This document shows positions 1-64,000 of a stretch of DNA of 64,000 nucleotides, piece after piece. The position numbers and the translations under genes were made by a program. Within the stretch, counting starts at the first letter, position 1. Every line of letters begins with the position of its first letter. Under the pieces are notes generated by a model. The model had not been told where the DNA came from and made no database searches. It saw only the letters and a list, made by a program, of their open reading frames with translations. The DNA comes from Escherichia phage EK5, in sequence record PQ805429.1. One strand, written 5' to 3'.

Positions 1-51
1 TGCTAATCACAATGGATTGTTAGAAGCTCTGAAAGAGCGTGGAATAGAATA

Positions 52-1544
<1,493 letters not shown>

Positions 1545-1548
<4 letters not shown>

Positions 1549-2438
1549 ATGAAGAGGTAAAAGCTTTAAAGAAAGCTCTTGCAATTAAAATCAAACATTT
1601 AAATTTCGTCAGAGATGAGTTGGAGGAGCTATCCAACTTATCAGGATATGAGTTACAGAATGAGCTTGTAGAGTTTCAAATCAATATTGATGGCGGTAAA
1701 TACGTAGAAACAACTAGAGCGATTTTACCTAAAGTTACTGGTAACAAAACTTCTCCAATAGACTACTCACATGACCACACGGAGCAATTAGAAATGGAAT
1801 CTCAAGGCAATCCAGCACTGACCAATATGGTGGGAGATTCCCATTATAAGCCTTTAGTAGTAATTCTTAATGGGCCTCCGGGTTGTGGTAAAGATACGAT
1901 AGCCAATGCTTGGGTTAATGCCCATTCATACCATCACAATTATTCAACCAAATCCTTCAAGGAGCCAATGTACAAGGTAGCTGCTGCTGCACTAGGCATA
2001 CCTCTAGAAAACTTTCTAGCACGCTATGAAGACCGTGAATGGAAAGAAAAACCTAGACCAGAATGGGGAGGGAAGTCTGTAAGAGATTTGATGATTTCTA
2101 CAAGTGAAGACTTCTTAAAACCTATGTTTGGCAACAATCATATGGGGGATCTTGCTGTAAAAAGCATCAAACAAGAAGGGCTAGGTCAGGATGATATTGT
2201 CGTGTTTACTGACGGAGGTTTTGATGCAGAGGTACGAGAACTAGAAAAGAATTTCCATGTCCAAGTTGTCCAAGTTCTTAGAGATGGTTGCTCTTTTGAT
2301 GGAGACTCTCGCTCATATATTGAAGGCGAACAGAGAAAAACATATCTACTGTTTAATGACTCAACTATTGAATCAGCAGTATCAGATCTAGATTGGATTA
2401 TTGCACAAGCTCAGGATGATATTTATGGAAGAAGTTAA
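1545..2438 (+). CDS. P-loop NTPase/kinase-like protein with N-terminal coiled coil
   Basis: Walker A VVILNGPPGCGKDT; ATG at 1545 overlaps upstream stop (ATGA), SD GGAGAG. Confidence 0.5.
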
Positions 2439-3243
2439 GCTCCCTGAAGTTGCTATAGTGGATGCTGACGTTCTTCGATATGAAGTGGGTGCTCTTACTC
2501 AGGAGCATCCCTTTCTTGACACAGGACGTGTTCCAGTTGATTACAATTTCATGATTGAACGACTTCAGTACAAGATAGATACAATCATTGCTCGCTCAGG
2601 TTGCAGCAAGGTTGTGTTCTACTTCAGCGAAGGTGGTAACTTCCGTTTTGATGTTGCTAAGCAGCAAGACTATAAAGCAAATAGACCTCCCGGAGAGAGA
2701 CCTTTTCACTGGCAAAATGTTGGTGATTATATTAAAGGTAAATATGAATACATAGATGTATTTGGGAGAGAGGCTGATGATGCACTAGCTGAAAGGCAAC
2801 GTAGGGATAAGAACACTATCATCTGTACTAGAGACAAGGATTTGTTGATAACTCCCGGATGGCACTACCGTTGGGCTTGTGGAGAAAGACAGAAAGAAGT
2901 TCCTCCTCACTATGTATCTGATTTAGTTTCATGGCAAAACTTCTTCTATCAGATGTTGATTGGAGATGGTACAGATAATATCCCCGGATGTGGGGAACGT
3001 AAAGAGGTTATGTGGGGTGGTAAACTTCAGCTTCGACGTCAAGGTATAGGGAAGAAGGCAGCAACTAAATTACTAGCTGATGTTACAGATAAGTGGACCA
3101 TGTATCATATAGTACGAATGGAATATTATAAGAAGTTCGATACTGAAGATGAAGAGAAGATGCTTGAGAATGCTAGGCTGCTCTTTGTTGGTCAGACTCC
3201 GGAAGATTTATTTGATTGGACATGGTTGGATAGAGAATGGTAA
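2425..3243 (+). CDS. 5'-3' exonuclease / flap endonuclease (T7 gp6 or T5 D15 type)
   Basis: PIN/FEN motifs YKANR, GREADDALA, TRDKDL, GDGTDNIPG, GIGKKAATKLL; start uncertain (ATG 2416 or 2425; ORF opens at 2401). Confidence 0.8.
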   Translation: MEEVKLPEVAIVDADVLRYEVGALTQEHPFLDTGRVPVDYNFMIERLQYKIDTIIARSGCSKVVFYFSEGGNFRFDVAKQQDYKANRPPGERPFHWQNVGDYIKGKYEYIDVFGREADDALAERQRRDKNTIICTRDKDLLITPGWHYRWACGERQKEVPPHYVSDLVSWQNFFYQMLIGDGTDNIPGCGERKEVMWGGKLQLRRQGIGKKAATKLLADVTDKWTMYHIVRMEYYKKFDTEDEEKMLENARLLFVGQTPEDLFDWTWLDREW

Positions 3244-3749
3244 CAGATTATAGATCTAGTAATACCCCAGAAGACATTAGAGATTTATGGCAAACTCCTA
3301 AATGGCTGTTTGATTTCTTTAACACAAGGTTTGAATTCTCCTGTGATATAGCATCTAGTGACAAGAATCATCTACTAGAAAAATATATAACAGAGGAAAT
3401 GAATTCTCTAACCTATGATTTCTCTGAGTTCAGAAACACTTACACTTGGTGTAATCCTCCATATTCAGATATAACTCCTTGGGTTGACTTGGCAATCAAA
3501 AACAAGAAACTTAAAGTTGGTACAGTTTTATTACTACCAGCTGATACTTCTGTTAAGTGGTTTACTAAGTGTATAAACCATGCTGATGAGATTGTTTTCA
3601 TAACAGGTGGTCGTGTGAGTTTCACAAGAGCAGATACACAGCAAAGTGTTAGTGGTAACACTAAAGGAAGTGTAGTAGTCATCTTCTCCACTGAAGCAGA
3701 GAGACGTAAGCTCTCAACCTCCTATATAGAAAGAGACTGGATAAAATAA
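3237..3749 (+). CDS. Phage-type DNA N6-adenine methyltransferase
   Basis: Catalytic NPPY motif (WCNPPYSD), N-terminal WQTPKWLF and C-terminal GGRVSF typical of the phage Dam family. Confidence 0.75.
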   Translation: MVTDYRSSNTPEDIRDLWQTPKWLFDFFNTRFEFSCDIASSDKNHLLEKYITEEMNSLTYDFSEFRNTYTWCNPPYSDITPWVDLAIKNKKLKVGTVLLLPADTSVKWFTKCINHADEIVFITGGRVSFTRADTQQSVSGNTKGSVVVIFSTEAERRKLSTSYIERDWIK

Positions 3750-3925
3750 GGATATTATAATGGGTAAATTTGATTATCGTTCATATGATGAAAACTCATC
3801 CAATCGTGAATCTCGTAAAGATCAAAAGATTAAACATCAACTGTTTGATCAGCGAACCGGTCGTATTCCTCGTGAGGGCAAAGTGAGCCATCGTGTAAAC
3901 AAACGAGTTTGGGAAGAAGCTGATT

Positions 3926-4327
3926 ATGGCGAAGTCTGAGAAGACTCGCTGTAGTGGAATGTGGACTGAAGCTCGTTATAACTCTTTCATCAAGTCAGGG
4001 ATTCGTTCTCTGACTAGAAAATGGAAGCCCATGTTCGATGCACTAGCAGACGCCAAGACAGAGCAGAAGATTAATCCAAAGACAGGCAGACTGGCAATGC
4101 ACTTTAAGTGTGCCATGTGTGGTTCTGACCACCCTGTAAAGGATATGGCTATTGACCACATAGAGCCTATAGTTCCTCTTGACCATGAAGCCACTTGGGA
4201 TGAGATCATCTCTCGTGCTCTGTGTGAGAAAGAAGGTTTTCAGGTTCTGTGTAAAGACCCTTGTCATAAGATTAAAACAAAAGAAGAGAATGATGCAAGA
4301 AAACAATTCAAAAAAGGAAATGAGTGA
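3926..4327 (+). CDS. HNH endonuclease
   Basis: CAMCGS...DHIEPIV...LC..PCHKIK arrangement (HNH Cys/His spacing). Confidence 0.55.
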   Translation: MAKSEKTRCSGMWTEARYNSFIKSGIRSLTRKWKPMFDALADAKTEQKINPKTGRLAMHFKCAMCGSDHPVKDMAIDHIEPIVPLDHEATWDEIISRALCEKEGFQVLCKDPCHKIKTKEENDARKQFKKGNE

Positions 4328-4547
4328 TGATCAAAAATCTACGCAACAAGTGCTTCGCTTTCGCTATCGCAATTGGAGAGGCGAGGTTGCTGACCGGTCC
4401 GTTATTCCACTCCGAACCTCCGTTGCTAGCTCCCGTTTTCATAACGGTGGCAAACCTTGTTGGATTATGACAGCGATAGATGTAGAGAAAGATGAGATTC
4501 GAGAGTTCAAACTCTCTGACATTATTCAGTATTACGATTTAATCTAG
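4320..4547 (+). CDS. Hypothetical protein
   Basis: ATG at 4320 overlapping the HNH stop; 75 aa; no recognised motif. Confidence 0.4.
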   Translation: MSDDQKSTQQVLRFRYRNWRGEVADRSVIPLRTSVASSRFHNGGKPCWIMTAIDVEKDEIREFKLSDIIQYYDLI

Positions 4548-4872
4548 GAACTGACATGATCACACAAGCAGATAAAAACAAGCTCTTCGACTTAATCCAT
4601 GACCTACTAGAAGCTCAGAGCTTTATTGATAATGCCGATACTTGGGAGATGGAAGCAGCTGGAAAAGCTTTTGATGAAAGTGAAGAGAAACTTACTAATT
4701 TTATAAACACAATCTAGGAGGGTATATGAATGAAGAAGTTGTTATCCTTGGAAGTAAATCGGATTGGTTCTATGGAGGCATCTCAGGATGCTTTGAAGAT
4801 GAACATCCAGACTTCTGAAGAGAATTGGGATGTATGACGAATTTGATGGTTTTTAAAACTTAGAAACAAATA

Positions 4873-4906
4873 AAGCCCCTTCCTTTCGGTTGGGGCTTTT
4901 CTTTTA
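4873..4906. terminator. Bidirectional rho-independent terminator between convergent blocks
   Basis: AAGCCCC ... GGGGCTT hairpin flanked by T-runs on both strands; sits between the rightward block and the end of the leftward late block. Confidence 0.6.
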
Positions 4907-7900
4907 TCACTCCTTAGGTCGAACTCTTACACGGAGTCTCGATTGACGCTTACTGCGTTCAAGCTTCTCTGACAATGAGCCACGTTTAATCTTAGGCTTC
5001 CCTTCGTCATTAAACTTCTCCAAGAACTGCAAGTACTCAGTACGATTTGTTGTCTTGTAAGAAGGAATCTTGATATCAGGATTCTCTTCAATCACACGTC
5101 TCATCTTCGCTACATCATCCCTACCAAGCAACTTACTCTTAGCCTGTTCAGCTGTAGAACCAAAGATTTTCTCCAGTGCTCTAGATTTGTTACCACCTGC
5201 GGACGAAGCACCAAGTTTAGCAATGGCAGAGTAATCATCAGCACTAAACCAAGCTACTGGATTATCACCATACTTCTTCTTGTTTTCAGCAGCAGTCTGC
5301 AATGCACGTACAAAGCGACGGTTGTTACCAGCCTTATCTGCACCATGAACCCTGTCTAAAACTTCAGCCACACTAGCCAACTCATCCAAGCTCTTCCCAC
5401 TCAAGAAAGCTTTCTCTACTTTATCAGCAAAGACCTCTTCCTGTTGTTTAATGCTTTCCAAGATATCAGAATTTGCTTGAGATTTTTCATCATCAGGCAG
5501 AGCAGAACGAATCTTCTCCATCTCCAATTCTTCCTCTTGCAGTTTCTTAATATCAGAGTCAACCTTCTGAGCCTCCTCAATAGCCTTCCTAGTATCCGCA
5601 TCCAAGTTATCAAGCTTACCTTCAGTATCTCCAGTAACCTTAACAATCTCTTTCTCGATAGGAGTCATTGATTCGTACTTCTTAGCAAACTTCTCAACAT
5701 CAGCTTCGATACGAGAACGAGCATTCTGATGTTCAGTAGGAGTCATAGGTTTCTCAAGAAGTGCATAACGGTTGTCCATATAGGAACCAGCAAACGCTTC
5801 AGCATCCTCTCTAGATATGCCCTTATCTTCCATAGTACGCATCAGGCGGCGATGAATGTCATCACGTTGACGTTGTACTGCCATAAGATCATTCTCACGC
5901 TCTTGGGCCGCTTTAAGCTCTTCACTGCGCTTAACTCTCTTGTCCACATCAAACTTACGGTTCATCTCTTCCGCTTGCTCGTACATCTTGTTCCACTTGG
6001 CCTGACGAGCATCTTCCTCTGCATCAGTTAAACGACGCTGACGATCAAGGTAATCTGACTCGGCGTTGTGGATACGTTCAATGTAACTACGGAACTTCTC
6101 TGGAGGAACTGGAGAGTTCTTGTCATGGTGAGCAGCCAACTGTTTCAATGTACGAGATTCCTGAGCCTCACGAACAGGTTTAGGTAAACCTTCCATCATC
6201 TTCTCAATCTCACTCTTCTGAGCTGCAATAGCCTCTAAAGTTTTACGTTCATTCTCAACAGCAGCCTTAGCATCTGAACGAGCCTGAGCCTTTTTCCTGA
6301 GGGTAGCAAGACGTTCTTCACGAGCCTGTAAGTGCTTAGCAGCAGCTTCGTATTGAGAGTTCTTGTTAGCTTTGTTGAAGGCATTCACTTCTCTGTTGTA
6401 GGTGTTAATAAACCCATCCCAAATATCCTTCATCTGACCAACTTCCAAAGCCTCTTCCCTACCAGCCTTCTCTGAAGATTTAAACTTCCCATCTACAAAG
6501 TCATTCATCAGCTTACGCATAGCATCTTTCTGAGCAGGACGTAAAGGTTCTGAATCAATCAAAGCATCAATCTCAGACTGAAGCTCTTTCTTCTGATCAA
6601 CCAGTTTAGGAGCATCTTTCTTATCGAAAGCTTTGTTCTCTTCTAGAGCTTGTTGGTACAGTCTATCAAACTCATCCTCACGCTGCTTCTGATACAACCT
6701 TTCAGCACGACGTTTCAGACTATCCAAGTTAGTTACGTTCCCACCTAAACCTTTCTCTTCAGCACGTAATGCCTTAGTAGCAATGTCTTCTGGCAGACCA
6801 CGTTCTTTAACCCATTCAGCAAAATTAGTTCGTACAGTGTTGTTCTTAGCAGTAGCAATACCTTGCTGAGAGGCCAGCTGGTTACGAGCCATTTCTTCAT
6901 GACGTTCAGTGTTGATAGCATTATCTTCCTGACGAATACGACGCATCAGTTCCTTAGGATCGCCTTTATAAGCCAAGAAGTTTTCAGCAGTAGCTTTAGC
7001 TTTAGCAGCCTTAGAGTACAGAGAACGAGCAAAGCGTTCTGCACGATCTTTAGTAGCCTGACGAGCAGCACTAGACATAGCAGCTAAACGTTCTACACCA
7101 CTTGCCGGTTTAACGTCCTGTACAGCTTCCTTAGGAGCTTTAGGAGCACGAGCAGGTAATGGCTCAGCTTTGACTGTTGGTTCCTCTACGGTTGGTTCTG
7201 GAGCCTGTGCGGCCTCTTCTTGAGCACGTTGCTGTTCCATTGCACGACGCTCCTCTAGAGGGTTACGAGCAGGGAGAGGTTCAGCCCGTGGAGCTTGTTC
7301 GACCGGAGCTTCTTGAGCTGCTGCTGCCTCTTCTTCAGCGCGACGCTGTTCAGCCTGACGGATAGCGCGTCTTTGCGCAACTAAATCACGAGCTGTGAGA
7401 GGGGTTTCTTGAGGAGTAGAAGAAGGAAGATTTTCTTCCGTCACAGTACTAGAAGAAGGCTCCCGAACCGGTTCGGTTTCCACGTCATTTTGCGTCTTAA
7501 ATTTAATGTCATCAACAACTGGTTCTTCTTCCATCTTAGCACGAGCTTCATCAGCAGTAGATTTAGCACGAGCAACTTCCAAATCACCACGAGCCAGAGA
7601 GCGGATAGCTTCACTATTAGACTCTTGTTGCTTAACACGTTGAGAACGGGCACGCTGAGAAGAGAAGCGATTCAGAGCATATTTAGCAGCACCGAGAGTG
7701 TTCATCACCAGACTAGGAGAAGAAGCCTCACGGAATCCATCATCAGTCAAGGAAGTCCAACCACGATCTTGGTTGCTCATGAATTTAGCTGTATTGTTCA
7801 GAGTGTAAGCATCTTGAATAGGATTAAAACCTTCAGGCATACCTTTCAGTTTCTTCAACCCACCAATAGCTTTCTTCATCTCTGGAGAAACATTATCAGC

Positions 7901-9328
7901 CATCTTCTGTAGTTCAGCAGCTTTCTCTACAAAGTTATTAAAGTCTTCACCATCACGAGCTTTGAATCGATTTGCTTCATTGTAGAAAGTCTTGTAAGCA
8001 TCAATGAAATCACGGTCAGCTTGTGTACGATTCTTAATATCAATCGGACTACCAGTAAAATCACCAGAAGCTCGGAGAGAAGTTAATTCACGGTCTAGGT
8101 TATCTAGAACATCTGTAAGAGCTTTCGTATTGTCTTTGGTGTAATCAGCCATTGCATCCTTCATAGCAACAGCCTGCTTCTGGTTGTGCTCGTTGTCAGC
8201 GAATGCTTTACCACGAGTCTTAGCAGGAGAAGCTAAAGGGTTGAGGCCCGGAATGTTGGAATGTTCTTTCTGAACGGAAGCAGCTTTCTCAGCACGAGCT
8301 TGGTCAGTATTAAGAATACGCTGAGCAGCAGGAGAGTCTACAGCAACAGCATCTGTAATACGGAATCCATTCTCATCCAGAAGGTTCAGAGCAGAAGCAG
8401 CGTTAGCAGTTTCAGCTTTAGAGTAAGCTTCTTTCAGTTCATCAATATTCTTAGCACTACGAATTAGTTCATCATCAGCAGCAATATCAGTCTTCGCATA
8501 CTCTGGAGTGTTCTTGAAGACAGTAGAATCCGGACGGCTAATCAAACCATGAACCCCACCAACTGCACCACCGAATGCAGCACCCATAGCCCCTTCTTCG
8601 ATAACACCTTCCAATGTCTTAGCTAGATCGTTGTCGTCGCCATACTTGTTCTGAACTTCAGCAGCACCCACAAGAGCACCACCTTTAGCACCAGCCACTG
8701 CGTTACTAGCAACGTTCTGACCAATACGTCCAAGTGTGGACTCAGCTGTACCAACAGCACCCGGAAGGATTCTCTGAGCCGCATAGTTAGCACCACCAAC
8801 TAAGGCTGCATCTAGAATAGACTTATCCTCTCCCTCTTCAGGGGTTTGGTCTGCATATGCACGACCTGTCTCACGACCTGCGATGATAGCAGCAGCAGCC
8901 AATGGGTTAGCAACTGTCAAACCGATATCACCAGCAACGCCAGCATACTGACCGACAGTTTTACCAATCCCATCCTCAATCTTATCCATACGTTCTTTCA
9001 GAAGGTTCTGAGAGTTCTCTTGGATACGCTTACCATAACTAGTTTGTGCTCCAGCTAGATTCTCACCAATCTCAACTAAACCACCAATACCTTTAGCAGC
9101 ACTAGCTGCAATATTTGCACCACCAGATTGAAGAGCATTTGACACACCTTGAGCAAACTCACCTATAGCACCACGTTCTTCTTGTTGTGGTTGTGCTACT
9201 GGTTGTTCCTCAGGAATAGAGCCACCTGCTGCCTTATATTGTTCTCTCATTTGAGCTTGTTGCTCCGGAGAGGCATTCAGATACGCAGGAGCTTTGGAAG
9301 CTTCTTCCCACGGTTTAATGTTAGCCAT
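4907..9328 (-). CDS. Large virion internal/ejection protein or tape-measure-like protein (1473 aa)
   Basis: Start at MANIKPWEE with SD AAAGGAG; long coiled-coil E/K/R/A-rich regions plus a G/A-rich hydrophobic segment; last gene of the late block. Confidence 0.55.
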   Translation of the reverse strand: MANIKPWEEASKAPAYLNASPEQQAQMREQYKAAGGSIPEEQPVAQPQQEERGAIGEFAQGVSNALQSGGANIAASAAKGIGGLVEIGENLAGAQTSYGKRIQENSQNLLKERMDKIEDGIGKTVGQYAGVAGDIGLTVANPLAAAAIIAGRETGRAYADQTPEEGEDKSILDAALVGGANYAAQRILPGAVGTAESTLGRIGQNVASNAVAGAKGGALVGAAEVQNKYGDDNDLAKTLEGVIEEGAMGAAFGGAVGGVHGLISRPDSTVFKNTPEYAKTDIAADDELIRSAKNIDELKEAYSKAETANAASALNLLDENGFRITDAVAVDSPAAQRILNTDQARAEKAASVQKEHSNIPGLNPLASPAKTRGKAFADNEHNQKQAVAMKDAMADYTKDNTKALTDVLDNLDRELTSLRASGDFTGSPIDIKNRTQADRDFIDAYKTFYNEANRFKARDGEDFNNFVEKAAELQKMADNVSPEMKKAIGGLKKLKGMPEGFNPIQDAYTLNNTAKFMSNQDRGWTSLTDDGFREASSPSLVMNTLGAAKYALNRFSSQRARSQRVKQQESNSEAIRSLARGDLEVARAKSTADEARAKMEEEPVVDDIKFKTQNDVETEPVREPSSSTVTEENLPSSTPQETPLTARDLVAQRRAIRQAEQRRAEEEAAAAQEAPVEQAPRAEPLPARNPLEERRAMEQQRAQEEAAQAPEPTVEEPTVKAEPLPARAPKAPKEAVQDVKPASGVERLAAMSSAARQATKDRAERFARSLYSKAAKAKATAENFLAYKGDPKELMRRIRQEDNAINTERHEEMARNQLASQQGIATAKNNTVRTNFAEWVKERGLPEDIATKALRAEEKGLGGNVTNLDSLKRRAERLYQKQREDEFDRLYQQALEENKAFDKKDAPKLVDQKKELQSEIDALIDSEPLRPAQKDAMRKLMNDFVDGKFKSSEKAGREEALEVGQMKDIWDGFINTYNREVNAFNKANKNSQYEAAAKHLQAREERLATLRKKAQARSDAKAAVENERKTLEAIAAQKSEIEKMMEGLPKPVREAQESRTLKQLAAHHDKNSPVPPEKFRSYIERIHNAESDYLDRQRRLTDAEEDARQAKWNKMYEQAEEMNRKFDVDKRVKRSEELKAAQERENDLMAVQRQRDDIHRRLMRTMEDKGISREDAEAFAGSYMDNRYALLEKPMTPTEHQNARSRIEADVEKFAKKYESMTPIEKEIVKVTGDTEGKLDNLDADTRKAIEEAQKVDSDIKKLQEEELEMEKIRSALPDDEKSQANSDILESIKQQEEVFADKVEKAFLSGKSLDELASVAEVLDRVHGADKAGNNRRFVRALQTAAENKKKYGDNPVAWFSADDYSAIAKLGASSAGGNKSRALEKIFGSTAEQAKSKLLGRDDVAKMRRVIEENPDIKIPSYKTTNRTEYLQFLEKFNDEGKPKIKRGSLSEKLERSKRQSRLRVRVRPKE

Positions 9329-9395
9329 AACGTCTCCTTTTATAAATAAAAATGTCCTACCCCCTATATACATTATGGAAGGCAGGACTTAGGTC

Positions 9396-11051
9396 TTATT
9401 GAGTAAACCAGCTAGTGTCTTCGACAGCTGATAAAGCACCATTAAGCTTAGGATTGGTTGCTGCACCACCAACTGCTTCTTCTGCTTGTTCAGAGAAAAC
9501 ACCTAGAGGGTCATAGAAACCACCAGAAGGGATTGCACGGTTAACCAATGCAGTAGCTCTCTTCTTATCCATACCAGAACCGATGTAAGCTTCAATCGTA
9601 GCTCTCTTAGCATCAGCAACACCTTTCATTGCAGAGGTGTGACCAACGTTAGCTTGCTTACGAGCATAAGCAAGAGCAGAATCAGTAGGACGCCATCCAG
9701 ACTTCAGTGCAAACTTGTTGCCAACACGAACGAAGATTGATGGGTCTTCTGCAAAGTGCCCCAAGTCTTCTTCGGTAAGAGAACGAGTAGCACCGATTTC
9801 AGCCCTTGCGGAGTTCATGATAGCCTGCATGTAAGCAGAACGAGCTGTCTGATAGTCTTTATCCTTAACAGCCTTATCAGCCAAATCCAAGTCTTTATTA
9901 GACTGGTTAAACAGGCCACCTTTCTCTGCCCACTGCTTAGCAACCGTACCTTCAGCTGTATTCTGAGCAAGACGAACTTCTTTCGGGTTAAAGTTAAAAC
10001 TCTGAGCAGCTTGTTCAGCACGTTCAGCCTTAACCTTATCACGATAACCAATCAACTCTTTCTGACGTTCAAAGTTCATGTTAGCTCTTTCTTCAGCGGC
10101 ACGACGAGTTTCATCAGCACGCTCACGCATAGTTTGCTCTTGAATCTGTTGACGTCTATCCCATTCAGCATTTTGTCGTTCTTCACGAGCAGCATACAGC
10201 GCTTCTTTCTGAGCAGGGTCTACAGCTCTCATCTTCAGTAGAGACGGGTCTCCGTTAGCAATAGCAGCTGCGATTGAGTCTTGAGAGAAGCCTTGTTCAA
10301 TCAGAGCATCACGGTTAGCTTCCAGTTGCTTCTTAGTCTCATCTTGATTAGCCATTCCCTGACCAATCTGGAAAGCTTCAATAGGAGACTTACCTGACAT
10401 AATGGAAAGACCTACACCCATCAAACCTGTGTAGAAACTGGAGTTTTGGTAGAATGGTTCTTTCTGTAGTTTGTTCCAAGCTTCCGAAGGGTCTTTAGCT
10501 TTCGCAACTTGCAAGATATCATTGTTAACACGTTCCTGATCTTTAGCACGAGTAGCAGCAGTCATTCCATCACCAGTGTCTTGTCCTTGAGCAAGAGTGT
10601 TAATCACACCTTGTGCCTGTTCCACCTGAGAAGGAGTAAACTCCATAGGACCAGCTTCTAACGGTTTAGTAGGAGGTGTTACCGGAAGAGGGTCACTAGG
10701 CATAAGCCCAGCATCCTGTAAACCTTGATCAGTGGATAGGTTAGGGTTAGACGCTACAGGGGCCGGTGCTCCAATATCAATACCCTGAAGACTGGTAGGA
10801 GTTCCTTGATTCTGCTGTTCCATAAGACGTTGCTGGAACCCCGGATTAACCATAGCATCCTGATCTTCTTCTGCCTGAGAGACAAGACCCGCAAGAGATG
10901 AAGGTACAGCAGGACGTTGATACATAGAAATATCTGCTGTCTGAGTTGGTCTAGCCATATAAGGAGAGGCCGAAGCCGCTCCCGGATTAACACCATAGAA
11001 AGTATTTCTCGGGTCACGACTTCTGACCTGAGCGTAAGTTGTCTGTTGCAT
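9396..11051 (-). CDS. Virion internal protein (551 aa)
   Basis: Position among internal/tail genes; no catalytic motif recognised. Confidence 0.45.
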   Translation of the reverse strand: MQQTTYAQVRSRDPRNTFYGVNPGAASASPYMARPTQTADISMYQRPAVPSSLAGLVSQAEEDQDAMVNPGFQQRLMEQQNQGTPTSLQGIDIGAPAPVASNPNLSTDQGLQDAGLMPSDPLPVTPPTKPLEAGPMEFTPSQVEQAQGVINTLAQGQDTGDGMTAATRAKDQERVNNDILQVAKAKDPSEAWNKLQKEPFYQNSSFYTGLMGVGLSIMSGKSPIEAFQIGQGMANQDETKKQLEANRDALIEQGFSQDSIAAAIANGDPSLLKMRAVDPAQKEALYAAREERQNAEWDRRQQIQEQTMRERADETRRAAEERANMNFERQKELIGYRDKVKAERAEQAAQSFNFNPKEVRLAQNTAEGTVAKQWAEKGGLFNQSNKDLDLADKAVKDKDYQTARSAYMQAIMNSARAEIGATRSLTEEDLGHFAEDPSIFVRVGNKFALKSGWRPTDSALAYARKQANVGHTSAMKGVADAKRATIEAYIGSGMDKKRATALVNRAIPSGGFYDPLGVFSEQAEEAVGGAATNPKLNGALSAVEDTSWFTQ

Positions 11052-11064
11052 ATATGTCTCCTAA

Positions 11065-12033
11065 TTAAGTACTAGCCAACCCACCGATTACACCCCCAGC
11101 TAATGCACCCCAAGGCCCAAAGGAAGAACCTGCTGCTGCACCACTCATAGCCCCACCTAAGAAGCCACCGCCACCACCAGATGTTTTAGTAGTTGTAGTT
11201 TGTCCGAGAGCGCCATTAAGTACACCTGCTGCACCGAGTTGGTTATTGATATCTTGCCATCCCCAATTAGCTGCGTTCTGAGCATTCTGGTAGGCATTAT
11301 CATATTCATTCTGTTGTTGCTGTTGTTGCTGCAACCCTGCATTCCATTGATTCATTATTTGCTGTTGAGACAAATTAGCACCCTGCTGACCTAGGTTAGA
11401 AAGGTTAGAACCAATATTAGAAAGACCAGAGAGAGCAGCTGCCTGATTCTGTCTATTACCAGAGAGGATGCTTTCAGCTTGGCTAATAGCCGAGTTATAG
11501 GCACTATTGGTAATATCTGTTGCTTGGCCTTGCATCTGATTCAGAGCATCACCTTGGGCAAAAGACTTAGCCATACGAGCACCTGAACCTTGTTGACCAG
11601 CAAACTGTTGAGCTAACTGAGGAAGAGCATTACGTGCCAAGTTCTGTTGAACCTGTTCATTATTAGCTGTAATGGCTGCCTGAACAGCATCGTCGTCATA
11701 CAGTTGACCAGCAAGAGCACCAATCTGTTCTCCAGTAATCCCTCCTTGTCCAGAGAGGCTCTGATAGCCTTTATAGGCGTTATCGAGATACCCTAACCCT
11801 TGACCTGCTGCATCCATATATTGCTGTGAGAGAGTGCCTAAAGCTCCAGATTGTGCTAGGTTATTAAGTGCCTCTGTCTGATTATTATTAAACCCTACAT
11901 TGTCACGATAAACATAATCCCCTGAACTAGTATTACCAATCTGTTGGTTAAGCTGGTCAATATACTGTTGAATGTATTCAGGGCGAATCATTTGGGAAGT
12001 AGTTTTACTACCCCCGCCTCCGAAAAGTCCCAT
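11065..12033 (-). CDS. Q/N/G-rich virion protein, paralog A
   Basis: Strong Q/N/G/A bias; N-terminus MGLFGGGGSKTT parallels the neighbouring gene. Confidence 0.5.
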   Translation of the reverse strand: MGLFGGGGSKTTSQMIRPEYIQQYIDQLNQQIGNTSSGDYVYRDNVGFNNNQTEALNNLAQSGALGTLSQQYMDAAGQGLGYLDNAYKGYQSLSGQGGITGEQIGALAGQLYDDDAVQAAITANNEQVQQNLARNALPQLAQQFAGQQGSGARMAKSFAQGDALNQMQGQATDITNSAYNSAISQAESILSGNRQNQAAALSGLSNIGSNLSNLGQQGANLSQQQIMNQWNAGLQQQQQQQNEYDNAYQNAQNAANWGWQDINNQLGAAGVLNGALGQTTTTKTSGGGGGFLGGAMSGAAAGSSFGPWGALAGGVIGGLAST

Positions 12034-12045
12034 ATCAAATCTCCT

Positions 12046-13098
12046 TTAGTTTGCTCCAAATGCCCCTAAGACACCACCTAAGATATTACTACCTGCTGTG
12101 GATAACCAGTTAGACTGACCTTTCTGTTGAGAAAGATTAGAACCACCAATCATAGGACCAGCCATTCCAGATTGCCCACCTGAGTTGTTATAGGAACTCC
12201 AAGCATTCTGAGTCTGTTGATTAGGAGAGAAAGCACCCATACGACCTGCAATACCTAATCCAGTGATACCAGCACCTAGGAGCTGTTGTCCAGTATTAAC
12301 CCCCGGAGCAGCATTCTTAATTGTATACCCAGCCATTGGGCTTACGCTATTTAATACATTAAGTTGGTTGTTAAGCTGATTCCACCCATACTGCTGAGAG
12401 CCAATAGCGTTCTGCCAATTAATATCAGCTTGAGCTTGGGCTTGTTGTTGTTGTAGATTACCAGCCATGAGTTGATTCTGGATAGCTTGTTGAGTTGCCT
12501 GAACACCTTGAGCACCAAGATTGAGATTCTGTCCAGCCAATCCTGACTGAGCGCCAAGTAAGCCTCTCTGGAAGTTTTGATCTTGTTGAAGAGCACTTAC
12601 ACCCATATTCTTACCACTGATAGTACGAGACAGGTTAGTGTTAGCACCATTCAAAGCAGCCCCTTGAGCCGCAGCCCTACGGAGAGAGCCAGAGTCAGAG
12701 CCATTGCCAAGAGAGACATTAGAAGCTGCTTTGCTAGTAGCTTGTGCAAGGGCTGAGTTATTCAAACCTTTACTAAAGTTATTAACCCCTTCAGCCGTTA
12801 CTCCACCACCATTAACAATATTCTGATACTGCTGGGCAAGAGCATTTAATTGGTCTAACCCTTGCTGTGTACGAGGCGTGTACATATCAGCCAATTGCTT
12901 CTGAGTAGTAGAAGCTGCTAAGTTGTTCAGAGCACCTTGTTGGTTGCCATTAAACCCAGCCAGCTGTTGGGAGATGAATCCCGGATCGTTGTTCTGCATA
13001 TTCTGAGCATTAGCAACAATCTGCTTCAGCAGGGCATCAACCTGAGAGGAAGGGGCCACTGTGGTTTTGCTAGAAGCTGATTTTCCAAATAAAGACAT
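12046..13098 (-). CDS. Q/N/G-rich virion protein, paralog B
   Basis: Same composition; N-terminus MSLFGKSASSKTT; tandem to paralog A. Confidence 0.5.
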   Translation of the reverse strand: MSLFGKSASSKTTVAPSSQVDALLKQIVANAQNMQNNDPGFISQQLAGFNGNQQGALNNLAASTTQKQLADMYTPRTQQGLDQLNALAQQYQNIVNGGGVTAEGVNNFSKGLNNSALAQATSKAASNVSLGNGSDSGSLRRAAAQGAALNGANTNLSRTISGKNMGVSALQQDQNFQRGLLGAQSGLAGQNLNLGAQGVQATQQAIQNQLMAGNLQQQQAQAQADINWQNAIGSQQYGWNQLNNQLNVLNSVSPMAGYTIKNAAPGVNTGQQLLGAGITGLGIAGRMGAFSPNQQTQNAWSSYNNSGGQSGMAGPMIGGSNLSQQKGQSNWLSTAGSNILGGVLGAFGAN

Positions 13099-13117
13099 AA
13101 GTCCTCCTTAAAGATTA

Positions 13118-13900
13118 TTACTTTACACCAATGCTAGCCAAACGTCTGAGCACTGCTTGTGTTTGTGGACTGTACTGAGAACCTGCTGCATGTGGTGCAC
13201 TTGCCCTCTGAACTGTTTGAGAAGTCGGAGGTTTACCAGCAAGCATAGCAGCTACACCTAATACTGCATTACCAAAGTTCTGTTGAGGCTTCTGATCTTC
13301 CCCTTCTTGTACTTCATCAGAGTAAAACTCTACCGGATTACCACCTAAAGCACCTGTCTTAGAAGCAGCAATCTCTGCCTGAGTGGGAGCTTGTGCAGCC
13401 TTCTCTCTGTCTAACAAGTCAGGGTTAAACTGATTGACTGGTTGAACAGCTTGCAAAGCTCCAATTGGGTTAGCAATCTGAGAAGCTGCATCACCGTAAA
13501 AAGGAAGAAAGTGTTTGTTGTTCATTGAGTCTAGAGCCTGAGGGGTAAACCCTTTCTTACCAGCAAACATCTGCCTAGCACCCCCTGTCCCTTCAGAGTA
13601 ACCAACCATTGCTTTCTTAACATCGCCATTAAAAGCTTTTAAGTTATCTCTGATATAACGAGCACCCATGTCAATATTCTTTGCTGGGTCCAGTCTATCT
13701 TCTAGTTTGTATCCATAGTCTTTAGCCAATCCTTTACTGATCTGCATTAAACCTACAGGACCAGTTCCAGAGGCTACTTTAGGACGTCCACTAGACTCTC
13801 TTTGGATTACAGCATGAATCAAAGCAGCAGGAATCCCATACTTCTTTGAAGCTTGCTGTACCATTGGGTCTAGTTCTTCGATACCCATTCTAATTGCCAT
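13118..13900 (-). CDS. Lytic transglycosylase (SLT domain) virion protein
   Basis: SLT motifs IQRESSGRP and GLMQISKGLAKDYGY. Confidence 0.8.
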   Translation of the reverse strand: MAIRMGIEELDPMVQQASKKYGIPAALIHAVIQRESSGRPKVASGTGPVGLMQISKGLAKDYGYKLEDRLDPAKNIDMGARYIRDNLKAFNGDVKKAMVGYSEGTGGARQMFAGKKGFTPQALDSMNNKHFLPFYGDAASQIANPIGALQAVQPVNQFNPDLLDREKAAQAPTQAEIAASKTGALGGNPVEFYSDEVQEGEDQKPQQNFGNAVLGVAAMLAGKPPTSQTVQRASAPHAAGSQYSPQTQAVLRRLASIGVK

Positions 13901-13909
13901 AATATCTCC

Positions 13910-14944
13910 TTATTGTATACTCCTGAATATCTTTCTAGCATCTAATACTGGAATACTCAACCCGAGGGCACCACCCCCTCCTAAATCATATTGACTACTC
14001 CAAGAGTAAATCATCCTTCCGAAACCTGTACCGAAAGAAGAGCCATTCATCATGTGAGATCTTGTGTGTTGAAAATACCAACCACTAGCCTTGCCCCTTA
14101 TTGCTCCTGCTCCGTAAGATAGTGGTATCATTGGATAGGCCAGAGATGTGTTACCGCCACTCATAGGCATAAATCCCTCAACACTAAAAGGGGTTCTATA
14201 TGTAGAAAATACACACTGAGACCCATTTGGAGAGAAGATATTTAAACCCCCATTGTGGGTTGGTACTCCAGAACCATCACAGAAGACGGCAATTCTAACA
14301 CCACCAATGTATCCTGTTTGGTTTGTGTTACCATTATCATGAGATCTGTTCTGGTACACATAAACAACCCTATTGGATGGATTGTATAGCAGCCCTGCTC
14401 CACCGTTACTCCAATTCGCGTAGACAGTTGCTCGGCTCATATCAAAACCACCAATATCTGGTATTTGAAGAGAACCATTTATGTCACCCTCCCAAGCCCA
14501 AATACATTGACCAACAACCCCAGAATCGGATATTGAGAAATAGTCAGCAGAGTTGGAGAATGTGATTCCATAATTCCTGTTAGCTCTAGGCCATATTTGA
14601 TACACATTAAAAGCCATATCAAATACCCAACCGTTTACATTATAGTCCATAGTAACTCTGAAGGTTGAGTTATTAATAACAGATATATCCGTTATCCAAT
14701 ACACATCAGACGTTACGTTAGGAGGTATGTATCTCTCCCAAACAACAGACCCTGTTGGAACTACAACTATCTGACCACTACCATCCCAACCACTTATAGG
14801 CAAGTCACAGGTATTTCCACTAAAAGAGAAATTCCCACTGACTCTATTTCTGAGTTGAGGGAATGTGCTACCACTATCGATGTAAATATCAGCAGGTGCC
14901 GCTGGACCCGGACCAACCGGGCGTGTCCATATTCCATATGCCAT
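13910..14944 (-). CDS. Tail fibre / receptor-binding-like protein
   Basis: Beta-rich G/S/N/W-rich sequence; position in tail module. Confidence 0.4.
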   Translation of the reverse strand: MAYGIWTRPVGPGPAAPADIYIDSGSTFPQLRNRVSGNFSFSGNTCDLPISGWDGSGQIVVVPTGSVVWERYIPPNVTSDVYWITDISVINNSTFRVTMDYNVNGWVFDMAFNVYQIWPRANRNYGITFSNSADYFSISDSGVVGQCIWAWEGDINGSLQIPDIGGFDMSRATVYANWSNGGAGLLYNPSNRVVYVYQNRSHDNGNTNQTGYIGGVRIAVFCDGSGVPTHNGGLNIFSPNGSQCVFSTYRTPFSVEGFMPMSGGNTSLAYPMIPLSYGAGAIRGKASGWYFQHTRSHMMNGSSFGTGFGRMIYSWSSQYDLGGGGALGLSIPVLDARKIFRSIQ

Positions 14945-14945
14945 G

Positions 14946-15980
14946 TTACCAACTCCCTATTCTTATGCGAAGAGTTCCACTCCCATCATAAAAATCTATT
15001 CTATTACCATTCATCCACAACTGAGAACCACCTGTACCACCCATAACAAAATCACCACCAACAGTAAGTCTCCAGTTAGAACCCCACATAGAACCAGCAG
15101 TGATTTTATCCGCTGATAAGTTCTGAATCTGAGCATTGGAGATAGATACGTTATCAATCTGTGCCCATTGGATCCTAGCGTTGGCAATCTGAGCAGTTGT
15201 GATGTTGACGTTCTTTATGTCAGCGAATTCCATCCTAGCTCGCCCACCCTCAAATACGAAGGGGGTATTCCCAGAGCTGCCATCACCAACAATAAATTTG
15301 TTAGCTGTTACTTGGAATTGACTGTTTGTTCCGTTGTTAGTTAACTTGACCCCAGCATATCTTCCGTTGACTGTAGAGTTAACACCCCACGTAGCTTCAT
15401 ACTCAGAGAGTTTCATATACTGAGAAAGGCTTCCGTTGATATTTTGCAGTTCTGTCTGAACAAGAGCAATCTCTTGACCTTGATCGTTAACAATACCTTC
15501 TACTGTCTGAATTTTAGTTGTGTTACCTTCGATGCTGGTCTTAAAACCAGATACAGTGCTTTCTAGCTTCACAGGGGGTTGAACAGAATTATCCCAAATG
15601 TCCTCAGTGGACAGGTTCCCCATCTGGGTTTGGATATCTGCAATAGCTGTTTCTATCTCTGTAGTAATTCTATTCTCAAGCTCATCAAATTGTAGATTCA
15701 TTGCATTAAGAGCTTTAATACGAACATCAATCTCTTCGTGAATTTCATCTATAGCTTGGAACATTTGGTTAGTAGCTGTGCTAACTTTTTGTAATTCATC
15801 ATACACGGCTACGTTATATGTTTCTGTGTCCTGTACATTATTGAGAAACCCAACGTTGTACGGGAGTGTGGTGTTGTTGCGACCAGTATTCTTACGAAAA
15901 CCACCTGCACCCATAAGTTCCTCCAAAACAATAAAAGGGGCACGAAGCCCCTTGTTGTTATCTCCGCCCGCCAACAGCAA
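14946..15980 (-). CDS. Tail fibre-like protein with repetitive C-terminal region
   Basis: Central coiled-coil region and C-terminal repeat-like NVNITTAQIANARIQWAQIDNVSISNAQIQNLSADKITAG. Confidence 0.45.
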   Translation of the reverse strand: MLLAGGDNNKGLRAPFIVLEELMGAGGFRKNTGRNNTTLPYNVGFLNNVQDTETYNVAVYDELQKVSTATNQMFQAIDEIHEEIDVRIKALNAMNLQFDELENRITTEIETAIADIQTQMGNLSTEDIWDNSVQPPVKLESTVSGFKTSIEGNTTKIQTVEGIVNDQGQEIALVQTELQNINGSLSQYMKLSEYEATWGVNSTVNGRYAGVKLTNNGTNSQFQVTANKFIVGDGSSGNTPFVFEGGRARMEFADIKNVNITTAQIANARIQWAQIDNVSISNAQIQNLSADKITAGSMWGSNWRLTVGGDFVMGGTGGSQLWMNGNRIDFYDGSGTLRIRIGSW

Positions 15981-18975
15981 ACTCTATCGTTAAACCATTG
16001 ATAGCAGCATTACTATTAACATCATTATCTATAACATTATAGAAAAGGTATGGATGGTTCAGTCTCACCGAGACATGCCTGTCAACACCGATCGTATATG
16101 TCTTAGATGTGTGTGGGTGTCCATATTCATTTGAGAATTGACTACCACCAGCTTCAAATATGTAAGTACCTGAACCAGTTGTCTGAGGTCGGAACCTGTT
16201 AATATGCTTCTGATTCCACTCATTCGTCACATTATCAAAATCTATACCAGTCCTCTCCAACCTCATTTCCAGAGGCTTCTCTATAACAACATCATTTAGC
16301 CTGTCATAGAAGTAATCAAGAGCACCCACATCCACTTGATAGAATCCCTTCAAGAATGAACCTACTATCGTAACCCTCTGTCTAAAGTTTGTTGCATCCT
16401 TTCTCCAAACGAGTTCTTTAATAGATGGGTCATCCCAAGTGATTTCTTGGAAGTCGGACCAGATTGGACCTCTTTCTAAAACAGGAGGATCAACCAGACC
16501 AATACACTGAGCATATGGGATAGTACGGAAGGACCAAGTATCAAACTCGTAGTTCCATACAGCAGCTTTAGTACAAGCGAAGCTTTCTTTTGGCTCCCCC
16601 GGACCTACATACAGAACCCAAACCTCTTTCTTATCCTGATGCAAGTGTACTCGAGTTGCTAAAGGGTTAACCAGACACACCTCGTTAATCAGCATGTTCT
16701 TGACACGGTTAGATGCAATTGATTTCTTAGTTGCACCGTTGTGTAAGATTACATCGTTCTGAGTAACTACGAAGTGACTACCTTCTACTTCAACCACACA
16801 CTCAGGAGCAAGGATACCAGAGTCGTTAAAAAGCTTCTTGAACATTAGAGGTTGGTACGTGTTATTAGTTGGAGAACCAATATACGTTTCAAACTCTGTA
16901 TAAACAAACAAGTAGTCTTTAAGAGGTAGGATATCAATCAAGCTACCATTAGAGTCAGCTAGGTCAATGTAACCAGCATACCCATTCTCTAGAGCCTGAG
17001 TCTGCCCTACGATATTAGAAGCTAAGTCCGAAGACACAACTCGATCATAGGCAAAGTCATCCCACAGTGTAGGAGCCTTGTTCTCATTGGCAAAGTTAGA
17101 CCAACGAAGACGAAGCGGGTAGTTAGTGGTAACACCAGAAGCATTAGCCTCTCTCATATTCAGAGCAAAAAGACGGTTGTTAAAAGATCTTACTCTCTCA
17201 CATTTCCAGTTAAACTTCTTGACTGAAGGGTTTCCATCATTATCAACAACTGTTTGCTCACCCCACCCCGGAAGGTCTACAAAGTATTCTGATTCGAATT
17301 CTTTTACCTGAGGAGTTTCATAGTGAGTTGTAGCAACTGCACAGTTAGAGATAACAGCGTGATACCAAGGATAGTCATCAAAAGCATCGTAATCTTTCTG
17401 AGTCATCTGACTAACAGTACAAGTTACATTAATCTCCCCTTTACGGAGAGCAACCAGTTTGATAGATTTACCAGTGACTGAAGTTGTAGAAACATAGCCA
17501 GTTTTATCAACAGACCATTGATAAGAATAATCACCTTCTGGAGAAGCCGTAGCTGTAATGACAATCTCTTCACCAACATCAAGTGAGGCGCTGACAACAT
17601 CTAAGGTTACAGATGACAAAGGGGTTGCCAGTAAAGAAGCTCTTGCAAAACCTTCAATGTCATTCACGTTAGAGTAGTCATAGAAGTTATTACCTTCGTA
17701 CATCCCTGACGTATCAATACCGGATGTAGGCTCAGCAAAATAAACCGTCTCTTCACTTTCAGGAGGAGTTACTACTTCTTCCTCTTGAGTTTCTACTGGC
17801 TCTGACACAGGAGCAGCAAATGCCATAGCACTTGTCCTCATTGTCCTTCCAGCTAAATCCACACGTACAGTACAGACAGCAACTCTGTTACCTTCTTCAG
17901 TGGTAGCTGTAATCTCAGTAAAACCAGCAAGTAGAGCGTTGATCGTCCCTTGTGTGCTAGTCCCTGATACTGTTGCAATATTTGGATTAGAAGAGGTCCA
18001 AGTAATATTTTGATTAGGGGCGTTAGCAGGAGAAAGGGTAGCAGTTAAGATATACTGAGAACCTCTACTCACAGTAACATCTGACTGGCTTAAAGAGATA
18101 CTATCAATCTGAGGGATGGAAACAACCTCACAAGAAGCAGTCTTAGTTCCGTTATCAGCAGTGATTGTTACATTACCTTCTCCATTCGCTGTAATGACAG
18201 CAGTTAAAGAGTTGGCGTTAGGGGTTACGGATACAATAGAAGCATTATTGCTGGACCAAGTTACAGGGGTCTTGCCAGTAACAGCCGTGAGAGTAGTAGT
18301 CCCTCCTTTACGAATTGTAACAGTATCTTGACTCAAGAAGATACCTGAATCACCATCGATAATATTAACAGCAATCTGAGCCACTACGGATTCGTTGGCA
18401 GTAGAGATAGTTACTACAAGATTACCCTCTTTCTCAAAAGATGTTAGAGTAGCAAGTTTAGAGTCACCAGGGTCTACCGTAATACTTCCATAGGATGAGT
18501 TACTAACCTCCCAAATAAGATCAGTGTTGTTAGCATCAGCAGGGAGAAGAGAAACCTCTAGATTCTTGGTCTGATTGAAGTTCATTGAGATAGTTGATTC
18601 TTTAGGAACAATCTGAGAAACAACTGGATAAATCTTAATTGAGGCAGAAGCCTTCTTAGTGACTGTAGCAACCTTACGGCTAATATCAGTCAAGCTTTCA
18701 TCTGTCAGTTTATATAACTTCTTATCCGTACCTACAACAAGAAAGCTATTACCTGCGCTATAATAATCGAAAGGCATAGAAACGAAAGACAGAGGGGTTA
18801 AATCCTTATCTTCATCTACATAAGAAAGAGGGGCATTGCCCCCCGTCTTAAATACTCTCTGCTCAACAAATCGAGCATTTATAGCATTAGTGAAAGCATT
18901 AGGAGCTAAGTCTGTCGGAGCCTGATCAGCGATAACGCCTACAGCACCTAGTGACTTTATTGGATACAGCGCCAT
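15958..18975 (-). CDS. Tail protein with bacterial Ig-like (Big_2-type) domains
   Basis: Several ~80-aa T/S/V-rich Ig-like repeats in the middle of a 1005-aa protein. Confidence 0.5.
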   Translation of the reverse strand: MALYPIKSLGAVGVIADQAPTDLAPNAFTNAINARFVEQRVFKTGGNAPLSYVDEDKDLTPLSFVSMPFDYYSAGNSFLVVGTDKKLYKLTDESLTDISRKVATVTKKASASIKIYPVVSQIVPKESTISMNFNQTKNLEVSLLPADANNTDLIWEVSNSSYGSITVDPGDSKLATLTSFEKEGNLVVTISTANESVVAQIAVNIIDGDSGIFLSQDTVTIRKGGTTTLTAVTGKTPVTWSSNNASIVSVTPNANSLTAVITANGEGNVTITADNGTKTASCEVVSIPQIDSISLSQSDVTVSRGSQYILTATLSPANAPNQNITWTSSNPNIATVSGTSTQGTINALLAGFTEITATTEEGNRVAVCTVRVDLAGRTMRTSAMAFAAPVSEPVETQEEEVVTPPESEETVYFAEPTSGIDTSGMYEGNNFYDYSNVNDIEGFARASLLATPLSSVTLDVVSASLDVGEEIVITATASPEGDYSYQWSVDKTGYVSTTSVTGKSIKLVALRKGEINVTCTVSQMTQKDYDAFDDYPWYHAVISNCAVATTHYETPQVKEFESEYFVDLPGWGEQTVVDNDGNPSVKKFNWKCERVRSFNNRLFALNMREANASGVTTNYPLRLRWSNFANENKAPTLWDDFAYDRVVSSDLASNIVGQTQALENGYAGYIDLADSNGSLIDILPLKDYLFVYTEFETYIGSPTNNTYQPLMFKKLFNDSGILAPECVVEVEGSHFVVTQNDVILHNGATKKSIASNRVKNMLINEVCLVNPLATRVHLHQDKKEVWVLYVGPGEPKESFACTKAAVWNYEFDTWSFRTIPYAQCIGLVDPPVLERGPIWSDFQEITWDDPSIKELVWRKDATNFRQRVTIVGSFLKGFYQVDVGALDYFYDRLNDVVIEKPLEMRLERTGIDFDNVTNEWNQKHINRFRPQTTGSGTYIFEAGGSQFSNEYGHPHTSKTYTIGVDRHVSVRLNHPYLFYNVIDNDVNSNAAINGLTIEFAVGGRR

Positions 18976-18984
18976 AATTCCTCC

Positions 18985-19788
18985 TTAGCTAATACGTCTC
19001 CAAATGTGAGCTGCTCTGAATGGTGGCAAAGTGTTAATAGGTTGACGAGAGATATCATCACGACCAAGACTTACACTACCAGAGATTGTATGAGTGTGAG
19101 TGTCGCTATCAGTTCTCTGACTGTAACCACCACCCGGACTATACCAGTTTGGTGAGCTGTTATGACCACTAGCATCTCCACGACCAAACACCATATTGTG
19201 ACTGTGAGTGTTACTGGATAGAGAGAAGCTGGAGCCATTAACTGTCATCAGAGGTACGTTCTCAGTTCGAATGGTATTGAAGACACGACCACCAGTACCA
19301 CCTGCTTGGAACTCAACTCTCTGAGCATTAGGGACAGAACCATCAGGGTTTACTACACCAGTACCCATAATGACACCAGTCACTTTAGCCCAAGAACCAA
19401 ACCCTAAGGAGATAGAATCACCGGGGTTAATATCTTCTTCAGTGATGTAGTAAGAACCAATTCGATAGAGCTTATTCTCCATCCAGTTCTTCATGAACGC
19501 TTCCATCTGACCTTTAGTAACAACATCCTTGTCACCAGTTCCCGGAGTAACGTTCTTGATCATAAGACCACCAACATCCATTGCATCACCAGTAAACTTG
19601 AGCTTCTCTGACATAATCTTAAAGGTGTCAGAATCTATATCAACCGGTTCTGTAACATTGGGGAATGTGTTCTGTAACGTTTGTTTAATGAGGCGGATTT
19701 GAGCCGCCCCTTCGTAGATGTAATCCCTGTCTCTAGGATAGAGTGGGTTTAAGTCGGTAATAACTACCGCATTAGTTTCGATAGCCAA
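18985..19788 (-). CDS. Tail fibre protein with phage tail-collar domain
   Basis: GSWAKVTG ... THTHTISG ... LPPFRAAHIWRRI resembles tail-collar domain hallmarks. Confidence 0.5.
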   Translation of the reverse strand: MAIETNAVVITDLNPLYPRDRDYIYEGAAQIRLIKQTLQNTFPNVTEPVDIDSDTFKIMSEKLKFTGDAMDVGGLMIKNVTPGTGDKDVVTKGQMEAFMKNWMENKLYRIGSYYITEEDINPGDSISLGFGSWAKVTGVIMGTGVVNPDGSVPNAQRVEFQAGGTGGRVFNTIRTENVPLMTVNGSSFSLSSNTHSHNMVFGRGDASGHNSSPNWYSPGGGYSQRTDSDTHTHTISGSVSLGRDDISRQPINTLPPFRAAHIWRRIS

Positions 19789-19800
19789 AAGGCACCTCCA

Positions 19801-20292
19801 TTAATATTTACCTTCGGTGTAAAGATTAGCTTCTGCAACTCTTCTATTATGAAGACCCTGACTTCTCTGCTTCTCTCCCTTGACCGTTATTTTATCCCAA
19901 CGAAGAAATTCGGAATAAACATCCCCCTTAACATCTCCATTGATTACCTTCCTTAACTTAGATGTGCTCAAAGCCCCACTGCCAACATTGAAGTTGAAAG
20001 AAGTGAGTGCATCAAACTCATGAACTAGTAAAGGAACCTTTATGTTCTTCTGAGTAGCACGAACAGAGTCTTGTGTGTCTCTATCTAGCAGAGCTAGACA
20101 ATCCTCTATAGAATACGTTAATCCTTGTCTAACCGGATAACCATTCATATCGCGCGTAGCCCCTACACATATAGTCCAGATACCTGCGGAATCTTTATAA
20201 GCCTTTGTTCTCATACCCTCATGCTTCATGATGAATTCCATTCCAGCTGGGCTTAAGTTTAGTTGTACAGGTGGCAATGCGACGTTATCCAT
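19801..20292 (-). CDS. Endolysin, T4-lysozyme-like (GH24)
   Basis: FIMKHEGMRTKAYKDSAGIWTICVGAT with catalytic Glu/Asp/Thr context. Confidence 0.8.
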   Translation of the reverse strand: MDNVALPPVQLNLSPAGMEFIMKHEGMRTKAYKDSAGIWTICVGATRDMNGYPVRQGLTYSIEDCLALLDRDTQDSVRATQKNIKVPLLVHEFDALTSFNFNVGSGALSTSKLRKVINGDVKGDVYSEFLRWDKITVKGEKQRSQGLHNRRVAEANLYTEGKY

Positions 20293-20321
20293 TTCTAACC
20301 TCCTTTTGTAGTCCCTTTAAA

Positions 20322-20540
20322 TTAAGGTAGTATCTTTCTCAGAGCGTTAGATTCAGCATCAGGGCAAATAACAACTAAGTTATTTTGAATTGTTCTCTGC
20401 TTGCATTGAGAGCTAAGCTTCTCTACTGGAGCAGGGACAGTTACTAATGGATGAACTGCGCCTACAGGAACTGCGGTGGATACCACAACACCTGCGCCTA
20501 AACATATTAAACCATATGCAGCTTGTTTCATCATTTTCAT
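20322..20540 (-). CDS. Small membrane protein next to endolysin (possible holin or lysis accessory)
   Basis: N-terminal hydrophobic segment MKMMKQAAYGLICLGAGVVVSTA; immediately upstream of the endolysin; SD GGAGACAC. Confidence 0.35.
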   Translation of the reverse strand: MKMMKQAAYGLICLGAGVVVSTAVPVGAVHPLVTVPAPVEKLSSQCKQRTIQNNLVVICPDAESNALRKILP

Positions 20541-20632
20541 TTGAGTGTCTCCTATATATTAACCTCTTGGGATATATTAGTTTCATTACTTACTAAGGGT
20601 ACTCACTACTAAAGCCCCCGAAGGGGCTTATA

Positions 20633-22831
20633 TTACCTCTCTGCTAGTTTTGCTTCTAGAACTTCAATACGCTTCAGAAGGTCTTGAACAACCTGCATAG
20701 TATCAAGGAGCATAGGAGCTGAGTCTAGCTCTTTCTGTTCTTGCTCTACACCATCATTGTCGTGGAACCTACGAGTCTTAACATAAAGAGGTTCTACCTT
20801 TTCTGCTTGCTGTGCAATAACACCGCGACGAGTTCTTCCTTGTTCATCACTGTTGTACACAAACGATTTGAAATCCAAACCTTTGATAGCCTTGATAGCT
20901 TTCTCAGGGGAAATATCTTGGATATTATGTTTTAACCTTTCATCTGACACAGGATTCAAGGCAAGGGTATATGTTCCAGTAGAGCTGGGTTGCCAAGTAT
21001 AATAGAAAATCTCATTCCTGTTTGGTCGAAGGGTTAGGCGACAACCGTATTTGTTGTCTTCATCACCTGCAACGTGCCAGCAAGAATCGGCAAAAGTTCC
21101 GGCGTCATTGTGAATCATACCAACGTGAGTTGTAGTCTTGTACCCTCCATTGGATGCTTGTGATGCACTTAGTATAGAGTTGAATGAGTAGTTAGACCCT
21201 ATCCCTTGGTTATCCATAGAGAATGTTCCTTTCCTAGCTCCTGTTTCACTCCAAGACATCAAAGTGCCAAATCTAGAAACATACCTATCAGAATTCAGTG
21301 TACCAGAATCGTCGAAAGCTAACTGCTTGGTAACTCCTTTAGTTTTATTGTAGACGTCAATGATTCCATAGTAAGCTCCGTTGATGTAGGCATCAGTTTT
21401 GAGAGTAGTAGAAGCTTCTACTTCTGAACCGATTTTATACTCAGAGACAACTGACCCACTAGAAACTTTCGTTCCGTTGGAAGGTCGTGTGGTGTCACTA
21501 TTAATAACAGACCAAGAAGTATTAGCAGCAACAAATCCACCGGTAGCACGAATAGTCCACACACCAACAAAGTTTCTCGGTATAATGTTATCAGAGATAC
21601 TATAACGACCATAAACTGGGTTGGACTGACTTGCGTCGAAGACTAGAGTATTATTACGTCCACCAACTGCACCGGACCCCGGAGGTATAGTGTCCCCCCC
21701 ACCAGCCGGATACAAACTGTTGTCCGTATAGAATGAATCCTGCACAGACGTCCCGAATATCCCTGCATAAGTCCCGGCTGATACACCAGCGACCTTACCC
21801 CTGATATTAGGTGCAGCAGAATCGTAGATAACACCATTGTTGGACGATATACCACCATCACCGCGACCAAATAGCTCCTTAATAGAACCGACCTGAACCC
21901 CGTTGCGGTCTGGAACGCGGAAAGTAGTAGAACCGTCACCAGTAGAGTACTGTCCACGTTTTTGGGCATCACTAAGCCATTCAGAATCTGAGATAGGGGA
22001 TAACAACTGTGCATAAGCCCAGAGATCTGGGTACTCTGAACGGTTAAGAAGCTGACCGTCTGATGTTACCTCAAAAGCTGGAATAAAAGCTCGACTATCA
22101 CGTAAATGGAAATCACCAATACCGAAGTTAGAGATACCGCTCATCGTAGGACCACCAGAGCCACCACCACTGTTTCGAAGCTGTCTCAAAGTGACTGCAT
22201 CATAATCACCAACTGCATCAGGAACAGTAACTGGTTGAGTGAAAGTTACCTTCTGGGTAAGTTGTTTGATATCAGAGTTAATCCCTGTACGAGTAACCCC
22301 AATAGTACGACCCTTGGAGTCTTTAACATAAGAACCAATTGCAGCAAAAGGCAAATCATCAATCTCAGGACGGTAACGTTTAGAATAAACTGGATACTTA
22401 GTTTCTACCCCAGAGTCATTCTGGTCAACAACCTGAAGACGACCAGCAGAATGAATCTCTACACCTCGAACTGAAGAGGCATAACTACCAATCTTGATTG
22501 AGTTATCAGTAGTAACTTTCATCATATCAACTGATTCTACACCATTAGCTCCAGTAGAACGGAATGGGGTATCATTAACAACCCAAGGGTCTTCTCGGAA
22601 CAAAGCACCAGACATAATAGGTTGAATTGAATCCAGCACAAAATCTTTAGATGCACCTTCTACTTTAGTCTGGTATGTAGCAGCCGCATCGGTTTTCTGT
22701 AAATATTTTCCAGTAAGGTCAATAGCACCTGCTTGTCCATCTACAGTAGAAACGCCAACAACAGCCGCATCTCTGGTTACAACTACATGAGGCATCATTA
22801 TGCCAGATTTGGGCATTAATTCTCTAGACAT
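20633..22831 (-). CDS. Tailspike/tail fibre with C-terminal S74 intramolecular-chaperone domain
   Basis: C-terminal SDERLKHNI ... GLDFKSFVYN matches the autoproteolytic chaperone signature (S-D-x-R-x-K); hairpin terminator downstream near 20611-20627. Confidence 0.75.
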   Translation of the reverse strand: MSRELMPKSGIMMPHVVVTRDAAVVGVSTVDGQAGAIDLTGKYLQKTDAAATYQTKVEGASKDFVLDSIQPIMSGALFREDPWVVNDTPFRSTGANGVESVDMMKVTTDNSIKIGSYASSVRGVEIHSAGRLQVVDQNDSGVETKYPVYSKRYRPEIDDLPFAAIGSYVKDSKGRTIGVTRTGINSDIKQLTQKVTFTQPVTVPDAVGDYDAVTLRQLRNSGGGSGGPTMSGISNFGIGDFHLRDSRAFIPAFEVTSDGQLLNRSEYPDLWAYAQLLSPISDSEWLSDAQKRGQYSTGDGSTTFRVPDRNGVQVGSIKELFGRGDGGISSNNGVIYDSAAPNIRGKVAGVSAGTYAGIFGTSVQDSFYTDNSLYPAGGGDTIPPGSGAVGGRNNTLVFDASQSNPVYGRYSISDNIIPRNFVGVWTIRATGGFVAANTSWSVINSDTTRPSNGTKVSSGSVVSEYKIGSEVEASTTLKTDAYINGAYYGIIDVYNKTKGVTKQLAFDDSGTLNSDRYVSRFGTLMSWSETGARKGTFSMDNQGIGSNYSFNSILSASQASNGGYKTTTHVGMIHNDAGTFADSCWHVAGDEDNKYGCRLTLRPNRNEIFYYTWQPSSTGTYTLALNPVSDERLKHNIQDISPEKAIKAIKGLDFKSFVYNSDEQGRTRRGVIAQQAEKVEPLYVKTRRFHDNDGVEQEQKELDSAPMLLDTMQVVQDLLKRIEVLEAKLAER

Positions 22832-22871
22832 TTAAATCTCCTTAAAGCTCCCCGAAGGGAGCATTATTGTT

Positions 22872-25652
22872 TCATTTAGAAGGCATCTCAACACGAAGGT
22901 CAATCCATCTTCCAGAAGGGATATCAATTGGTTCACCATCCACCACACCATCTATTACATTACTTGCAAAAGAAGGAACTCCCTCATGGGTTCGATGGTA
23001 AGTTTTCAGAGTAATATCACCTTCTTCATCAACTTCATAATCAACCCAAAGAAGAGGTAATCCGTTAGAGTTCTGAGGAATAGAAAAACCACCGTCATTA
23101 CCACCCCAAGAGGCATCAGAGTTAAACCCTAAGACTCCTGAGATTTTATAGACACCAACATCTAATCTTTCGGTTGTTGCTCCTTGGGCTTGGTCATTAA
23201 CTTCAGAAGACCCGTCAGATTTTAGTTTGACTATAGGCGATGCAATCTTAACAAAACCATTAACATCTACGGTAGTGTTCAAATCCCTTACTAAGAAGTC
23301 ACGCCAGTTTGTGATTAAAGAGGGGTCACTAGTCCTTTGTCTATAGCGAGGGGCTTCATATGTGATAGTAGAGAACCCTATTTGGGACCAGTTACCTCCA
23401 CGACCACCTTCAGCAATAGTCATTATCTCCGCATATGTGAAGGGTGCACCATTACCTCCCGGAAAAGGTGACGAGTCCCCGCTGTAGAATCCAATACCAG
23501 TTGGTAAATCATCACCACCGTAGTAGACTGAGGAACCGTACTGACAATGCATTGCCCCTAGTTTTTCAGAACCTTCGGCTGGAGTCTTCCCTCCTGTACC
23601 ACCACTTATTACCGGCAAAGCTATTCGAGAAGAGTCGGAGTTATTGAAATACCCCCAATCTGCATCTGTAATAAAGAAGGTATGTTCTCCAGAACCATCT
23701 AAGAGCTTAGTGTCAGTTGAACTCTGGATAAGTTTATCAACTTTCAGATTGACACGAGCAGCAGCTTCAGATATAGCTCCCGTACCACCTGACCCTATAG
23801 GGATTGGAGCTGTATTACCCTCTGTTGTTTGGTAGACAAAAGTGCCCTCATTACCAAGCATTAGCCGGTAATTTTTATTGGGGGATTGTATTGCAGTATA
23901 TCCGCTTATAGTTGAAATAGCACCAACACCAAGATTCTCCCTAGCTTCAGAAGCTGAAGTAGCTCCTGTACCACCCGATTCTATAGCAAAAGGTATAGTG
24001 TTTGAATCTGACTGGTTTATCAACTTAAAACTACCACTGTTTGCGAGCCGTATTTGTTTACTCCCATCTGGAGTACTCATAGAGCTGTAAAGATTATCAC
24101 CTTCCCCATTTATGGCATGAAATGTTTGTAAGTTTAAAGAAATTCTAGCATTACCTACATCACTGGCGCCTGTACCACCTTGGGCAACAGATAGAGGAGT
24201 AGTTAATCCGTTAAGAGAGGTGATATCTGAGTTTGCCCCGGATGCCGCTGCACCAACATTAGCAGCTGTGAGGACTACGTTACCATTAGCATCATCAGGA
24301 GCTTTTCCATTTACTGTTACAATGTAAGGAATCTGAGATTGAACACGCCCTTTGTAATTGGAATCCTTATCTGAGTCAGGAGAGCGGATAGCCTCACCAC
24401 CAGTCCAGTCGGGAAGTCGAATGCTAATAAAATTAGTAGAATCTGCATCAGTTATACCATCAGCCAGCTTACCCCAAGAGAAATATTGTCTAGCACCACC
24501 CTGCCACTCTGTCTCTGAGACAACAGGAAGCTGTCCACTAATAAGAGATGGGCCTAAATCTAGAGCAGACTCTTTTGATACCAAACGACCATCGGCAGGA
24601 AGAACTCCTGGGTAGGAGATATTCTTAGTTGGGTCATAAGGGAACATCACCATCTCACCAAGATACAGAGATGGGTTTCCTGTTGGAATGGTAATATCAA
24701 TGTTACCACTTGAGTCTGGAGAGCGAGAGTTAACAGTAAGGATTCTACCTTCAGTCTTAACAGGAGTTAATGTTTTGTTAGAAGCAACAGTATAAAATTC
24801 ATACTTAGTAGCTTCCCAAACTAAGACCTTCTCACCAACTTGGCGATATTGAGCGTCAGCATCAGCTTCTGCTTTAGATTGATATGTCTTGGTGGTTTTA
24901 TCAAACTTGTCATTAATCTCTTGACGACTGTACTGAGCAACGTTCAGAACATTTCCTAAACCTACCGTCTCTTTGTTAAGTGTTAGAGCAACCTCTCCAT
25001 CAAGAGCTGGACCGCCGTTAATAGAGACAGAACGAACAGATGGGATTAAGTTAGCAATGTTATCTAGAGTAGTTTTGTGGACGGTATTGTCATCTTTGTC
25101 AACATAGAAACCTAAATCACCTAGCTCTGGAACACCTGTAGGTGCTGTATCCAAATCCTTAACAGAACCATCTTTTCCGGGATCACCTTCTGGAATACCT
25201 AAAGAGATTACACCAGTGTTAGGATTAAAAGAGCCAGTAGCCGGAGTTCCCGGAGGGAGAGTTGTTACATCAACAGACATTCCTAACAGAACATCAAGCT
25301 GATTCTGGACTTCAATGAGTTTCTGGTTAATCAGGGCGACTGCGTTATTTGCATCAGATACTGCTGCATTAGTCTGAGCAATCAAGCTCATCAGACGAGC
25401 ATCTTGATCTTTAAAGTCCTGCTTAAGATCTTCAATATCTTGCTTCATCAGAACACCCTGTTGATACAGACGTTCTACTTCAGCGATCAAGTCATCAATT
25501 GTACCAAACTTAGATTCTGCTAACAGTGCCCAATATTTGGAGTCAGCTGCATATTCTGCTGCTTGCTTGTAAGCTCCGATAGAGCCTTCAGTAGCACCAA
25601 ACTGCCCAACGTTATTCACTGCATCAGGTGCTTGGTTATTATAAACGATCAT
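22872..25652 (-). CDS. Tail fibre protein (926 aa)
   Basis: N-terminal coiled coil, G/T/S-rich beta-repeat body; adjacent to tailspike. Confidence 0.6.
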   Translation of the reverse strand: MIVYNNQAPDAVNNVGQFGATEGSIGAYKQAAEYAADSKYWALLAESKFGTIDDLIAEVERLYQQGVLMKQDIEDLKQDFKDQDARLMSLIAQTNAAVSDANNAVALINQKLIEVQNQLDVLLGMSVDVTTLPPGTPATGSFNPNTGVISLGIPEGDPGKDGSVKDLDTAPTGVPELGDLGFYVDKDDNTVHKTTLDNIANLIPSVRSVSINGGPALDGEVALTLNKETVGLGNVLNVAQYSRQEINDKFDKTTKTYQSKAEADADAQYRQVGEKVLVWEATKYEFYTVASNKTLTPVKTEGRILTVNSRSPDSSGNIDITIPTGNPSLYLGEMVMFPYDPTKNISYPGVLPADGRLVSKESALDLGPSLISGQLPVVSETEWQGGARQYFSWGKLADGITDADSTNFISIRLPDWTGGEAIRSPDSDKDSNYKGRVQSQIPYIVTVNGKAPDDANGNVVLTAANVGAAASGANSDITSLNGLTTPLSVAQGGTGASDVGNARISLNLQTFHAINGEGDNLYSSMSTPDGSKQIRLANSGSFKLINQSDSNTIPFAIESGGTGATSASEARENLGVGAISTISGYTAIQSPNKNYRLMLGNEGTFVYQTTEGNTAPIPIGSGGTGAISEAAARVNLKVDKLIQSSTDTKLLDGSGEHTFFITDADWGYFNNSDSSRIALPVISGGTGGKTPAEGSEKLGAMHCQYGSSVYYGGDDLPTGIGFYSGDSSPFPGGNGAPFTYAEIMTIAEGGRGGNWSQIGFSTITYEAPRYRQRTSDPSLITNWRDFLVRDLNTTVDVNGFVKIASPIVKLKSDGSSEVNDQAQGATTERLDVGVYKISGVLGFNSDASWGGNDGGFSIPQNSNGLPLLWVDYEVDEEGDITLKTYHRTHEGVPSFASNVIDGVVDGEPIDIPSGRWIDLRVEMPSK

Positions 25653-25661
25653 ATTATCTCC

Positions 25662-26414
25662 TTATACACGAGAAGTACGAATACCATAAATATCAGGCAA
25701 GCTGCTCTGAAGTCGAGTCATGTTATTCGGAATTGCGATAGGTGAACCTGAGTACTCTTGTTTCTTATTCTGTTCTACCATTTCATCAAGGATAGCTTTT
25801 CCTAATGCTGACCATTTCTGAACACCATTATCATCTTGAACAAAGAGACAAGCATGACGTAGGGTGAAGTACAGAAGAAGTTCTGGTGCTATAGTAAGAA
25901 TAGTACTAGTATCTGTATCTTCATGGAATTCCGGTGGGTCTGCATAATAGCTAAGAATCACTGAGTTTTCTGCTGGAATCAAAGGGCTTCCATCATCAGG
26001 GTAGTACGGAGTATCTGCTTCGATGCTAGGGTAGAAAATGAAACGACTACCGAAACGAGCAAAGTTGACAGGTTGGTTATTCCAGTGAGATGGGTTAATT
26101 GTTCCATGCTGTCTACGATAGCTAATCTCTTCAGGAGAGGTTACTTGGAAGATTGTGCCATCTTTGGCTCTCATCATCCATTGAGCTTCTAAGTAATCAG
26201 GAGGAATGTAAGCTACTCCATCTTTAATATCTAAATACACTTCTTTTTCCAGAGGAGGAATACGTAAGTTACGATAAATCTCTTTCTCTGCAAAGTTAAT
26301 AAAGTTTGGAATTTGATTAACAAATTCGTCATCGTCCCTATCTGCCCAGAGGGCCACGGCCTTCTTTAGCCACCCATAGGTATTGATGGGGTATTGAACA
26401 TCTGGCATTGCCAT
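25662..26414 (-). CDS. Virion structural protein (possible adaptor or tail tubular component)
   Basis: Position between capsid and tail-fibre genes; SD AGGAGG; terminator and TAATGTATA motif upstream. Confidence 0.4.
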   Translation of the reverse strand: MAMPDVQYPINTYGWLKKAVALWADRDDDEFVNQIPNFINFAEKEIYRNLRIPPLEKEVYLDIKDGVAYIPPDYLEAQWMMRAKDGTIFQVTSPEEISYRRQHGTINPSHWNNQPVNFARFGSRFIFYPSIEADTPYYPDDGSPLIPAENSVILSYYADPPEFHEDTDTSTILTIAPELLLYFTLRHACLFVQDDNGVQKWSALGKAILDEMVEQNKKQEYSGSPIAIPNNMTRLQSSLPDIYGIRTSRV

Positions 26415-26515
26415 AGGTTGTCCTCCTTGTTATATGTAGACAAAGAATATACATTACACACTGGCTTGTATAGGTCTTAAAACGAAAAAACCCCGCCCGA
26501 AGGCAGGGTCTAGTT

Positions 26516-27028
26516 TTAAGCAGGTGTTACACCAGTAAAAGTGCATGTTGCATTGATGGATGGGTCAGCTGTCAAACTTGCTTGAACAGTAACTTCGCCA
26601 CTTGCAGCAGCATCTAAGGTTAACGCACCAGCGGCGCTTACTGTACCGGCTTCTGTAGGAGTTACAACAAACGTGTAATCCGCAGCAGCAGAGTTAGTTA
26701 CAGTAAACATGGTAGTGAAATTAGTGGAGGAACCACCAGTTTTACCCGTAATTGGACCCTTAGCTACAATAGTAGGAGCAGGAGCAACAATTTCAGAAAT
26801 GGTTGCTGTACCAGAAACACCTTCTAAAGTTGCAGTAATGGATACATCAGTGGATTGAGACGCACTCGGAGCAGTATACAAACCCGACTGAGTGATAGAA
26901 CCACCTCCTGTCACTGACCAAGTAAAGCCAGTTGTTTCGGTAGAACCATCACTTTTCTCCGCGCTTGCAGTGAACTGCCGAGTAGCCCCTGTCTCTAGAC
27001 TTGCTAAAGACGCAGGGCTAACAGTCAC
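26516..27028 (-). CDS. Ig-like domain ORF, probable -1 frameshift extension of the major capsid protein
   Basis: Big_2-like T/S/A/G-rich sequence; no SD before its GTG; the frame is open across the capsid 3' end and is the -1 frame relative to it. Confidence 0.55.
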   Translation of the reverse strand: MTVSPASLASLETGATRQFTASAEKSDGSTETTGFTWSVTGGGSITQSGLYTAPSASQSTDVSITATLEGVSGTATISEIVAPAPTIVAKGPITGKTGGSSTNFTTMFTVTNSAAADYTFVVTPTEAGTVSAAGALTLDAAASGEVTVQASLTADPSINATCTFTGVTPA

Positions 27029-27039
27029 ACTGTCTACTG

Positions 27040-28098
27040 TTACGCCGCCACCTTTCCCGCAGCAGTGAACAGAACGCCAGAAGCATACGGGTTGCGGTGA
27101 CGCAGACCAACTTCCATTTCAATCATCCACTTCTCGTAAGAACCATCTTTAGCCAGTTCAGTACGTTTCGGAGCACGCAGAACCATCTGAGTCCAGTCAG
27201 CGCTACGGAAGAAGTAAACTGCATCGGTAGGCATCCAACGGTTAACGATGATTTTGTAGCTCTGGCCCAGCGGGTCAGTGATGCTGTTAACTTCGTAGAT
27301 GAACTGCTTGGTGTTCTCAAAGATACGCTTACGTGAACCCTGAGTATTTTCTTGCAGACCAGCAAAGATCTTAGCATGAGCCGGGTTAATCATGATGATA
27401 TCTGCTTCAGAACCAGCGGTATACAGTTGCAGAGTCATATCAAAGATATCAGCTTCGTCGAAACCAATGTTAGTGGTCGGGTTAGAAGCATTCTGTGCAA
27501 CTTTAACAGTTACTGCACCAGTGTCCGGGTCAGCAGGACCATTCTTGGTCTTGTCAACAACGCCACCAGCCAGACCACCGTGAGCACACAGGAACTGGAA
27601 TGCACCAGTCTTACGAGCTGCATGGGTGTCATTCAGACCAACAACAGCAGGATCAGTTGCAGAGTTAGTCAGATACTGGTCAGCCAGAACGTCGGTACGA
27701 GCCTGACCGGACAGAAGGATTTTCTCGAGGTCACGCTTGATCTCTTTACCTTTCTTCTCCAGCTGATACATCAGTTCACGACCACGACCGTAGTTAGCGG
27801 TGGTGTTAGCAGTATCAGAAACACGAACAACCTTACGCAGAATCTGAGTAACGTTAGATTTGATAACAGTCGGTTTCATTTCACCGTCTTCAGCACGAGA
27901 GCCTTCGACGTGTGCGTTATTACCGTCAACGCTTGCCAGTGCATCGGTCTGCCAGCTAAAGATAGTCTGGTTGATAGACTCTTTACCGGTCATAGATACG
28001 AACGGGGTATCCTGAGGGGACAGAACAGAAATCCAGTTAGCAAAAGAAAGTTTTTTACCATTCTGGTCATACGATACAAATAAAGTTGGATTAGCCAT
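27040..28098 (-). CDS. Major capsid protein
   Basis: Follows the acidic scaffold gene; strong SD AGGAG; 352 aa. Confidence 0.7.
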   Translation of the reverse strand: MANPTLFVSYDQNGKKLSFANWISVLSPQDTPFVSMTGKESINQTIFSWQTDALASVDGNNAHVEGSRAEDGEMKPTVIKSNVTQILRKVVRVSDTANTTANYGRGRELMYQLEKKGKEIKRDLEKILLSGQARTDVLADQYLTNSATDPAVVGLNDTHAARKTGAFQFLCAHGGLAGGVVDKTKNGPADPDTGAVTVKVAQNASNPTTNIGFDEADIFDMTLQLYTAGSEADIIMINPAHAKIFAGLQENTQGSRKRIFENTKQFIYEVNSITDPLGQSYKIIVNRWMPTDAVYFFRSADWTQMVLRAPKRTELAKDGSYEKWMIEMEVGLRHRNPYASGVLFTAAGKVAA

Positions 28099-28138
28099 GT
28101 TATGTTAGCTCCTATACTATTAATAATTAATTTGTCGA

Positions 28139-29215
28139 TTAATCTACGAGGAATTTGAATGCGTCTTCGTGACTAACGCGACCCTCTGCGAATGCCTTGG
28201 CAACCTTAGCGTTGTCGGGCTTATTGGAAGTGCGAGACTTTGCAGCATCAGACTTCACAACCTTGCGTGGAGCACCGGGACGTTTAATCTTAGCCATCAC
28301 CTGTTGCTTACCTTTATCAAATTGGTATGCTTTGTGGAGAGCTAGGAAAATAGACGGACGGTTTTCCTTCAATACTTCTTCTTCAGTAGCACCTAAGTCA
28401 ATTGCGTATTGCATTAAGTTTTGATATAAGTTTTCATCCCAATTTGGAATCTCACGTTTCAGAATATTAACACATTCAATACTCTTGGCTTGGAAAGCTT
28501 CCTGCTCTTTAGCTGCTGCTTCCTGCTTAATACGGACCTGAGCCTGTTCAAGCTGTTGACGGCGAGCTGTGTACTTCTCTAGGAAACGTTTGTTTTCAAC
28601 ATATGCTTGAGGATCTTCTACTGCAAGCTTGTCCCAATCAAAACCGTTATAATCTTCAATTACTCGGTCTGCTTCTAAAGACGCTAGTTCTAATACATCC
28701 TTCAAACCTACTACACGTTCCTCGAATGCTTCCATATGACGCTGAAGAGTTGATTCTCGTTCTGTCATATCAGCACCAGTAAGATAGCCATTAGAAAGTT
28801 CTTCAATAGTCATCTCACGTCCATCAGGAAGGGTGATAACGGTTTCGTAGTCTACATCAAAGACTTCACCTTCACCGTCAGCAGAATCATCTTCATACTC
28901 TGCATCGCTTGAATCTTCTTCCTCTTGTTCTTCTGCTTCAGAGGATTCGTCTTCATCTTCTTCGACTTCGCCTTCCTCTTCACGATCTTCCCAACCATCT
29001 TCATCTTCGAACTTAAGCTCATCGCTTTCACCGAGAAGGTCGGTATCAAAGTCGAAATCGTCACCGTCTTTTTCCGGGAACTCATCGTCAATGTCCACTT
29101 CTGGTTCTTGTTCAGATTCTAATCGACCGAGTTCTTCTTTGAAAGAACCTTTCAGGTCATCCAGTTGGAGGAAAGATTTAAAATCGTTCGGGTCAATATA
29201 ATTATCTTGTGGCAT
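28139..29215 (-). CDS. Scaffolding protein
   Basis: Extremely acidic D/E-rich N-terminal half and helical C-terminal half, between portal and capsid genes. Confidence 0.55.
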   Translation of the reverse strand: MPQDNYIDPNDFKSFLQLDDLKGSFKEELGRLESEQEPEVDIDDEFPEKDGDDFDFDTDLLGESDELKFEDEDGWEDREEEGEVEEDEDESSEAEEQEEEDSSDAEYEDDSADGEGEVFDVDYETVITLPDGREMTIEELSNGYLTGADMTERESTLQRHMEAFEERVVGLKDVLELASLEADRVIEDYNGFDWDKLAVEDPQAYVENKRFLEKYTARRQQLEQAQVRIKQEAAAKEQEAFQAKSIECVNILKREIPNWDENLYQNLMQYAIDLGATEEEVLKENRPSIFLALHKAYQFDKGKQQVMAKIKRPGAPRKVVKSDAAKSRTSNKPDNAKVAKAFAEGRVSHEDAFKFLVD

Positions 29216-29451
29216 TATGAAACATCTCCTGCACTATTGATAGCAGCTTTTATGACCTCTTTTAAGCTACCCACCATTTTATACTTTTGATAACAATCTT
29301 CGCGTTTCTTATTCTCATGAGGTTCAGTTTGAACTATCTCTGTCATGAGTCTTTCTTTCAATGCCTCTAATGCTGCGTCAAGACTGCCGTTAAGATTGAG
29401 AGCCGCCAAAGCGGCGGCGTGCTCTTTATTGAATTGATGCCTAATGTTCAT
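29215..29451 (-). CDS. Hypothetical protein (78 aa)
   Basis: Small ORF between portal and scaffold genes. Confidence 0.35.
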   Translation of the reverse strand: MNIRHQFNKEHAAALAALNLNGSLDAALEALKERLMTEIVQTEPHENKKREDCYQKYKMVGSLKEVIKAAINSAGDVS

Positions 29452-29460
29452 TCGACGTCC

Positions 29461-31704
29461 TTACTTTTTACTTCCAAGACGTTTGCCTGGAATCCGTGAA
29501 TCTTTGAGAGAAGCTTGTTGCTCTTTCTTAGTTACATTAGCTTCTTTCTTTTGGAGTTCCAAAGTTTTGTCCTGAACACGAGCTTGCTGAACAATCTTCT
29601 CTTGGTCTACCTGATGAGACATAACCATCTGCAATTCTTTCAGTACAGATTCATACTGACGGACCTGCTGTTGCATAAGAGCTAACTTGTGCTTAGCTTG
29701 TTCCAGAGTTGCATTGTTATCCTCTTTACGGTTTTCCAGAGTCATAGCATCTGCTGCATTTTCTTGCTTGAACTGCAACTCTTCCTGACGCAGACTTAAC
29801 TCATCCGCAGCTTTCTGCTGTTCGAATGTAGTACGTTCACGTTGGTCGAATGCATCAGCAATCATCTTCTGAGAGGAAGCCTGTACGTTCTCAACCTGAG
29901 CTTTAGTCATCTCGAGCTGGAGGATTTCCATCGGAGAAGGTTCTGGAGGCTGATACTGTTCCAGAGGCAGAAGGTATTTATGAGTATCTTTAATACCCAT
30001 CAACTCAAAGATTTGTGCAGTCATGTAACGGTCTTGCTCCAAACCAAAGAGAGGCGCTAACTGTGCATCTGCTGCAATCAGCTGTTTCAAGCTAATCAGT
30101 TTCTGTGCACGTTCTGCTTTCTCGTTAGGAGAGATAGCTACAACAACTTGGAGGTTGTGACGAGCTGGTAATTGTTTTGGATTTACCTGAATCATACCAC
30201 GAGGGGTTTGTACCTCGATAGGAACTTCACCATTTTCTCTGATAAGGTTGTAAATACCACGCATCAATTCAACCATACCATTGTGAGCAATGTTACGACA
30301 TACCATACGGAGACGGTTCTGTGCAGCATTCATCATCAAGCCTACGGTTGCATAAGCGTTATCATTCTTAAACACATCAGGGTTGATACCCATGCCTAGT
30401 TTGGTTACACCGGTACGTGTCTCTTTAAGCTCCTCAGACATGCCTAGAAGGCCGTCAATACCTTGAGGTAGGTTATGGTATGGGAACAGGTCAATAGCGT
30501 CCTGACGTTCCATTTCAACCACTCCACCGGGACGGTTATCAAGCAGAGAGCGACGGTCGTATGCACCAACAAGAGCTTTGTATCGACCATAGTTAGCATT
30601 GTTGACGTTATCAATATAACCACGAACTAACGCGGTACGTAAATCTTGAATATCTTTCGTAATGTCATAGACCGATTGACCATAGAAGGAACCCGGAATC
30701 GGATACGGACAGAAGGTTACAAACGGAATGTGAGTTACTTCTTCAGTGTGAAGGATATGCTCACCAGCTTGGATAACCTGATAGAGTTTAGACTCTTTAT
30801 TCTTATCTAGAACACCAGTACGAATGTAGTGCTCGTAAACCCAAACCATAGAAGCGATATCTTCGGTATCTGTACCAATATCAGCATCAATGTCCTGACG
30901 CCAGTCAGTACGAGACCAAGCAACTGTAGATTGAGTGGTGTCCATCGTATCTGTCCAGTCGTTGAATGCTTCAATCTCATCTTTAGGGAAGCCCATAGCA
31001 ACCAGATCTTCTTTAGAACGACGTACACGATGACAGAAGTATTGTGCATCTGCAAAAGAGGTAGCATGTTCGTCAACAAAGATTTGCTCTGAAGGAACAT
31101 ATTCAACTTTCACACGTTTAACAGTTTGTTCATAAGTAACTTTAACATCTACTGTACCATCTTCATTTTCTTCAGTGAAGATTTCCAGATTCTTGAGTCC
31201 ACCAGCTTCTAATCCCTGAACATATGCAGCCAATGCTTCCGGTGGTACACCTTCAGCTTCTTCAGTTTGAGTAGAAGTTTGTTCATCCCAATAATACTTG
31301 ATAAAAGAGTTACGAGTAACCAGACATTCTTGTGCAGCAGAAGAGATAATATTGTATCCCGGATTGTCACGCAGAAGAATTTGGTTAACCAATTTAGTTG
31401 CTACATCAGCAGCATCAGAATCCTGTTGGTTGTCAGCTACGAAAGTAACTGCTTCATCACCAGAACAGAATACGTTAATAATATCTTGCAATGTACCGTT
31501 AACAGATTCCCAAACAGTACGATCTACCCAACTAGAGCTGCCAGCAGTTACTGGTGCAGGTAAGTTACCATAGAAATATTCCCAAGCTTCACGAGCATAA
31601 CCCTTAACAGCCATGTCCACGTAGCCTTGAGCGTAATTAAAACGACGTTGAAGGTCAACACGTAACTCGTCCAACACCTCTTCACTATATTTTTGCTTAG
31701 CCAT
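29461..31704 (-). CDS. Portal protein
   Basis: 747 aa directly downstream of large terminase; helical K/E-rich C-terminal tail. Confidence 0.7.
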   Translation of the reverse strand: MAKQKYSEEVLDELRVDLQRRFNYAQGYVDMAVKGYAREAWEYFYGNLPAPVTAGSSSWVDRTVWESVNGTLQDIINVFCSGDEAVTFVADNQQDSDAADVATKLVNQILLRDNPGYNIISSAAQECLVTRNSFIKYYWDEQTSTQTEEAEGVPPEALAAYVQGLEAGGLKNLEIFTEENEDGTVDVKVTYEQTVKRVKVEYVPSEQIFVDEHATSFADAQYFCHRVRRSKEDLVAMGFPKDEIEAFNDWTDTMDTTQSTVAWSRTDWRQDIDADIGTDTEDIASMVWVYEHYIRTGVLDKNKESKLYQVIQAGEHILHTEEVTHIPFVTFCPYPIPGSFYGQSVYDITKDIQDLRTALVRGYIDNVNNANYGRYKALVGAYDRRSLLDNRPGGVVEMERQDAIDLFPYHNLPQGIDGLLGMSEELKETRTGVTKLGMGINPDVFKNDNAYATVGLMMNAAQNRLRMVCRNIAHNGMVELMRGIYNLIRENGEVPIEVQTPRGMIQVNPKQLPARHNLQVVVAISPNEKAERAQKLISLKQLIAADAQLAPLFGLEQDRYMTAQIFELMGIKDTHKYLLPLEQYQPPEPSPMEILQLEMTKAQVENVQASSQKMIADAFDQRERTTFEQQKAADELSLRQEELQFKQENAADAMTLENRKEDNNATLEQAKHKLALMQQQVRQYESVLKELQMVMSHQVDQEKIVQQARVQDKTLELQKKEANVTKKEQQASLKDSRIPGKRLGSKK

Positions 31705-31765
31705 CTATTCTCTCCCTCGGTTGATAGCTTAAATAAAAGAAGGGAGGACAAACCTCCCCCTTACT

Positions 31766-33307
31766 TTAGTAGCTCTGATTCCATCTGCTTACGTTTGCCT
31801 CATACAGAGAAGCACTTCCGTAGCTAACGTCATGCTTAGAGCGACCACGATGTGTAACAGAGCACGCTGAATAGCGCATTGCATCCATTAAGTCATCATG
31901 TTCTTTAATAATCTTACCAACCTTACGGTGATATCTAGCTTTCTCTTCGAATAGCTTAGCGTTAGCGGCTGTGTTAAAGACTTTAAAGCGTCCACTCATC
32001 ATTCTTTCTCGGATATCTGTGATTCCCGGTTCTACAAAGAAGTTCTTTTTACCATCCATTCCAATTTTGTTGTAGAAGGTCTCACTCTGTACGTTAACTC
32101 CTGCATTCTTATAGAATTGAGCAACAGATGAACCACTACCTTTCTCAATATTGTCCGCATCGTGCGGTAGGATGACAGGAATCCACTGACCACGACCATT
32201 AATAGCTGGAGCATGATACACTGGAGTAAAGCCACCTTCTTTATATGAGTCGTAAACATAGATAGTATCCGTGTTTGCGTCGTAAGCTGTCCAAACAGCA
32301 GCAGTTGGGTGATCAATACCAATATCAATTGCACAGACACGTTTCCACGTATCAGGAATTTCGAATGGTTCACATTTAATTGTGTCATCCGATACATCAT
32401 ATATCAAACCACTTCCTAACAATGGCATACCTTTCGAACGCATCTCTAACTGCCACGCTGGAATACCTTCAGTCATATCTTTTATATCTTGGTCAGTGAT
32501 ATGTCCACCTAGGTCTGCATGAGCATCCCACCAAGAAGCATTCTGGAAATATAGAGAACCTGTGTTCTCATCCCCTTCACCTTTCATAAATTTATCTACC
32601 AGTTCAGTTAAACCGTTCTCTGGTGTAGCTGTAATTGTAACTAGACCTTTAGTTGTGAGTGTACGTGTGACGCACTGTGCGAATATAGCCATAGACTCGT
32701 ATGGATCTTCTTCGTCTAACCAAATGTAGTCAACTGTTGCACCCATCAATGTGTGTTCACCCTGTTGGGTTGAACGGAATTCTAATGTACTTAAACCGTC
32801 AAACTCTCCTCTTTCATTTTGATGTTTGATTTGTACGATTTGAAGTTTGTTACCATCTCGTTCTATCGTGTCAATGACGATAGCATCACGAGGAATGACA
32901 CCTGTCCCCAATAAATTTGTATCCTTTCCGATAGGTGTACCAAACAATTCCTTTTGCAATACTTTCCTTGTGGAATCCCCTGTAATACCAACTGCCCATG
33001 CTAAGATAGGTCTTTTAAATTTATATCCTGTCCACCAAGTTGGGTAGCGACCTGTGACATGACAAGCAAACTCGTATGCCTCGCTATAAGATTTACCAAC
33101 ACGGTTCGCTGCACACAAGAATCTAAAGCGATGCTTCAATCCTGCTGCATAAAATTTCTTTTGGAAGTCATACGCCTTGAAAGACAAAATCTTATTATAC
33201 TTCCTCCATTGGTCGCGCTCTTTCAACATATTCAATAGTGCTTTCTTTTCCTCTACACTAAGATTGTTACCAGTTAGAGCTTCATAAATTTGTTTATCTA
33301 ATGACAT
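31766..33307 (-). CDS. Terminase large subunit
   Basis: Walker-A-like CAANRVGKS and C-terminal nuclease motif CAIDIGIDHPTAAVW. Confidence 0.85.
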   Translation of the reverse strand: MSLDKQIYEALTGNNLSVEEKKALLNMLKERDQWRKYNKILSFKAYDFQKKFYAAGLKHRFRFLCAANRVGKSYSEAYEFACHVTGRYPTWWTGYKFKRPILAWAVGITGDSTRKVLQKELFGTPIGKDTNLLGTGVIPRDAIVIDTIERDGNKLQIVQIKHQNERGEFDGLSTLEFRSTQQGEHTLMGATVDYIWLDEEDPYESMAIFAQCVTRTLTTKGLVTITATPENGLTELVDKFMKGEGDENTGSLYFQNASWWDAHADLGGHITDQDIKDMTEGIPAWQLEMRSKGMPLLGSGLIYDVSDDTIKCEPFEIPDTWKRVCAIDIGIDHPTAAVWTAYDANTDTIYVYDSYKEGGFTPVYHAPAINGRGQWIPVILPHDADNIEKGSGSSVAQFYKNAGVNVQSETFYNKIGMDGKKNFFVEPGITDIRERMMSGRFKVFNTAANAKLFEEKARYHRKVGKIIKEHDDLMDAMRYSACSVTHRGRSKHDVSYGSASLYEANVSRWNQSY

Positions 33308-33376
33308 ACTTCCTCCAGTTTAAAAATAGAAAAGGGAAAGTCCCTTCGTCAAAGAACCTCCCCTTCTTTCCTTTAC

Positions 33377-33850
33377 TTAACTCTCGTCCGCTTCCTCCCC
33401 CTTTTCAGCGTCCTCAGAGTTGTCTTCTTCTGGAGGCATAACGTCGATACCAAGTGCTCCAGTCAAGAAGTCCTTGATTTGTGCATTCAATGATTCTTCG
33501 TTGATTACATTCTCTTCCTCAATCTTAACTTCAACAGAGGCCGCCTTAGGATATACCAGATCTGCAACTTTTGATGCAGCCTTGAATCTAAGATCAGGTG
33601 GAATATTAGGATCTTCGTAAATTTGAATTAACACTTCATCAGGAGACAAATGACTTGCAGCAACACGGTCCAACATTAATTGTGTCAGTTTACCTCTACT
33701 ACCTCTGGGTCGTCCGAATTTATTTCCCTTTTGAAACTTCCCATTGCTTGGGTTCATACCACGGCTTTCGAGTTCTTCCGTTACTCCGGGTAATCTTCCT
33801 GTAATCTCAGCTACCTGTGCAGGCGTGAGTTCTCCGTTTTCTCCAAACAT
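33377..33850 (-). CDS. Putative terminase small subunit
   Basis: Upstream of large terminase; N-terminal HTH-like LTPAQVAEITG; acidic C-terminus. Confidence 0.45.
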   Translation of the reverse strand: MFGENGELTPAQVAEITGRLPGVTEELESRGMNPSNGKFQKGNKFGRPRGSRGKLTQLMLDRVAASHLSPDEVLIQIYEDPNIPPDLRFKAASKVADLVYPKAASVEVKIEEENVINEESLNAQIKDFLTGALGIDVMPPEEDNSEDAEKGEEADES

Positions 33851-33906
33851 TTTATACTCCTTCTACATTATCAACAACACAAAAAGCCTCCCAACGGAGG
33901 CAAATA

Positions 33907-34539
33907 TTACTTACAATCACCAACGGACAGGTTAAACATCTTACCAAGAGCGATCGTCTCACCTTCCCACGGAAGTTCTACGCCCTTCTCTTCCTCTAAA
34001 AGAATAGAGCCGTCGACCAAAAATTTTTCGTAGTCTCGCAGTGCGTCGTCTACTAGCTCACTCTTGTGAATCCACGTAATTGTTTCTGTACCATCCTCTT
34101 CGATTCGAACATCACGATGCCATTCATCTTTGGAGGTAATGTAATCATGGAGCATTTCATATTCAGCTTCTTCAATCATCTCAATCATTGCGCGAGCATA
34201 ATCAGGGAGGTGATCATGTTTAGTAGATTCATATTCAACTACTTCCAGAGTAGAAGGCTTAGCCCGTGCAACTTCTTCAAGTACTTTTGAGCGATCTTTG
34301 TAGTAGTTCTCATATTTATCACCAATAGTACCGACTTGAAGTCCACGGTATTGTTCTACTAAACTCATCATATCTTTCTTCTCCGTAATAGTTGGTTTAA
34401 GAATACTTCCACTATATAAATCTTGTACAGCTAGTCCTGAAATATTTCCCATAGTTTCTAAATGCTGTAAGCTACAACCGGAGCGGCACAGCTGTGAATT
34501 GTACTCGTTAAGGTCCATCGCTTTGATTAAATTATTCAT
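33907..34539 (-). CDS. Hypothetical protein
   Basis: ORF with SD at the head of the leftward block. Confidence 0.4.
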   Translation of the reverse strand: MNNLIKAMDLNEYNSQLCRSGCSLQHLETMGNISGLAVQDLYSGSILKPTITEKKDMMSLVEQYRGLQVGTIGDKYENYYKDRSKVLEEVARAKPSTLEVVEYESTKHDHLPDYARAMIEMIEEAEYEMLHDYITSKDEWHRDVRIEEDGTETITWIHKSELVDDALRDYEKFLVDGSILLEEEKGVELPWEGETIALGKMFNLSVGDCK

Positions 34540-34786
34540 CCATCTCTCCCTTGCTATAATCTTTGTATGTTTCTACTTTGTAAGTGCGGAATGCTCTGAA
34601 GAAGAGCCAACCTAAGCTACTCACATCAATAGTAATATCGAAATCTGTTTCATCATCTAAGTCAACAAGTCGACCTAAACATGTAGCTTCCATCCCTTCT
34701 TCAGAGTCACTGTTGATTACGAAAGCGTATGTCTCTGTTCTGAACCGAGGCACCATCTCTGATAAAAAGTCTAATACTAAATTCAT
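34532..34786 (-). CDS. Hypothetical protein
   Basis: First ORF of the leftward block. Confidence 0.35.
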   Translation of the reverse strand: MNLVLDFLSEMVPRFRTETYAFVINSDSEEGMEATCLGRLVDLDDETDFDITIDVSSLGWLFFRAFRTYKVETYKDYSKGEMDE

Positions 34787-35891
34787 AATTCTTCTCCTCT
34801 GAATAAGAGTATAAAGGGCACATCATAAGACCTACCCGTAAAGGCCACCTCACATTAACACCCGTGAGAATACCTGTATTCATTTTCGTAGTCTTCTTCA
34901 GAGAAGCTACCGTATTCATCTTCTGTCATACATCCCTCTGATAAAGTTAAGACATAAAGGGGACGTCATCTTTGATGACTACTTCACATTAAGGCACCCC
35001 CATAAAGGCCATGTCACGTTAAGGCCTATCCATCCATGTGCTGTGTTTAAGCTTACCACATTTACTACATCTCCAAGTGGACTTATAAAAGGTGTGAACT
35101 CTTTCATCCCCGTAAGCTTTGCGTATCCGATAGTACTCATGATCACATTTGAATTGCTTAATGATTAACTTAATTTTCCACATAAGTTCTCTTTCAACCT
35201 TATATATAAGAGTTTAAAATTCTGATTTGACCGAGTGGGGCTAGCCGCTTCCCGCGCGTTTCCTAAAAAGGGGGAGTCCTCATTTAAAAAAGGGTTATTG
35301 GCAATGCCTTTACCTTCCCTTTCAACGTTCCACCTCTCCCCGTGCCTACTCCCCGTAATTATTCCCCCGTGTATACTACCCAATACATTAGCTACCCGTT
35401 TATTTAGTACCCCTTTAAAGAGTGAGAGAAAGGCTAGCACTGTATAAACTAGTACAGGCACAATCATAACAGGTCTAATAATACCCATAAGTAATAGTCG
35501 CAGCTCCCCATAGTTTGAGTGTAAATAGTTTCAATAGTAATGATTATGAGTGCAATAATGATGTATGTATTAATTAAGTGGAAAGATTATGTTTCTTTTA
35601 ATTGTTTCTTTTATTCTTTCCTTTTTCAGCGTACATGAGCGTAGCGAATGGTCTTTGATGTTTGAGTTAACTAATTATTTAAGTGGTATATTATTACCGC
35701 ACTATCTTGCATGTTTCCCCGTGGTCTGTCCTGCGGTTGTTGTATCCCCGTTTGTCCTGGTCTGTTGGTCTGTTACCCGTAGTGTTATAAAGTAACAATA
35801 AGAAGTAAGCTGATTCTCTGAGTATGGAAAGTTTAGCAAATTAAATTCCTTTAGTTTTCAGTGAGTTATAGGAAAGTTAGAAAATAAATGG

Positions 35892-35919
35892 TTGACAGCC
35901 TTTTCCTTTATTATATAGT
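35892..35919 (+). promoter_or_regulatory. Sigma70-type early promoter
   Basis: TTGACA, 16-nt spacer, TATAGT; about 45 nt upstream of the first rightward gene at 35964. Confidence 0.55.
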
Positions 35920-35963
35920 TGCGATTGTAGTTTGTAGTTTTCATCAACCATAAGGAATATCAA

Positions 35964-36836
35964 ATGTCTAAAGTAGCAATTAACCACTTGAACAAAGCAA
36001 ACGAAAGCCTTTCCTCTTTAGGCTTAACCGTTGGTAGTCCTGATGCGTGGATGGAAAACGAAAGTGCACGTAAAGGATTCAAAAACTCAATCATGTTGGC
36101 TTGCTTGATCATCAATTCTACTGCGAACGCTTTACAGTGTGAAGATGAAAGCACGTTCAAAGAGAACGGTTTTACCGATATGCAGGACGCTATTAATTGC
36201 TACATTCAGGCTAATTTAGATAGCTGGAATCAGAAAGATTGGCCTGAGTCGTGCCGTGATGTGAAAGCTGAATTATCCCGCTTGTCTGTCATGGTTGAAG
36301 CATGGAACAAGAAAAACAAGAAACAGCCAATCAAGCCTACTGTTGCAAGTAAGATTATGAAGTCTGTTAATCTGGCAAGTTATGCACTGGTTGCAGCTAT
36401 TGGTGTTAGTGCACTGGTCACATCTCTTTCTGATAAGGCTATCGCTAGTCCTACTCCTGCAACTGATGCCGCTGATGTTTTCGCTAGTTCCATCAATAAG
36501 GGTTGGATGATTTGCAACGGTGCGGATAGTGATGGAAGTACTATTGTATTAAAAATGAAGTTTAGCAACGTAACTAATGATGGCGTTCTCTTTCAGTCTA
36601 AGACACTAGACAATCAGCCTAACAATGATCTAGTTCTCAAGCGCACCGATAGTGACTCGGATATGGTTACATTTGGCACTGTACAACGTTACGAAGACGT
36701 TAAAGCTGTAACCAATCTAGTGAGTTATGGTCCGGTTAATGAGTCGATGATCGCCACTACCGTTTATAATAACGCTGATAACGCTGTTTATACCGTTCAC
36801 GTTAATTTAGCCAACTGCATTAAGGCTAGTAAGTAA
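35964..36836 (+). CDS. Early protein with central hydrophobic segment
   Basis: First gene after the promoter; predicted TM VNLASYALVAAIGVSALVTSL. Confidence 0.5.
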   Translation: MSKVAINHLNKANESLSSLGLTVGSPDAWMENESARKGFKNSIMLACLIINSTANALQCEDESTFKENGFTDMQDAINCYIQANLDSWNQKDWPESCRDVKAELSRLSVMVEAWNKKNKKQPIKPTVASKIMKSVNLASYALVAAIGVSALVTSLSDKAIASPTPATDAADVFASSINKGWMICNGADSDGSTIVLKMKFSNVTNDGVLFQSKTLDNQPNNDLVLKRTDSDSDMVTFGTVQRYEDVKAVTNLVSYGPVNESMIATTVYNNADNAVYTVHVNLANCIKASK

Positions 36837-36860
36837 ATAACCTATTTTGGGAGTGTAAAA

Positions 36861-37112
36861 ATGGCTATCAAAGAAATTAAGTTATCTAATGGCTTTTCTT
36901 GTTTTGTTGGTGGAAGCTCTATCCTGTTTAATACACTTGATGGTCAGATAATCTTGCCTGTTATCACTTTTTGCAGGATGGAATATCAGCCTCTTAAAGA
37001 TTGGCTAGCCTTTGCTGATTTCGAAATTACCCGCGATGATTTCAGATCAATCTATATTGACGGTGATTTGTCGCTGGCTAACCTGCTTAATCATGGTCTG
37101 ATTGGGGGATGA
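36861..37112 (+). CDS. Hypothetical early protein
   Basis: ORF with SD GGGAG. Confidence 0.4.
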   Translation: MAIKEIKLSNGFSCFVGGSSILFNTLDGQIILPVITFCRMEYQPLKDWLAFADFEITRDDFRSIYIDGDLSLANLLNHGLIGG

Positions 37113-37318
37113 TACCAATGGGAAATGAAACTATCGCGCTAATTGATACGCATAATTACGGTGGCGTTACGTTATCCTTTGATGAATCAGCCGACGTTGG
37201 CTATTTGTCTTTTCTTTCCAAAGGTGAGATACAAAATATACGCTTTCCTATTGTCTGTTTAGTGCAAGATTATATAACCGTTGGGAAGTATTTAGCCCAA
37301 CGCGGGATTCTCCTGTAG
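37109..37318 (+). CDS. Hypothetical early protein
   Basis: Start overlaps upstream stop. Confidence 0.4.
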   Translation: MIPMGNETIALIDTHNYGGVTLSFDESADVGYLSFLSKGEIQNIRFPIVCLVQDYITVGKYLAQRGILL

Positions 37319-37474
37319 CTGGAAGAAGTGGAACAGATTAGCGTAGCATTTTTTGGTGAGGATAGCAACCAATGATTCATGATTATTTTTGGCGTTGCTT
37401 GTTCGTTGTTACAGTGGCGTTATTCGTCGCTGATATGCTTTATTCTTACATTCTCTAACTAAAGGTTTATTATC

Positions 37475-37840
37475 ATGGGTGTTATCAAGTTTGTAGTGAA
37501 AGTATTTGTAGGCTTCTTTCTGGTTGTTCTCCTGTTAGGTGTCCTGCTGTCATCTATGGGTAGCGTTAAGGCTGCAACATTTTCCCCTGATACGGTTGAC
37601 GGTTTACAGTGCACCTATTTGATAGAAAACTATGAAACTGGTAAAAAGTCACCTAAAGTTATTATTTTACATGTGAATGATTTCGAACATGTACAATCAT
37701 ACGATAAAACTATTCAACTGGTAAATGAAACTACCGGTAAACAAATTACGGTGGATCACTTGATGCGCTCATCGTTGACGCTCTTTGATGAGTCCATGAA
37801 TGAAATGGCATCCGGTAACGGTCAATGTGTAAATCCATAG
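37475..37840 (+). CDS. Early membrane/secreted protein
   Basis: N-terminal hydrophobic segment FVGFFLVVLLLGVLLSSMGSVKA; terminator follows. Confidence 0.45.
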   Translation: MGVIKFVVKVFVGFFLVVLLLGVLLSSMGSVKAATFSPDTVDGLQCTYLIENYETGKKSPKVIILHVNDFEHVQSYDKTIQLVNETTGKQITVDHLMRSSLTLFDESMNEMASGNGQCVNP

Positions 37841-37915
37841 GCTTAATCTTTCTCCTGTATTGTGCCGTAGTCATGCCTATGGTCATAATTTATCTGATTC
37901 TCTAATCCTTCCTGT

Positions 37916-37945
37916 AAGCCTCCTAGTGAGGCTTTTCTCTTTTAT
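37916..37945 (+). terminator. Rho-independent terminator
   Basis: AAGCCTC-CTAGT-GAGGCTT hairpin followed by TTCTCTTTT. Confidence 0.6.
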
Positions 37946-38099
37946 GAGGTGATTGTATGCCTTACTCCCTTTTAGCTCGTTGTGATGCGTTTTAGGCCGC
38001 TAAATATCGCTTTACAAGCCGTTTTCTATGATGTATCGCGTGCGCCTGCTCTTTTACCTTCCTATAGTGAAAAAGTTTAAAATAATTTGCTTTACCCTA

Positions 38100-38127
38100 T
38101 TGCAACCTCATCTGATTAGCGTATACT
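38100..38127 (+). promoter_or_regulatory. Sigma70-type promoter in ORF-poor region
   Basis: TTGCAA, 16-nt spacer, TATACT. Confidence 0.45.
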
Positions 38128-38748
38128 TCATTTCATCGGGTACGATGTAAAACATACAAGGCAAGAAATTGCCCCGCTCTTTAAAAATATGATTTGTCTT
38201 ACGGGTGGCGGCGACGTCATTACTATAAGGCGCTCAGTTAATCGGTAGAATTGATTCCTGATTCATACGTGACGCAGGCGGACAATAAGCAATATCAATA
38301 AGCCTTATTTGTTCGATACTTTCAAAAGATTAATGCTTGAAAGCGCACTAGATTCCCTGAAAGACAAATCAGACTTATCATCTTGCCCTTTCGCATAGAT
38401 TCACGCGAGATAAGGGAAAGGAATTAAAAGAAGATGATAAAAAGAGTTGCAAACGTGGTTAAAGTAGTCCATACTAACCACAAGTTAGCAAAACATCGCT
38501 AACTAGTTCCCAAATCAACGTATCGCGGGAAAGGTGGCACATAGTGCAGCGATTAGTTCAGGTGTAGGCGGCCTGTTAATGAATCAGTAAGCCTTCAATG
38601 TGACAGTGATTAGCAGACACTTTAAAAGGCTAAACGCTCTTTAACAATATGAGTCATAAGTTAAGCCTCACCGCTTAATCTTCAATCAAATAAAGCTGAT
38701 TGATATATCCTCCCAATAGCGGGAACGACGAAAAAGATTAAAAAGCGG

Positions 38749-38777
38749 TTGACAGCGAAAACAACATGATTCATAAT
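38749..38777 (+). promoter_or_regulatory. Strong sigma70-type promoter with A-rich upstream element
   Basis: TTGACA, 17-nt spacer, CATAAT, preceded by AAAAAGATTAAAAAG; no ORF with SD within about 900 nt downstream. Confidence 0.55.
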
Positions 38778-39700
38778 GAGCACTCACTAAGCAAATCATC
38801 GCTTCAGTGAAAAGCGTAACAACGGCTAACAGTTGCATAGTGTGAGAAAGCACACTGATAGATTTACCGCTCTTTAATAATTTAAACATTCTCCTATATC
38901 GGTTGAATATGCTTGATGATAATAACCATCGGAAAGCATACCAGATAAAACGGCGTAAAACTCCCTAAATTATCAGGGTAAACAGTTTTACATTCCCTTA
39001 CTGGAAACGTCACCATTGATAAACGGATTCATTGAGTACACGCAAAGACTTGAGCTAATCGCCCACGGTTAAGGGTAGCGGCGGTCATTGCTAACACGGT
39101 GCTACAGTGAAAGAAGTTAATCAGGGTAGGCAATCCCGACGAATTAACGCTCAATTGAGAGCGGCGGGGAGTGGTTAAAAAGTGGCAAATTGCTATTTAA
39201 CAATAAGGTTTAGTGTGAACGTTTACAATGTGAACGGCTTGAGATTCATCTTATGATGAAAGTACATAGTCGGTTTATGTAGTAAACTTGCCGAAAGATA
39301 TAAAACGTCGGAACATTAGACGGTCAATGACTCTTTCGCAATAGTATCCCGTAGTGGGCGATGACTAGCGATTGAGAGTTGATATAAAAGGATAGGCGAG
39401 AGCGAAAGCAAAGTAAACGATATTGCCGACGGTTACAATAACGTAACTAATTAGAGTCGGACGCACTGCCTTATTGTGATGATTGATCATCGCTATCAGG
39501 TCGGCTTCGTTTATAGCGACTAATTAAAGATACCAGATGAAACATCACGGATAAGGGGGCGGCAAGGTTAACTCCTGATAAGACCGCCCCGCTTACCTAT
39601 AACTACTTAACAACGAGTGGTTATAGTTAAGTTAATAGTGACTTAAACAAGCTCATAGAGAGCGGGGCAATAGCGCCCTTACAATTGAAAGGTGAATATT

Positions 39701-40600
39701 ATGGCTAAAATCTTTACTCTGGTTAACGAATCCGGTTTTAATGCTCTGGCTAACAACATTCGCAGTAATAACGCGGCGATCAAACAAGATGTTTCTAACT
39801 TCCTGTTAGGTCATTTGCAGCACTTTCGTAGCAACGGTAAGAAGTTAGATGTATTGCAGGCGGCGGTTGACTTCCTGTTAACCGAACGTTTCCGCGATAT
39901 GGATGTTATTGCCACCGCGATTACTTTCTTAACTCCTATCAAGTTTAACACCGATGCGGCAAATGGTCGTAAAAAGTGGATTAATCTGGAAGGTGAGGCG
40001 AAAGCTAAAGAAGATGCGAAAGAAGCGCAAATTAAGGCCAAAATGGAACAAAACCGCGCTCGCTGGTCAAACGCTTTCGAAAACTTTGCATTAGGTCGTG
40101 CAATTGAAGTGGATAATCCTAACTTCTACAAAGGTTGCAATGACAACGTGGCGGCACACCTGCAAATTCCGGCGAAAAACAAGGAAGATTTTAATCAGGA
40201 TATTTACGCTTTGGTTGAACGCTTGAATGCAATCCGTATTGAAGCCAAATTACTGGCTGATGAGCGCAACGGCGCAACCAGCGATAACACTATCGCCCTG
40301 AGTGAAGAAGTTGGGAAGGTTAAAAAGTCCTTTGATTCACTCATCAAGAAAATCACGGCCTCGACGGTAGCGATCTCGGATGATTATCTGATGAACGCAT
40401 CAAGCAAGGAATTAGAATCACTCGATTCATACGCTGATGAAATGGAAAAGACTGTTGCAGCTATGCAGGAGAAGTTAGAAAGTCTGCGCGGTCGTATCTC
40501 TTCAACGGTTGCTACCCGTAGCGAACAAGCGGCGAAAGCAGAAGAGGAAGAAGTATTGCGTAAAGCGGCTGAAATTATGGCGGCACGTCAAGCGGCATAA
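39701..40600 (+). CDS. Hypothetical protein (about 300 aa, helical, C-terminal coiled coil)
   Basis: ATG 39701 with SD AAAGGTG; terminator follows. Confidence 0.5.
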   Translation: MAKIFTLVNESGFNALANNIRSNNAAIKQDVSNFLLGHLQHFRSNGKKLDVLQAAVDFLLTERFRDMDVIATAITFLTPIKFNTDAANGRKKWINLEGEAKAKEDAKEAQIKAKMEQNRARWSNAFENFALGRAIEVDNPNFYKGCNDNVAAHLQIPAKNKEDFNQDIYALVERLNAIRIEAKLLADERNGATSDNTIALSEEVGKVKKSFDSLIKKITASTVAISDDYLMNASSKELESLDSYADEMEKTVAAMQEKLESLRGRISSTVATRSEQAAKAEEEEVLRKAAEIMAARQAA

Positions 40601-40623
40601 GTAAGACAATTTAAATAAACATA

Positions 40624-40658
40624 AGGCGCTATCTTAACGGGTAGCGCCTTTTCTTTTA
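40624..40658 (+). terminator. Rho-independent terminator
   Basis: AGGCGCTA ... TAGCGCCT stem followed by TTTCTTTTAT. Confidence 0.6.
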
Positions 40659-40702
40659 TCAGTGCATTGATTCAGTGCATTAATCAAAGAATCTAATTAA
40701 AG

Positions 40703-40930
40703 GTGACGATCATGTTAATTACACATACCACGATCTATAGGAATCTTGTCAACGGTCAACATTACCGACTATCTAAAAAGTATGGCGTTGAATGTAAATG
40801 TGTTATTACCGGTGAATGGTATCCGTCGCCAATGAAGATTGAAACGTTGGAACGTGAAGCGATCAGCTATATTATCACGCAAGAAACAACGTTAGGTCGT
40901 ATCTTAAGAAAGTTGGGATTGAGAAAATGA
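40703..40930 (+). CDS. Hypothetical small protein
   Basis: SD AAAGGTGA before ATG. Confidence 0.4.
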   Translation: MTIMLITHTTIYRNLVNGQHYRLSKKYGVECKCVITGEWYPSPMKIETLEREAISYIITQETTLGRILRKLGLRK

Positions 40931-41151
40931 TATTCAGTAGCAATTTTGGCAAGTGTCCTATTTGTGAGAAACATCGCAGCACGGGAAACCATCGCAAATG
41001 TAGTAAGATATTACAGCGCCAACGTGATAACAAACATTGGGATACTGTACACACTAACCAGCGTAAAGAAGAAGTTAGGAAAATGGCTGTTAAAGCGTCA
41101 TTTGCTCAATCCACCCGTATTGAACACATTCAAAGGTATCAAGCATTATGA
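40927..41151 (+). CDS. Small Cys-containing protein (possible zinc-binding)
   Basis: CPICEKH ... HRKC; start overlaps upstream stop. Confidence 0.4.
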   Translation: MIFSSNFGKCPICEKHRSTGNHRKCSKILQRQRDNKHWDTVHTNQRKEEVRKMAVKASFAQSTRIEHIQRYQAL

Positions 41152-41357
41152 TCACTAACATTTCAGAATTTAAGAAAGCACCTTCCCGCTTGTTAGGCCG
41201 TCGTGTTGTATATCTTTACAGCAATAAAGGTAAATGTACAACTGGACGAATTACAACGGTGAGTAGTGCTAACAAGAAACTGTTAAAGTTATGCGTAGCT
41301 ATGGATGACGGTACAATCCTGCTACGCAGTTGGAAATCGTTTAGTTTACTAGATTAA
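41148..41357 (+). CDS. Hypothetical small protein
   Basis: Translationally coupled ORF. Confidence 0.4.
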   Translation: MITNISEFKKAPSRLLGRRVVYLYSNKGKCTTGRITTVSSANKKLLKLCVAMDDGTILLRSWKSFSLLD

Positions 41358-41426
41358 GTTATTTGTTCAAGCCTATCGCCTTGATGGGCTTGCCCGATAT
41401 AACTTATCACTGAAAGGAATAAGATT

Positions 41427-41870
41427 GTGGCTAAATCTAAAATCAGCATGAAGGGCGGGCGTTGTTTTGCTATCTCTGAACTAGAGAAAGAGAAACCGAA
41501 GGCAACTAATCACGTTAGTAAGCGTAGTTTAAAACGTCGTGCTGCAAAGGCTGAGGCTGAATCCCATGTTCCTTCCAGTGTGGCAAAGCGTGTAGGCCAT
41601 CGTGTCCATCGGGCTGATGCGTTGTTGTTGGCTGATCATAAACGTTCTTTGTTAAAGAGCGGGGGAGCTAAAACAGAAGAGGAGAAGAAGTTAGAAATCT
41701 TCTGTAATGGTCGCACCCGTGGTAAACAGAAGTTTAAAGGTAGCACGAAAGACCCGCAGGCTTTCCCTAAGACAAGCCAGTGTGCACCTGATGTTTTCTA
41801 CGCAGATAGTAAACACAAGTGGGGCGTTGAAAAATACATTGACCCCATCAAAGAGGCAAGGGTTAAGTAG
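41427..41870 (+). CDS. Basic K/R-rich protein
   Basis: K/R-rich composition; start may be ATG near 41448. Confidence 0.4.
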   Translation: MAKSKISMKGGRCFAISELEKEKPKATNHVSKRSLKRRAAKAEAESHVPSSVAKRVGHRVHRADALLLADHKRSLLKSGGAKTEEEKKLEIFCNGRTRGKQKFKGSTKDPQAFPKTSQCAPDVFYADSKHKWGVEKYIDPIKEARVK

Positions 41871-42087
41871 TAGGAATATAGCCCCCTCTTTTAGTACTAT
41901 GACGCTCTTTCTGTAGCGTCGTGCCCTCTCCCCATTTGAAGCTTCCGCATAGCCGCCTTTGAGCGGCTTTTTGCGTTGCTGTAAGTGCATTTGCGAGTGT
42001 ATTTATAGCAACGGTCATGTGTTGCTTTCAGGTTTGCCCCGGCTACGGCTGGGGCTTTTTTATGTCTACTGTATAGGAATCTATGAA

Positions 42088-42768
42088 ATGAAAGCAATTG
42101 TATTATCCTCAATCCTAGCTCTGTCCATAATGGCATCGCCTGTTTTTGCTAAAAGTGGAAACAATGGCAATGGCAATGGAGGTTGTGGTGTAGGTCAATC
42201 TACCAATGGTTGCGGTATCGGAGATTGGTTTAAAGGTGAAAAAGGTGATCAGGGAGAGAAAGGCGACACTGGCGCTAATGGCATTGATGGTAAAGATGGC
42301 ATTGATGGAGAACAAGGCGCTCAAGGTGAAAAAGGTGATTCTGGTGCAGATGGTAAGAAAGGCGAAACTGGCCTAACTGGTGCAGCAGGTTTGAATGGCG
42401 TTGACGGATTAAATGGCAAAAACGGTAAAGATGCAGATATGTCTGCCGTTAATGCTAACGCCAAATCCATCAAAGCTCTGGAACAATCCACCAATAAACG
42501 TTTTGCTTCTTTGCAAAAACAAGTAGACCGTAACCGTGATCATGCCTCTGCTGGTATTTCTGGCGTGGCTGCAATGGCTAACATCCCGCAAGTAAGTCAA
42601 GGATCTGCTTTCTCTGTTGGTGCTGGGGTAGGTGCTTACGATGGTGAATCTGCTCTTGCTATTGGTGTTAGTGCTCGTTTCAATGAAAACTTAGTAACTA
42701 AAGCATCAGTGGCAATGACTTCAGAGAGTGACGCTGTTCTGGGCGCTGGTGTAAGTTACGAGTGGTAA
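42088..42768 (+). CDS. Secreted collagen-repeat protein with YadA-like C-terminal anchor
   Basis: Signal peptide MKAIVLSSILALSIMASPVFA; Gly-X-Y repeats; C-terminus ISGVAAMANIP ... VGAGVGAYDGESALAIGVSARF ... GAGVSYEW; real start is internal to the listed 41959 ORF. Confidence 0.6.
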   Translation: MKAIVLSSILALSIMASPVFAKSGNNGNGNGGCGVGQSTNGCGIGDWFKGEKGDQGEKGDTGANGIDGKDGIDGEQGAQGEKGDSGADGKKGETGLTGAAGLNGVDGLNGKNGKDADMSAVNANAKSIKALEQSTNKRFASLQKQVDRNRDHASAGISGVAAMANIPQVSQGSAFSVGAGVGAYDGESALAIGVSARFNENLVTKASVAMTSESDAVLGAGVSYEW

Positions 42769-42785
42769 GATAGTGCCTCTCCCGA

Positions 42786-42812
42786 AAGGGAGGGGTGTTT
42801 CTATAAGCATCT
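42786..42812 (+). terminator. Rho-independent terminator
   Basis: CCTCTCCC-GAAA-GGGAGGGG hairpin followed by TGTTTCT. Confidence 0.55.
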
Positions 42813-42878
42813 TTTCGAGGGTGTTTATTGAAACAACAAAACAGGAGGTAGCAAGTTCTGATAACAACGGCACAGCTA

Positions 42879-43268
42879 ATGTTGACATTGACTATTTATT
42901 ATGAGGCAGGGAATCAGCCAACCGCATGTAAGGCTTTAGTTGCGGATACCGTGATAAATAGAATGGCCCAACGAAAACTGACCGCTGAACAGGTGATAAG
43001 ACAGAAGAACCAGTTTGAGTGGATTCCGGTACTATTAAAACAGGAGAAACCTTATAAACGTTATGTAAAGCTGATTCGTGATAAAAATCCGATGACTAAG
43101 CAAGCCATTGGAGAAAGCGAGCGACTTGCTAAACGTGCCCTTAAGAAGAATTATGTTCCGCTGTACAGTGGGACTTACTTTCAGAGTAAGAGCGAAGGGG
43201 TGCCAAAATGGTATGCCAATCCTATGTATTGTGGTGATTTAGTGTTCGATAATAGCTCTAGGGAATAA
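42879..43268 (+). CDS. SleB/CwlJ-like cell-wall hydrolase (Hydrolase_2-like)
   Basis: TIYYEAGNQPTACKALVADTVINRM ... QFEWIP resembles the SleB-family core. Confidence 0.45.
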   Translation: MLTLTIYYEAGNQPTACKALVADTVINRMAQRKLTAEQVIRQKNQFEWIPVLLKQEKPYKRYVKLIRDKNPMTKQAIGESERLAKRALKKNYVPLYSGTYFQSKSEGVPKWYANPMYCGDLVFDNSSRE

Positions 43269-43467
43269 TCACTAGTGCCAGATTTGACAAACTAAATTCC
43301 TTTATAAACCAACCACTTAGTAAATTTATCGAAAAAGATGGTAGTATTCTGGGACTATGGGTAATGCTCTGTATATAGACCCTTTGAAAATTTCTTAGAA
43401 AATAAGTTTACTAAATATAACTTACTTAAATAATATTACTTTTAATCTCTGATAAAGGGTAAATAAT

Positions 43468-43764
43468 ATGACTTTAGAAGTATATAAATTCCTTTTTGTA
43501 AGCTGTTTAACTATCAGCGTTCTAGGATTTATTGTTCTCAGAAACAAAGCAGCAAGCTGGGAAAGAATGTATAAATCCCTAGTTCGAGTGGATGAGATGT
43601 ATAACGAGAAGGTTAAAGTAACACTCAACGATCTTATTATGCAAGTTGAAGACAGAAACAAACGTCTTCAGAACCTCAATCATGAAGTGTTGCGACTTGC
43701 TCGTGCTAATGAAGACTTACGAGTGGCTATTGCTAAGCAGCAGGAGATTAACAGTGAAAGTTAA
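43468..43764 (+). CDS. Membrane-anchored coiled-coil protein
   Basis: N-terminal TM FLFVSCLTISVLGFIVL followed by coiled coil. Confidence 0.45.
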   Translation: MTLEVYKFLFVSCLTISVLGFIVLRNKAASWERMYKSLVRVDEMYNEKVKVTLNDLIMQVEDRNKRLQNLNHEVLRLARANEDLRVAIAKQQEINSES

Positions 43765-43990
43765 TATTAAATCTGATTATACAATGCTTCGATTAAATAA
43801 CATGAAGCCGGGCGTTCTGTTTGAGCGTAAAGAATCCCTTTACATTAGAACCGACACATTGTACGCAGACAATTATGTCAACTGTGTTGATGTGGTAACT
43901 GGAAAGCTCATGCCTTTTAAACGGGATGAAGTCTGCCAAGTACGTAGTGATCTCCACATAACTAACATAGGGGCTAAGGATGAAGATTAA
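43754..43990 (+). CDS. Small-protein family A, copy 1
   Basis: GTG start with SD AGGAG 7 nt upstream; shares MK(I/V)...G.VF pattern with six other ORFs. Confidence 0.45.
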   Translation: MKVNIKSDYTMLRLNNMKPGVLFERKESLYIRTDTLYADNYVNCVDVVTGKLMPFKRDEVCQVRSDLHITNIGAKDED

Positions 43991-44237
43991 TCTTGAAGTA
44001 AATGAACCGTCTTTGTGTGTTGGTGATCTCAAACTTGGAGATGTATTCCAAATCAGGGAAACACGAGCAGATTTCTACATGGTTGTTCAGCTATTTACCT
44101 CACAGATTGAAGAGACCAAGCCTTCTGATGGTGGTTGTGTCGTCCTTAGTCTAACAAATAAGCAAGTCCTTAAGCTCAGCTCGAAAAGCAAGGTTGTTCT
44201 TCTTCATGATGTTGTTATTACTAACAAGGGTAAGTGA
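43980..44237 (+). CDS. Small-protein family A, copy 2
   Basis: MKINLEVNEPSLCVGDLKLGDVF; start overlaps upstream stop. Confidence 0.5.
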   Translation: MKINLEVNEPSLCVGDLKLGDVFQIRETRADFYMVVQLFTSQIEETKPSDGGCVVLSLTNKQVLKLSSKSKVVLLHDVVITNKGK

Positions 44238-44456
44238 ATGGAAATTAAAGTAGTTGATTATCCTAAATATGCAAATGCAGAAGACGTTAAAAGTGGTGAT
44301 GTTTTCTCTTACGATAGACGTTTCTGGCTGATGTTAGAAGATAAAACTCCTGATGGTTTGTGTAAGGCCGCCGATCTGAACAGTGGTTCTGTTGAAGTCT
44401 TCGGTTTATCAACCACTGTTATGCCCCGTCCTGATCTGTGTTTATCCCAAAAGTAA
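44238..44456 (+). CDS. Small-protein family A, copy 3
   Basis: MEIKVVDYPKYANAEDVKSGDVFSYDRRFW; closest to copy 4. Confidence 0.5.
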   Translation: MEIKVVDYPKYANAEDVKSGDVFSYDRRFWLMLEDKTPDGLCKAADLNSGSVEVFGLSTTVMPRPDLCLSQK

Positions 44457-44944
44457 CATCGACTTATAGCCCTTGTGTTTATCAGAGGGCTATGTGAGGG
44501 TGTTCCTCATTAACTTATTAATTCAGGCATATGCCACACCGCTAGGGAGAGCTTGCTCGAACATCCGGTGTTAGACTAAAACCTGTCAATTTTCGAAAGA
44601 CTTTCTGATATGTAGGGGTACATATTGGTTTGGGATTCAGGAGACTTCCTAGGGGTAGGGAGTCTTCACCAGTTGGAATAAGAGATAGCTCTAGAACCTG
44701 AACTCTTAGGCAGAGAGGGTCGGCAATGAGTACGCGGTCAGAATTAGTCTACTGACTAGAGCTATCCCTTATATTAACTGGCAATAATGCCTCCACTAAC
44801 AAAGAGAGATAGGTATGAAAGTATCAACCAAACGTATGAACCGCCCTGAACGTATGGATGTAGTAGCTAATGGTGCTCTGAAACTGGAAGGCTTTTGGAT
44901 TCATGCAATGTCAGCCATCCGTAACAAACAAGGCAATTGGACCT

Positions 44945-45154
44945 ATGCCGGTTAAGACAACCCATGTGATAGGTATGCGAGAGATCATTCGCATTGCCTT
45001 GATGGAACACACAGAACGCAACATTCAACTAACGCAAATCTCTAAGTGTCTTAATTGCTCAAGAGATGTGGCTAAGGAGTTGATGTTTGCATTCCTGTAT
45101 AATGCAGAAGACGAAATGCTACAGAATCATCTGATTCGTTGTGTTAGTCAATAA
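44945..45154 (+). CDS. Hypothetical protein
   Basis: ATG 44945 inside the listed 44903 ORF; terminator follows. Confidence 0.4.
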   Translation: MPVKTTHVIGMREIIRIALMEHTERNIQLTQISKCLNCSRDVAKELMFAFLYNAEDEMLQNHLIRCVSQ

Positions 45155-45159
45155 AGAGA

Positions 45160-45188
45160 GGCTGCCTTCGGGCGGCCTTTGTTGTTTT
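45160..45188 (+). terminator. Rho-independent terminator
   Basis: GGCTGCC-TTCG-GGCGGCC hairpin followed by TTTGTTGTTTT. Confidence 0.6.
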
Positions 45189-45232
45189 AATTAAGGGTCA
45201 GCTCTTACTTAAACTAACAAGAGGAAGCTAAA

Positions 45233-45409
45233 ATGTCTAAGCAAACAATCAAACATACGCAAGCTGGTTACTCTTATGTCAACTCCCCTTGCTGTGGTGC
45301 TCGTGTCAATCTGGTTAAGGAAGAGGTTCGTATCGTTCAGCGTGGCGCTACTGTTGTTCGCTCATGCTGTGTCTGTGGTAATGACATTTTTATCAAAGGT
45401 AAAGTATGA
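45233..45409 (+). CDS. Small zinc-ribbon protein (58 aa)
   Basis: SD GAGGAAG; two CC pairs (SPCCGARV and SCCVCGND); below the ORF-track size cutoff. Confidence 0.4.
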   Translation: MSKQTIKHTQAGYSYVNSPCCGARVNLVKEEVRIVQRGATVVRSCCVCGNDIFIKGKV

Positions 45410-45657
45410 AAAACTTTCAAGCTGCACCGATAACTAAAGTGATCGAAGTTGATGATGTGATGATGACTGTTCCTCTGAACACTCGTTACATTGCAATTGA
45501 CAGGATGGGTTATGTATGGGCTTGGAAGATTAAGCCTAGCTATAACGCACTGTTCGACGAGTTTGTTTGTACTGGTATTTACAGTCCTACATTCTTGGGT
45601 TTATTTGGAGAGTTCGAAGGTCAGTATAAAATCATCACTCTCCCTGCTTGTGCTTGA
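45406..45657 (+). CDS. Hypothetical protein
   Basis: Start overlaps upstream stop (ATGA). Confidence 0.4.
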   Translation: MKNFQAAPITKVIEVDDVMMTVPLNTRYIAIDRMGYVWAWKIKPSYNALFDEFVCTGIYSPTFLGLFGEFEGQYKIITLPACA

Positions 45658-45664
45658 GGTTAAT

Positions 45665-45826
45665 ATGTTCAAGTGGCTAAAGCGTGTCTTTCATTGTCAT
45701 GATTGGAAGATTATTAATACTCGCCCTCTGGTCTATACAGATTCGGATGGGAACAATGACAAGGGCACACGTTACGTTATTCAGTGTAAGGTGTGTGGTG
45801 ATGTTAGTCATCGTGATGTAATCTAA
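45665..45826 (+). CDS. Small-protein family B, copy 1
   Basis: MFKWLKRVFHCHDWK ... CKVCGD; SD GAGG. Confidence 0.5.
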   Translation: MFKWLKRVFHCHDWKIINTRPLVYTDSDGNNDKGTRYVIQCKVCGDVSHRDVI

Positions 45827-45835
45827 GGAATCATT

Positions 45836-46000
45836 ATGATCAAATGGTTCAAACGCTTCTTTCATTTCCATGAGTGGGAAGATCTTCATACTTATGAACT
45901 GACGATCACAAATAAACTTACTGACAGAGAGCGACAAGGGTTGCGTATCTACTCTCGCTGTAAAGTGTGTGGTCTGCACAAGAAAACAGATCTGATCTAA
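45836..46000 (+). CDS. Small-protein family B, copy 2
   Basis: MIKWFKRFFHFHEWE ... CKVCGL; tandem to copy 1. Confidence 0.5.
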   Translation: MIKWFKRFFHFHEWEDLHTYELTITNKLTDRERQGLRIYSRCKVCGLHKKTDLI

Positions 46001-46008
46001 GGGGTGTT

Positions 46009-46218
46009 ATGTTCTTTCGTAAGAAAAAGCCCGAAGATTCTGGATGTAAACATGAGTGGGTGATCACTGAGAACCTACATATCACCCACGCTAAAGACAC
46101 TCCGGTCGAGAGAAAAGAATCTCGTGTATCTCGTATCTGTAAACACTGTTTGAAAATAGAACAGCATAAAGTTCCCGGTCATATCGGTCACGATGTAGCC
46201 ATTCGTATCTTTAGTTAA
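46009..46218 (+). CDS. Small-protein family B, copy 3 (divergent)
   Basis: CKHEW ... CKHC; SD GGGG. Confidence 0.45.
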   Translation: MFFRKKKPEDSGCKHEWVITENLHITHAKDTPVERKESRVSRICKHCLKIEQHKVPGHIGHDVAIRIFS

Positions 46219-46227
46219 ACAAATCTA

Positions 46228-46303
46228 GCACCCTTAGCTCAATGGACAGAGCAGCGACCTTCTAAGTCGTTGGTTACAGGTTCGAGTCCTGTAGGGTGCA
46301 CCA
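46228..46303 (+). tRNA. tRNA-Arg (anticodon UCU, reads AGA), CCA encoded
   Basis: Hand-folded cloverleaf: acceptor GCACCCT/AGGGTGC, D-stem GCTC/GAGC, anticodon stem GCGAC/GTCGT with loop CTTCTAA, T-arm ACAGG-TTCGAGT-CCTGT, discriminator A then CCA. Confidence 0.9.
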
Positions 46304-46322
46304 ATCAACGTAGGAGGTAGTT

Positions 46323-46622
46323 ATGAGTTGGGGTGGTGTAATATCCTTAATCTGTATCTTCCTTGTCTGTGTGGCCCTTACAGGCTGCGTACAGAGCCGT
46401 CCTGATGGATGGTGTGCAGTAGCAGTGGATGGTATTTGTGTATCTCGCTGGCATAAAGGTGAGAAGGTTCCTTCTGGTGAGATTGATATGCGCTGGAACG
46501 GAGCAACCTGCTCTAATGCTAACCCTTCTATCAACGAAGAGAAGTCTACGCCAGACAGTGTTGTGATTGATACAGCGTTGTGGTGTGGTGGCTCTACAGT
46601 TACCACTGGTAAGGAGTGGTAA
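46323..46622 (+). CDS. Cys-rich lipoprotein
   Basis: Strong SD GGAGG; signal peptide with lipobox LTGC. Confidence 0.6.
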   Translation: MSWGGVISLICIFLVCVALTGCVQSRPDGWCAVAVDGICVSRWHKGEKVPSGEIDMRWNGATCSNANPSINEEKSTPDSVVIDTALWCGGSTVTTGKEW

Positions 46623-46623
46623 C

Positions 46624-46872
46624 ATGACAGCTCATTATTGGAATACAAAGAAGCTCCTTGAAGAGATGGCTGGAGTTAGTAGAGTACAGCTAATCTCTAT
46701 GCTTCGAATGGATGCTCGCTCCTTACGCTTCCAAGTAAAGATTGGTAACTTCAGTGATGGCCTTTATTACACGCTGAAGGAAAGGATTAAGAAGACACAC
46801 TTCATTATATATGGACTCAAACCGAGAACATATGTTAACTACATGTATTGGGATACATGCTACGATAATTGA
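46624..46872 (+). CDS. Hypothetical protein
   Basis: ATG 46624 with SD AAGGAG, internal to the listed 46567 ORF. Confidence 0.4.
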   Translation: MTAHYWNTKKLLEEMAGVSRVQLISMLRMDARSLRFQVKIGNFSDGLYYTLKERIKKTHFIIYGLKPRTYVNYMYWDTCYDN

Positions 46873-46879
46873 GGTTATT

Positions 46880-47101
46880 ATGAAACTAGACTCTAAGCAG
46901 TCACTTAAAACCGTTGAGCTGTCCAGCCTTCCAAACGGAAGTGTTTTTGGTCATGATAAACACTTCTGGATTAAAACAGACATCATAAACGATGGATATA
47001 TCACCTGTGTCAATCTTTGGAACGGCTCAGTGGATGGTTATCGCCCTAGCGCAAAGGTAGTCCCTCAACCTGATGCAAAGGCTGTAGGTTTAGTTTATTA
47101 G
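46880..47101 (+). CDS. Small-protein family A, copy 4
   Basis: MKLDSKQSLKTVELSSLPNGSVFGHDKHFW, closely similar to copy 3. Confidence 0.5.
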   Translation: MKLDSKQSLKTVELSSLPNGSVFGHDKHFWIKTDIINDGYITCVNLWNGSVDGYRPSAKVVPQPDAKAVGLVY

Positions 47102-47436
47102 GGAGTATGTATGAGTTGTTTTGGTGGCGGTGAAGTAGATGACGATGATGACATGGAATCCAACGGTACATGTCCTGATTGTGGATGTGAGACGTTTGAT
47201 GGGGTGTCTGTTTATCCTGCCTGTAGTTACTCACCAGTGATCTGTAAAACATGTGGTGATCAGCCGTGTGACCAATCTTGTTAAGAGAATCTTATGACTG
47301 AAGAATTTTTAGAGTGGTTTGGGAACACCTTCAAAGATTATCTATTCTCTCCAGAAGACTTTGAAGAACTGAAAACCTACACTTGGTTGGCTTGGAGAGA
47401 TAGCCGACGAAAGTTGAACAAGTAAGAGATGATTAA

Positions 47437-47694
47437 ATGGGTTTACTTGATATTTTTATCTCAGTTTACTTTATTGGAGTATTCCTTTCTGTCTTAGTGA
47501 TGAAACTGCTATACAAGAAAGGTCTACTAAAAGGGGTCATTACAACAGGGTCTACCAGCTCTGAACCTGATGAGATGATGGTTGTTCTCTTAATTGTGTT
47601 GTGGCCTATCTCAATACTGTCAGGAGTTTTTTATCCAATAGGTTGGCTTCTGTTTAAAGCATATGATGCAGTTATGCATTTTATCTTTAAGTAA
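47437..47694 (+). CDS. Small membrane protein (two TM helices)
   Basis: Two hydrophobic helices. Confidence 0.45.
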   Translation: MGLLDIFISVYFIGVFLSVLVMKLLYKKGLLKGVITTGSTSSEPDEMMVVLLIVLWPISILSGVFYPIGWLLFKAYDAVMHFIFK

Positions 47695-47984
47695 TATCGT
47701 GAAGGATTCTTACGAGAGTCCTTTGAGATAGGACTTCAGATCTCCTATCAAACTAACATTCATGTAACTAGCCCATAAGGGCGTTACCCTTTAATAACCC
47801 AGCCCACTAAGGGGGCGGGAGTTTAGTGCTGGATTAGCATAACGCTTATTCCTACAAAGGCAACCGATTGTTAGATCTTACATGCAATATTAACTAATAG
47901 GATAAGGGAGGATTCGTCCCCTCCCCCTATTTTATTGAATCTTTATCTAAGCAAGTCTTATATAAACGTTTAATTGGAGGATGT

Positions 47985-48296
47985 ATGAAAGCACGAAGAA
48001 CTATATGGACTCCGATGCAGATTGAAAATCTTCGGAGACTGATCAAAGAGTACTCGGTTCAAGAAGTTGCTCAGATTATGAATGTAACGGAGAATGCTGT
48101 TAACACAGCTTGCACTAAATTCGGAATATCAAGAGCTTCAATCCGAGTCAAGTGGTCTAAAGAAGAAGATCAGTTCCTTATCCGTAATGCCGGGTTTATG
48201 TCTATTCAGAGAATGGCTGACATGCTTGGTAGAAGTTATGCTGCTGTACAGAACAGGGCATGTATGCACCTTAATATTAGCCTCAAACTTAAATAG
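47985..48296 (+). CDS. DNA-binding protein with duplicated HTH-like repeat
   Basis: Two repeats W(T/S)..E...L ... (V/M)A..(M/L)....AV..(A/R). Confidence 0.4.
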   Translation: MKARRTIWTPMQIENLRRLIKEYSVQEVAQIMNVTENAVNTACTKFGISRASIRVKWSKEEDQFLIRNAGFMSIQRMADMLGRSYAAVQNRACMHLNISLKLK

Positions 48297-48304
48297 GAAT
48301 CAAT

Positions 48305-48553
48305 ATGAAGATTACTCACAAGAAAGAAGAAGTGTCCACGGTTGATATCAACTCTCTTCCTAGTGGAGCAGTATTTAAATTCCCTGAGAGTTCTACTCTC
48401 TATGTCAAAGGGTCTGTGTCTGAAAGTCCTAATGTAACCGTTAACTCCGATCGAGCAATCACTCTTCGTCTATCTGATGGTAACGTAACAGCCCCTTCTA
48501 TCTGGTGCCGAGTTGTCCCTGTATCGGCAGAACTTTTGGTGGATAATACATAA
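48305..48553 (+). CDS. Small-protein family A, copy 5
   Basis: MKITHKKEEVSTVDINSLPSGAVF. Confidence 0.5.
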   Translation: MKITHKKEEVSTVDINSLPSGAVFKFPESSTLYVKGSVSESPNVTVNSDRAITLRLSDGNVTAPSIWCRVVPVSAELLVDNT

Positions 48554-48798
48554 TGAAAATCATCCCAAAGAAAAAGGATAATACGGTTCGATTGGAAACA
48601 ATCATTCCCGGAAACCCCTTCGTAGTTCAGCACGGAAGTGCCTCTCCTCAGTATTATATGAGGGTTGAAAATGCTTCTGGTAACATCCGTATAGCCAGTG
48701 GCTGGGTTCCTGTAGTAAATCTATCCACAGGTGTACTGTCTGTTAAAGGTCTTGATGATCAGGTAGAAATGATTCGTATGTCTGTGGTTCAGGAGTGA
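48553..48798 (+). CDS. Small-protein family A, copy 6
   Basis: MKIIPKKKDNTVRLETIIPGNPF; overlapping start/stop with copy 5. Confidence 0.5.
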   Translation: MKIIPKKKDNTVRLETIIPGNPFVVQHGSASPQYYMRVENASGNIRIASGWVPVVNLSTGVLSVKGLDDQVEMIRMSVVQE

Positions 48799-49046
48799 GA
48801 ATGAGCACGATACATATTAAGGTTCACAACAAAGAAAAAAAGAAACTCTTTGTTAAAGATCTATCAACCGCTGACATCTTTACTTTAAAAGATGATGACA
48901 GTCAGGTCATTTATTTGATGATGCCTCTATCTGGTGGATATCGCAGAGCAGTTAATTTAGGTACAGGCGAACCTCGTCCTGTTTCTGACACTCTTGAAGT
49001 TGGCGAGAAGTTTGCCAAAGCAGAGATCATCTTAACTCCGATGTAA
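48795..49046 (+). CDS. Small-protein family A, copy 7 (divergent)
   Basis: KDLSTADIFTLKDD; overlapping start/stop with copy 6. Confidence 0.4.
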   Translation: MRMSTIHIKVHNKEKKKLFVKDLSTADIFTLKDDDSQVIYLMMPLSGGYRRAVNLGTGEPRPVSDTLEVGEKFAKAEIILTPM

Positions 49047-49279
49047 GGGTAAGTAAGTGAAAACAAAAGCATATTCTTATGATGATATGATCAACCAGAA
49101 AGGCTTCGGTCAACGCCAGCCTGACGGTTCAATTATCTGGTTTGTAAACGGACAGAAAAAGGTAGCTAAATAAGCCCTCTTCTCTCCTCCTTTTAGTACT
49201 ATGACGCCTCTCTGTGGGCGGCCCAATTTGCGTAGGGAATTCCCTCTACGCAGCCATGACTTTTTAAGGAATTTCCCCT

Positions 49280-49513
49280 ATGTCTAAAGTAAGTGCAATT
49301 GATGCAATCCGTCAACCGTTCCAGTTCCAATCCAAATCAACCCAAACCTTCAGCGAACCTAAGCAAATTCGCTTGGGTGGCACAGAGAAAACTGTGTTCG
49401 ATCTGGCTAAAAACAAGAGCGTTACCGTAGTTGATGGTGGCACTCTGGTTAACGTTTCTCATCGCATCCGCACTGGCAAAACTGCCAAAGATCGTGCTAA
49501 GAAAGGCGAGTAA
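49280..49513 (+). CDS. Hypothetical protein
   Basis: ORF downstream of the conserved 18-mer element. Confidence 0.4.
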   Translation: MSKVSAIDAIRQPFQFQSKSTQTFSEPKQIRLGGTEKTVFDLAKNKSVTVVDGGTLVNVSHRIRTGKTAKDRAKKGE

Positions 49514-49728
49514 TGATAACACTTGTGTCGATCGTTTACAGAATACACTACCGTCTAGACAAAGGTAAGACCTATAAGTGCAAGAGTAAGACAGGCAATA
49601 GATGCTCTGTAGAAAACAACTCTGGTCAATGGGTGGATGTACCTTGTTGTTGGTTCAGGAAAGACTTGACTAACAAAGAAATTGACGAAATCCTTAGTGA
49701 TGATTTTGTAAAATCAAGTGATTTTTAG
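49513..49728 (+). CDS. Hypothetical Cys-containing protein
   Basis: Start overlaps upstream stop. Confidence 0.4.
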   Translation: MITLVSIVYRIHYRLDKGKTYKCKSKTGNRCSVENNSGQWVDVPCCWFRKDLTNKEIDEILSDDFVKSSDF

Positions 49729-50118
49729 TTGTAGTAACGCCTATAGCCTTCTTCGGAGGGCTATGTGAGTTATTCTGACTCAACTAACCTAATCTTAATA
49801 TATTTCCCGTATGGGGCCGATGCTAGGGAGAGGAACATTCCTCGAACATCCGTCGGATAGATATTTTAAGAGCAGGTTATCCACAGATATTGGGTAATAT
49901 CTTTTTGTATTTAAAGCTTGACTCTTTTCGGAGAGTCCTTTTTTAAATTCAACGAGAGGAAATATGTCTAAATTAGATTTAAAACTGCTAGCAGCAGCGG
50001 TAGTGATTTGTGCACTAGCACTGGTAACGCAGAGAACATCTGGATTTATTCAGTGTTTCTTTTCTGGGCAATCCACTTATCAGTGGGTTATTGACGAGTG
50101 TAAACAACAGGAGTAAGT

Positions 50119-50481
50119 ATGAATACACGTCCCATCAAGGGCAACGTTAATATTGAAACTCTGAACAAGGTTGCATCAAACCTCGGTGGTATGTCCAACG
50201 AAGAGCTTGAGCAAGAACTTGCTTGGATTGCAAATGGTATCAAGGTTGCTAAAGGTAAGATTGCTCGTGAGCAAAGTAACATGAAAGCTCATAAGTATCT
50301 AATCCATCGTGCAAACGTGTTACCGGAGCGGGTTGTACATCTTGCCCGTAAAAACTACGCAGAAGCAAAGAAAGCTCTGGAAGAAGCTGAGTTCCAGAAG
50401 CATCAATTTATGAACAACTATCGAAACTTCCGAGATATTCTTTATATTCGTAAGTCGATTGAGTTGATTAAAAACCAATAG
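50119..50481 (+). CDS. Hypothetical protein
   Basis: SD AGGAG; helical. Confidence 0.45.
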   Translation: MNTRPIKGNVNIETLNKVASNLGGMSNEELEQELAWIANGIKVAKGKIAREQSNMKAHKYLIHRANVLPERVVHLARKNYAEAKKALEEAEFQKHQFMNNYRNFRDILYIRKSIELIKNQ

Positions 50482-50492
50482 AGGTTGGTATA

Positions 50493-51692
50493 ATGTTTCC
50501 AGTAACATTAGAAGATACTGAAGGTAATGTTTTAACAGTCAACCCTCCTTGTTATGGGTTCCTTCAGCTTCGCAACTATAACGGTGGCGTTGATGAAGAC
50601 GATGAAGAGTATGATGACTACTTCGACCCTAACATGTATGAGGCAACTCATGGATGGAATATGCACGTTCGAGTGTGGCATGAAGAAGCTAACGTTCGTA
50701 GTGCTGATGGGGAAGAGTTCCTGTTAAGCCGAGAGATGGATATGTGTAAAATCAAGCATATCTGGAACTCTGGAACTCATATGAAGATGTTAGGTTTTAG
50801 ACGTTGGCGTGATGAAAAGCATGTAGCTGAAGCTTTAAGTTGGTGTTCGTATGAAGATGAAGACACGCCCCCTAAGAACAACATCGAACGTTGGAACGAC
50901 AAAAACCCTGAGCATCGAACCACACCTCGTGCTGTACTGGAAGCTATGGAAGCATTTGTGGACAAAGATCGTCCCTCCTGTTTACGCTGGCACGATAAAG
51001 GTTTTATGGGGGTAGCAACTGAGAATATCCCTGCTGATCGTTGTCTGTTCTATTTGATGTTAGACCGAATCTTCTATTGTGAAGATGAAGAGAGTCAAGT
51101 TGAAACCTTCCTCCATAAATGGTTGGTTGAAGGCTGGACAATCCTTCAGGCTTATGTTTACTCACGAATGGTTAGCACTTACACTAACCTCTTAGGGGAA
51201 ACGAAAGCAACTCTGGTTGGTAATGATTGGGATGCTTGTATCTTCCCAGCGTCGCTGTTTACAGTTGGCATGGCTAATAAATACGCTGAAGCATTTCAAG
51301 TGCCTTGGCGTCAACAGTCATATAGAGATGGATGCGGTCATTTCCGTGATGAAGACTTTAAGTGGATTCATTACGAGAATGATGAAACAGCAGAATTACG
51401 AGTTAACAACTCAATGTTCTTGCCAGTGATGCACCCCGATCTAGTAAAAGACGGGTCAGAGACACTTAAAGGTGATAATCTTTTGGTTAACTTTACCCGT
51501 CGCGTGTCTAAAAATGAGAAAACAGCTAACAGGTTAATCTACGGCATTCGTGCCGAGGCTAAAGACCTGTTCAACATCTACAACATCATTCAGCGATTTA
51601 GTAGTGGAACTCTGGACCAAAGTTCGGAGTATTCAGTGATTCCGTCCTCTGAGTGGGATGGTATTATGAGCGGATTATTTTTAGGAAAATAA
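50493..51692 (+). CDS. Hypothetical protein, first gene of the amidoligase cassette
   Basis: 399 aa, tightly packed with downstream genes; no motif recognised. Confidence 0.45.
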   Translation: MFPVTLEDTEGNVLTVNPPCYGFLQLRNYNGGVDEDDEEYDDYFDPNMYEATHGWNMHVRVWHEEANVRSADGEEFLLSREMDMCKIKHIWNSGTHMKMLGFRRWRDEKHVAEALSWCSYEDEDTPPKNNIERWNDKNPEHRTTPRAVLEAMEAFVDKDRPSCLRWHDKGFMGVATENIPADRCLFYLMLDRIFYCEDEESQVETFLHKWLVEGWTILQAYVYSRMVSTYTNLLGETKATLVGNDWDACIFPASLFTVGMANKYAEAFQVPWRQQSYRDGCGHFRDEDFKWIHYENDETAELRVNNSMFLPVMHPDLVKDGSETLKGDNLLVNFTRRVSKNEKTANRLIYGIRAEAKDLFNIYNIIQRFSSGTLDQSSEYSVIPSSEWDGIMSGLFLGK

Positions 51693-51702
51693 AAGGTTAG
51701 TT

Positions 51703-52674
51703 ATGTCAATCTCCACAACGATCGTACCTCTTAATCTTCAACAGGATTTAGGGGAACAGAAGTTCTTAGGTCGTGGGTGCTTCGGTATCCACAACTACAT
51801 GCAAGGTCAAGTCATATATGATGTTAATGACGAATGTGTAATGGAAGATGGGCGCCATAAACGCTTCAACCGTGACATTAACTTGCAATTGGAGATGTTG
51901 AATTACTGGACCCACTCTTTTCATGGTCATGTTCCATCTGATATTGAAAAGAACTTGATTGAAACAGCAGACATTATGAATTCTATGTCTTGCTATCGTG
52001 ATGTATTTACTATCACTTCAGCGAACAGTGTTGCTGTCAATCTTCGTGAGCATCCAGCAGATCAGATCTTCACAGGACTTATGCTCTTCCGTAGTATTCT
52101 GGAAGGGCAATATCGTGGAATGGATTTCCTAGCAGAAGGAATTGAAGACAGGGAAGAGTGGCTGAAGCGTAAACGCATCGGCATCGCTCTAGTGTTAGCT
52201 GGGTTGGGTCGTGACTTCTTCGGTGGGTGGTCTCAACGAGGAAGAGCCAATGGGAGTAGCGAGAGCACCTCTATTGTTATTAACAACAATATGTCAGCAG
52301 CAGCTTTCCTTCCTTTGGTTGTAGACTCTGATGAATATACGAAGCAAGTATGGGTTCAAAACCCCTTCGGTGTTGGCGACAATGAGAATGGTTATGTTCG
52401 TAACCACAACCAAGATGCCTTACGAAGATTTGCTCGTGCTAAAGATCAAGACCCAGACGAGTATGAAACAATGTCAGAGTGGTTAAGACTCTGGTCCAAC
52501 TGTTATGGTCACAAACGTGAAGCAATAGACGACAAGTTGGGAAACATTACGGTACAAAACTTTACATCCCGACTGATTCAAAGAACTGGAGCAGATTCCG
52601 GTCTTACTCTTGAAGAAGTTGGTAACACAATCTCATCTCTCTTTTCTGAACTAGTGGAGTATTACAATGACTAA
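51703..52674 (+). CDS. Hypothetical protein (cassette)
   Basis: 323 aa; overlaps the next gene start. Confidence 0.45.
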   Translation: MSISTTIVPLNLQQDLGEQKFLGRGCFGIHNYMQGQVIYDVNDECVMEDGRHKRFNRDINLQLEMLNYWTHSFHGHVPSDIEKNLIETADIMNSMSCYRDVFTITSANSVAVNLREHPADQIFTGLMLFRSILEGQYRGMDFLAEGIEDREEWLKRKRIGIALVLAGLGRDFFGGWSQRGRANGSSESTSIVINNNMSAAAFLPLVVDSDEYTKQVWVQNPFGVGDNENGYVRNHNQDALRRFARAKDQDPDEYETMSEWLRLWSNCYGHKREAIDDKLGNITVQNFTSRLIQRTGADSGLTLEEVGNTISSLFSELVEYYND

Positions 52675-62633: not shown

Positions 62634-63947
62634 ATGATTGTTATCCCGATTAACCAAATTGAAGATAAGGTTGCTCAACAACCTGATATCACTGTTGGTC
62701 GTCACTTCATTGAACAGTTGATTAACAACAACTTGATTCCAGATGGTATCTGTCCCATCATTACTGGTGGGGCTGTTCGTGATGCTGTCCTTAATAACAT
62801 AGCTCCACATGACATTGATATCTTTATTGTCAGAGGACAAACACCAAGAACTCAAAACACTTTCATCCCAACTGATCGTTGGCAAGAGCTTGGACGGGAG
62901 ATTGAAAGTAATGTGAAGGAATGGCTAGAGTCACAAGATATTGAATATGCATCACTTCTTGCTGAAGCTACAAACGAATCCTATGCTGGGGGTTCTCAAT
63001 TAACATTCACTGATATTATTGAGTTTCAGTGGAATGGGGTTCGTATCCAATTCATGTTTAATTATCCTACTTCTATTGAAGAGGTATTGGATAATTTTCC
63101 TATGATGTGCCGTGGTGCGATGACTCTTGACAACTTATTCATGACTTCTCACGGATATTTGGCTATGACTTCCCCTTGTCCAGTGGTTGTCTCTAGTCGT
63201 GAAATCAGGTATGTTCACAAGAAGTGGCCTAACTCGCAAGTGTTGAGATTTTCCTCTCCAGCAGCTGCACATCAATACATGGCCCAAACTCGATATCTTC
63301 CCACACCTCAACCGGTTAGCCAACTGGTCAACGAACGAGGTCAGGTTGCTCTTATTGAGGATACAACAAGTGCTCAATATTGTGTTAACCGAGACATGAG
63401 TCTATTCTTTGGGATCCCTTATGAAGAGATTCTGTTAATGTCAAGCGTTCACGGGTCTGGTCAGATTCGTGCGTATTGGTCTGAAGGGTTGACAAATTTA
63501 ACAACTAACACGGGTGGTGATCTGCTTGGTCGAGAAGAGGAACCTAACCGACACAATGCAATTGAAGGGGTCTTTGTAGCCCCTGCAATGCGTAGAGCAC
63601 AAGAGTCACGAAGAGTAAGCCCTACTCGTAGAACATCTTTTGAAGAAACTCTCGGTATTACAAGTGATTCTATGGAGCGATGGATGGCTAGACCCTCTCG
63701 TGGTCGACCAAACGGCTTAACTGTTAGCGCACGTCAGTTCTCTGGTCAGGGTTTCGCTGTTGGTGATATCAACGCACCTGTTAGGGCTGTGTGGACTGAT
63801 GAAGATATGGAACAGGATTTGGGAGATAGTCTCGCTGATCAATTTGTTGCCAACAACCCTGAAGTGTTGCAGCCTCAAACCCGTATAGTTCGGTTTGCCG
63901 ATGAAGCGGGTCGTGGAATCTCTTTTGACATGGAAACAAATAACTAA
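62634..63947 (+). CDS. Pol-beta superfamily nucleotidyltransferase-like protein
   Basis: ITGGAVRDAVLNNIAPHDIDIF fits the G-[GS]-x(9-13)-D-h-[DE] motif and resembles the GGAVRD head motif of CCA-adding/poly(A) polymerases; ATG 2 nt after the exonuclease stop. Confidence 0.45.
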   Translation: MIVIPINQIEDKVAQQPDITVGRHFIEQLINNNLIPDGICPIITGGAVRDAVLNNIAPHDIDIFIVRGQTPRTQNTFIPTDRWQELGREIESNVKEWLESQDIEYASLLAEATNESYAGGSQLTFTDIIEFQWNGVRIQFMFNYPTSIEEVLDNFPMMCRGAMTLDNLFMTSHGYLAMTSPCPVVVSSREIRYVHKKWPNSQVLRFSSPAAAHQYMAQTRYLPTPQPVSQLVNERGQVALIEDTTSAQYCVNRDMSLFFGIPYEEILLMSSVHGSGQIRAYWSEGLTNLTTNTGGDLLGREEEPNRHNAIEGVFVAPAMRRAQESRRVSPTRRTSFEETLGITSDSMERWMARPSRGRPNGLTVSARQFSGQGFAVGDINAPVRAVWTDEDMEQDLGDSLADQFVANNPEVLQPQTRIVRFADEAGRGISFDMETNN

Positions 63948-64000
63948 GGAATAAGAATGAGTTTACTAGGAAGTATTGAACTGCATGATGTAATTGACAA

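Follow-up and report, generated by a model that had tools for sequence, protein, structure and literature searches.

Seven paralogous genes of Escherichia phage EK5 encode small proteins of a widespread phage family with a predicted SH3-like barrel fold

The analysis covered 64,000 nucleotides of Escherichia phage EK5 (PQ805429.1), referred to here as the window. Seven small open reading frames, c1 to c7, are listed in Table 1. The initial annotation had described them as a family of paralogous proteins, and all seven were confirmed in frame on the plus strand, with a single correction to the start of c7. The ATG at 48801 is most likely the start of this gene, rather than the GTG at 48795, which would add two residues, because AGGAG lies five bases upstream of the ATG and the orthologs begin MSTIH. 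The GTG start of c1 is aligned with the MK(I/V) N-terminus of the family. A Shine-Dalgarno-like sequence is present 5' of each open reading frame. A gp116-like open reading frame overlaps c1 by 11 nt, and c1 overlaps c2 by the same length; c2 and c3 abut, with the stop and start codons forming TGAATG; c5 and c6 overlap by 1 nt (TAATG), and 2 nt separate c6 from c7. These junctions bear out the earlier suggestion that several copies are translationally coupled, and they define two coupled triplets, c1-c2-c3 and c5-c6-c7. The solitary copy, c4, occupies the most central position within the family, c7 is the most divergent member, and c2 carries the longest variable-loop insertion. The products have masses of 8–9.5 kDa and are mostly neutral to acidic. 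The dN/dS values relative to the orthologs were 0.02–0.32 across all seven copies (0.15–0.17 for c2 and 0.02–0.05 for c3).

Table 1. Location of the seven genes in the window and their orthologs in phiEco32
Copy	Coordinates	Strand	Length (aa)	Start	phiEco32 ortholog	Identity (%)
c1	43754..43990	+	78	GTG	gp115	96
c2	43980..44237	+	85		gp114	58
c3	44238..44456	+	72		gp113	99
c4	46880..47101	+	73		gp104	99
c5	48305..48553	+	82		gp97	88
c6	48553..48798	+	81		gp96	96
c7	48801..49046	+	81	ATG 48801 (most likely)	gp95	54

The window belongs to a phiEco32-like podophage, Kuravirus (Gordonclarkvirinae); this assignment, rather than an N4-like one, follows from the taxonomy of phiEco32, EP335, SU7 and ECBP2. 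The orthologs of c1–c7 lie in the same order in phiEco32, where they fall within the early gene class (PMC8948821, PMC4281155). By orthology and synteny c1–c7 are assigned to this class, and they are probably expressed early in EK5. The neighbouring genes are mostly 93–100% identical to those of phiEco32, with c2 and c7 standing out as the most diverged copies in a pattern of mosaic divergence. Diverged or absent genes included five of nine family members versus seven of 29 other genes, a modest enrichment. A sigma-70 promoter scan returned 23 sites versus 32.9 in shuffled sequence, that is, fewer, and no promoters were assigned to the arrays. Terminator-like hairpins are present at 45157–45180 and 47906–47925.

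Judged from sequence comparison, c1–c7 are true paralogs. Pairwise identity among the copies is 15–40%. Smith-Waterman alignment scored against 300 shuffles gave z values of 15.2 (c3–c4), 9.4 (c1–c4), 7.7 (c4–c5), 4.6 (c2–c3), 3.8 (c5–c6) and 3.5 (c1–c2), and the pairs form a connected network, while others, such as c2–c6 and c1–c7, were no better than shuffles. Copies c3 and c4, previously noted as closely similar, are indeed the best pair, although at ~31% identity they are not close. Leave-one-out HMMs run against the 618 six-frame segments of the window placed each of c1–c6 at rank 1 (E 1e-11 to 3e-4), and c7 was missed, with an E-value of 0.27 and rank 3. A second, remote-only HMM was built from 116 distant relatives, with all window sequences, orthologs of more than 40% identity and sequences whose best match was c7 removed. 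With this profile, the top seven of the 618 segments were c1–c7 (E 2.7e-21 to 2.6e-7), and the next segment had an E-value of 0.02; the individual values included 5e-17 for c1, 9e-12 for c2, 5e-16 for c3, 4e-10 for c5, 9e-15 for c6 and 2.6e-7 for c7. Comparison with shuffled controls, which the initial annotation had proposed as a refuting test, upheld the family: the copies scored 26–72 bits, the maximum in 1000 composition-matched shuffles per copy was 12.4 bits, and no shuffle reached the real score of any copy. For c7 the score was 26.4 bits, compared with at most 5.2 bits in its 1000 shuffles. The c7 and c3 orthogroup profiles also aligned in register (hhalign E 5e-5), and the AlphaFold model of c7 showed the same barrel as c4, with BFVD neighbours shared in part. 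The membership of c7 was accepted on these four grounds, namely the remote-only HMM, the shuffles, the alignment to the c3 group and the structural overlap. A weak match that recurred at 59586–60068 corresponds to a gamma-glutamyl cyclotransferase and was rejected as a chance match.

The seven copies are assigned over their full length to the PHROGs 6570, 7832, 16423, 7431, 9955, 8365 and 12612, one group per copy, all described as of "unknown function". Copy c1 belongs to phrog_16423 (cross-matching phrogs 6570, 7832 and 7431), c2 to phrog_9955 (cross-matching 8365 and 7832), c3 to phrog_6570, c5 to phrog_7832 (cross-matching 6570) and c6 to phrog_7431 (cross-matching 8365). The PHROGs are kept as separate families, with phrog_12612, to which c7 belongs, unlinked to the others; in the remote-only profile and the structure models they form one family.

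The core motifs comprise G-x-(V/I/P)-F, a Y or W approximately seven residues on, V-x-L-x-x-G and a C-terminal V-x-P. Every copy carries them, apart from one substitution each in two copies: the second G (in L-x-x-G) is replaced by K in c2, and c7 has A-D-I-F, with A for the first G, so that the G-x-(V/P/I)-F motif originally ascribed to the whole family holds in six copies. Among 135 relatives, only G20, F23 and G49, together with the hydrophobic Y30, V44, L46 and V60, are near-invariant. These relatives share no enzyme signature: neither H, C or S residues nor a set of charged catalytic residues is conserved. Two copies were modelled with AlphaFold, c4 (pLDDT 81, core >90) and c7 (pLDDT 82). 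Both are predicted to form a closed, five-stranded antiparallel SH3-like barrel of ~55 residues, within the class of SH3-like small beta-barrels, and the C-terminal half first read as "beta-like" fits this all-beta prediction. In the c7 model, the N- and C-terminal strands are paired in addition to the barrel. The fixed core is predicted from the models to consist of G-x-V-F, the aromatic Y/W, V-x-L-x-x-G and V-x-P, with the terminal strand pair closing the barrel. Most of the surface is predicted to be free to vary, as is the hairpin loop that connects long strands 2 and 3 (c4 residues ~33–43); the length of this variable loop ranges from 6 to 26 residues.

The family is large, almost purely phage-encoded and has no name so far. 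An exhaustive profile search returned ~1500 clusters at 50% identity, some of them spurious, such as P0123, whose multiple repeats (each i-E ~0.05) represent a cadherin-like false positive. The giant proteins P0134 and P0161 have mostly weak repeats and were uninformative. Neither the seven copies nor the consensus of the family matched a model in Pfam, NCBIfam or PADLOC, and no known anti-defence or defence-associated family was matched in these libraries. Pfam analysis of the 135 relatives gave nothing meaningful, the one EFP_N match (E 0.001) lying below the gathering score. A sequence-profile search of the PDB returned only chance matches (E ≥ 0.19). No homology to a characterised protein was thus found through these four resources, and no functional description of the family was found in the literature searched. 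The lysate proteomics of phage SU10 lists no early product of 8–9.5 kDa, which is uninformative for proteins so small.

The copy number is seven in EK5, eight in Bas91, nine in phiEco32, 11 in EP335, six in ECBP2, four in SU7, where the copies are scattered, and three in LAMP. The last, a viable phage, keeps only c4, c6 and c7, a natural loss of four copies. In Bas91 the c5 slot is filled by a copy that is only 26% identical. A coupled tandem triplet is present in an unrelated metagenomic phage contig. Fused forms were also identified: many proteins contain two domains, P0237 has four and P0121 has five. A Tad2-like gene is located two genes from one of the two-domain members.

On the evidence of profile searches, the family is newly found here to reach far beyond EK5, to N4 gp21 and to unrelated phages, where it takes tandem and fused forms. 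The copies c1–c7 all match, at full length, a profile of this N4 gp21-like family built without window sequences or close orthologs. N4 gp21 (74 aa) is of the same sequence family and length; it matches the family consensus at full length (tblastn E 5e-4), the broad profile with an E-value of 4e-17 and the remote-only profile with one of 6e-17, and its predicted fold agrees (Foldseek TM 0.79). It is located among early or middle genes, similar to the early setting of c1–c7, although N4 has a single detectable copy compared with seven in EK5. Counterparts of gp21 are present in the Pseudomonas N4-like phages ZC03 and ZC08, in PaP3 (ORF.65) and in many other virulent phages of Gammaproteobacteria. 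As gp21 itself has no known function, the link to N4 gives breadth rather than function.

The reading that we favour, at a probability of about 0.45, is that c1–c7 are diversifying, individually dispensable SH3-like binders that serve host takeover or counter-defence. Early polycistronic, translationally coupled messages would yield small non-enzymatic barrel proteins, each of which would bind its own host (or phage) macromolecule stoichiometrically; the targets would differ between copies and would most likely be proteins. Specificity would be set by the variable loop and the adjoining surface, and the target would be inhibited or redirected. The repertoire would be adapted as copies duplicate, diverge, are replaced and are lost, with no single copy being essential. 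The earlier suggestion of host-takeover or anti-defence factors is consistent with the lack of conserved catalytic residues, the acidic charge, the hypervariable loop, the turnover of copies and the loss of four of them in LAMP. The mosaic divergence of c2 and c7, the coupled triplet in the unrelated contig and the two-domain member near a Tad2-like gene also favour the binder reading; the modest enrichment given above counts against it. The Rho inhibitor Rof is a small acidic SH3/Sm-like barrel inhibitor with no sequence similarity to c1–c7 and no context in common with them, and would be an analogy of mechanism only. The same applies to the VapX antitoxin, also a small acidic inhibitor with an SH3/Sm-like barrel, which has neither sequence similarity nor shared context. 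No match to the family consensus was found in plasmids by tblastn, in contrast to many anti-defence genes, which counts against a counter-defence role.

An alternative that we consider unlikely is that the proteins are nucleic-acid-binding barrels of the KOW, Tudor, Sm or cold-shock type, which would regulate early transcription, translation or replication by binding DNA or RNA of the phage or the host. The sole cellular relative found, P0121, is a chromosomal SprT-like metalloprotease of Tenacibaculum whose five C-terminal repeats are homologous to the phage domain (hhalign 97%, E 1e-10, 53 columns) and carry G-S-V-F and the core pattern. Its protease fusion and strongly basic loop (K-G-E-K-K-R-T-R) set it apart from the phage copies, and the loop hints at an ancestral nucleic-acid-binding role, contrary to the binder reading. 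In Spartan-type proteases, the protease domain is followed by DNA-binding modules. The N-terminal tail is also lysine-rich in many members. However, the fusion is an isolated case: when the SprT repeats were used in a word-indexed search, only one further protein was returned, so that the fusion cannot be generalised, and the tail of an ordinary single-domain Bacteroidota SprT gave a weak partial match (E 8e-4 in a 16-sequence search). The median net charge of the 135 relatives is −2.4, with 69% acidic and only 4% basic, a bias that argues against general nucleic-acid binding; the window copies have a pI of 4.7–9.2 and net charges of −3.5 to +1.7, c3 being acidic and c6 and c7 basic. The conserved positions lie in the core, and no basic or aromatic surface residue is conserved. 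The family has no sequence relationship to Tudor, KOW, EF-P/eIF5A domain I, the ribosomal L2 C-terminal domain, FeoA or the DtxR C-terminal domain. The hypervariable loop occupies the position of the modified-lysine loop of EF-P; hhalign gave a probability of 0.7% for E. coli EF-P, and c1–c7 resemble the KOW and EF-P N-terminal domains (PF00467, PF08207) in fold only.

Somewhat less probable again is that c1–c7 assemble into one or two hetero-oligomers, for example c1-c2-c3 and c5-c6-c7, which coupling would supply in equal amounts to form a multivalent unit. The two coupled triplets, the further triplet in the unrelated contig and the covalent fusions of two, four and five domains are in keeping with this arrangement and may mean joint action rather than separate targets for each copy; the conserved N- and C-terminal strands would make strand pairing possible. 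Against this, close relatives differ freely in how many copies they have and in how the arrays are composed, as in LAMP and SU7, and gp21 stands alone in N4; an obligate heteromer would hardly tolerate the replacement of the c5 slot by a distant paralog, as in Bas91. Lastly, a resemblance due to chance or composition, or open reading frames that are not genes, for which the low pairwise identity, the shuffle-like pairs and the leave-one-out result for c7 could be cited, is already refuted by the remote-only HMM that places all seven copies first, by the shuffles and by the dN/dS of each copy, with the independent PHROG cross-matches of c1–c6 and the confident, concordant structure predictions also opposing it.

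Small early multi-copy families have been the source of many known host-takeover and counter-defence factors, and the diversifying binders proposed here belong to a large family that has no Pfam or NCBIfam model or solved structure and counts a gene of N4, a classic model phage, among its members. Members of Gordonclarkvirinae are unusually resistant to defence systems (PMC11990801), with no known link to the c1–c7 family. A broader proposal, which we regard as doubtful, is that the barrel is a hitherto unrecognised, phage-wide variable-loop scaffold whose arrays, kept by virulent phages as coupled genes or fused repeats, would form a fast-evolving repertoire, each copy neutralising its own target among the defence or housekeeping proteins of the host, and that the 3–11 copies of the phiEco32 group may partly account for this resistance. 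For annotators, a single family takes the place of seven or more unrelated groups of "hypothetical proteins". As the BASEL phages Bas86–93 of the phiEco32 group grow on E. coli K-12, and LAMP provides a natural four-copy deletion, the function of the family is directly testable.

Pairwise local alignment of the seven small ORFs (c1-c7), scored against 300 shuffles, gave z values of 15 for c3-c4, 9.4 for c1-c4, 7.7 for c4-c5, 4.6 for c2-c3, 3.8 for c5-c6 and 3.5 for c1-c2. The significant pairs form a connected set, and many other pairs were indistinguishable from chance. A leave-one-out profile search of the window's complete set of 618 six-frame segments ranked each of c1-c6 first (E 1e-11 to 3e-4); c7 was not recovered (E 0.27). 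PHROG profiles, which were built independently of the window, showed cross-matches among c1-c6, while c7 was placed alone in phrog_12612, with no cross-match to the PHROG profiles of the other copies.

The decisive test of paralogy was performed with outside data. An exhaustive HMMER search with the family profile against 1.84 billion cluster representatives returned 1519 matches at E<=0.001. A remote-only profile was built from 116 distant relatives from among the matches listed, leaving out the window sequences, sequences with >40% identity to them and sequences best-matching c7. Against the 618 segments, c1-c7 were the top seven matches (E 2.7e-21 to 2.6e-7), the next match being at 0.02. 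Because the real sequences scored 26-72 bits and the 1000 shuffles of each copy reached at most 12.4 bits, the family clearly exceeds shuffled controls, and the paralogy proposed in the initial annotation stands. The family profile gave a recurring weak match to the gamma-glutamyl cyclotransferase-like gene, which was attributed to chance given its Pfam assignment.

Each of the seven ORFs lies on the + strand at the coordinates first given and is preceded by a Shine-Dalgarno-like sequence, and purifying selection was evident on all of them (dN/dS 0.02-0.32, using the orthologs of four relatives). For c7, ATG 48801 is a likelier start than the GTG at 48795 first assigned. The translational coupling claimed for several copies was borne out, with 11-nt overlaps between the gp116-like gene and c1 and between c1 and c2, the junctions TGAATG (c2/c3) and TAATG (c5/c6), and a 2-nt gap between c6 and c7. 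Copies c3 and c4, described initially as closely similar, are indeed the best pair, but at ~31% identity they are not close. The first conserved glycine, that of the proposed G-x-(V/P/I)-F motif, is present in six copies but missing in c7; a second conserved glycine is missing in c2.

Features of the early region and neighbouring genes in the window
Feature	Position	Strand	Remarks
Miniature trimeric-autotransporter-like protein	42085-42768	+	Early region; signal peptide, collagen G-X-Y repeats, YadA-like outer-membrane anchor; PF03895 E 2e-19, PF01391 E 3e-9; annotated 'tail protein' in relatives (phiEco32 gp119)
Cell-wall hydrolase domain protein, 129 aa	42879-43268	+	Pfam Hydrolase_2, E 2e-7; early cluster, directly upstream of c1-c3 array
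c1	43754-43990	+	phiEco32 gp115
c2	43980-44237	+	phiEco32 gp114
c3	44238-44456	+	phiEco32 gp113
Second tandem family, ORF 1	~45668-45826	+	
Second tandem family, ORF 2	45836-46000	+	
Second tandem family, ORF 3	~46012-46218	+	
tRNA-Arg, anticodon TCT	46228-46303	+	Mid early gene cluster; position conserved across relatives
c4	46880-47101	+	phiEco32 gp104
Sigma-70 region-4-like helix-turn-helix gene	47985-48296	+	PF08281, E 2e-7; directly upstream of c5; 63% identity to phiEco32 gp99 vs >93% for most neighbours
c5	48305-48553	+	phiEco32 gp97
c6	48553-48798	+	phiEco32 gp96
c7	48801-49046	+	phiEco32 gp95
Amidoligase / glutamine amidotransferase cluster	~52.6-57.3 kb		Upstream of cyclotransferase-like gene
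Gamma-glutamyl cyclotransferase-like gene	59607-60071	+	Pfam GGACT, E 5e-17

More than 100 coliphage genomes (75-79 kb) match region 43400-49400 at 91-96% identity. Their record taxonomy is that of phiEco32-like podophages (Gordonclarkvirinae, genus Kuravirus, with sister genera Nieuwekanaalvirus and Suseptimavirus), which rules out an N4-like assignment. The small-gene cluster runs on the + strand from ~36 kb onward. Its phiEco32 counterpart belongs to the early expression class, as the literature has shown for the c1-c7 orthologs, and consists mostly of genes without known function that are likely for host takeover (PMC8948821; SU10 authors, PMC4281155). Three other small ORFs (53-69 aa), located after the c1-c3 array and before the tRNA gene, form a second tandem paralog family. 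Its members share M-x-K-W-x-K-R ... H-x-W ... C-K-x-C, with identities of 40% and 27% to the first copy, and have no Pfam match.

Copy number by the remote-only profile was seven in the window, eight in Bas91, nine in phiEco32 (two partial), 11 in EP335, six in ECBP2, four in SU7 and three in LAMP. Relative to phiEco32, c2 and c7 show 58% and 54% identity, compared with 93-100% for most neighbouring genes; the phiEco32 family genes gp109 and gp98 are absent from the window, and in Bas91 the c5 slot is occupied by a copy of 26% identity. Consensus tblastn placed the family in 122 phage records, namely those of Kuravirus-like phages, N4 and close relatives, Pseudomonas N4-likes, a 130-kb Vibrio phage and a 45-kb Pseudomonas phage; there was no match in 72,556 plasmids. 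Pfam, NCBIfam and PADLOC returned no match to the family, nor did PDB sequences, and literature searches found no account of it.

AlphaFold2 with family alignments produced confident models of c4 (pLDDT 81, core above 90) and c7 (pLDDT 82), in which five strands form a small barrel; c7 has in addition a pair formed by extra strands at its N- and C-termini. When predicted viral structures were searched with Foldseek, the two models gave overlapping match lists, with dozens of phage proteins of 65-90 aa, all uncharacterised, including N4 gp21, PaP3 ORF.65 and proteins of Proteus, Klebsiella, Erwinia, Yersinia, Serratia and Vibrio phages. Across 135 relatives, G20, F23 and G49 are near-invariant and the remaining conserved positions are hydrophobic (Y30, V44, L46, V60); none is a histidine, a cysteine, a serine or part of a charged cluster that might point to catalysis or metal binding. 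The length of the loop at c4 residues 33-43 ranges from 6 to 26 residues, and the median net charge is -2.4 (69% acidic, 4% basic).

These results show seven real, expressed-looking, selected paralogs from a phage family that is large and is predicted to fold as an SH3-like barrel. On the favoured reading, the proteins would be non-enzymatic binders with specificity set by the variable loop and surface; they may act in host takeover or counter-defence, and each copy would be dispensable on its own. Gordonclarkvirinae are notably resistant to defence systems (PMC11990801), which is compatible with a counter-defence role, but nothing ties that resistance to the c1-c7 genes. On a phage-like JGI metagenome contig (L014, 6764-7210 and 8001-8450), a Tad2-like gene of the anti-Thoeris family (PF11195) is followed, two genes downstream, by a two-domain member of the family, a single case and thus only a hint.

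The copies could also work as hetero-oligomers or multivalently, a reading we keep alive in view of the coupled triplets and of fused repeats elsewhere: many 116-184 aa proteins carry two domains and one (P0237) carries four. Three overlapping tandem copies also occur on an unrelated metagenomic phage contig. As to targets, we favour proteins over nucleic acids because the family is acidic and has no conserved surface residues. Nucleic-acid binding is nevertheless retained as a rival, as it would agree with the usual partners of the fold and with a fusion in a Tenacibaculum MAG (L005, 5001-6437), where a chromosomal SprT-like metalloprotease domain precedes five basic-loop repeats; hhalign supports the homology of these repeats to the phage family (97%, E 1e-10). 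Searches gave no basis to generalise the fusion beyond this protein. A chromosomal SprT-like metalloprotease in a Crocinitomicaceae MAG (L006, 4962-5579) has a single C-terminal tail with a weak match to the family; in both of these Bacteroidota, a mannose-1-phosphate guanylyltransferase-like gene follows the protease gene.

The finding holds up and extends somewhat further than was first seen. The family is new and unnamed, within a familiar kind of system, that of small early phage proteins in multiple copies, and its function is now readily testable.

Follow-up and report, generated by a model that had tools for sequence, protein, structure and literature searches.

A conserved structured RNA element repeated between early genes of phiEco32-like phages

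Phage phiEco32 is a model of phage control over host RNA polymerase, exerted through the sigma factor gp36 and the sigma-70 inhibitor gp79. Two gaps exist in that model, namely the source of the middle timing of the genes flanked by the early promoters on one side and by the first gp36 promoter on the other, and the manner in which RNA polymerase passes the many terminators of the early cluster. The DNA analysed here (the window, 64 kb in length) derives from a phiEco32-like Kuravirus, and repeat copies are present in two intergenic regions of its early gene cluster. An earlier note, made from the sequence, had described the repeat as a hairpin followed by shared blocks, and had proposed either an RNA-processing or stability element or a promoter for the phage sigma factor. 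The questions raised by this locus are whether the repeats are copies of one element, whether that element operates as DNA or as RNA, and what it might do.

Copies and architecture of the element

The two copies were found at the places given in the earlier note, each with the hairpin (H1) and the blocks GCTAGGGAGAG and CTCGAACATCCG. A motif search of the 64-kb window, as the note had recommended, returned two sites only. The three shared blocks (11, 12 and 12 nt) co-occur in the window solely at 44466-44571 and 49742-49856, as exact matches in identical order on the + (sense) strand, and the ATAGC...GGCTAT hairpin is limited to the same two sites. The covariance model R1, which describes the core, matched copy 2 with 79.5 bits (E 5e-24; 49811-49864) and copy 1 with 55.8 bits (E 5e-16; 44530-44579), and no third site was detected with it in the window or in the phiEco32 stretch that covers the portion of the genome not included in the window. 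Since the exact blocks, the hairpin and the covariance-model matches are confined to two sites, the repeat is not due to chance. It is confirmed that both repeats represent one folded RNA element, which is conserved and placed between early genes in phiEco32-like phages.

The element extends beyond what was first described, since it begins at the stop codon of the upstream gene and contains additional helices. The order of its modules is H1 (lacking a U-tract, just past the upstream stop codon), H2, a small hairpin H3, and a core consisting of P1, a 7x7 internal loop and P2, with the consensus G-CUAGGG[A/C]-P2-[G/A]AACAUC-CG. H1 and the GCTAGGG block are separated by 47 nt in copy 1 and by 57 nt in copy 2, in agreement with the 45-60 nt noted earlier. 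In copy 2, H3 and P1/P2 are enclosed by a long-range helix, P0, to form a three-way junction of ~95 nt, which is followed by a G-loop hairpin and then by a strong intrinsic terminator. The element is shown to be a modular structured RNA of the sense-strand early polycistronic transcript.

All features of copy 1 are on the + strand. A conserved AAGUAAC (44451-44457) forms its 5′ edge and holds the stop codon of the phi32_113 homologue (44454-44456); in an alignment of relatives, conservation starts exactly at this motif, and the upstream coding sequence differs. AACAY at this edge can pair with RUGUU at 44500-04, where C-G, U-A and U-G pairs are seen. H1 (44465-44494; UAUAGCCCU / AGGGCUAUG), with AUAGCCCU...AGGGCUAU at 44466-44493, has 8-10 bp and no U-tract. 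It is followed by H2, GAGG-GUGUU-CCUC (44496-44508), by H3, GGC-AUAU-GCC (44526-44535), and by the core (44536-44571), which is composed of P1 ACACCG/CGGUGU, J1/2 CUAGGGA, P2 GAG-CUUG-CUC and J2/1 GAACAUC; GCTAGGGAGAG occupies 44541-44551 and CTCGAACATCCG 44556-44567. Further downstream are a GGGG-loop hairpin, CUGAUAUGUA-GGGG-UACAUAUUGG (44605-44628), which covaries (ACGUA/UACGU in phiEco32), a second hairpin with a UA-GGGG-UA loop (44640-44667), which also covaries (GGGAGAUCUCC/GGAGGUCUUC; AGAGAACAAUC/GAGAGUUCU), and a variable terminal hairpin of the copy-1 intergenic region (44684-44766), in which an insertion (44692-44758) has 79% identity to a P22-like nutL-gene 24 leader. No clear intrinsic terminator follows copy-1-type modules, the U-rich tail being paired in the consensus fold. 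The gene after this intergenic region, the gene 112 homologue, encodes a small basic protein (phi32_112).

Copy 2, likewise on the + strand, begins with a conserved AGUAACG (49733-49739) within an in-frame run of stops, TAG-TTG-TAG-TAA (49726-49737). Its H1 (49742-49765, with the hairpin proper at 49743-49764; 9-10 bp, no U-tract) has the C(UUCG)G loop, and so the UUCG tetraloop, that had been reported for this copy. In both copies GUGAG follows H1, which bears out the reported lack of a U-tract; H1 was also missing from the terminator scan, and was rejected as an intrinsic terminator. H2, GAGU-UAUUCUG-ACUC (49767-49781), is GAGC/GCUC in Suseptimavirus. The 5′ strand of P0 (49785-49805; UAACCU, CUUAA, AUAUUU), predicted by MFE and RNAalifold, and its 3′ strand (49859-49879; AGAUAU, UUAAG, AGGUUA) enclose H3, CCC-GUAU-GGG (49806-49815; CG:7, GC:3), and the core (49817-49856), which is composed of P1 CCGAUG/CGUCGG, J1/2 CUAGGGA, P2 GAGGA-ACAU-UCCUC and J2/1 GAACAUC; here GCTAGGGAGAG is at 49822-49832 and CTCGAACATCCG at 49841-49852. 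Three pairs in the middle segment of P0 change on both sides in the 7-11 group. A hairpin, GAUAUU-GGGU-AAUAUC (49887-49902), missing in 7-11, precedes the intrinsic terminator (49910-49948), which has a stem at 49920-49937 followed by CUUUUUU and a complementary A-tract, and which ends ~17 nt from the start codon of gene 90. A terminator is present after copy 2 in every lineage, adjoining the RBS of the next gene, and the equivalent site is annotated as a terminator in 7-11 and SU7.

All helices are maintained through compensatory changes in independent lineages, as is generic for structured cis-acting RNAs. All (100%) of the 172 pair cells are canonical, compared with 29-51% in slid controls, and 5 of the 11 pairs change on both sides. 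RNAalifold, applied to ten copy-2-type sequences, gave 54 pairs, 10 of them compensatory, with P0, H3 and P1 included. Copy 2 had an MFE z-score of -3.98 and copy 1 one of -3.18, and G-U pairs were seen on the + strand only. Variants of P1 are ACACCG/CGGUGU, UCACCG/CGGUGA, CCGAUG/CGUCGG, UUCGGUG/CGCCGAA, AAUAGCG/CGCUAUU and CAGCG/CGCUG; equivalents of H2 in other copies are GAGU/ACUC, GAGC/GCUC, GAGUUA/UAACUC, GGGA/UCCC and UAUACA/UGUAUA; and those of H3 are GCC-AUAU-GGC (Suseptimavirus), CCC-GUAU-GGG (copy 2), GCC-GUAU-GGC (7-11) and CCC-AUAU-GGG (L049). From Kuravirus to Salmonella 7-11 and a Citrovirus-like contig, no change is seen in the 7x7 internal loop, CUAGGGN / NAACAUC, other than at its two N positions, which flank P2 and were A.G in 22, C.A in 12, A.A in 3 and C.G in none of 37 distinct instances. 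To judge from these sequences, the invariant loop and the covarying non-canonical pair indicate a putative site of specific tertiary contact or binding. By inspection, the loop fits neither the K-turn nor the sarcin-ricin consensus, and both identities were rejected.

Distribution among phages

The earlier note had held that a lack of conservation in related genomes would count against its proposals. The module is shared by four lineages of phages that represent three higher taxa (Gordonclarkvirinae, Grimontviridae and Zobellviridae), with two copies each in Kuravirus and Suseptimavirus, one in the Salmonella 7-11 group and one in two Citrovirus-like phages. It was not found in GAP52, CVT22, Pecta and seven other relatives of about 57-97 kb, and this patchy distribution is more in keeping with an accessory cassette than with a core element of control. 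The copy-2 unit is kept as one block in phages with differing flanking genes, the window having gene 90 and 7-11 an endolysin gene. Loops rich in G are found again in copy 1, VR7901 and L049, and in each copy H2 is succeeded by 20-30 nt of AU-rich sequence devoid of G.

Copy 2 and the intergenic region of 7-11 share 69% identity over ~220 nt, despite the fact that only 27-32% of ORFs are homologous between phiEco32 and 7-11 (PMC8948821). When the ORFs of VR7901 and L049 were compared by tblastn with module-positive and module-negative phages in search of a phage protein partner, none co-occurred with the module. A host target is likely, given this intergenic identity between phages with so few shared ORFs and the lack of a co-occurring phage protein.

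Pattern scans of viral, metagenome and genome sequences for extra members returned about 40 loci. The high-GC and freshwater-phage matches among them (L011, L014, L034, L040, L048, L023, L025, L029, L047 and L050) scored below 23 bits without P1 pairing and were rejected as chance matches, one group representing the SD and TTG start of a small membrane protein. No Rfam 15 family overlaps the motif at the gathering threshold or at E up to 10, a tRNA-Arg being the sole Rfam match in the window, and a tRNA identity for the element was rejected on the basis of ARAGORN and Rfam. A blastn comparison of the copy-1 intergenic region with 5,426 E. coli genomes, made with regard to host mimicry, gave no match at E 0.1. 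A presumed likeness to 16S h45 and to 23S segments was dropped. Searches of the phiEco32 literature for antitermination and for non-coding or structured RNA gave no report of the element, and no RNA-seq or TSS study was found in the literature on Kuravirus transcriptomes. The element is a new, well-supported structured RNA motif missing from Rfam.

Readings at the DNA and RNA levels

Promoters recognized by gp36 consist of one element, tAATGTAtA, which precedes the start site by 6-8 bp, and the six that have been mapped are upstream of genes 6, 13, 26, 40, 58 and 68 (PMC8948821). The proposal of a promoter for the phage sigma factor did not survive comparison with these: the gp36 motif TAATGTATA is absent, within one mismatch, from both regions, the nearest + strand match (≤1 mismatch) being at 43565, and the elements are situated in the early cluster, where they precede the homologues of genes 112 and 90, rather than at middle or late genes. 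The sole sigma-70-like match, CTGACT-18-TATATT (49775-49804, 9/12), is in copy 2 and has its -35 within helix H2; the promoter scan gave no sigma-70 match in copy 1, and an acceptable -10 was not found in the 7-11 version. A U-A to C-G covariation in H2 of Suseptimavirus turns CTGACT into CTGGCT, which degrades the -35-like hexamer, and a sigma-70 promoter, represented by one weak match that covariation contradicts, was rejected. As the gp36 motif is absent and compensatory changes weaken the sigma-70-like -35, the promoter reading fails. The RNA-level part of the earlier interpretation stands, by virtue of compensatory pairing and of G-U pairs on the + strand only.

A DNA-level element in any form (a sigma-70 or gp36 promoter, an operator, a DnaA-box replication origin or a cassette boundary of the T4 PeSL type) is very improbable. 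To the 9/12 match in its favour may be added an exact DnaA-box 9-mer, TTATCCACA (49877-49885, + strand), which overlaps the 3′ strand of P0, has one further exact copy in the window and is kept in 7-11 and pSal-SNUABM-01, as well as the start of conservation exactly at a stop codon, with differing genes upstream, as at a cassette junction. However, apart from the missing gp36 motif and the lack of a sigma-70 match in copy 1, substitutions keep RNA pairing (strand-specific G-U included) and not promoter hexamers, bases 1-5 of the DnaA box (UUAUC) are in or beside the P0a helix, and the published early promoters are at the start of the cluster.

At the RNA level, processing to a stable non-coding RNA that acts in trans as a decoy, sponge or sRNA is possible, but doubtful. 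H1 and H2 would cap the upstream mRNA, and the RNA from P0/H3 to the terminator, ~160 nt long in copy 2 and ~300 nt in copy 1, would be freed to bind a host protein or RNA via the invariant CUAGGG loop, via the UA-GGGG-UA hairpin loops that recur or via the unpaired AUCCACAG. Such a product would suit the copy-2 unit, which runs as one conserved block from after the stop codon to a strong terminator despite its differing flanks, and would suit the recurrent G-rich loops, the failure to find a partner phage protein, and a patchy distribution typical of early-region host-takeover or anti-defence cargo. Against it, there is no credible promoter, the -35-like hexamer being inside a covarying helix; P0 and H3 require RNA from upstream of the putative start site; and no target was identified. 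Moreover, the ~17 nt after the terminator leave no room for a promoter of gene 90 itself, so that read-through of the terminator must occur.

It is unlikely that the element punctuates the mRNA as an intercistronic processing and stability element, with a role like that of RNase III sites in T7 or of intercistronic hairpins in T4. In that case H1 and H2 would shield the upstream 3′ end, a host RNase would cut at or near the G-free AU-rich stretch or P0, and the H3-P1-P2 domain would shield the new 5′ end. Very stable hairpins without U-tracts directly after stop codons (one with a cUUCGg loop), the AU-rich stretch behind H2 in all copies and repetition within a long polycistronic early operon, as in T7, are consistent with this role, and a host RNase target would account for conservation across phage genera. 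But P1 and P2 together provide 9-12 bp, probably too short for RNase III, which takes ~20 bp or more of largely continuous double helix, and the ~17 bp more of P0 are found in copy 2 only and are loop-interrupted. The AU-rich stretch of copy 2 is, furthermore, paired in P0 with covariation, and end protection needs neither 14 invariant loop nucleotides nor isosteric covariation of a non-canonical pair.

A riboswitch-like attenuator, in which the three-way junction would be an aptamer and ligand-dependent stability of P0 would choose between terminator and antiterminator helices, is improbable. Copy 2 does have the closing helix, the invariant-loop junction and a terminator 40 nt downstream, and AAGAGCAGGUU in the P0 3′ strand (49868-49878) could pair with AGCUUGACUCUU in the 5′ strand of the terminator (49915-49926) to form a predicted 11-bp helix that includes one bulge and two G-U pairs. 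That helix, however, appears weak or absent in the 7-11 group, the terminator spacing varies from 28 to 45 nt, copy-1-type modules have no terminator, and no Rfam aptamer matches even at E 10.

Read-through control and comparison with known systems

The element probably controls the fate of the early transcript at its site. It is tentatively proposed that it may do so as a cis-acting leader RNA, which would bind a host component, modulate read-through of the downstream terminators and so gate genes 90-69. It would act in cis on the transcript that carries it, and the invariant loop would be the docking site for a conserved host component, of which the best candidate, by analogy with HK022 put RNA, may be the transcription elongation complex. 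Binding would alter the handling by RNA polymerase of downstream terminators, the first of which (49920-49946) is just before genes 90 to 69, and the two copies would be operon-internal gates separating early gene blocks.

We infer this mechanism from genomic context, and that context, i.e. the terminator after copy 2, the enrichment of terminators and the middle timing of gp79, fits termination control. Terminator-like sites in the early region number 26 on both strands, against 13.4 expected, and are strongest on the + strand. The gp79 gene is among genes 90-69, downstream of the copy 2 terminator; it is a middle gene without a mapped promoter of its own, four sigma-70 early promoters are located at the start of the early cluster, and there is no gp36 promoter before gene 68 (PMC8948821). 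The authors of the 7-11 study postulate an antitermination strategy, which they leave undefined (PMC8948821). The P22-type leader insert in the copy-1 intergenic region and the parallel in copy number with the put and nut sites also speak for the proposal.

Other observations argue against such gates. Strong terminator-like sites also occur upstream of copy 1 (40623, 41951 and 42036), copy-1-type modules lack a clear intrinsic terminator after them, and an accessory cassette better suits the patchy distribution. Exact canonical boxA sequences are present just downstream of the early promoters (38175, 38635 and 38868), and also in Citrovirus; these may already give processive antitermination, in which case a second antitermination signal would be less needed. 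The phi32_112 protein, which has a basic N-terminus and a homologue in 7-11 (gp135), was considered as an N-like partner and rejected, as it has no Pfam or PHROG function and is not beside the module in 7-11, VR7901 and L049.

With a conserved RNA domain of ~45-100 nt standing before a conserved terminator at exactly this boundary, the element is a concrete, testable candidate for the gaps in the phiEco32 model. A more far-reaching proposal, that it belongs to a new class of protein-independent, host-directed RNA (a put-like RNA polymerase-docking antiterminator or a new riboswitch), disseminated as a cassette by horizontal transfer between enterobacterial podophages that encode a sigma factor, is unlikely; if true, either form would supply the missing gate between early and promoter-less middle genes in phiEco32-like phages. 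Whatever its function, the motif can enter annotation pipelines.

Several known systems invite comparison. RNase III sites in the early region of T7 are repeated intergenic hairpins with a conserved internal loop, the cleavage of which by a host enzyme leaves protective 3′ hairpins. The element likewise has an internal loop of this kind in a hairpin repeated along a long early polycistronic transcript, but its helices are probably too short for RNase III (P1 6-7 bp, P2 3-5 bp), and it has extra hairpins, a junction and one or two copies per genome. The T4 PeSL (early promoter plus stem-loop) is also a stem-loop unit at gene boundaries in a plastic early region, and the element shares with it sharp edges at a stop codon and flanking genes that vary between phages; it differs in having no conserved promoter and, unlike PeSLs, contains a complex RNA domain that covaries and has invariant loops. 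Copy 2 resembles a transcriptional riboswitch in its helix-closed, invariant-loop junction domain followed by an intrinsic terminator, but it matches no Rfam aptamer, its potential antiterminator pairing appears not to be conserved and copy 1 has no terminator.

The nut sites of lambda and P22, used by N or gp24, are two per genome and gate delayed-early genes at terminators, and a segment of the copy-1 intergenic region is homologous to the P22-type nutL-gene 24 leader. In contrast, the module has neither boxA nor a boxB-type pentaloop hairpin (on the + strand, CGCUCUUUA-like boxA is absent from both modules, and the sole match nearby is at 49865-49874 on the - strand), and phi32_112 has no Pfam or PHROG link to N and is not beside the module in VR7901 and L049. 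With filters off, R1 gave no match at the ST104 locus (P22-type nutL region) and at best 10.5 bits in HK022 24-31 kb, a region assumed to hold early control; judged on these regions, the element is not homologous to put or nut. The put RNA consists of two stem-loops with a triplex, whereas the element has a 7x7-loop hairpin within a three-way junction, and put is just downstream of promoters, whereas the element comes after gene blocks. The put RNA binds the zinc-binding domain of RNAP beta′ and suppresses pausing and termination without protein factors. The likeness to HK022 put extends to the occurrence of two similar copies in each genome, both on the sense strand within early operons, to stacked helices of ~70-100 nt that contain functionally important non-canonical purine pairs, to the lack of a dedicated phage protein and to a position upstream of terminators (PMC9378689). 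In copy number, too, the element resembles putL/putR and nutL/nutR, with two similar copies, one per gene block.

The repeat and its genomic setting

All of the features described earlier for the repeat were found at 44466 and 49742. A search of the whole window showed that GGGCTATGTGAG, GCTAGGGAGAG and CTCGAACATCCG match exactly at these two sites only in the 64 kb, and the ATAGC...GGCTAT hairpin likewise occurs only twice in the window, at copy 1 (44466-44571) and copy 2 (49742-49856). Hairpin H1 has no U-tract, as had been reported, and for that reason was ruled out as an intrinsic terminator; its stem sequence is conserved. A covariance model of the core motif (R1), for which 16 distinct core sequences were used, scored 79.5 bits at one copy and 55.8 bits at the other. 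It detected no further copy, either elsewhere in the window or in the stretch of phiEco32 covering the part of the genome absent from the window. Conservation in related genomes, which the earlier note had left to be checked, is apparent: both intergenic regions are kept in about 100 Kuravirus and Suseptimavirus genomes. The repeat is a real, non-random, conserved feature, and represents a new structured RNA motif and module.

In a megablast search, 109 phage records matched positions 42000-52000 at 80-99% identity, all of them phiEco32-like podophages (Kuravirus, Gordonclarkvirinae); the phiEco32 record runs in the opposite orientation to the window. With genes numbered as in phiEco32, copy 1 lies in a 358 nt gap between the homologues of phi32_113 (44238-44456) and phi32_112 (44815-44955), and copy 2 in a 235 nt gap between those of phi32_91 (49513-49728) and phi32_90 (49964-50116). 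Both gaps are housed in a cluster of small + strand genes that has been assigned to the early class (PMC8948821).

Architecture of the core hairpin and the wider module

When both copies were aligned with their relatives, the conserved blocks proved to be the unpaired parts of a single hairpin, in which helix P1 (6-7 bp) encloses CUAGGG[A/C], then helix P2, then [G/A]AACAUC. The P1 sequence differs wholly between lineages, with pairing always kept (ACACCG/CGGUGU, UCACCG/CGGUGA, CCGAUG/CGUCGG, UUCGGUG/CGCCGAA, AAUAGCG/CGCUAUU, CAGCG/CGCUG). P2, of 3-5 bp with a tetraloop and longer in one phage, varies in length, always in steps of full base pairs (GAG-CUUG-CUC, GAGA-CUUG-UCUC, GAGC-AACU-GCUC, GAGGA-ACAU-UCCUC). 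In a 16-sequence alignment, 172 of 172 pair cells were canonical and 5 of the 11 pairs were changed on both sides; in the control, with the partner slid by 1-3 columns, pairing fell to 29-51%. The positions flanking P2 were A.G in 22, C.A in 12 and A.A in 3 of 37 distinct instances, and never Watson-Crick C.G. As judged from these sequences, the two positions behave as an isosteric non-canonical pair would within a structured internal loop. G-U pairs are confined to the + strand, and the folded molecule is therefore the sense transcript.

The module exceeds the extent described earlier. Its conserved part starts with (A)GUAAC, a sequence containing or bordering the stop codon of the upstream gene, and continues with H1, H2, a G-free AU-rich stretch, H3 and P1/P2. 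Elsewhere among phages, UAA or UGA within the conserved GUAAC/GUGAC serves as that stop codon; in the window, the phi32_91 homologue ends in TAG-TTG-TAG-TAA (49726-49737), three in-frame stops in four codons just 5' of copy 2. H2 covaries (GAGU/ACUC, GAGC/GCUC, GAGG/CCUC, GAGUUA/UAACUC, GGGA/UCCC, UAUACA/UGUAUA), as does H3, a 3-bp mini-hairpin (GGC/GCC, GCC/GGC, CCC/GGG). Both single-sequence MFE folding and RNAalifold pair the AU-rich stretch of copy 2 with sequence 3' of P1, forming a predicted long-range closing helix, P0 (UAACCU/AGGUUA, CUUAA/UUAAG, AUAUUU/AGAUAU), whose middle segment has three pairs changed on both sides in the 7-11 group. This pairing would place H3 and P1/P2 within a three-way junction of approximately 95 nt.

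Located 3' of the copy-2 junction are a conserved AUCCACAG, a hairpin with a GGGU loop and a strong intrinsic terminator (49920-49946), which ends approximately 17 nt before the gene 90 start codon. Together with a helix strand, AUCCACAG makes up a perfect predicted DnaA box, TTATCCACA (49877-49885), one of two exact ones in the window. The first bases of the box form part of P0 as its 3' strand, and the box and its flanks (GGTTATCCACAG) are conserved as far as Salmonella phage 7-11. Copy 1 is followed by two covarying hairpins with UA-GGGG-UA loops, a long variable hairpin and a small hairpin 5' of the phi32_112 RBS. A third conserved, structured intergenic region, at 47695-47985 between phi32_101 and phi32_100, opens with AAGTAATATCG as copy 1 does and contains several hairpins and a terminator (47906-47925); it is conserved in phage SU7 (L016 5280-5560), where a promoter is annotated.

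Distribution of the module and neighbouring putative regulatory sequences

The copy-2 region has 69-74% identity over approximately 220 nt to Salmonella phages 7-11, SE131 and pSal-SNUABM-01 (Grimontviridae), in which the endolysin gene comes next. Scanning of viral contig, metagenome and genome collections with the core motif pattern yielded two further divergent members: L049 (53.6 bits), a Citrovirus-like phage whose 48.7-kb contig had been placed in a Flavobacterium MAG, and Klebsiella phage KpnP_VR7901 (19.4 bits, with a long P2). The reported separation was above 50 bits for true members and below 23 for chance pattern matches. A recurrent ccgatgCTAGGGGGAGACCTTG...CTCAAACATCCG match in freshwater viral contigs (L011, L014, L034, L040, L048) was judged to be due to chance; it is the Shine-Dalgarno sequence and TTG start of a small membrane protein, scores 19.5 bits with R1 and has no P1 pairing. 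Among 80 loci selected around homologues of the neighbouring COOH.NH2 ligase, the motif was found only in Kuravirus, Suseptimavirus and 7-11. The module was not found in GAP52, CVT22 or Pecta, and its distribution is therefore patchy and cassette-like; no phage protein with the same distribution was found. Many small early ORFs of L049 (1900-5700) have ...EENE or ...DEENE directly before the stop, a consequence of overlap between the end of each gene and the RBS and start codon of its downstream neighbour.

A 67-nt insertion (44692-44758), absent from NJ01 and Suseptimavirus, lies in the terminal hairpin of the copy-1 region. It has 79% identity to P22-like Salmonella phages and an exact core of 23 nt (ST104 counterpart, L055 701-767), as if a leader hairpin had been exchanged horizontally. 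The P22-like counterpart is flanked by nutL (boxA CGCTCTTTAA, boxB GCGCTGACAAAGCGC) on one side and, on the other, by the start of gene 24, the N analogue. In the window the insertion lies 5' of phi32_112, whose 46-aa product is basic at the N-terminus. This likeness hints that the copy-1 region may be a broadly similar regulatory leader. No relation of phi32_112 to N was detected, and it does not travel with the module. In 7-11, gp136 (L021 5012-5227), directly upstream of the phi32_112 homologue gp135, is a small zinc-ribbon protein matching the PHROG 'anti-termination protein Q-like' (E 3e-16). A 711-nt unannotated gap downstream of gp135 (L021 4135-4845, - strand; 7-11 82134-82844) holds two tRNA-like 3' halves (GGTTCGAATCC..., GGTTCGACTCC...) not called by ARAGORN.

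Three exact copies of boxA CGCTCTTTAA are present on the + strand (38175-38184, 38635-38646, 38868-38877), just 3' of strong early promoters, and one extends to the rrn 12-mer GCTCTTTAACAA. This suggests that early transcripts may be under Nus-factor (rrn/lambda-type) antitermination. The surrounding stretch (37780-39200, + strand) is mostly non-coding and opens the early cluster; near copies occur at 37779, 38047 and 39191, and the boxA copies lie beside strong sigma-70-like promoters (35892-35919, 38749-38777). Matches to the boxA pattern numbered 24 vs 10.9 expected, a count reached in 0 of 100 shuffles. Exact boxA is also found at the early-operon start of the Citrovirus phages VR7901, CVT22 and Pecta and of L049.

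Candidate roles of the module

The earlier note had offered an RNA processing or stability element, or a promoter for the phage sigma factor. The idea of an RNA element was right in kind; that of a promoter is rejected, since a search with the consensus and mapped promoter sites of gp36, the phiEco32 sigma factor (PMC8948821, PMC4331800), was negative at the module. A sigma-70 promoter is unconvincing: in the single weak match the -35 falls within H2, where compensatory RNA change degrades it, and P0 and H3 require RNA beginning upstream of the putative start site. Searches for tRNA or any Rfam family, and for homology to HK022 put or P22-type nut, were also negative.

The best single explanation, tentative as it is, is a cis-acting leader RNA whose loop docks a host component and modulates terminator passage. 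This reading draws on a sense-strand RNA of several helices, conserved, with its loop nucleotides invariant, across phage genera with largely diverged proteomes; on the strong terminator that invariably comes after copy 2, too close to the next gene to leave room for a promoter; and on early-region terminator-like sites, enriched over both strands (26 vs 13.4 expected) and strongest on the + strand. It also draws on published work: four sigma-70 early promoters lie at the cluster start, gp79 belongs to the middle class even though leftward gp36 promoters begin only at gene 68, and an undefined antitermination strategy has been postulated for 7-11 (PMC8948821). The module would act in cis, its invariant loop docking a conserved component of the host, with the elongation complex as the most plausible candidate, and so altering passage through downstream terminators; the gated blocks would be genes 112-91 and 90-69. 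Against this, canonical boxA lies near the early promoters, so that a Nus-factor system may already handle processivity; no clear terminator follows copy-1-type modules, and the patchy distribution suits accessory cargo.

Other readings of the RNA are doubtful to varying degrees. The module might be a processed stable ncRNA or decoy, which we regard as rather unlikely, and punctuation for processing and stability, resembling T7 RNase III sites, is unlikely too. A riboswitch-like attenuator is consistent with an 11-bp alternative pairing in the window, in which the 3' strand of P0 joins the 5' strand of the terminator; that pairing is weak in 7-11, however, and such a role seems improbable. Roles at the DNA level are the least probable. 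Under the leader RNA reading, the closest comparison is with put, the antiterminator RNA of phage HK022, which the module is like in logic but unlike in ancestry.

Follow-up and report, generated by a model that had tools for sequence, protein, structure and literature searches.

A tandem block of three predicted mini zinc-ribbon genes in the early region of a phiEco32-like phage

Results

Three small genes precede a tRNA-Arg gene

The window analysed here, a stretch of 64,000 nucleotides, carries on its plus strand three small tandem genes, named c1, c2 and c3 (45665-46218), just upstream of a tRNA gene. A first-pass annotation had described three tandem open reading frames (ORFs) sharing a His/Cys motif at this place, each with its own Shine-Dalgarno (SD) sequence, and all of them are present. 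The first gene, c1 (45665-45826; ATG at 45665, stop codon at 45824-45826), encodes 53 residues (MFKWLKRVFHCHDW...CKVCG) with the layout H10-C11-H12-D-W14 ... C41-K-V-C44-G45 and represents the slot-1 allele of the block, a member of phrog_8294. Its paralogue c2 (45836-46000), also of phrog_8294, encodes 54 residues (MIKWFKRFFHFHEW...CKVCG) and reads H10-F-H12-E-W ... C42-K-V-C45-G. The third gene, c3 (46009-46218; ATG at 46009, stop codon at 46216-46218), falls into phrog_13426 and encodes 69 residues when counted from the ATG provided with a ribosome-binding site; its motif is GCKHEW...CKHC, i.e. C13-K-H15-E-W ... C44-K-H-C47, followed by a C-terminal extension (E51, H53, G57-H58-I59 ... A64..I67-F68). 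The encoded proteins are of 6-8 kDa with a pI of 9.0-9.4, and the hairpin tip of c1 is acidic (DSDGNND).

The translation signals are tightly packed on the plus strand. As read from the sequence, c1 is preceded by GAGG (45656-45659) 5 nt before its ATG. The SD of c2 (AAGGA, 45825-45829) lies 6 nt before the start and overlaps the c1 stop codon, while that of c3 (AAGGGG, 45999-46004) lies 4 nt before the start and overlaps the c2 stop codon; the intergenic spacers measure 8-9 nt. The tRNA-Arg(TCT) gene (46228-46303, plus strand; ARAGORN, Rfam 71.9 bits) begins 9 nt after the c3 stop and forms a conserved anchor downstream of a variable block.

The block lies in an early gene region of a Kuravirus

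Comparison of the segment 45000-47000 with phage records yielded 97 matches at 90-96% identity, all to phiEco32-like podophages of E. coli and Shigella (genera Kuravirus and Suseptimavirus, Gordonclarkvirinae), and by this sequence relationship the window is a Kuravirus genome. The large ORFs form a minus-strand structural cluster, running from about 35.5 kb down to 4.9 kb, and a plus-strand cluster from about 35.96 kb onward, in which the c1-c3 block is found amid many short same-strand ORFs. The corresponding phiEco32 cluster is of the early class by experiment and has been described as likely devoted to host takeover (PMC8948821; PMC4281155; PMC9965538). Between the two divergent clusters, a non-coding gap (about 35490-35960) is the counterpart of the junction between both ends of the linear phiEco32 map; the window therefore appears to derive from a permuted or circularised assembly.

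A promoter scan for the block gave fewer sites than shuffled controls and no credible promoter. A strong terminator-like hairpin (45157-45180, plus strand; 10 pairs, 6 of them G-C, with a TTCG loop and a T-rich tail) occupies the gap between an ORF ending at 45154 and one starting at 45233, just upstream of the gene run that leads to c1-c3 and the tRNA, with no convincing promoter after it. Two other Cys-rich proteins are encoded near the block on the plus strand: a 58-residue product (45233-45409; CC...(21 residues)...CCVCG; phrog_18461, E=7e-44) and an acidic one of 57 residues (47111-47284; CPDCGC...CKTCGDQPCDQSC). As judged from such motifs, this early region seems rich in putative metal-binding mini-proteins.

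The motif singles out four ORFs in the window

To define how specific the motif is, all 989 stop-to-stop segments of at least 30 residues were translated and searched with the profile of the c1/c2 family. Both c1 and c2 were retrieved at E<1e-16 and c3 at about 1e-4, together with a minus-strand ORF at 35019-35183 (E about 3e-4, range 2-4e-4), every remaining segment of the 989 having E>0.1. A plain regular expression for the motif selected the same four ORFs and no others. Since two approaches pick only these four, the cluster is not a chance pattern.

The ORF at 35019-35183 encodes 54 residues (MWKIKLIIKQFKCDHEYY...CSKCGKLKH) arranged as C13-D-H15-E-Y ... C39-S-K-C42-G-K-L-K-H and belongs to phrog_7696 by a full-length profile match (E=6.6e-17). 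All along the kuraviruses it is kept at the left end of the genome (253-414 in phiEco32), and remote members of phrog_8294 cross-match phrog_7696 with E-values of 1e-6 to 1e-3. This ORF is a remote fourth member of the c1-c3 motif class. In SU10, CDS 1-3 were classed as early in the SU10 paper.

A large phage family keeps the four ligand positions

Word-indexed searches with single sequences returned almost no relatives. By tblastn against phage genomes, relatives of c1/c2 were found in Pseudomonas Bruynogheviruses (TL, PaP4 and others), Pseudomonas phage ventosus, Synechococcus phages and Acinetobacter phage ME3. The resulting alignment seeded a search that collected 61 proteins, and a profile of 52 sequences was then run against 1.84 billion cluster representatives, giving 2140 clusters at E<=0.001 (106 at E<=1e-10), nearly all of 47-62 residues. 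The profile search in other phages that the first-pass annotation had called for thus reveals a large family, and the ligand positions are kept in 141 diverse representatives. In c1 numbering, position 10 is His in 110 and Cys in 25 of them, position 12 is His in 140 (Cys in one), and positions 41 and 44 are Cys in all 141. Around these ligands, position 14 is aromatic throughout (W 127, Y 11, F 3), and G34 (115), Y37 (121), G45 (140) and K48 (121) are largely retained. A first pair of the form [H/C]-x-H, with a spacing of one residue, is shared by 137 of the 141. Position 10 is Gly in the Bruynoghevirus subgroup, whose members instead have a Cys five residues upstream of the invariant His (C-x4-H); this looks like a ligand that has been relocated rather than lost. 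In a six-member alignment of the c3 family, H15, C44 and C47 are invariant and the first ligand Cys precedes the His by one or two residues. Conservation of the His and Cys positions in homologues, on which the first-pass annotation had staked its reading, therefore holds in the 141 c1/c2-family members as well as in the c3 family.

The family is basic (median pI 9.2; 87% of members above 8). The hairpin tip is its most variable segment, with a mean column entropy of 3.7 bits versus 1.1 at the knuckle, and the distance from H12 to C41 ranges from 23 to 35 residues.

Known domain collections offer little. A Pfam scan of c1, c2, c3, distant homologues and the 141 representatives gave sub-threshold noise (PHD_4, DUF7848, LigT, Usp-48), with a single match above cut-off, that of the ME3 protein to Baculo_LEF5_C; NCBIfam gave no match. 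A resemblance to Pfam DUF1660 ('C..GH.W ... C.RCG') was considered and dropped, as hmmscan returned no match. Nothing about c1-c3 emerged from literature searches that covered phiEco32 early genes, Kuravirus and zinc, and small zinc-ribbon proteins of phages.

Members of the family are encoded in arrays of small same-strand ORFs beside ligases, helicases and similar genes. Across seven unrelated contexts (four metagenomic members and phage records) no neighbour gene recurs, and every context examined looks like that of a lytic phage. A search of one genome per species for 185,579 bacterial and archaeal species gave no confirmed relative at the limited sensitivity used, while four viral contigs matched.

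Several individual members deserve mention. The 182-residue protein P0080 (metagenomic contig, 2917-3465) bears three family modules in one chain (CIHTW...CDVCG, HGHRW...CKECG and PPHKW...CEICG) and is encoded in a phage-like array of small overlapping ORFs; it is a fused counterpart of what c1, c2 and c3 are as separate genes. ME3 gp218 (locus 1450-1662) and its relatives P0031-P0034, P0043 and P0048 have an extra hydrophobic N-terminus of ~20 residues that resembles a transmembrane helix; they show C-K-H in place of H-x-H and are the only subgroup above the Baculo_LEF5_C threshold. The homologue of phage TL (locus about 1495-1665) is unannotated, gp08 overlapping it in another frame. Two candidates were discarded: P0064 (1755 residues, 12 'stretches') is a false positive, namely a eukaryotic Cys-rich repeat protein, and LUZ24 gp12 (locus 1201-1860), which might have passed for a module fused to a larger protein, is a decayed copy without C-x-x-C knuckle that reads through into the neighbour gene.

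The models suggest a one-zinc ribbon with a non-canonical first ligand pair

The AlphaFold2 (AF2) model of c1, built on a 52-sequence alignment, has a mean pLDDT of 83.7 and consists of a helix (3-8) and three strands (14-25, 31-41 and 47-52) forming an antiparallel sheet. H10 and H12 are placed directly before strand 1, and C41 and C44 in the turn between strands 2 and 3. For c3 (3-sequence alignment), the model is of low confidence (pLDDT 60) and displays the same order of elements, with strands at 15-28, 31-44 and 50-55. Structure prediction had been suggested at the outset as a check, and it returns a zinc-ribbon topology for c1 and, at this lower confidence, for c3. The small zinc-binding fold proposed by the first-pass annotation is thereby supported, through the conserved ligand positions and the predicted topology, from which metal binding would follow. 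We thus predict that c1, c2 and c3 would each be a stand-alone one-zinc ribbon. In zinc ribbons, both ligand pairs sit in C-x-x-C(H) knuckles. In the present proteins, a single residue instead of the customary two separates the ligands of the first pair ([H/C]-x-H), so that they form a variant within this class.

A Foldseek search of the PDB with the c1 model placed the NrdR zinc ribbon first (probability 0.99, E=0.24, TM 0.53, 24-29% identity over 41 columns), and in BFVD the matches were all to small uncharacterised proteins of phages. Sequence searches of the PDB with both family profiles gave nothing significant, the sub-threshold matches being mostly RNA-binding zinc ribbons (eS26, bL32, eL37, eS27, aIF2-beta and Csl4).

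The N-terminal pattern M-[ILF]-[KR]-[LW]-[LF]-[KQ]-x-L-F, conserved in the 141-member alignment, and the transmembrane-like extension of the ME3-type proteins could suggest that the ribbon is attached to the inner membrane through a hydrophobic or amphipathic N-terminus, e.g. for exclusion or the regulation of a membrane protein. We consider such an association very unlikely. The segment in c1/c2 has 9 residues and is too short to span a membrane, AF2 turns it into the short helix 3-8 at a lower confidence (mean pLDDT 69 for the first ten residues), and the long extension occurs in a single small subgroup only.

c1 and c2 are tandem duplicates, and c3 is of another family

At the protein level, c1 is 39% identical to c2 (E=8e-13) and 22% identical to c3 (E=0.008). 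The phrog_8294 profile matches c1 (E=8.1e-25, residues 1-53 on profile positions 1-56) and c2 (E=1.5e-17) over their full length, whereas c3 is matched by phrog_13426 (E=3.9e-36, residues 2-69 on profile positions 3-74 of 78). Three direct repeats on the plus strand relate the DNA of the first two genes: a 58-nt repeat at their 5' ends (D1, 45664-45721 and 45835-45892; 72% identity, 171-nt spacing), a 15-nt repeat over the CKVCG knuckle (D2, 45785-45799 and 45959-45973; 93% identity) and a 14-nt repeat over the last codons, the stop and the next SD (D3, 45815-45828 and 45989-46002; 86% identity). All spacings fall within 171-174 nt, and the hairpin-coding middle has diverged past recognition. 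At the level of sequence, these scars show that c1 and c2 came from the tandem duplication of a unit of ~172 nt (171-174) carrying the gene with its ribosome-binding site.

The first-pass annotation had taken c3 for a divergent third copy. The shared motif layout stands, but c3 belongs to a separate family (phrog_13426) and is not a recent duplicate. Its DNA has no similarity to that of c1/c2, and its relatives in Vequintavirinae do not match the c1/c2 profile at E<0.01. In a profile-profile comparison, the phrog_8294-type and c3 families align in the same register, H..W on H..W and CKxC on CKxC, with a probability of 28% and E=6e-4. On these comparisons, c3 is best assigned to a family of its own that has the architecture of c1/c2, and it is possibly a very distant relative of them. 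Outside kuraviruses, c3 relatives (33-50% identity) are found in large myophages of the Vequintavirinae, among them Cronobacter phages CR3, CR8 and CR9 and phages of Pectobacterium, Enterobacter, Serratia and Acinetobacter.

Substitution rates were computed from orthologues in seven related phages. Pairs of c3 orthologues gave dN of 0.012-0.05, dS of 0.19-0.53 and dN/dS of 0.03-0.14; for the slot-1 alleles of phiEco32 and EK010, dN was 0.083 and dS 1.70 (dN/dS about 0.05), and the comparison of SU10 with XT73 gave dN 0.08 and dS 0.67. Ratios well below 1 indicate strong purifying selection and, together with an SD for each gene, are counted as support for real genes. It might be argued that these are chance or decaying frames with a coincidental motif, as all are annotated merely as hypothetical proteins, some relatives do not have them, and in LUZ24 a decayed copy is fused to the next gene. 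This reading is effectively refuted by the size of the family (2140 related clusters), the conservation of its ligands and the dN/dS values; the individual SD sequences and the confident AF2 model of c1 also argue against it. These data establish c1, c2 and c3 as real, selected, translated-looking accessory early genes of Kuravirus.

Copy number and alleles vary between close relatives

We compared the segment between a conserved gene of 83 codons (45406-45657 in the window) and the tRNA in eight genomes. Both phiEco32 (where it is gp107) and SU10 have the slot-1 gene alone, XT73 combines slot 1 with c3, and SU7 has c2 and c3 without slot 1. All three genes are present in EK010, in Bas86 (with a slot-1 product of 48 residues and a short hairpin), in Bas91 (where an HNH homing endonuclease precedes the tRNA) and in this window, whose slot 1 is c1. 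At least three types of slot-1 allele exist, with 42-55% identity between them. More broadly, c3 occurs at >90% identity in about 47 records of the kuravirus group, and 33 records have two places matching c1. Since close relatives carry one to three copies and swapped alleles, the genes are accessory and exchangeable.

Three features of this segment were recorded beside the copy number. The c2 orthologue of SU7 (locus 1501-1665) is missing from the public annotation. In Bas91 (locus 2754-3176), the gene for the HNH homing endonuclease is an insertion that separates the c3 orthologue from tRNA-Arg and overlaps the annotated tRNA start by ~10 nt; its absence from the window marks the c3/tRNA junction as an insertion hot spot. 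A functional tie of the block to the adjacent tRNA was rejected, because phiEco32 and SU10 have the slot-1 allele beside the tRNA position without c3, and it is also contradicted by the endonuclease that separates c3 from the tRNA in Bas91.

Discussion

We propose, with a probability of about one half, that c1, c2 and c3 are basic, stand-alone zinc ribbons whose target is nucleic acid or host machinery handling it, the hypervariable hairpin tip setting specificity. This role as a binding module is inferred from the basic character of the family, the DNA-binding nature of the nearest solved fold and the location of the highest variability at the hairpin tip. In the proposed mechanism, the proteins would be produced early, from transcripts made by the host RNA polymerase. 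The [His/Cys]-x-His pair at the start of strand 1 and the Cys-x-x-Cys-Gly knuckle between strands 2 and 3 would together hold one Zn(II) at the base of the long beta-hairpin, and the short amphipathic N-terminal helix (M-hydrophobic-K/R-W/L-L-K-x-L-F) would probably cover one face of the sheet. The rigid zinc-clamped sheet could then act as a scaffold for small basic modules that would bind nucleic acid or its handling machinery, with the tip as the determinant of specificity. Several paralogues would provide several specificities, which would fit non-essential, fast-turning-over genes of host takeover. Within this variable slot ahead of the tRNA, c3 is the representative of a different family. 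Against this proposal, the acidic tip of c1 is ill-suited to direct contact with nucleic acid, and no annotation, significant PDB sequence match, literature report or recurring neighbour gene points to a function.

Many small early phage proteins are protein inhibitors and not nucleic-acid binders. It is possible that c1-c3 are protein-binding inhibitors or adaptors, for instance of a host defence system or enzyme, whose hairpin tip contacts the target without any binding of nucleic acid. The location of the block within an early host-takeover cluster, its presence/absence pattern and allele swaps between near-identical phages, and a hypervariable tip that is acidic in c1 would all agree with such a role, as would the failure to find the family, at the sensitivity applied, in representative genomes of 185,579 bacterial and archaeal species, and the lytic-phage-like look of all contexts examined. 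However, no match to any of the anti-defence or inhibitor families tested was obtained, the family is basic overall, and there is no pointer to a particular target. A pure inhibitor role, e.g. in anti-defence, is nearly as likely as the nucleic-acid reading, especially because the tip of c1 is acidic.

Both options could be accommodated in a broader view, which we put forward as a speculation that is rather doubtful at this stage. The [H/C]-x-H ... C-x-x-C-G mini ribbon may be a widespread, essentially phage-restricted effector scaffold whose zinc-clamped sheet shows a hypervariable hairpin 'finger' to host targets, which could be defence proteins or parts of the nucleic-acid machinery. On this view, the natural three-module fusion of the metagenomic phage contig and the kuravirus block with its one, two or three genes would serve as arms-race cassettes in which several specificities are stacked.

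Unknown functions in host takeover and anti-defence reside mainly in small early phage genes. Those described here have many deposits as 'hypothetical protein' and fall into PHROGs of unknown function. What is new concerns the assignment of a fold, the [H/C]-x-H first half-site and the size of the family, as well as the DNA-level trace of the duplication, the variation of copy number between close relatives and the detection of a further, remote member (the fourth) elsewhere in this genome. More than 2000 sequence clusters share a clear and testable metal-site signature with no Pfam entry, solved structure or literature. Natural variants with one, two or three copies exist in nearly identical E. 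coli phages, several of which belong to the BASEL collection, and make simple comparative or deletion experiments possible. Nevertheless, the work reveals no new mechanism and mostly re-annotates 'hypothetical proteins' as probable zinc ribbons. These belong to a well-known kind of small protein, and c1-c3 are in this respect fairly ordinary, of moderate-to-low interest unless a target is found.

How do these proteins compare with described systems? The catalogue entries phrog_8294, phrog_13426 and phrog_7696 are all of 'unknown function' and describe neither fold, motif nor mechanism. Among characterised phage proteins, Mu Com and P2 Ogr/P4 Delta are likewise stand-alone proteins of ~60-70 residues with one zinc site that bind nucleic acid or RNA polymerase; their ligands are C-x-x-C pairs and their roles are in late-gene regulation. 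No sequence relation surfaced in our searches.

The C-terminal ribbon of TFIIS type, found in baculovirus LEF-5 (PF11792), is also three-stranded and of similar size. Factors of this kind, inserting their hairpin into the secondary channel of the host RNA polymerase, would fit the reprogramming of this enzyme by phiEco32. Kuraviruses are indeed known to remodel it with gp79 and gp36 (PMC12276001; PMC8948821), and the ME3 homologue scores 25.4 bits against Baculo_LEF5_C, just over the cut-off of 24. For c1-c3 this relationship is nonetheless very unlikely, as the window copies give no match even at E<=10 and none of the 141 representatives matches. The first ligand pair differs as well, being H-x-H and not C-x-x-C. 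Moreover, the TFIIS hairpin tip bears an invariant acidic pair, while the tip is the least conserved part in the c1/c2 family, which has no conserved acidic residues there.

The closest solved fold to c1, albeit weakly so, is the N-terminal zinc ribbon of NrdR (PDB 9fxk, 9gex, 7p37 and 9fzf), a basic, DNA-binding domain (PMC12051234). Over ~40 aligned residues, NrdR and the c1 model share the ligand pair, the long beta-hairpin, the C-x-x-C knuckle and the third strand. Yet c1-c3 are not members of the NrdR family, since their 53-69 residues leave no room for a second domain and the family profile does not match NrdR chains. In NrdR, four cysteines hold a ribbon that is fused to an ATP-cone controlling oligomerisation, whereas in the kuravirus proteins the first pair is [H/C]-x-H and the ribbon stands alone.

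What the first reader, a model, noticed from the sequence alone, without database searches (positions are those of the whole stretch)
46323..46622. Early Cys-rich lipoprotein, candidate receptor-blocking factor
Seen in sequence: very strong SD, signal peptide with lipobox LTGC, about 75-aa mature domain with six Cys. Established: lytic coliphages such as T5 encode small lipoproteins that block their own receptor. Inference only for this gene.
Basis: inference. Interest (0 to 1): 0.45.

Follow-up and report, generated by a model that had tools for sequence, protein, structure and literature searches.

The report
Phage lipoprotein that likely blocks LptD
This small early gene of a phiEco32/SU10-like coliphage encodes an outer-membrane lipoprotein homologous to Rtp45, a phage protein shown by cryo-EM to plug the essential LPS-export channel LptDE from the periplasm and stop further phage attachment. 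The same genome also carries a relative of the matching LptD-binding tail protein, so the still unknown terminal receptor of these podoviruses may be LptD.

Summary
The ORF is real: 46323..46622 (+), 99 aa, AGGAGG Shine-Dalgarno, signal peptide with lipobox LTG|C22. One detail is off. The mature part is 78 aa with five Cys (four besides the lipidated one), not six.

The window is a Kuravirus (phiEco32/SU10-like podovirus). The gene equals phi32_106, 'putative phage lipoprotein', in the sigma70-driven early cluster.

It is a clear member of Pfam PF24052 (117 bits, cut-off 27). Its only solved relative is Rtp45 (PDB 9RPS chain D; sequence E 9e-14; predicted fold TM 0.77). Rtp45 is the superinfection-exclusion lipoprotein that binds the periplasmic face of LptDE and pushes a hairpin up the LptD lumen. 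The Rtp45 disulfide (Cys30-Cys38) is conserved here as Cys31-Cys39, and the C-terminal K-E-W is also kept. SU10-like podoviruses add a Cys-bracketed, hypervariable loop at the hairpin tip.

It is not a Llp or Cor homologue and not a spanin.

Unexpectedly, the late module encodes an Rtp44/Oekolampad-type LptD-binding protein (13910..14944, DUF6453) directly after a tail needle that carries a J-tip domain. Best reading: an early LptDE blocker, probably cognate to a needle-tip receptor-binding protein. Whether Kuraviruses use LptD is untested, and the SU10 homologue of that protein was not detected in virions.

The parts
46323..46622 (+). CDS of the 99-aa prolipoprotein (stop codon included); homologue of phiEco32 phi32_106, LAMP gp106 and Rtp45
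46312..46317 (+). Shine-Dalgarno AGGAGG, 5 nt upstream of the ATG
   Evidence: read directly
46323..46388 (+). Signal peptide, residues 1-22. Lipobox LTGC occupies 46377-46388; Cys22 is the predicted acylated first residue of the mature protein.
   Evidence: G21 and C22 are conserved across the family. Rtp45 is processed as a lipoprotein.
46398..46502 (+). Conserved core RPDGWC31..G..C39..W..G..VP.GE.D.R..G60. It holds the disulfide pair equivalent to Rtp45 Cys30-Cys38 and the first strands of the hairpin. About 57% identical to Rtp45 over this stretch.
46509..46586 (+). Cys63..Cys88 bracketed loop. This insertion is specific to SU10-like podoviruses, hypervariable in length (8-33 residues between the Cys) and in sequence, and is predicted to sit at the tip of the long beta-hairpin.
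46590..46619 (+). Conserved C-terminal strand G90-S-T-V-T-T-G-K-E-W99. The G and the terminal (K/R)-E-W are family-wide.
46228..46303 (+). tRNA-Arg(UCU) ending 19 nt before the ATG. The tRNA-lipoprotein linkage is kept in phiEco32, Bas91, ECBP2 and the reduced-genome phage LAMP.
13910..14944 (-). Putative cognate partner: 344-aa DUF6453 protein (SU10 gp19, phi32_21). It is a homologue of Rtp44 and of the Oekolampad RBP that binds LptD.
   Evidence: PF20051, 87.6 bits; 9RPT_C, E 2.3e-9; AF2 pLDDT 84; Foldseek 9rpt_C E 2e-12, TM 0.81
14946..15980 (-). Tail needle (SU10 gp18; the true start is probably Met23, at 15914). It carries the Phage_Tail_Tip domain found at the C-terminus of J-like central tail fibres, to which Rtp44-type RBPs are thought to attach.
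35892..35919 (+). Sigma70-like promoter (TTGACA-16-TATAGT) at the head of the + strand early cluster that contains the lipoprotein gene. A second one lies at 38749-38777.
   Evidence: position matches the early promoters described for phiEco32

Best explanation
**Proposed mechanism**
- The gene is transcribed with the early, host-RNAP-dependent cluster.
- There, like its homologue Rtp45, it docks on the periplasmic face of the LptD-LptE(-LptM) LPS translocon.
- It is held together by the Cys31-Cys39 disulfide.
- It inserts a long beta-hairpin (residues about 52-65 and 86-98) up the LptD lumen. Here the hairpin tip carries an extra disulfide-stapled loop (Cys63-Cys88).
- This displaces extracellular loops of LptD, so phage proteins that recognise LptD from outside can no longer bind.
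- The infected cell and its debris then stop adsorbing LptD-dependent phages.

The phage also encodes, directly after its tail-needle gene, a homologue of the LptD-binding RBP. The excluded phage is therefore probably the Kuravirus itself, with LptD as its terminal receptor after O-antigen binding by the long fibres. LptD-dependent siphoviruses would be excluded as a side effect.

**Shown here**
- Gene and lipobox anatomy.
- Family membership.
- Sequence and fold similarity to Rtp45.
- Co-occurrence with the RBP homologue.

**Shown by others, for Rtp45 only**
- Binding to LptDE and displacement of loop EL4.

**Inferred**
- LptDE binding by this protein.
- The exclusion phenotype.
- Use of LptD by Kuraviruses.
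For: **Homology to Rtp45**
- PF24052, E 2.7e-34.
- The PDB sequence search returns 9RPS chain D (Rtp45) as the only coherent hit: E 9.2e-14, residues 6-66.
- The AF2 model (pLDDT 80.7) matches only 9rps_D in Foldseek: probability 1.00, TM 0.77 on the target, next hit E 3.
- Family invariants include the Rtp45 disulfide pair and the terminal E-W.

**Mechanism of Rtp45**
- From the PNAS 2025 paper PMC12685063.

**Association with the LptD-type RBP**
- The family is tied to LptD-type RBP loci. The lipoprotein is adjacent to DUF6453 genes in Rtp, ACG-M12, Bas83 and Sfin-5.
- It is unlinked but co-present in Webervirus FZ10.
- FhuA-dependent T1 has neither gene.
- The window encodes a DUF6453 protein after a needle with a J-tip domain.
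- Both genes co-occur on two further diverged SU10-like contigs, of 74 kb and 100 kb.
- Both genes are present in phiEco32 and in the reduced-genome phage LAMP.
- Both Kuravirus proteins are closest to the Webervirus and Rtp versions.

**Selection and precedent**
- Purifying selection on the core.
- A podovirus using O-antigen and then LptD has a precedent in Pseudomonas phage DEV.
- The receptors of SU10 are stated to be unidentified.
Against: - No experiment exists on this protein or any Kuravirus allele.
- The exclusion phenotype of Rtp45 itself is deduced from structure. I found no plating data in the papers read.
- SU10 gp19, the DUF6453 homologue, is listed as not detected in virions and is absent from a shotgun proteome that did detect the needle.
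- Kuraviruses are described as strictly O-antigen dependent, with the LPS core suggested as terminal receptor.
- The lipoprotein is 31 kb from the RBP homologue, not adjacent as in E. coli siphoviruses.
- The 26-residue insertion could change the target.
- The signal peptide lacks a basic n-region.
Confidence: 0.6

Rival explanations
1. Inter-phage weapon only. The lipoprotein blocks LptD, but the Kuravirus itself does not use LptD. Its role would be to keep LptD-dependent siphoviruses (Dhillonvirus, Drexlerviridae), which share the same hosts, out of the infected cell. The gp19 DUF6453 protein would then have another role, for example in needle assembly.
For: - SU10 gp19 was not detected in virions in two proteomic data sets.
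- Kuraviruses are reported as O-antigen dependent, with the LPS core proposed as terminal receptor.
- The lipoprotein is unlinked from gp19, and the allele types of the two genes are reshuffled among Kuraviruses.
- LptD-targeting Dhillonviruses were isolated on the same O16-positive K-12 host.
Against: - A conserved RBP-family gene sits directly after a needle with a J-tip domain in every SU10-like genome examined.
- The lipoprotein and DUF6453 genes co-occur in all ten genomes or contigs checked, and both are absent from T1.
- A single-copy tip protein can escape gel-band MS and symmetrised cryo-EM. This was argued for Kuravirus in PMC12309495 and shown for DEV.
Confidence: 0.2
2. Same fold, different target. 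The podovirus-specific Cys-bracketed insertion has retargeted the lipoprotein to another outer-membrane protein or to a different function at the envelope.
For: - The insertion of 8-33 residues is absent from all siphovirus members and is hypervariable.
- The AF2 prediction for the insertion has low confidence (pLDDT 52-72).
Against: - The parts of Rtp45 described as contacting LptD (residues 30-35 and the hairpin) lie in the best-conserved stretch, about 57% identical.
- The partner RBP family in the same genome is the LptD-specific one.
- The C-terminal strand is conserved to the last residue.
Confidence: 0.1
3. Host-takeover factor. By plugging the LptD lumen early, the protein stops LPS and O-antigen export, weakening or freezing the outer membrane. 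Phage exclusion would be incidental.
For: - The Rtp45 hairpin occupies the LptD lumen.
- The gene sits among early host-takeover genes.
- The phage depends on O-antigen, which is exported through LptDE.
Against: - Existing surface LPS would remain during a short lytic cycle.
- The papers read on Rtp45 mention neither toxicity nor an LPS-transport block.
- The association with an RBP gene across phages points to receptor masking.
Confidence: 0.07
4. Lysis component: the lipoprotein is the outer-membrane spanin subunit (Rz1-like).
For: - It is a small OM lipoprotein with Cys residues.
- It is the only lipobox ORF found inside the 64-kb window.
Against: - It is not next to the holin and lysin genes and has no i-spanin partner.
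- It lies in the early cluster.
- Its homologues occur in T1-like phages, a group whose type phage T1 has a dedicated u-spanin.
- Kuravirus LAMP has an Rz-like gp39 with an overlapping frame that carries a classical lipobox (MRKLNQFFIMSALVMTTSAC). The 3' end of that gene is at window 2..49.
Confidence: 0.01

Closest known systems
Rtp45 of phage Rtp (PDB 9RPS chain D; Pfam PF24052), and SE_Oeko (bas18_0026) of phage Oekolampad
   Same: - Same family: 117 bits against PF24052.
- Lipobox, conserved disulfide pair, hairpin motif VP.GE.D.R..G and terminal K-E-W.
- The predicted fold matches the solved chain (TM 0.77).
- Co-occurs with a DUF6453 RBP homologue.
   Different: - Host phage is a podovirus, not a siphovirus.
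- The gene sits in the early cluster, 31 kb from the RBP homologue, rather than beside it downstream of gpJ.
- A 26-residue Cys63-Cys88 loop is inserted at the hairpin tip.
- There is no basic residue in the signal-peptide n-region.
- No binding or structural data exist for this protein.
T5 Llp (FhuA blocker, PDB 8A60) and Cor of T1/phi80/N15
   Same: - Small, early-made outer-membrane lipoproteins that act from the periplasmic side on the phage's own receptor.
   Different: - No detectable homology in the mature part. Cor reaches 17.7 bits, from the signal peptide only.
- The target is FhuA, a TonB-dependent transporter.
- Llp works by long-range allostery, whereas Rtp45 displaces loops physically.
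Pseudomonas phage DEV gp56-gp55-gp54 receptor-binding fibre
   Same: - A podovirus that binds O-antigen first and then LptD.
- It uses a small RBP carried on a J-like fibre at the tail tip.
- That fibre is hard to see in symmetrised cryo-EM.
   Different: - No homology between gp54 and the window's DUF6453 protein turned up in my tblastn organism list.
- The text passages I searched in that paper mention no lipoprotein.
- The host is a different genus.
Webervirus (Klebsiella T1-like) lipoprotein and gp23 pair, e.g. phage FZ10
   Same: - Closest siphovirus versions of both proteins: the lipoprotein has an identical C-terminus, TTGKEW, and the RBP homologue scores E 2.5e-19.
- The lipoprotein is unlinked from the RBP gene and lies in the replication module.
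   Different: - Siphovirus.
- No Cys-bracketed insertion.
- The receptor has not been established.

Membership tests
PF24052 / Rtp45-like superinfection-exclusion lipoproteins | Profile match above the curated threshold | tested here: met
   117.4 bits against a cut-off of 27, full length. Rtp45 itself scores 128 bits.
PF24052 / Rtp45-like superinfection-exclusion lipoproteins | Type II signal peptide with lipobox Cys | tested here: met
   LTG|C22. G21 and C22 are conserved in 74 aligned members. No dedicated predictor was available, and the n-region lacks Lys/Arg.
PF24052 / Rtp45-like superinfection-exclusion lipoproteins | Disulfide pair equivalent to Rtp45 Cys30-Cys38, plus the conserved hairpin and C-terminal (K/R)-E-W | tested here: met
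   C31, C39, G52, D55, G60 and G90 are invariant; E98 and W99 are at least 90% conserved. The alignment to 9RPS_D supports this.
PF24052 / Rtp45-like superinfection-exclusion lipoproteins | Fold like the solved Rtp45 chain | tested here: met
   Foldseek against PDB: 9rps_D is the only hit, probability 1.00, E 2e-3, TM 0.77 normalised to the target. This compares a predicted model with a bound-state structure.
PF24052 / Rtp45-like superinfection-exclusion lipoproteins | Encoded next to a DUF6453 (Rtp44-type) RBP gene downstream of gpJ | tested here: not met
   The DUF6453 gene is at 13910..14944 (-), 31 kb away in the late module. The two genes do co-occur in the genome. An unlinked arrangement is also seen in Webervirus FZ10.
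PF24052 / Rtp45-like superinfection-exclusion lipoproteins | Binds the periplasmic face of LptDE and prevents RBP binding or phage adsorption | not testable with these tools
   Known only for Rtp45, by cryo-EM. No complex prediction tool was available.
T5 Llp / Cor (FhuA-blocking lipoproteins) | Sequence homology of the mature domain | tested here: not met
   The window protein hits no other Pfam family. Pairwise score against T1 Cor is 20. Cor against PF24052 gives 17.7 bits, below threshold. T5 Llp itself was not compared directly.
o-spanin (Rz1-like) | Lipoprotein gene embedded in, or adjacent to, an i-spanin gene of the lysis module, and expressed late | tested here: not met
   The gene is in the early cluster, has no Rz-like neighbour, and is far from the holin and lysin genes. 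A separate Rz/Rz1-type pair exists in Kuravirus LAMP, and its 3' end lies at window 2..49.

The most novel reading that the evidence does not exclude
SU10/phiEco32-like prolate podoviruses use the essential LPS translocon LptD as their so far unidentified terminal receptor. Recognition would be by a low-copy DUF6453 protein (SU10 gp19) capping the J-tip-like tail needle, which could be the trigger for needle release and nozzle formation.

They protect infected cells with an early, genomically uncoupled Rtp45-type lipoprotein. Its lumen-penetrating hairpin has gained a disulfide-stapled, hypervariable tip. That tip may reach the extracellular side of LptD and may be evolving in an arms race with competing LptD-binding phages.
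Probability: 0.4. Interest if true: 0.75.

Novelty: new member of a known kind. Interest (0 to 1): 0.58.

Why it matters
The terminal receptor of Kuraviruses is explicitly described as unknown. These phages are abundant, have a broad host range and are candidates for therapy.

A receptor-masking lipoprotein acts as a genetic fingerprint of the receptor. Its homology to the LptDE-binding Rtp45, together with an LptD-type RBP homologue next to the tail needle, turns the question into a simple plasmid-expression and lptD-mutant plating experiment.

LptD is essential and conserved, so a podovirus family that depends on it would be attractive for therapy and for understanding how the SU10 needle triggers tail rearrangement.

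The finding also shows that exclusion genes can be uncoupled from RBP genes. Searches limited to the gpJ locus would therefore miss them.

Tried and rejected
**Rejected readings**
- Spanin: rejected.
- Homology to Cor: rejected. The weak Pfam and HMM signal is the signal peptide. T1 Cor and the Sfin-5 PF24052 protein share the identical leader MKKLITIIAAAFILTGC but have unrelated mature parts.
- Antisense ORFs over the gene (46274..46648, 46347..46625): treated as spurious, because the + frame shows dN/dS of about 0.2 and family conservation.

**Spurious database hits**
- PDB hits to designed armadillo-repeat proteins: summed scores of about 4-bit repeats, with zero significant stretches.
- Long proteins in the representative search (586-2576 aa): repeats or low complexity. 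One is a fused gene call of lipoprotein plus DUF6453.

**Searches that came back empty or unavailable**
- A cultured relative of the 100-kb SU10-like contig: none in the phage collection.
- Wietzorrek 2006 (original Rtp paper): not held.
- A published link between Kuravirus, phiEco32 or SU10 and LptD: none in the searchable library. The only hint of a missed needle-tip protein is a remark on 'hand-like' proteins in PMC12309495, which does not mention LptD.

**Uninformative tests**
- Co-variation of lipoprotein and gp19 alleles: the types are reshuffled, so this gives no information on pairing.
- No sigma70-like promoter lies immediately upstream of the gene. The nearest + strand match (45694-45721, 9/12) is weak, and the promoter-like count is below the shuffle expectation.

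Full report
**Observation**

The ORF is at 46323..46622 on the + strand and encodes 99 aa. An AGGAGG Shine-Dalgarno lies at 46312-46317, 5 nt before the ATG. A tRNA-Arg(UCU) ends 19 nt upstream.

The N-terminus, MSWGGVISLICIFLVCVALTG|C, has a long hydrophobic core and the lipobox L-T-G-C22, with Val at +2. I scanned every start codon in all six frames for a leader plus lipobox. This was the only candidate with a strong hydrophobic core and an SD.

The precursor has seven Cys (11, 16, 22, 31, 39, 63, 88). The 78-aa mature protein has five, one of them the lipidated Cys22.

**What the window is**

The DNA around the gene is 90-95% identical to phiEco32/SU10-like podoviruses (Kuravirus, Gordonclarkvirinae). 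The gene corresponds to phi32_106, 'putative phage lipoprotein', and again sits just after the tRNA-Arg. The same arrangement holds in Bas91, ECBP2 and LAMP.

LAMP has a reduced 68.5-kb genome that has lost many neighbouring small early genes, yet it keeps both the tRNA and the lipoprotein.

Two 11/12 sigma70-like promoters, at 35892 and 38749, open the + strand cluster. For phiEco32 and SU10 this cluster is the early class, transcribed by host RNAP. 'Early' is therefore supported by position and homology. I have no expression data for this particular gene.

**Family**

The protein matches Pfam PF24052, 'Phage lipoprotein family', at 117 bits against a cut-off of 27, and the uncharacterised phrog_4281.

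A search of all PDB sequences gives one coherent hit: 9RPS chain D, 'Phage lipoprotein', E 9.2e-14 over residues 6-66. That chain is Rtp45 of siphophage Rtp.

According to PMC12685063:
- Rtp45 is the superinfection-exclusion lipoprotein of an LptD-targeting phage.
- In the cryo-EM complex it sits on the periplasmic side of LptD, between LptE and LptM.
- It has a Cys30-Cys38 disulfide.
- It sends a long, partly beta-stranded hairpin up the LptD lumen.
- It displaces extracellular loop 4 by up to 20 Å, which is incompatible with binding of the phage RBP.

In the window protein the equivalent cysteines are Cys31 and Cys39. The stretch RPDGWC..G.C..W..G..VP.GE.D.R..G is about 57% identical to Rtp45.

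An alignment of 74 members shows C22, G29, C31, C39, G52, D55, G60 and G90 as invariant, and G21, G37, G46, V49, R57, E98 and W99 as at least 90% conserved.

An AlphaFold2 model built on that alignment has pLDDT 80.7. It predicts strands at 31-35, 38-44, 47-50, 52-65 and 86-98. Foldseek against the PDB returns only 9rps_D: probability 1.00, E 2e-3, TM 0.77 on the target. The next hit has E 3.

The family is small and confined to phages. I found about 94 clusters at 90% identity, all on phage-sized contigs. A profile search of 1.84 billion representatives returned 23 proteins at E ≤ 0.001 (14 at E ≤ 1e-10), mostly small family members plus a few long proteins I regard as spurious.

**What is special about the podovirus version**

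All members end in (K/R)-E-W. The Kuravirus proteins are longer because of an insertion between G60 and G90, not because of a C-terminal extension.

The insertion is bracketed by two extra cysteines, Cys63 and Cys88 here. Between alleles it varies from 8 to 33 residues and is saturated with substitutions. The core, by contrast, shows dN/dS of about 0.2.

In the model the insertion sits at the tip of the long hairpin. By homology this is the part that reaches up the LptD lumen.

The four-Cys subtype was found only in phages with SU10-type structural genes. These include divergent 74-kb and 100-kb contigs whose lipoproteins have ordinary basic leaders (MKTL.., MKRLL..). That supports reading the unusual, uncharged Kuravirus leader as a genuine signal peptide.

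**Link to LptD rather than to another receptor**

In E. coli siphoviruses the lipoprotein lies beside a protein of about 320 aa, downstream of the J-like central fibre. This is seen in Rtp (rtp45/rtp44), ACG-M12, Bas83 and Sfin-5. That neighbour is DUF6453 (PF20051; Rtp44 scores 379 bits).

Loci of this type were matched genetically to LptD dependence (PMC8594841). A large screen found that the RBP families at this locus are receptor-specific. The Oekolampad member was solved bound to LptDE.

FhuA-dependent T1 served as a negative control. It has no DUF6453 protein. Its Cor lipoprotein resembles PF24052 only through the leader peptide.

**The unexpected partner**

A local tblastn of Rtp44-type proteins against the window hit the 344-aa ORF at 13910..14944 (-) with E 4e-15. 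Further tests on this ORF gave:
- DUF6453 at 87.6 bits.
- A match to PDB 9RPT chain C, the Oekolampad RBP bound to open LptDE, E 2.3e-9 over nearly its full length.
- An AF2 model (pLDDT 83.8, pTM 0.85) whose single significant structural neighbour is that chain: E 2e-12, TM 0.81.

The ORF lies directly after the tail-needle gene at 14946..15980, which matches SU10 gp18 in PDB 7Z4B.

The needle carries the Phage_Tail_Tip domain that forms the C-terminus of Rtp43 and other J proteins. It aligns with them to the very last residues.

The order short fibre, nozzle, needle, DUF6453, SLT ejection protein is identical in phiEco32, LAMP and the two divergent contigs. Each of those also carries the lipoprotein.

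In Webervirus FZ10 the DUF6453 gene follows J on the same strand. Its lipoprotein, mis-annotated as 'PDDEXK-like', is 10 kb away in the replication module. An unlinked pair is therefore not unique to Kuraviruses.

Both Kuravirus proteins are most similar to the Webervirus versions and then to the Rtp versions.

**Interpretation**

The most economical reading is an early-made LptDE blocker of the Rtp45 type. Because the phage has the matching RBP family at its needle, the blocked receptor is probably its own.

A podovirus that binds O-antigen first and LptD second has a precedent in Pseudomonas phage DEV. There the small RBP on a J-like fibre was also invisible in symmetrised maps.

For SU10 the receptors are stated to be unidentified, and the needle is thought to sense the outer membrane. 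BASEL work suggests O-antigen plus the LPS core, without testing LptD.

I found no paper linking Kuravirus, phiEco32 or SU10 to LptD. One in-silico paper remarks that Kuraviruses may carry an undetected needle-tip protein.

**Caveats**

- SU10 gp19 is listed as not detected in virions, and it is absent from a shotgun proteome that did detect gp18.
- The exclusion phenotype of Rtp45 is inferred from structure.
- The insertion might alter specificity.
- Nothing has been tested for any Kuravirus allele.
- Lipoprotein and gp19 allele types are reshuffled between Kuraviruses. This fits two proteins that each bind a conserved third partner, but it is not evidence for pairing.

**Rejected alternatives**

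The protein is not a spanin:
- It lies in the early cluster.
- It is far from the holin and lysin genes.
- Kuravirus LAMP has an Rz-like gp39 with an overlapping lipobox-bearing frame, and the 3' end of that frame is at window 2..49.

It is not a member of the Llp or Cor families, although it probably works like them.

**Verdict**

The gene is a new, podovirus-type member of a known exclusion-lipoprotein family. The interest lies in what it implies: a testable prediction that LptD is the terminal receptor of Kuraviruses.

Noticed in passing
window 13910..14944 (-) and 14946..15980 (-): A DUF6453 protein homologous to the LptD-binding RBPs Rtp44 and RBP_Oeko lies directly after the tail needle. 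The needle itself ends in the J-protein 'Phage_Tail_Tip' domain. In SU10 this protein (gp19) is called hypothetical and was not detected in virions.
   Followed up: yes
window 46228..46303 (+): tRNA-Arg(UCU) ends 19 nt before the lipoprotein start. The linkage is conserved across Kuravirus, Suseptimavirus and the reduced-genome phage LAMP. In Bas91 a homing endonuclease is inserted just upstream of the tRNA. tRNA processing could give the lipoprotein mRNA a defined short leader; this is speculation.
   Followed up: partly
window 2..49 (+); L021:3263-3758 (-): The window starts inside the 3' end of a gene equal to LAMP gp38, 'putative spanin'. The annotated LAMP start looks too short. The same frame upstream reads MRKLNQFFIMSALVMTTSAC (a classical lipobox) and overlaps the Rz-like gp39. 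Kuraviruses therefore have an overlapping Rz/Rz1-type pair next to the sigma-factor gene, not in the holin-lysin cassette.
   Followed up: partly
L007:29626-29850 (-) and L005:4992-5219 (+): T1 Cor (FhuA blocker) and the PF24052 lipoprotein of Tunavirus Sfin-5 have the identical signal peptide MKKLITIIAAAFILTGC but unrelated mature domains. This looks like a module swap exactly at the lipobox. Likewise, the leader-encoding DNA is identical between this window and phiEco32, while the mature part has dS of about 0.45.
   Followed up: partly
L011:17314-17541 (+) (Klebsiella phage FZ10 gp31); record PQ863256.1: Family members are mis-annotated in public records: 'PDDEXK-like family protein' in Webervirus FZ10 and F20, and 'transcriptional regulator' in phage Ptacy1479.
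   Followed up: no
window 42036..42055, 40623..40650, 45157..45180 (+): Three strong terminator-like hairpins lie inside the early cluster, between the early promoters and the lipoprotein gene. Terminator-like sites are about twice the shuffle expectation in 34.5-50.5 kb. This suggests attenuation or antitermination within the early unit.
   Followed up: no
L008, L009, L010 (uncultured contigs of about 50-100 kb with a SU10-type portal): An uncultured lineage of SU10-like podoviruses, with contigs up to 100 kb, carries TerB/TerC/TerD, NAMPT/PRPP-synthetase and ProQ-like genes in its early region, beside the four-Cys lipoprotein. The phage collection holds no close cultured relative.
   Followed up: partly
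phage records MG065667.1, MG065670.1 (Campylobacter phages A127, A121) and PP134917.1 (Pseudomonas phage PsgS01F): Records labelled as Campylobacter or Pseudomonas phages carry the enterobacterial T1-like lipoprotein and DUF6453 genes. The host labels may be wrong, or the isolates may be contaminants.
   Followed up: no
window 13910..14944 (-), residues 119-140 of the product: The only low-confidence stretch of the gp19 model (pLDDT below 50) is a loop of about 22 residues. It may be a flexible receptor-contact or needle-contact element.
   Followed up: no
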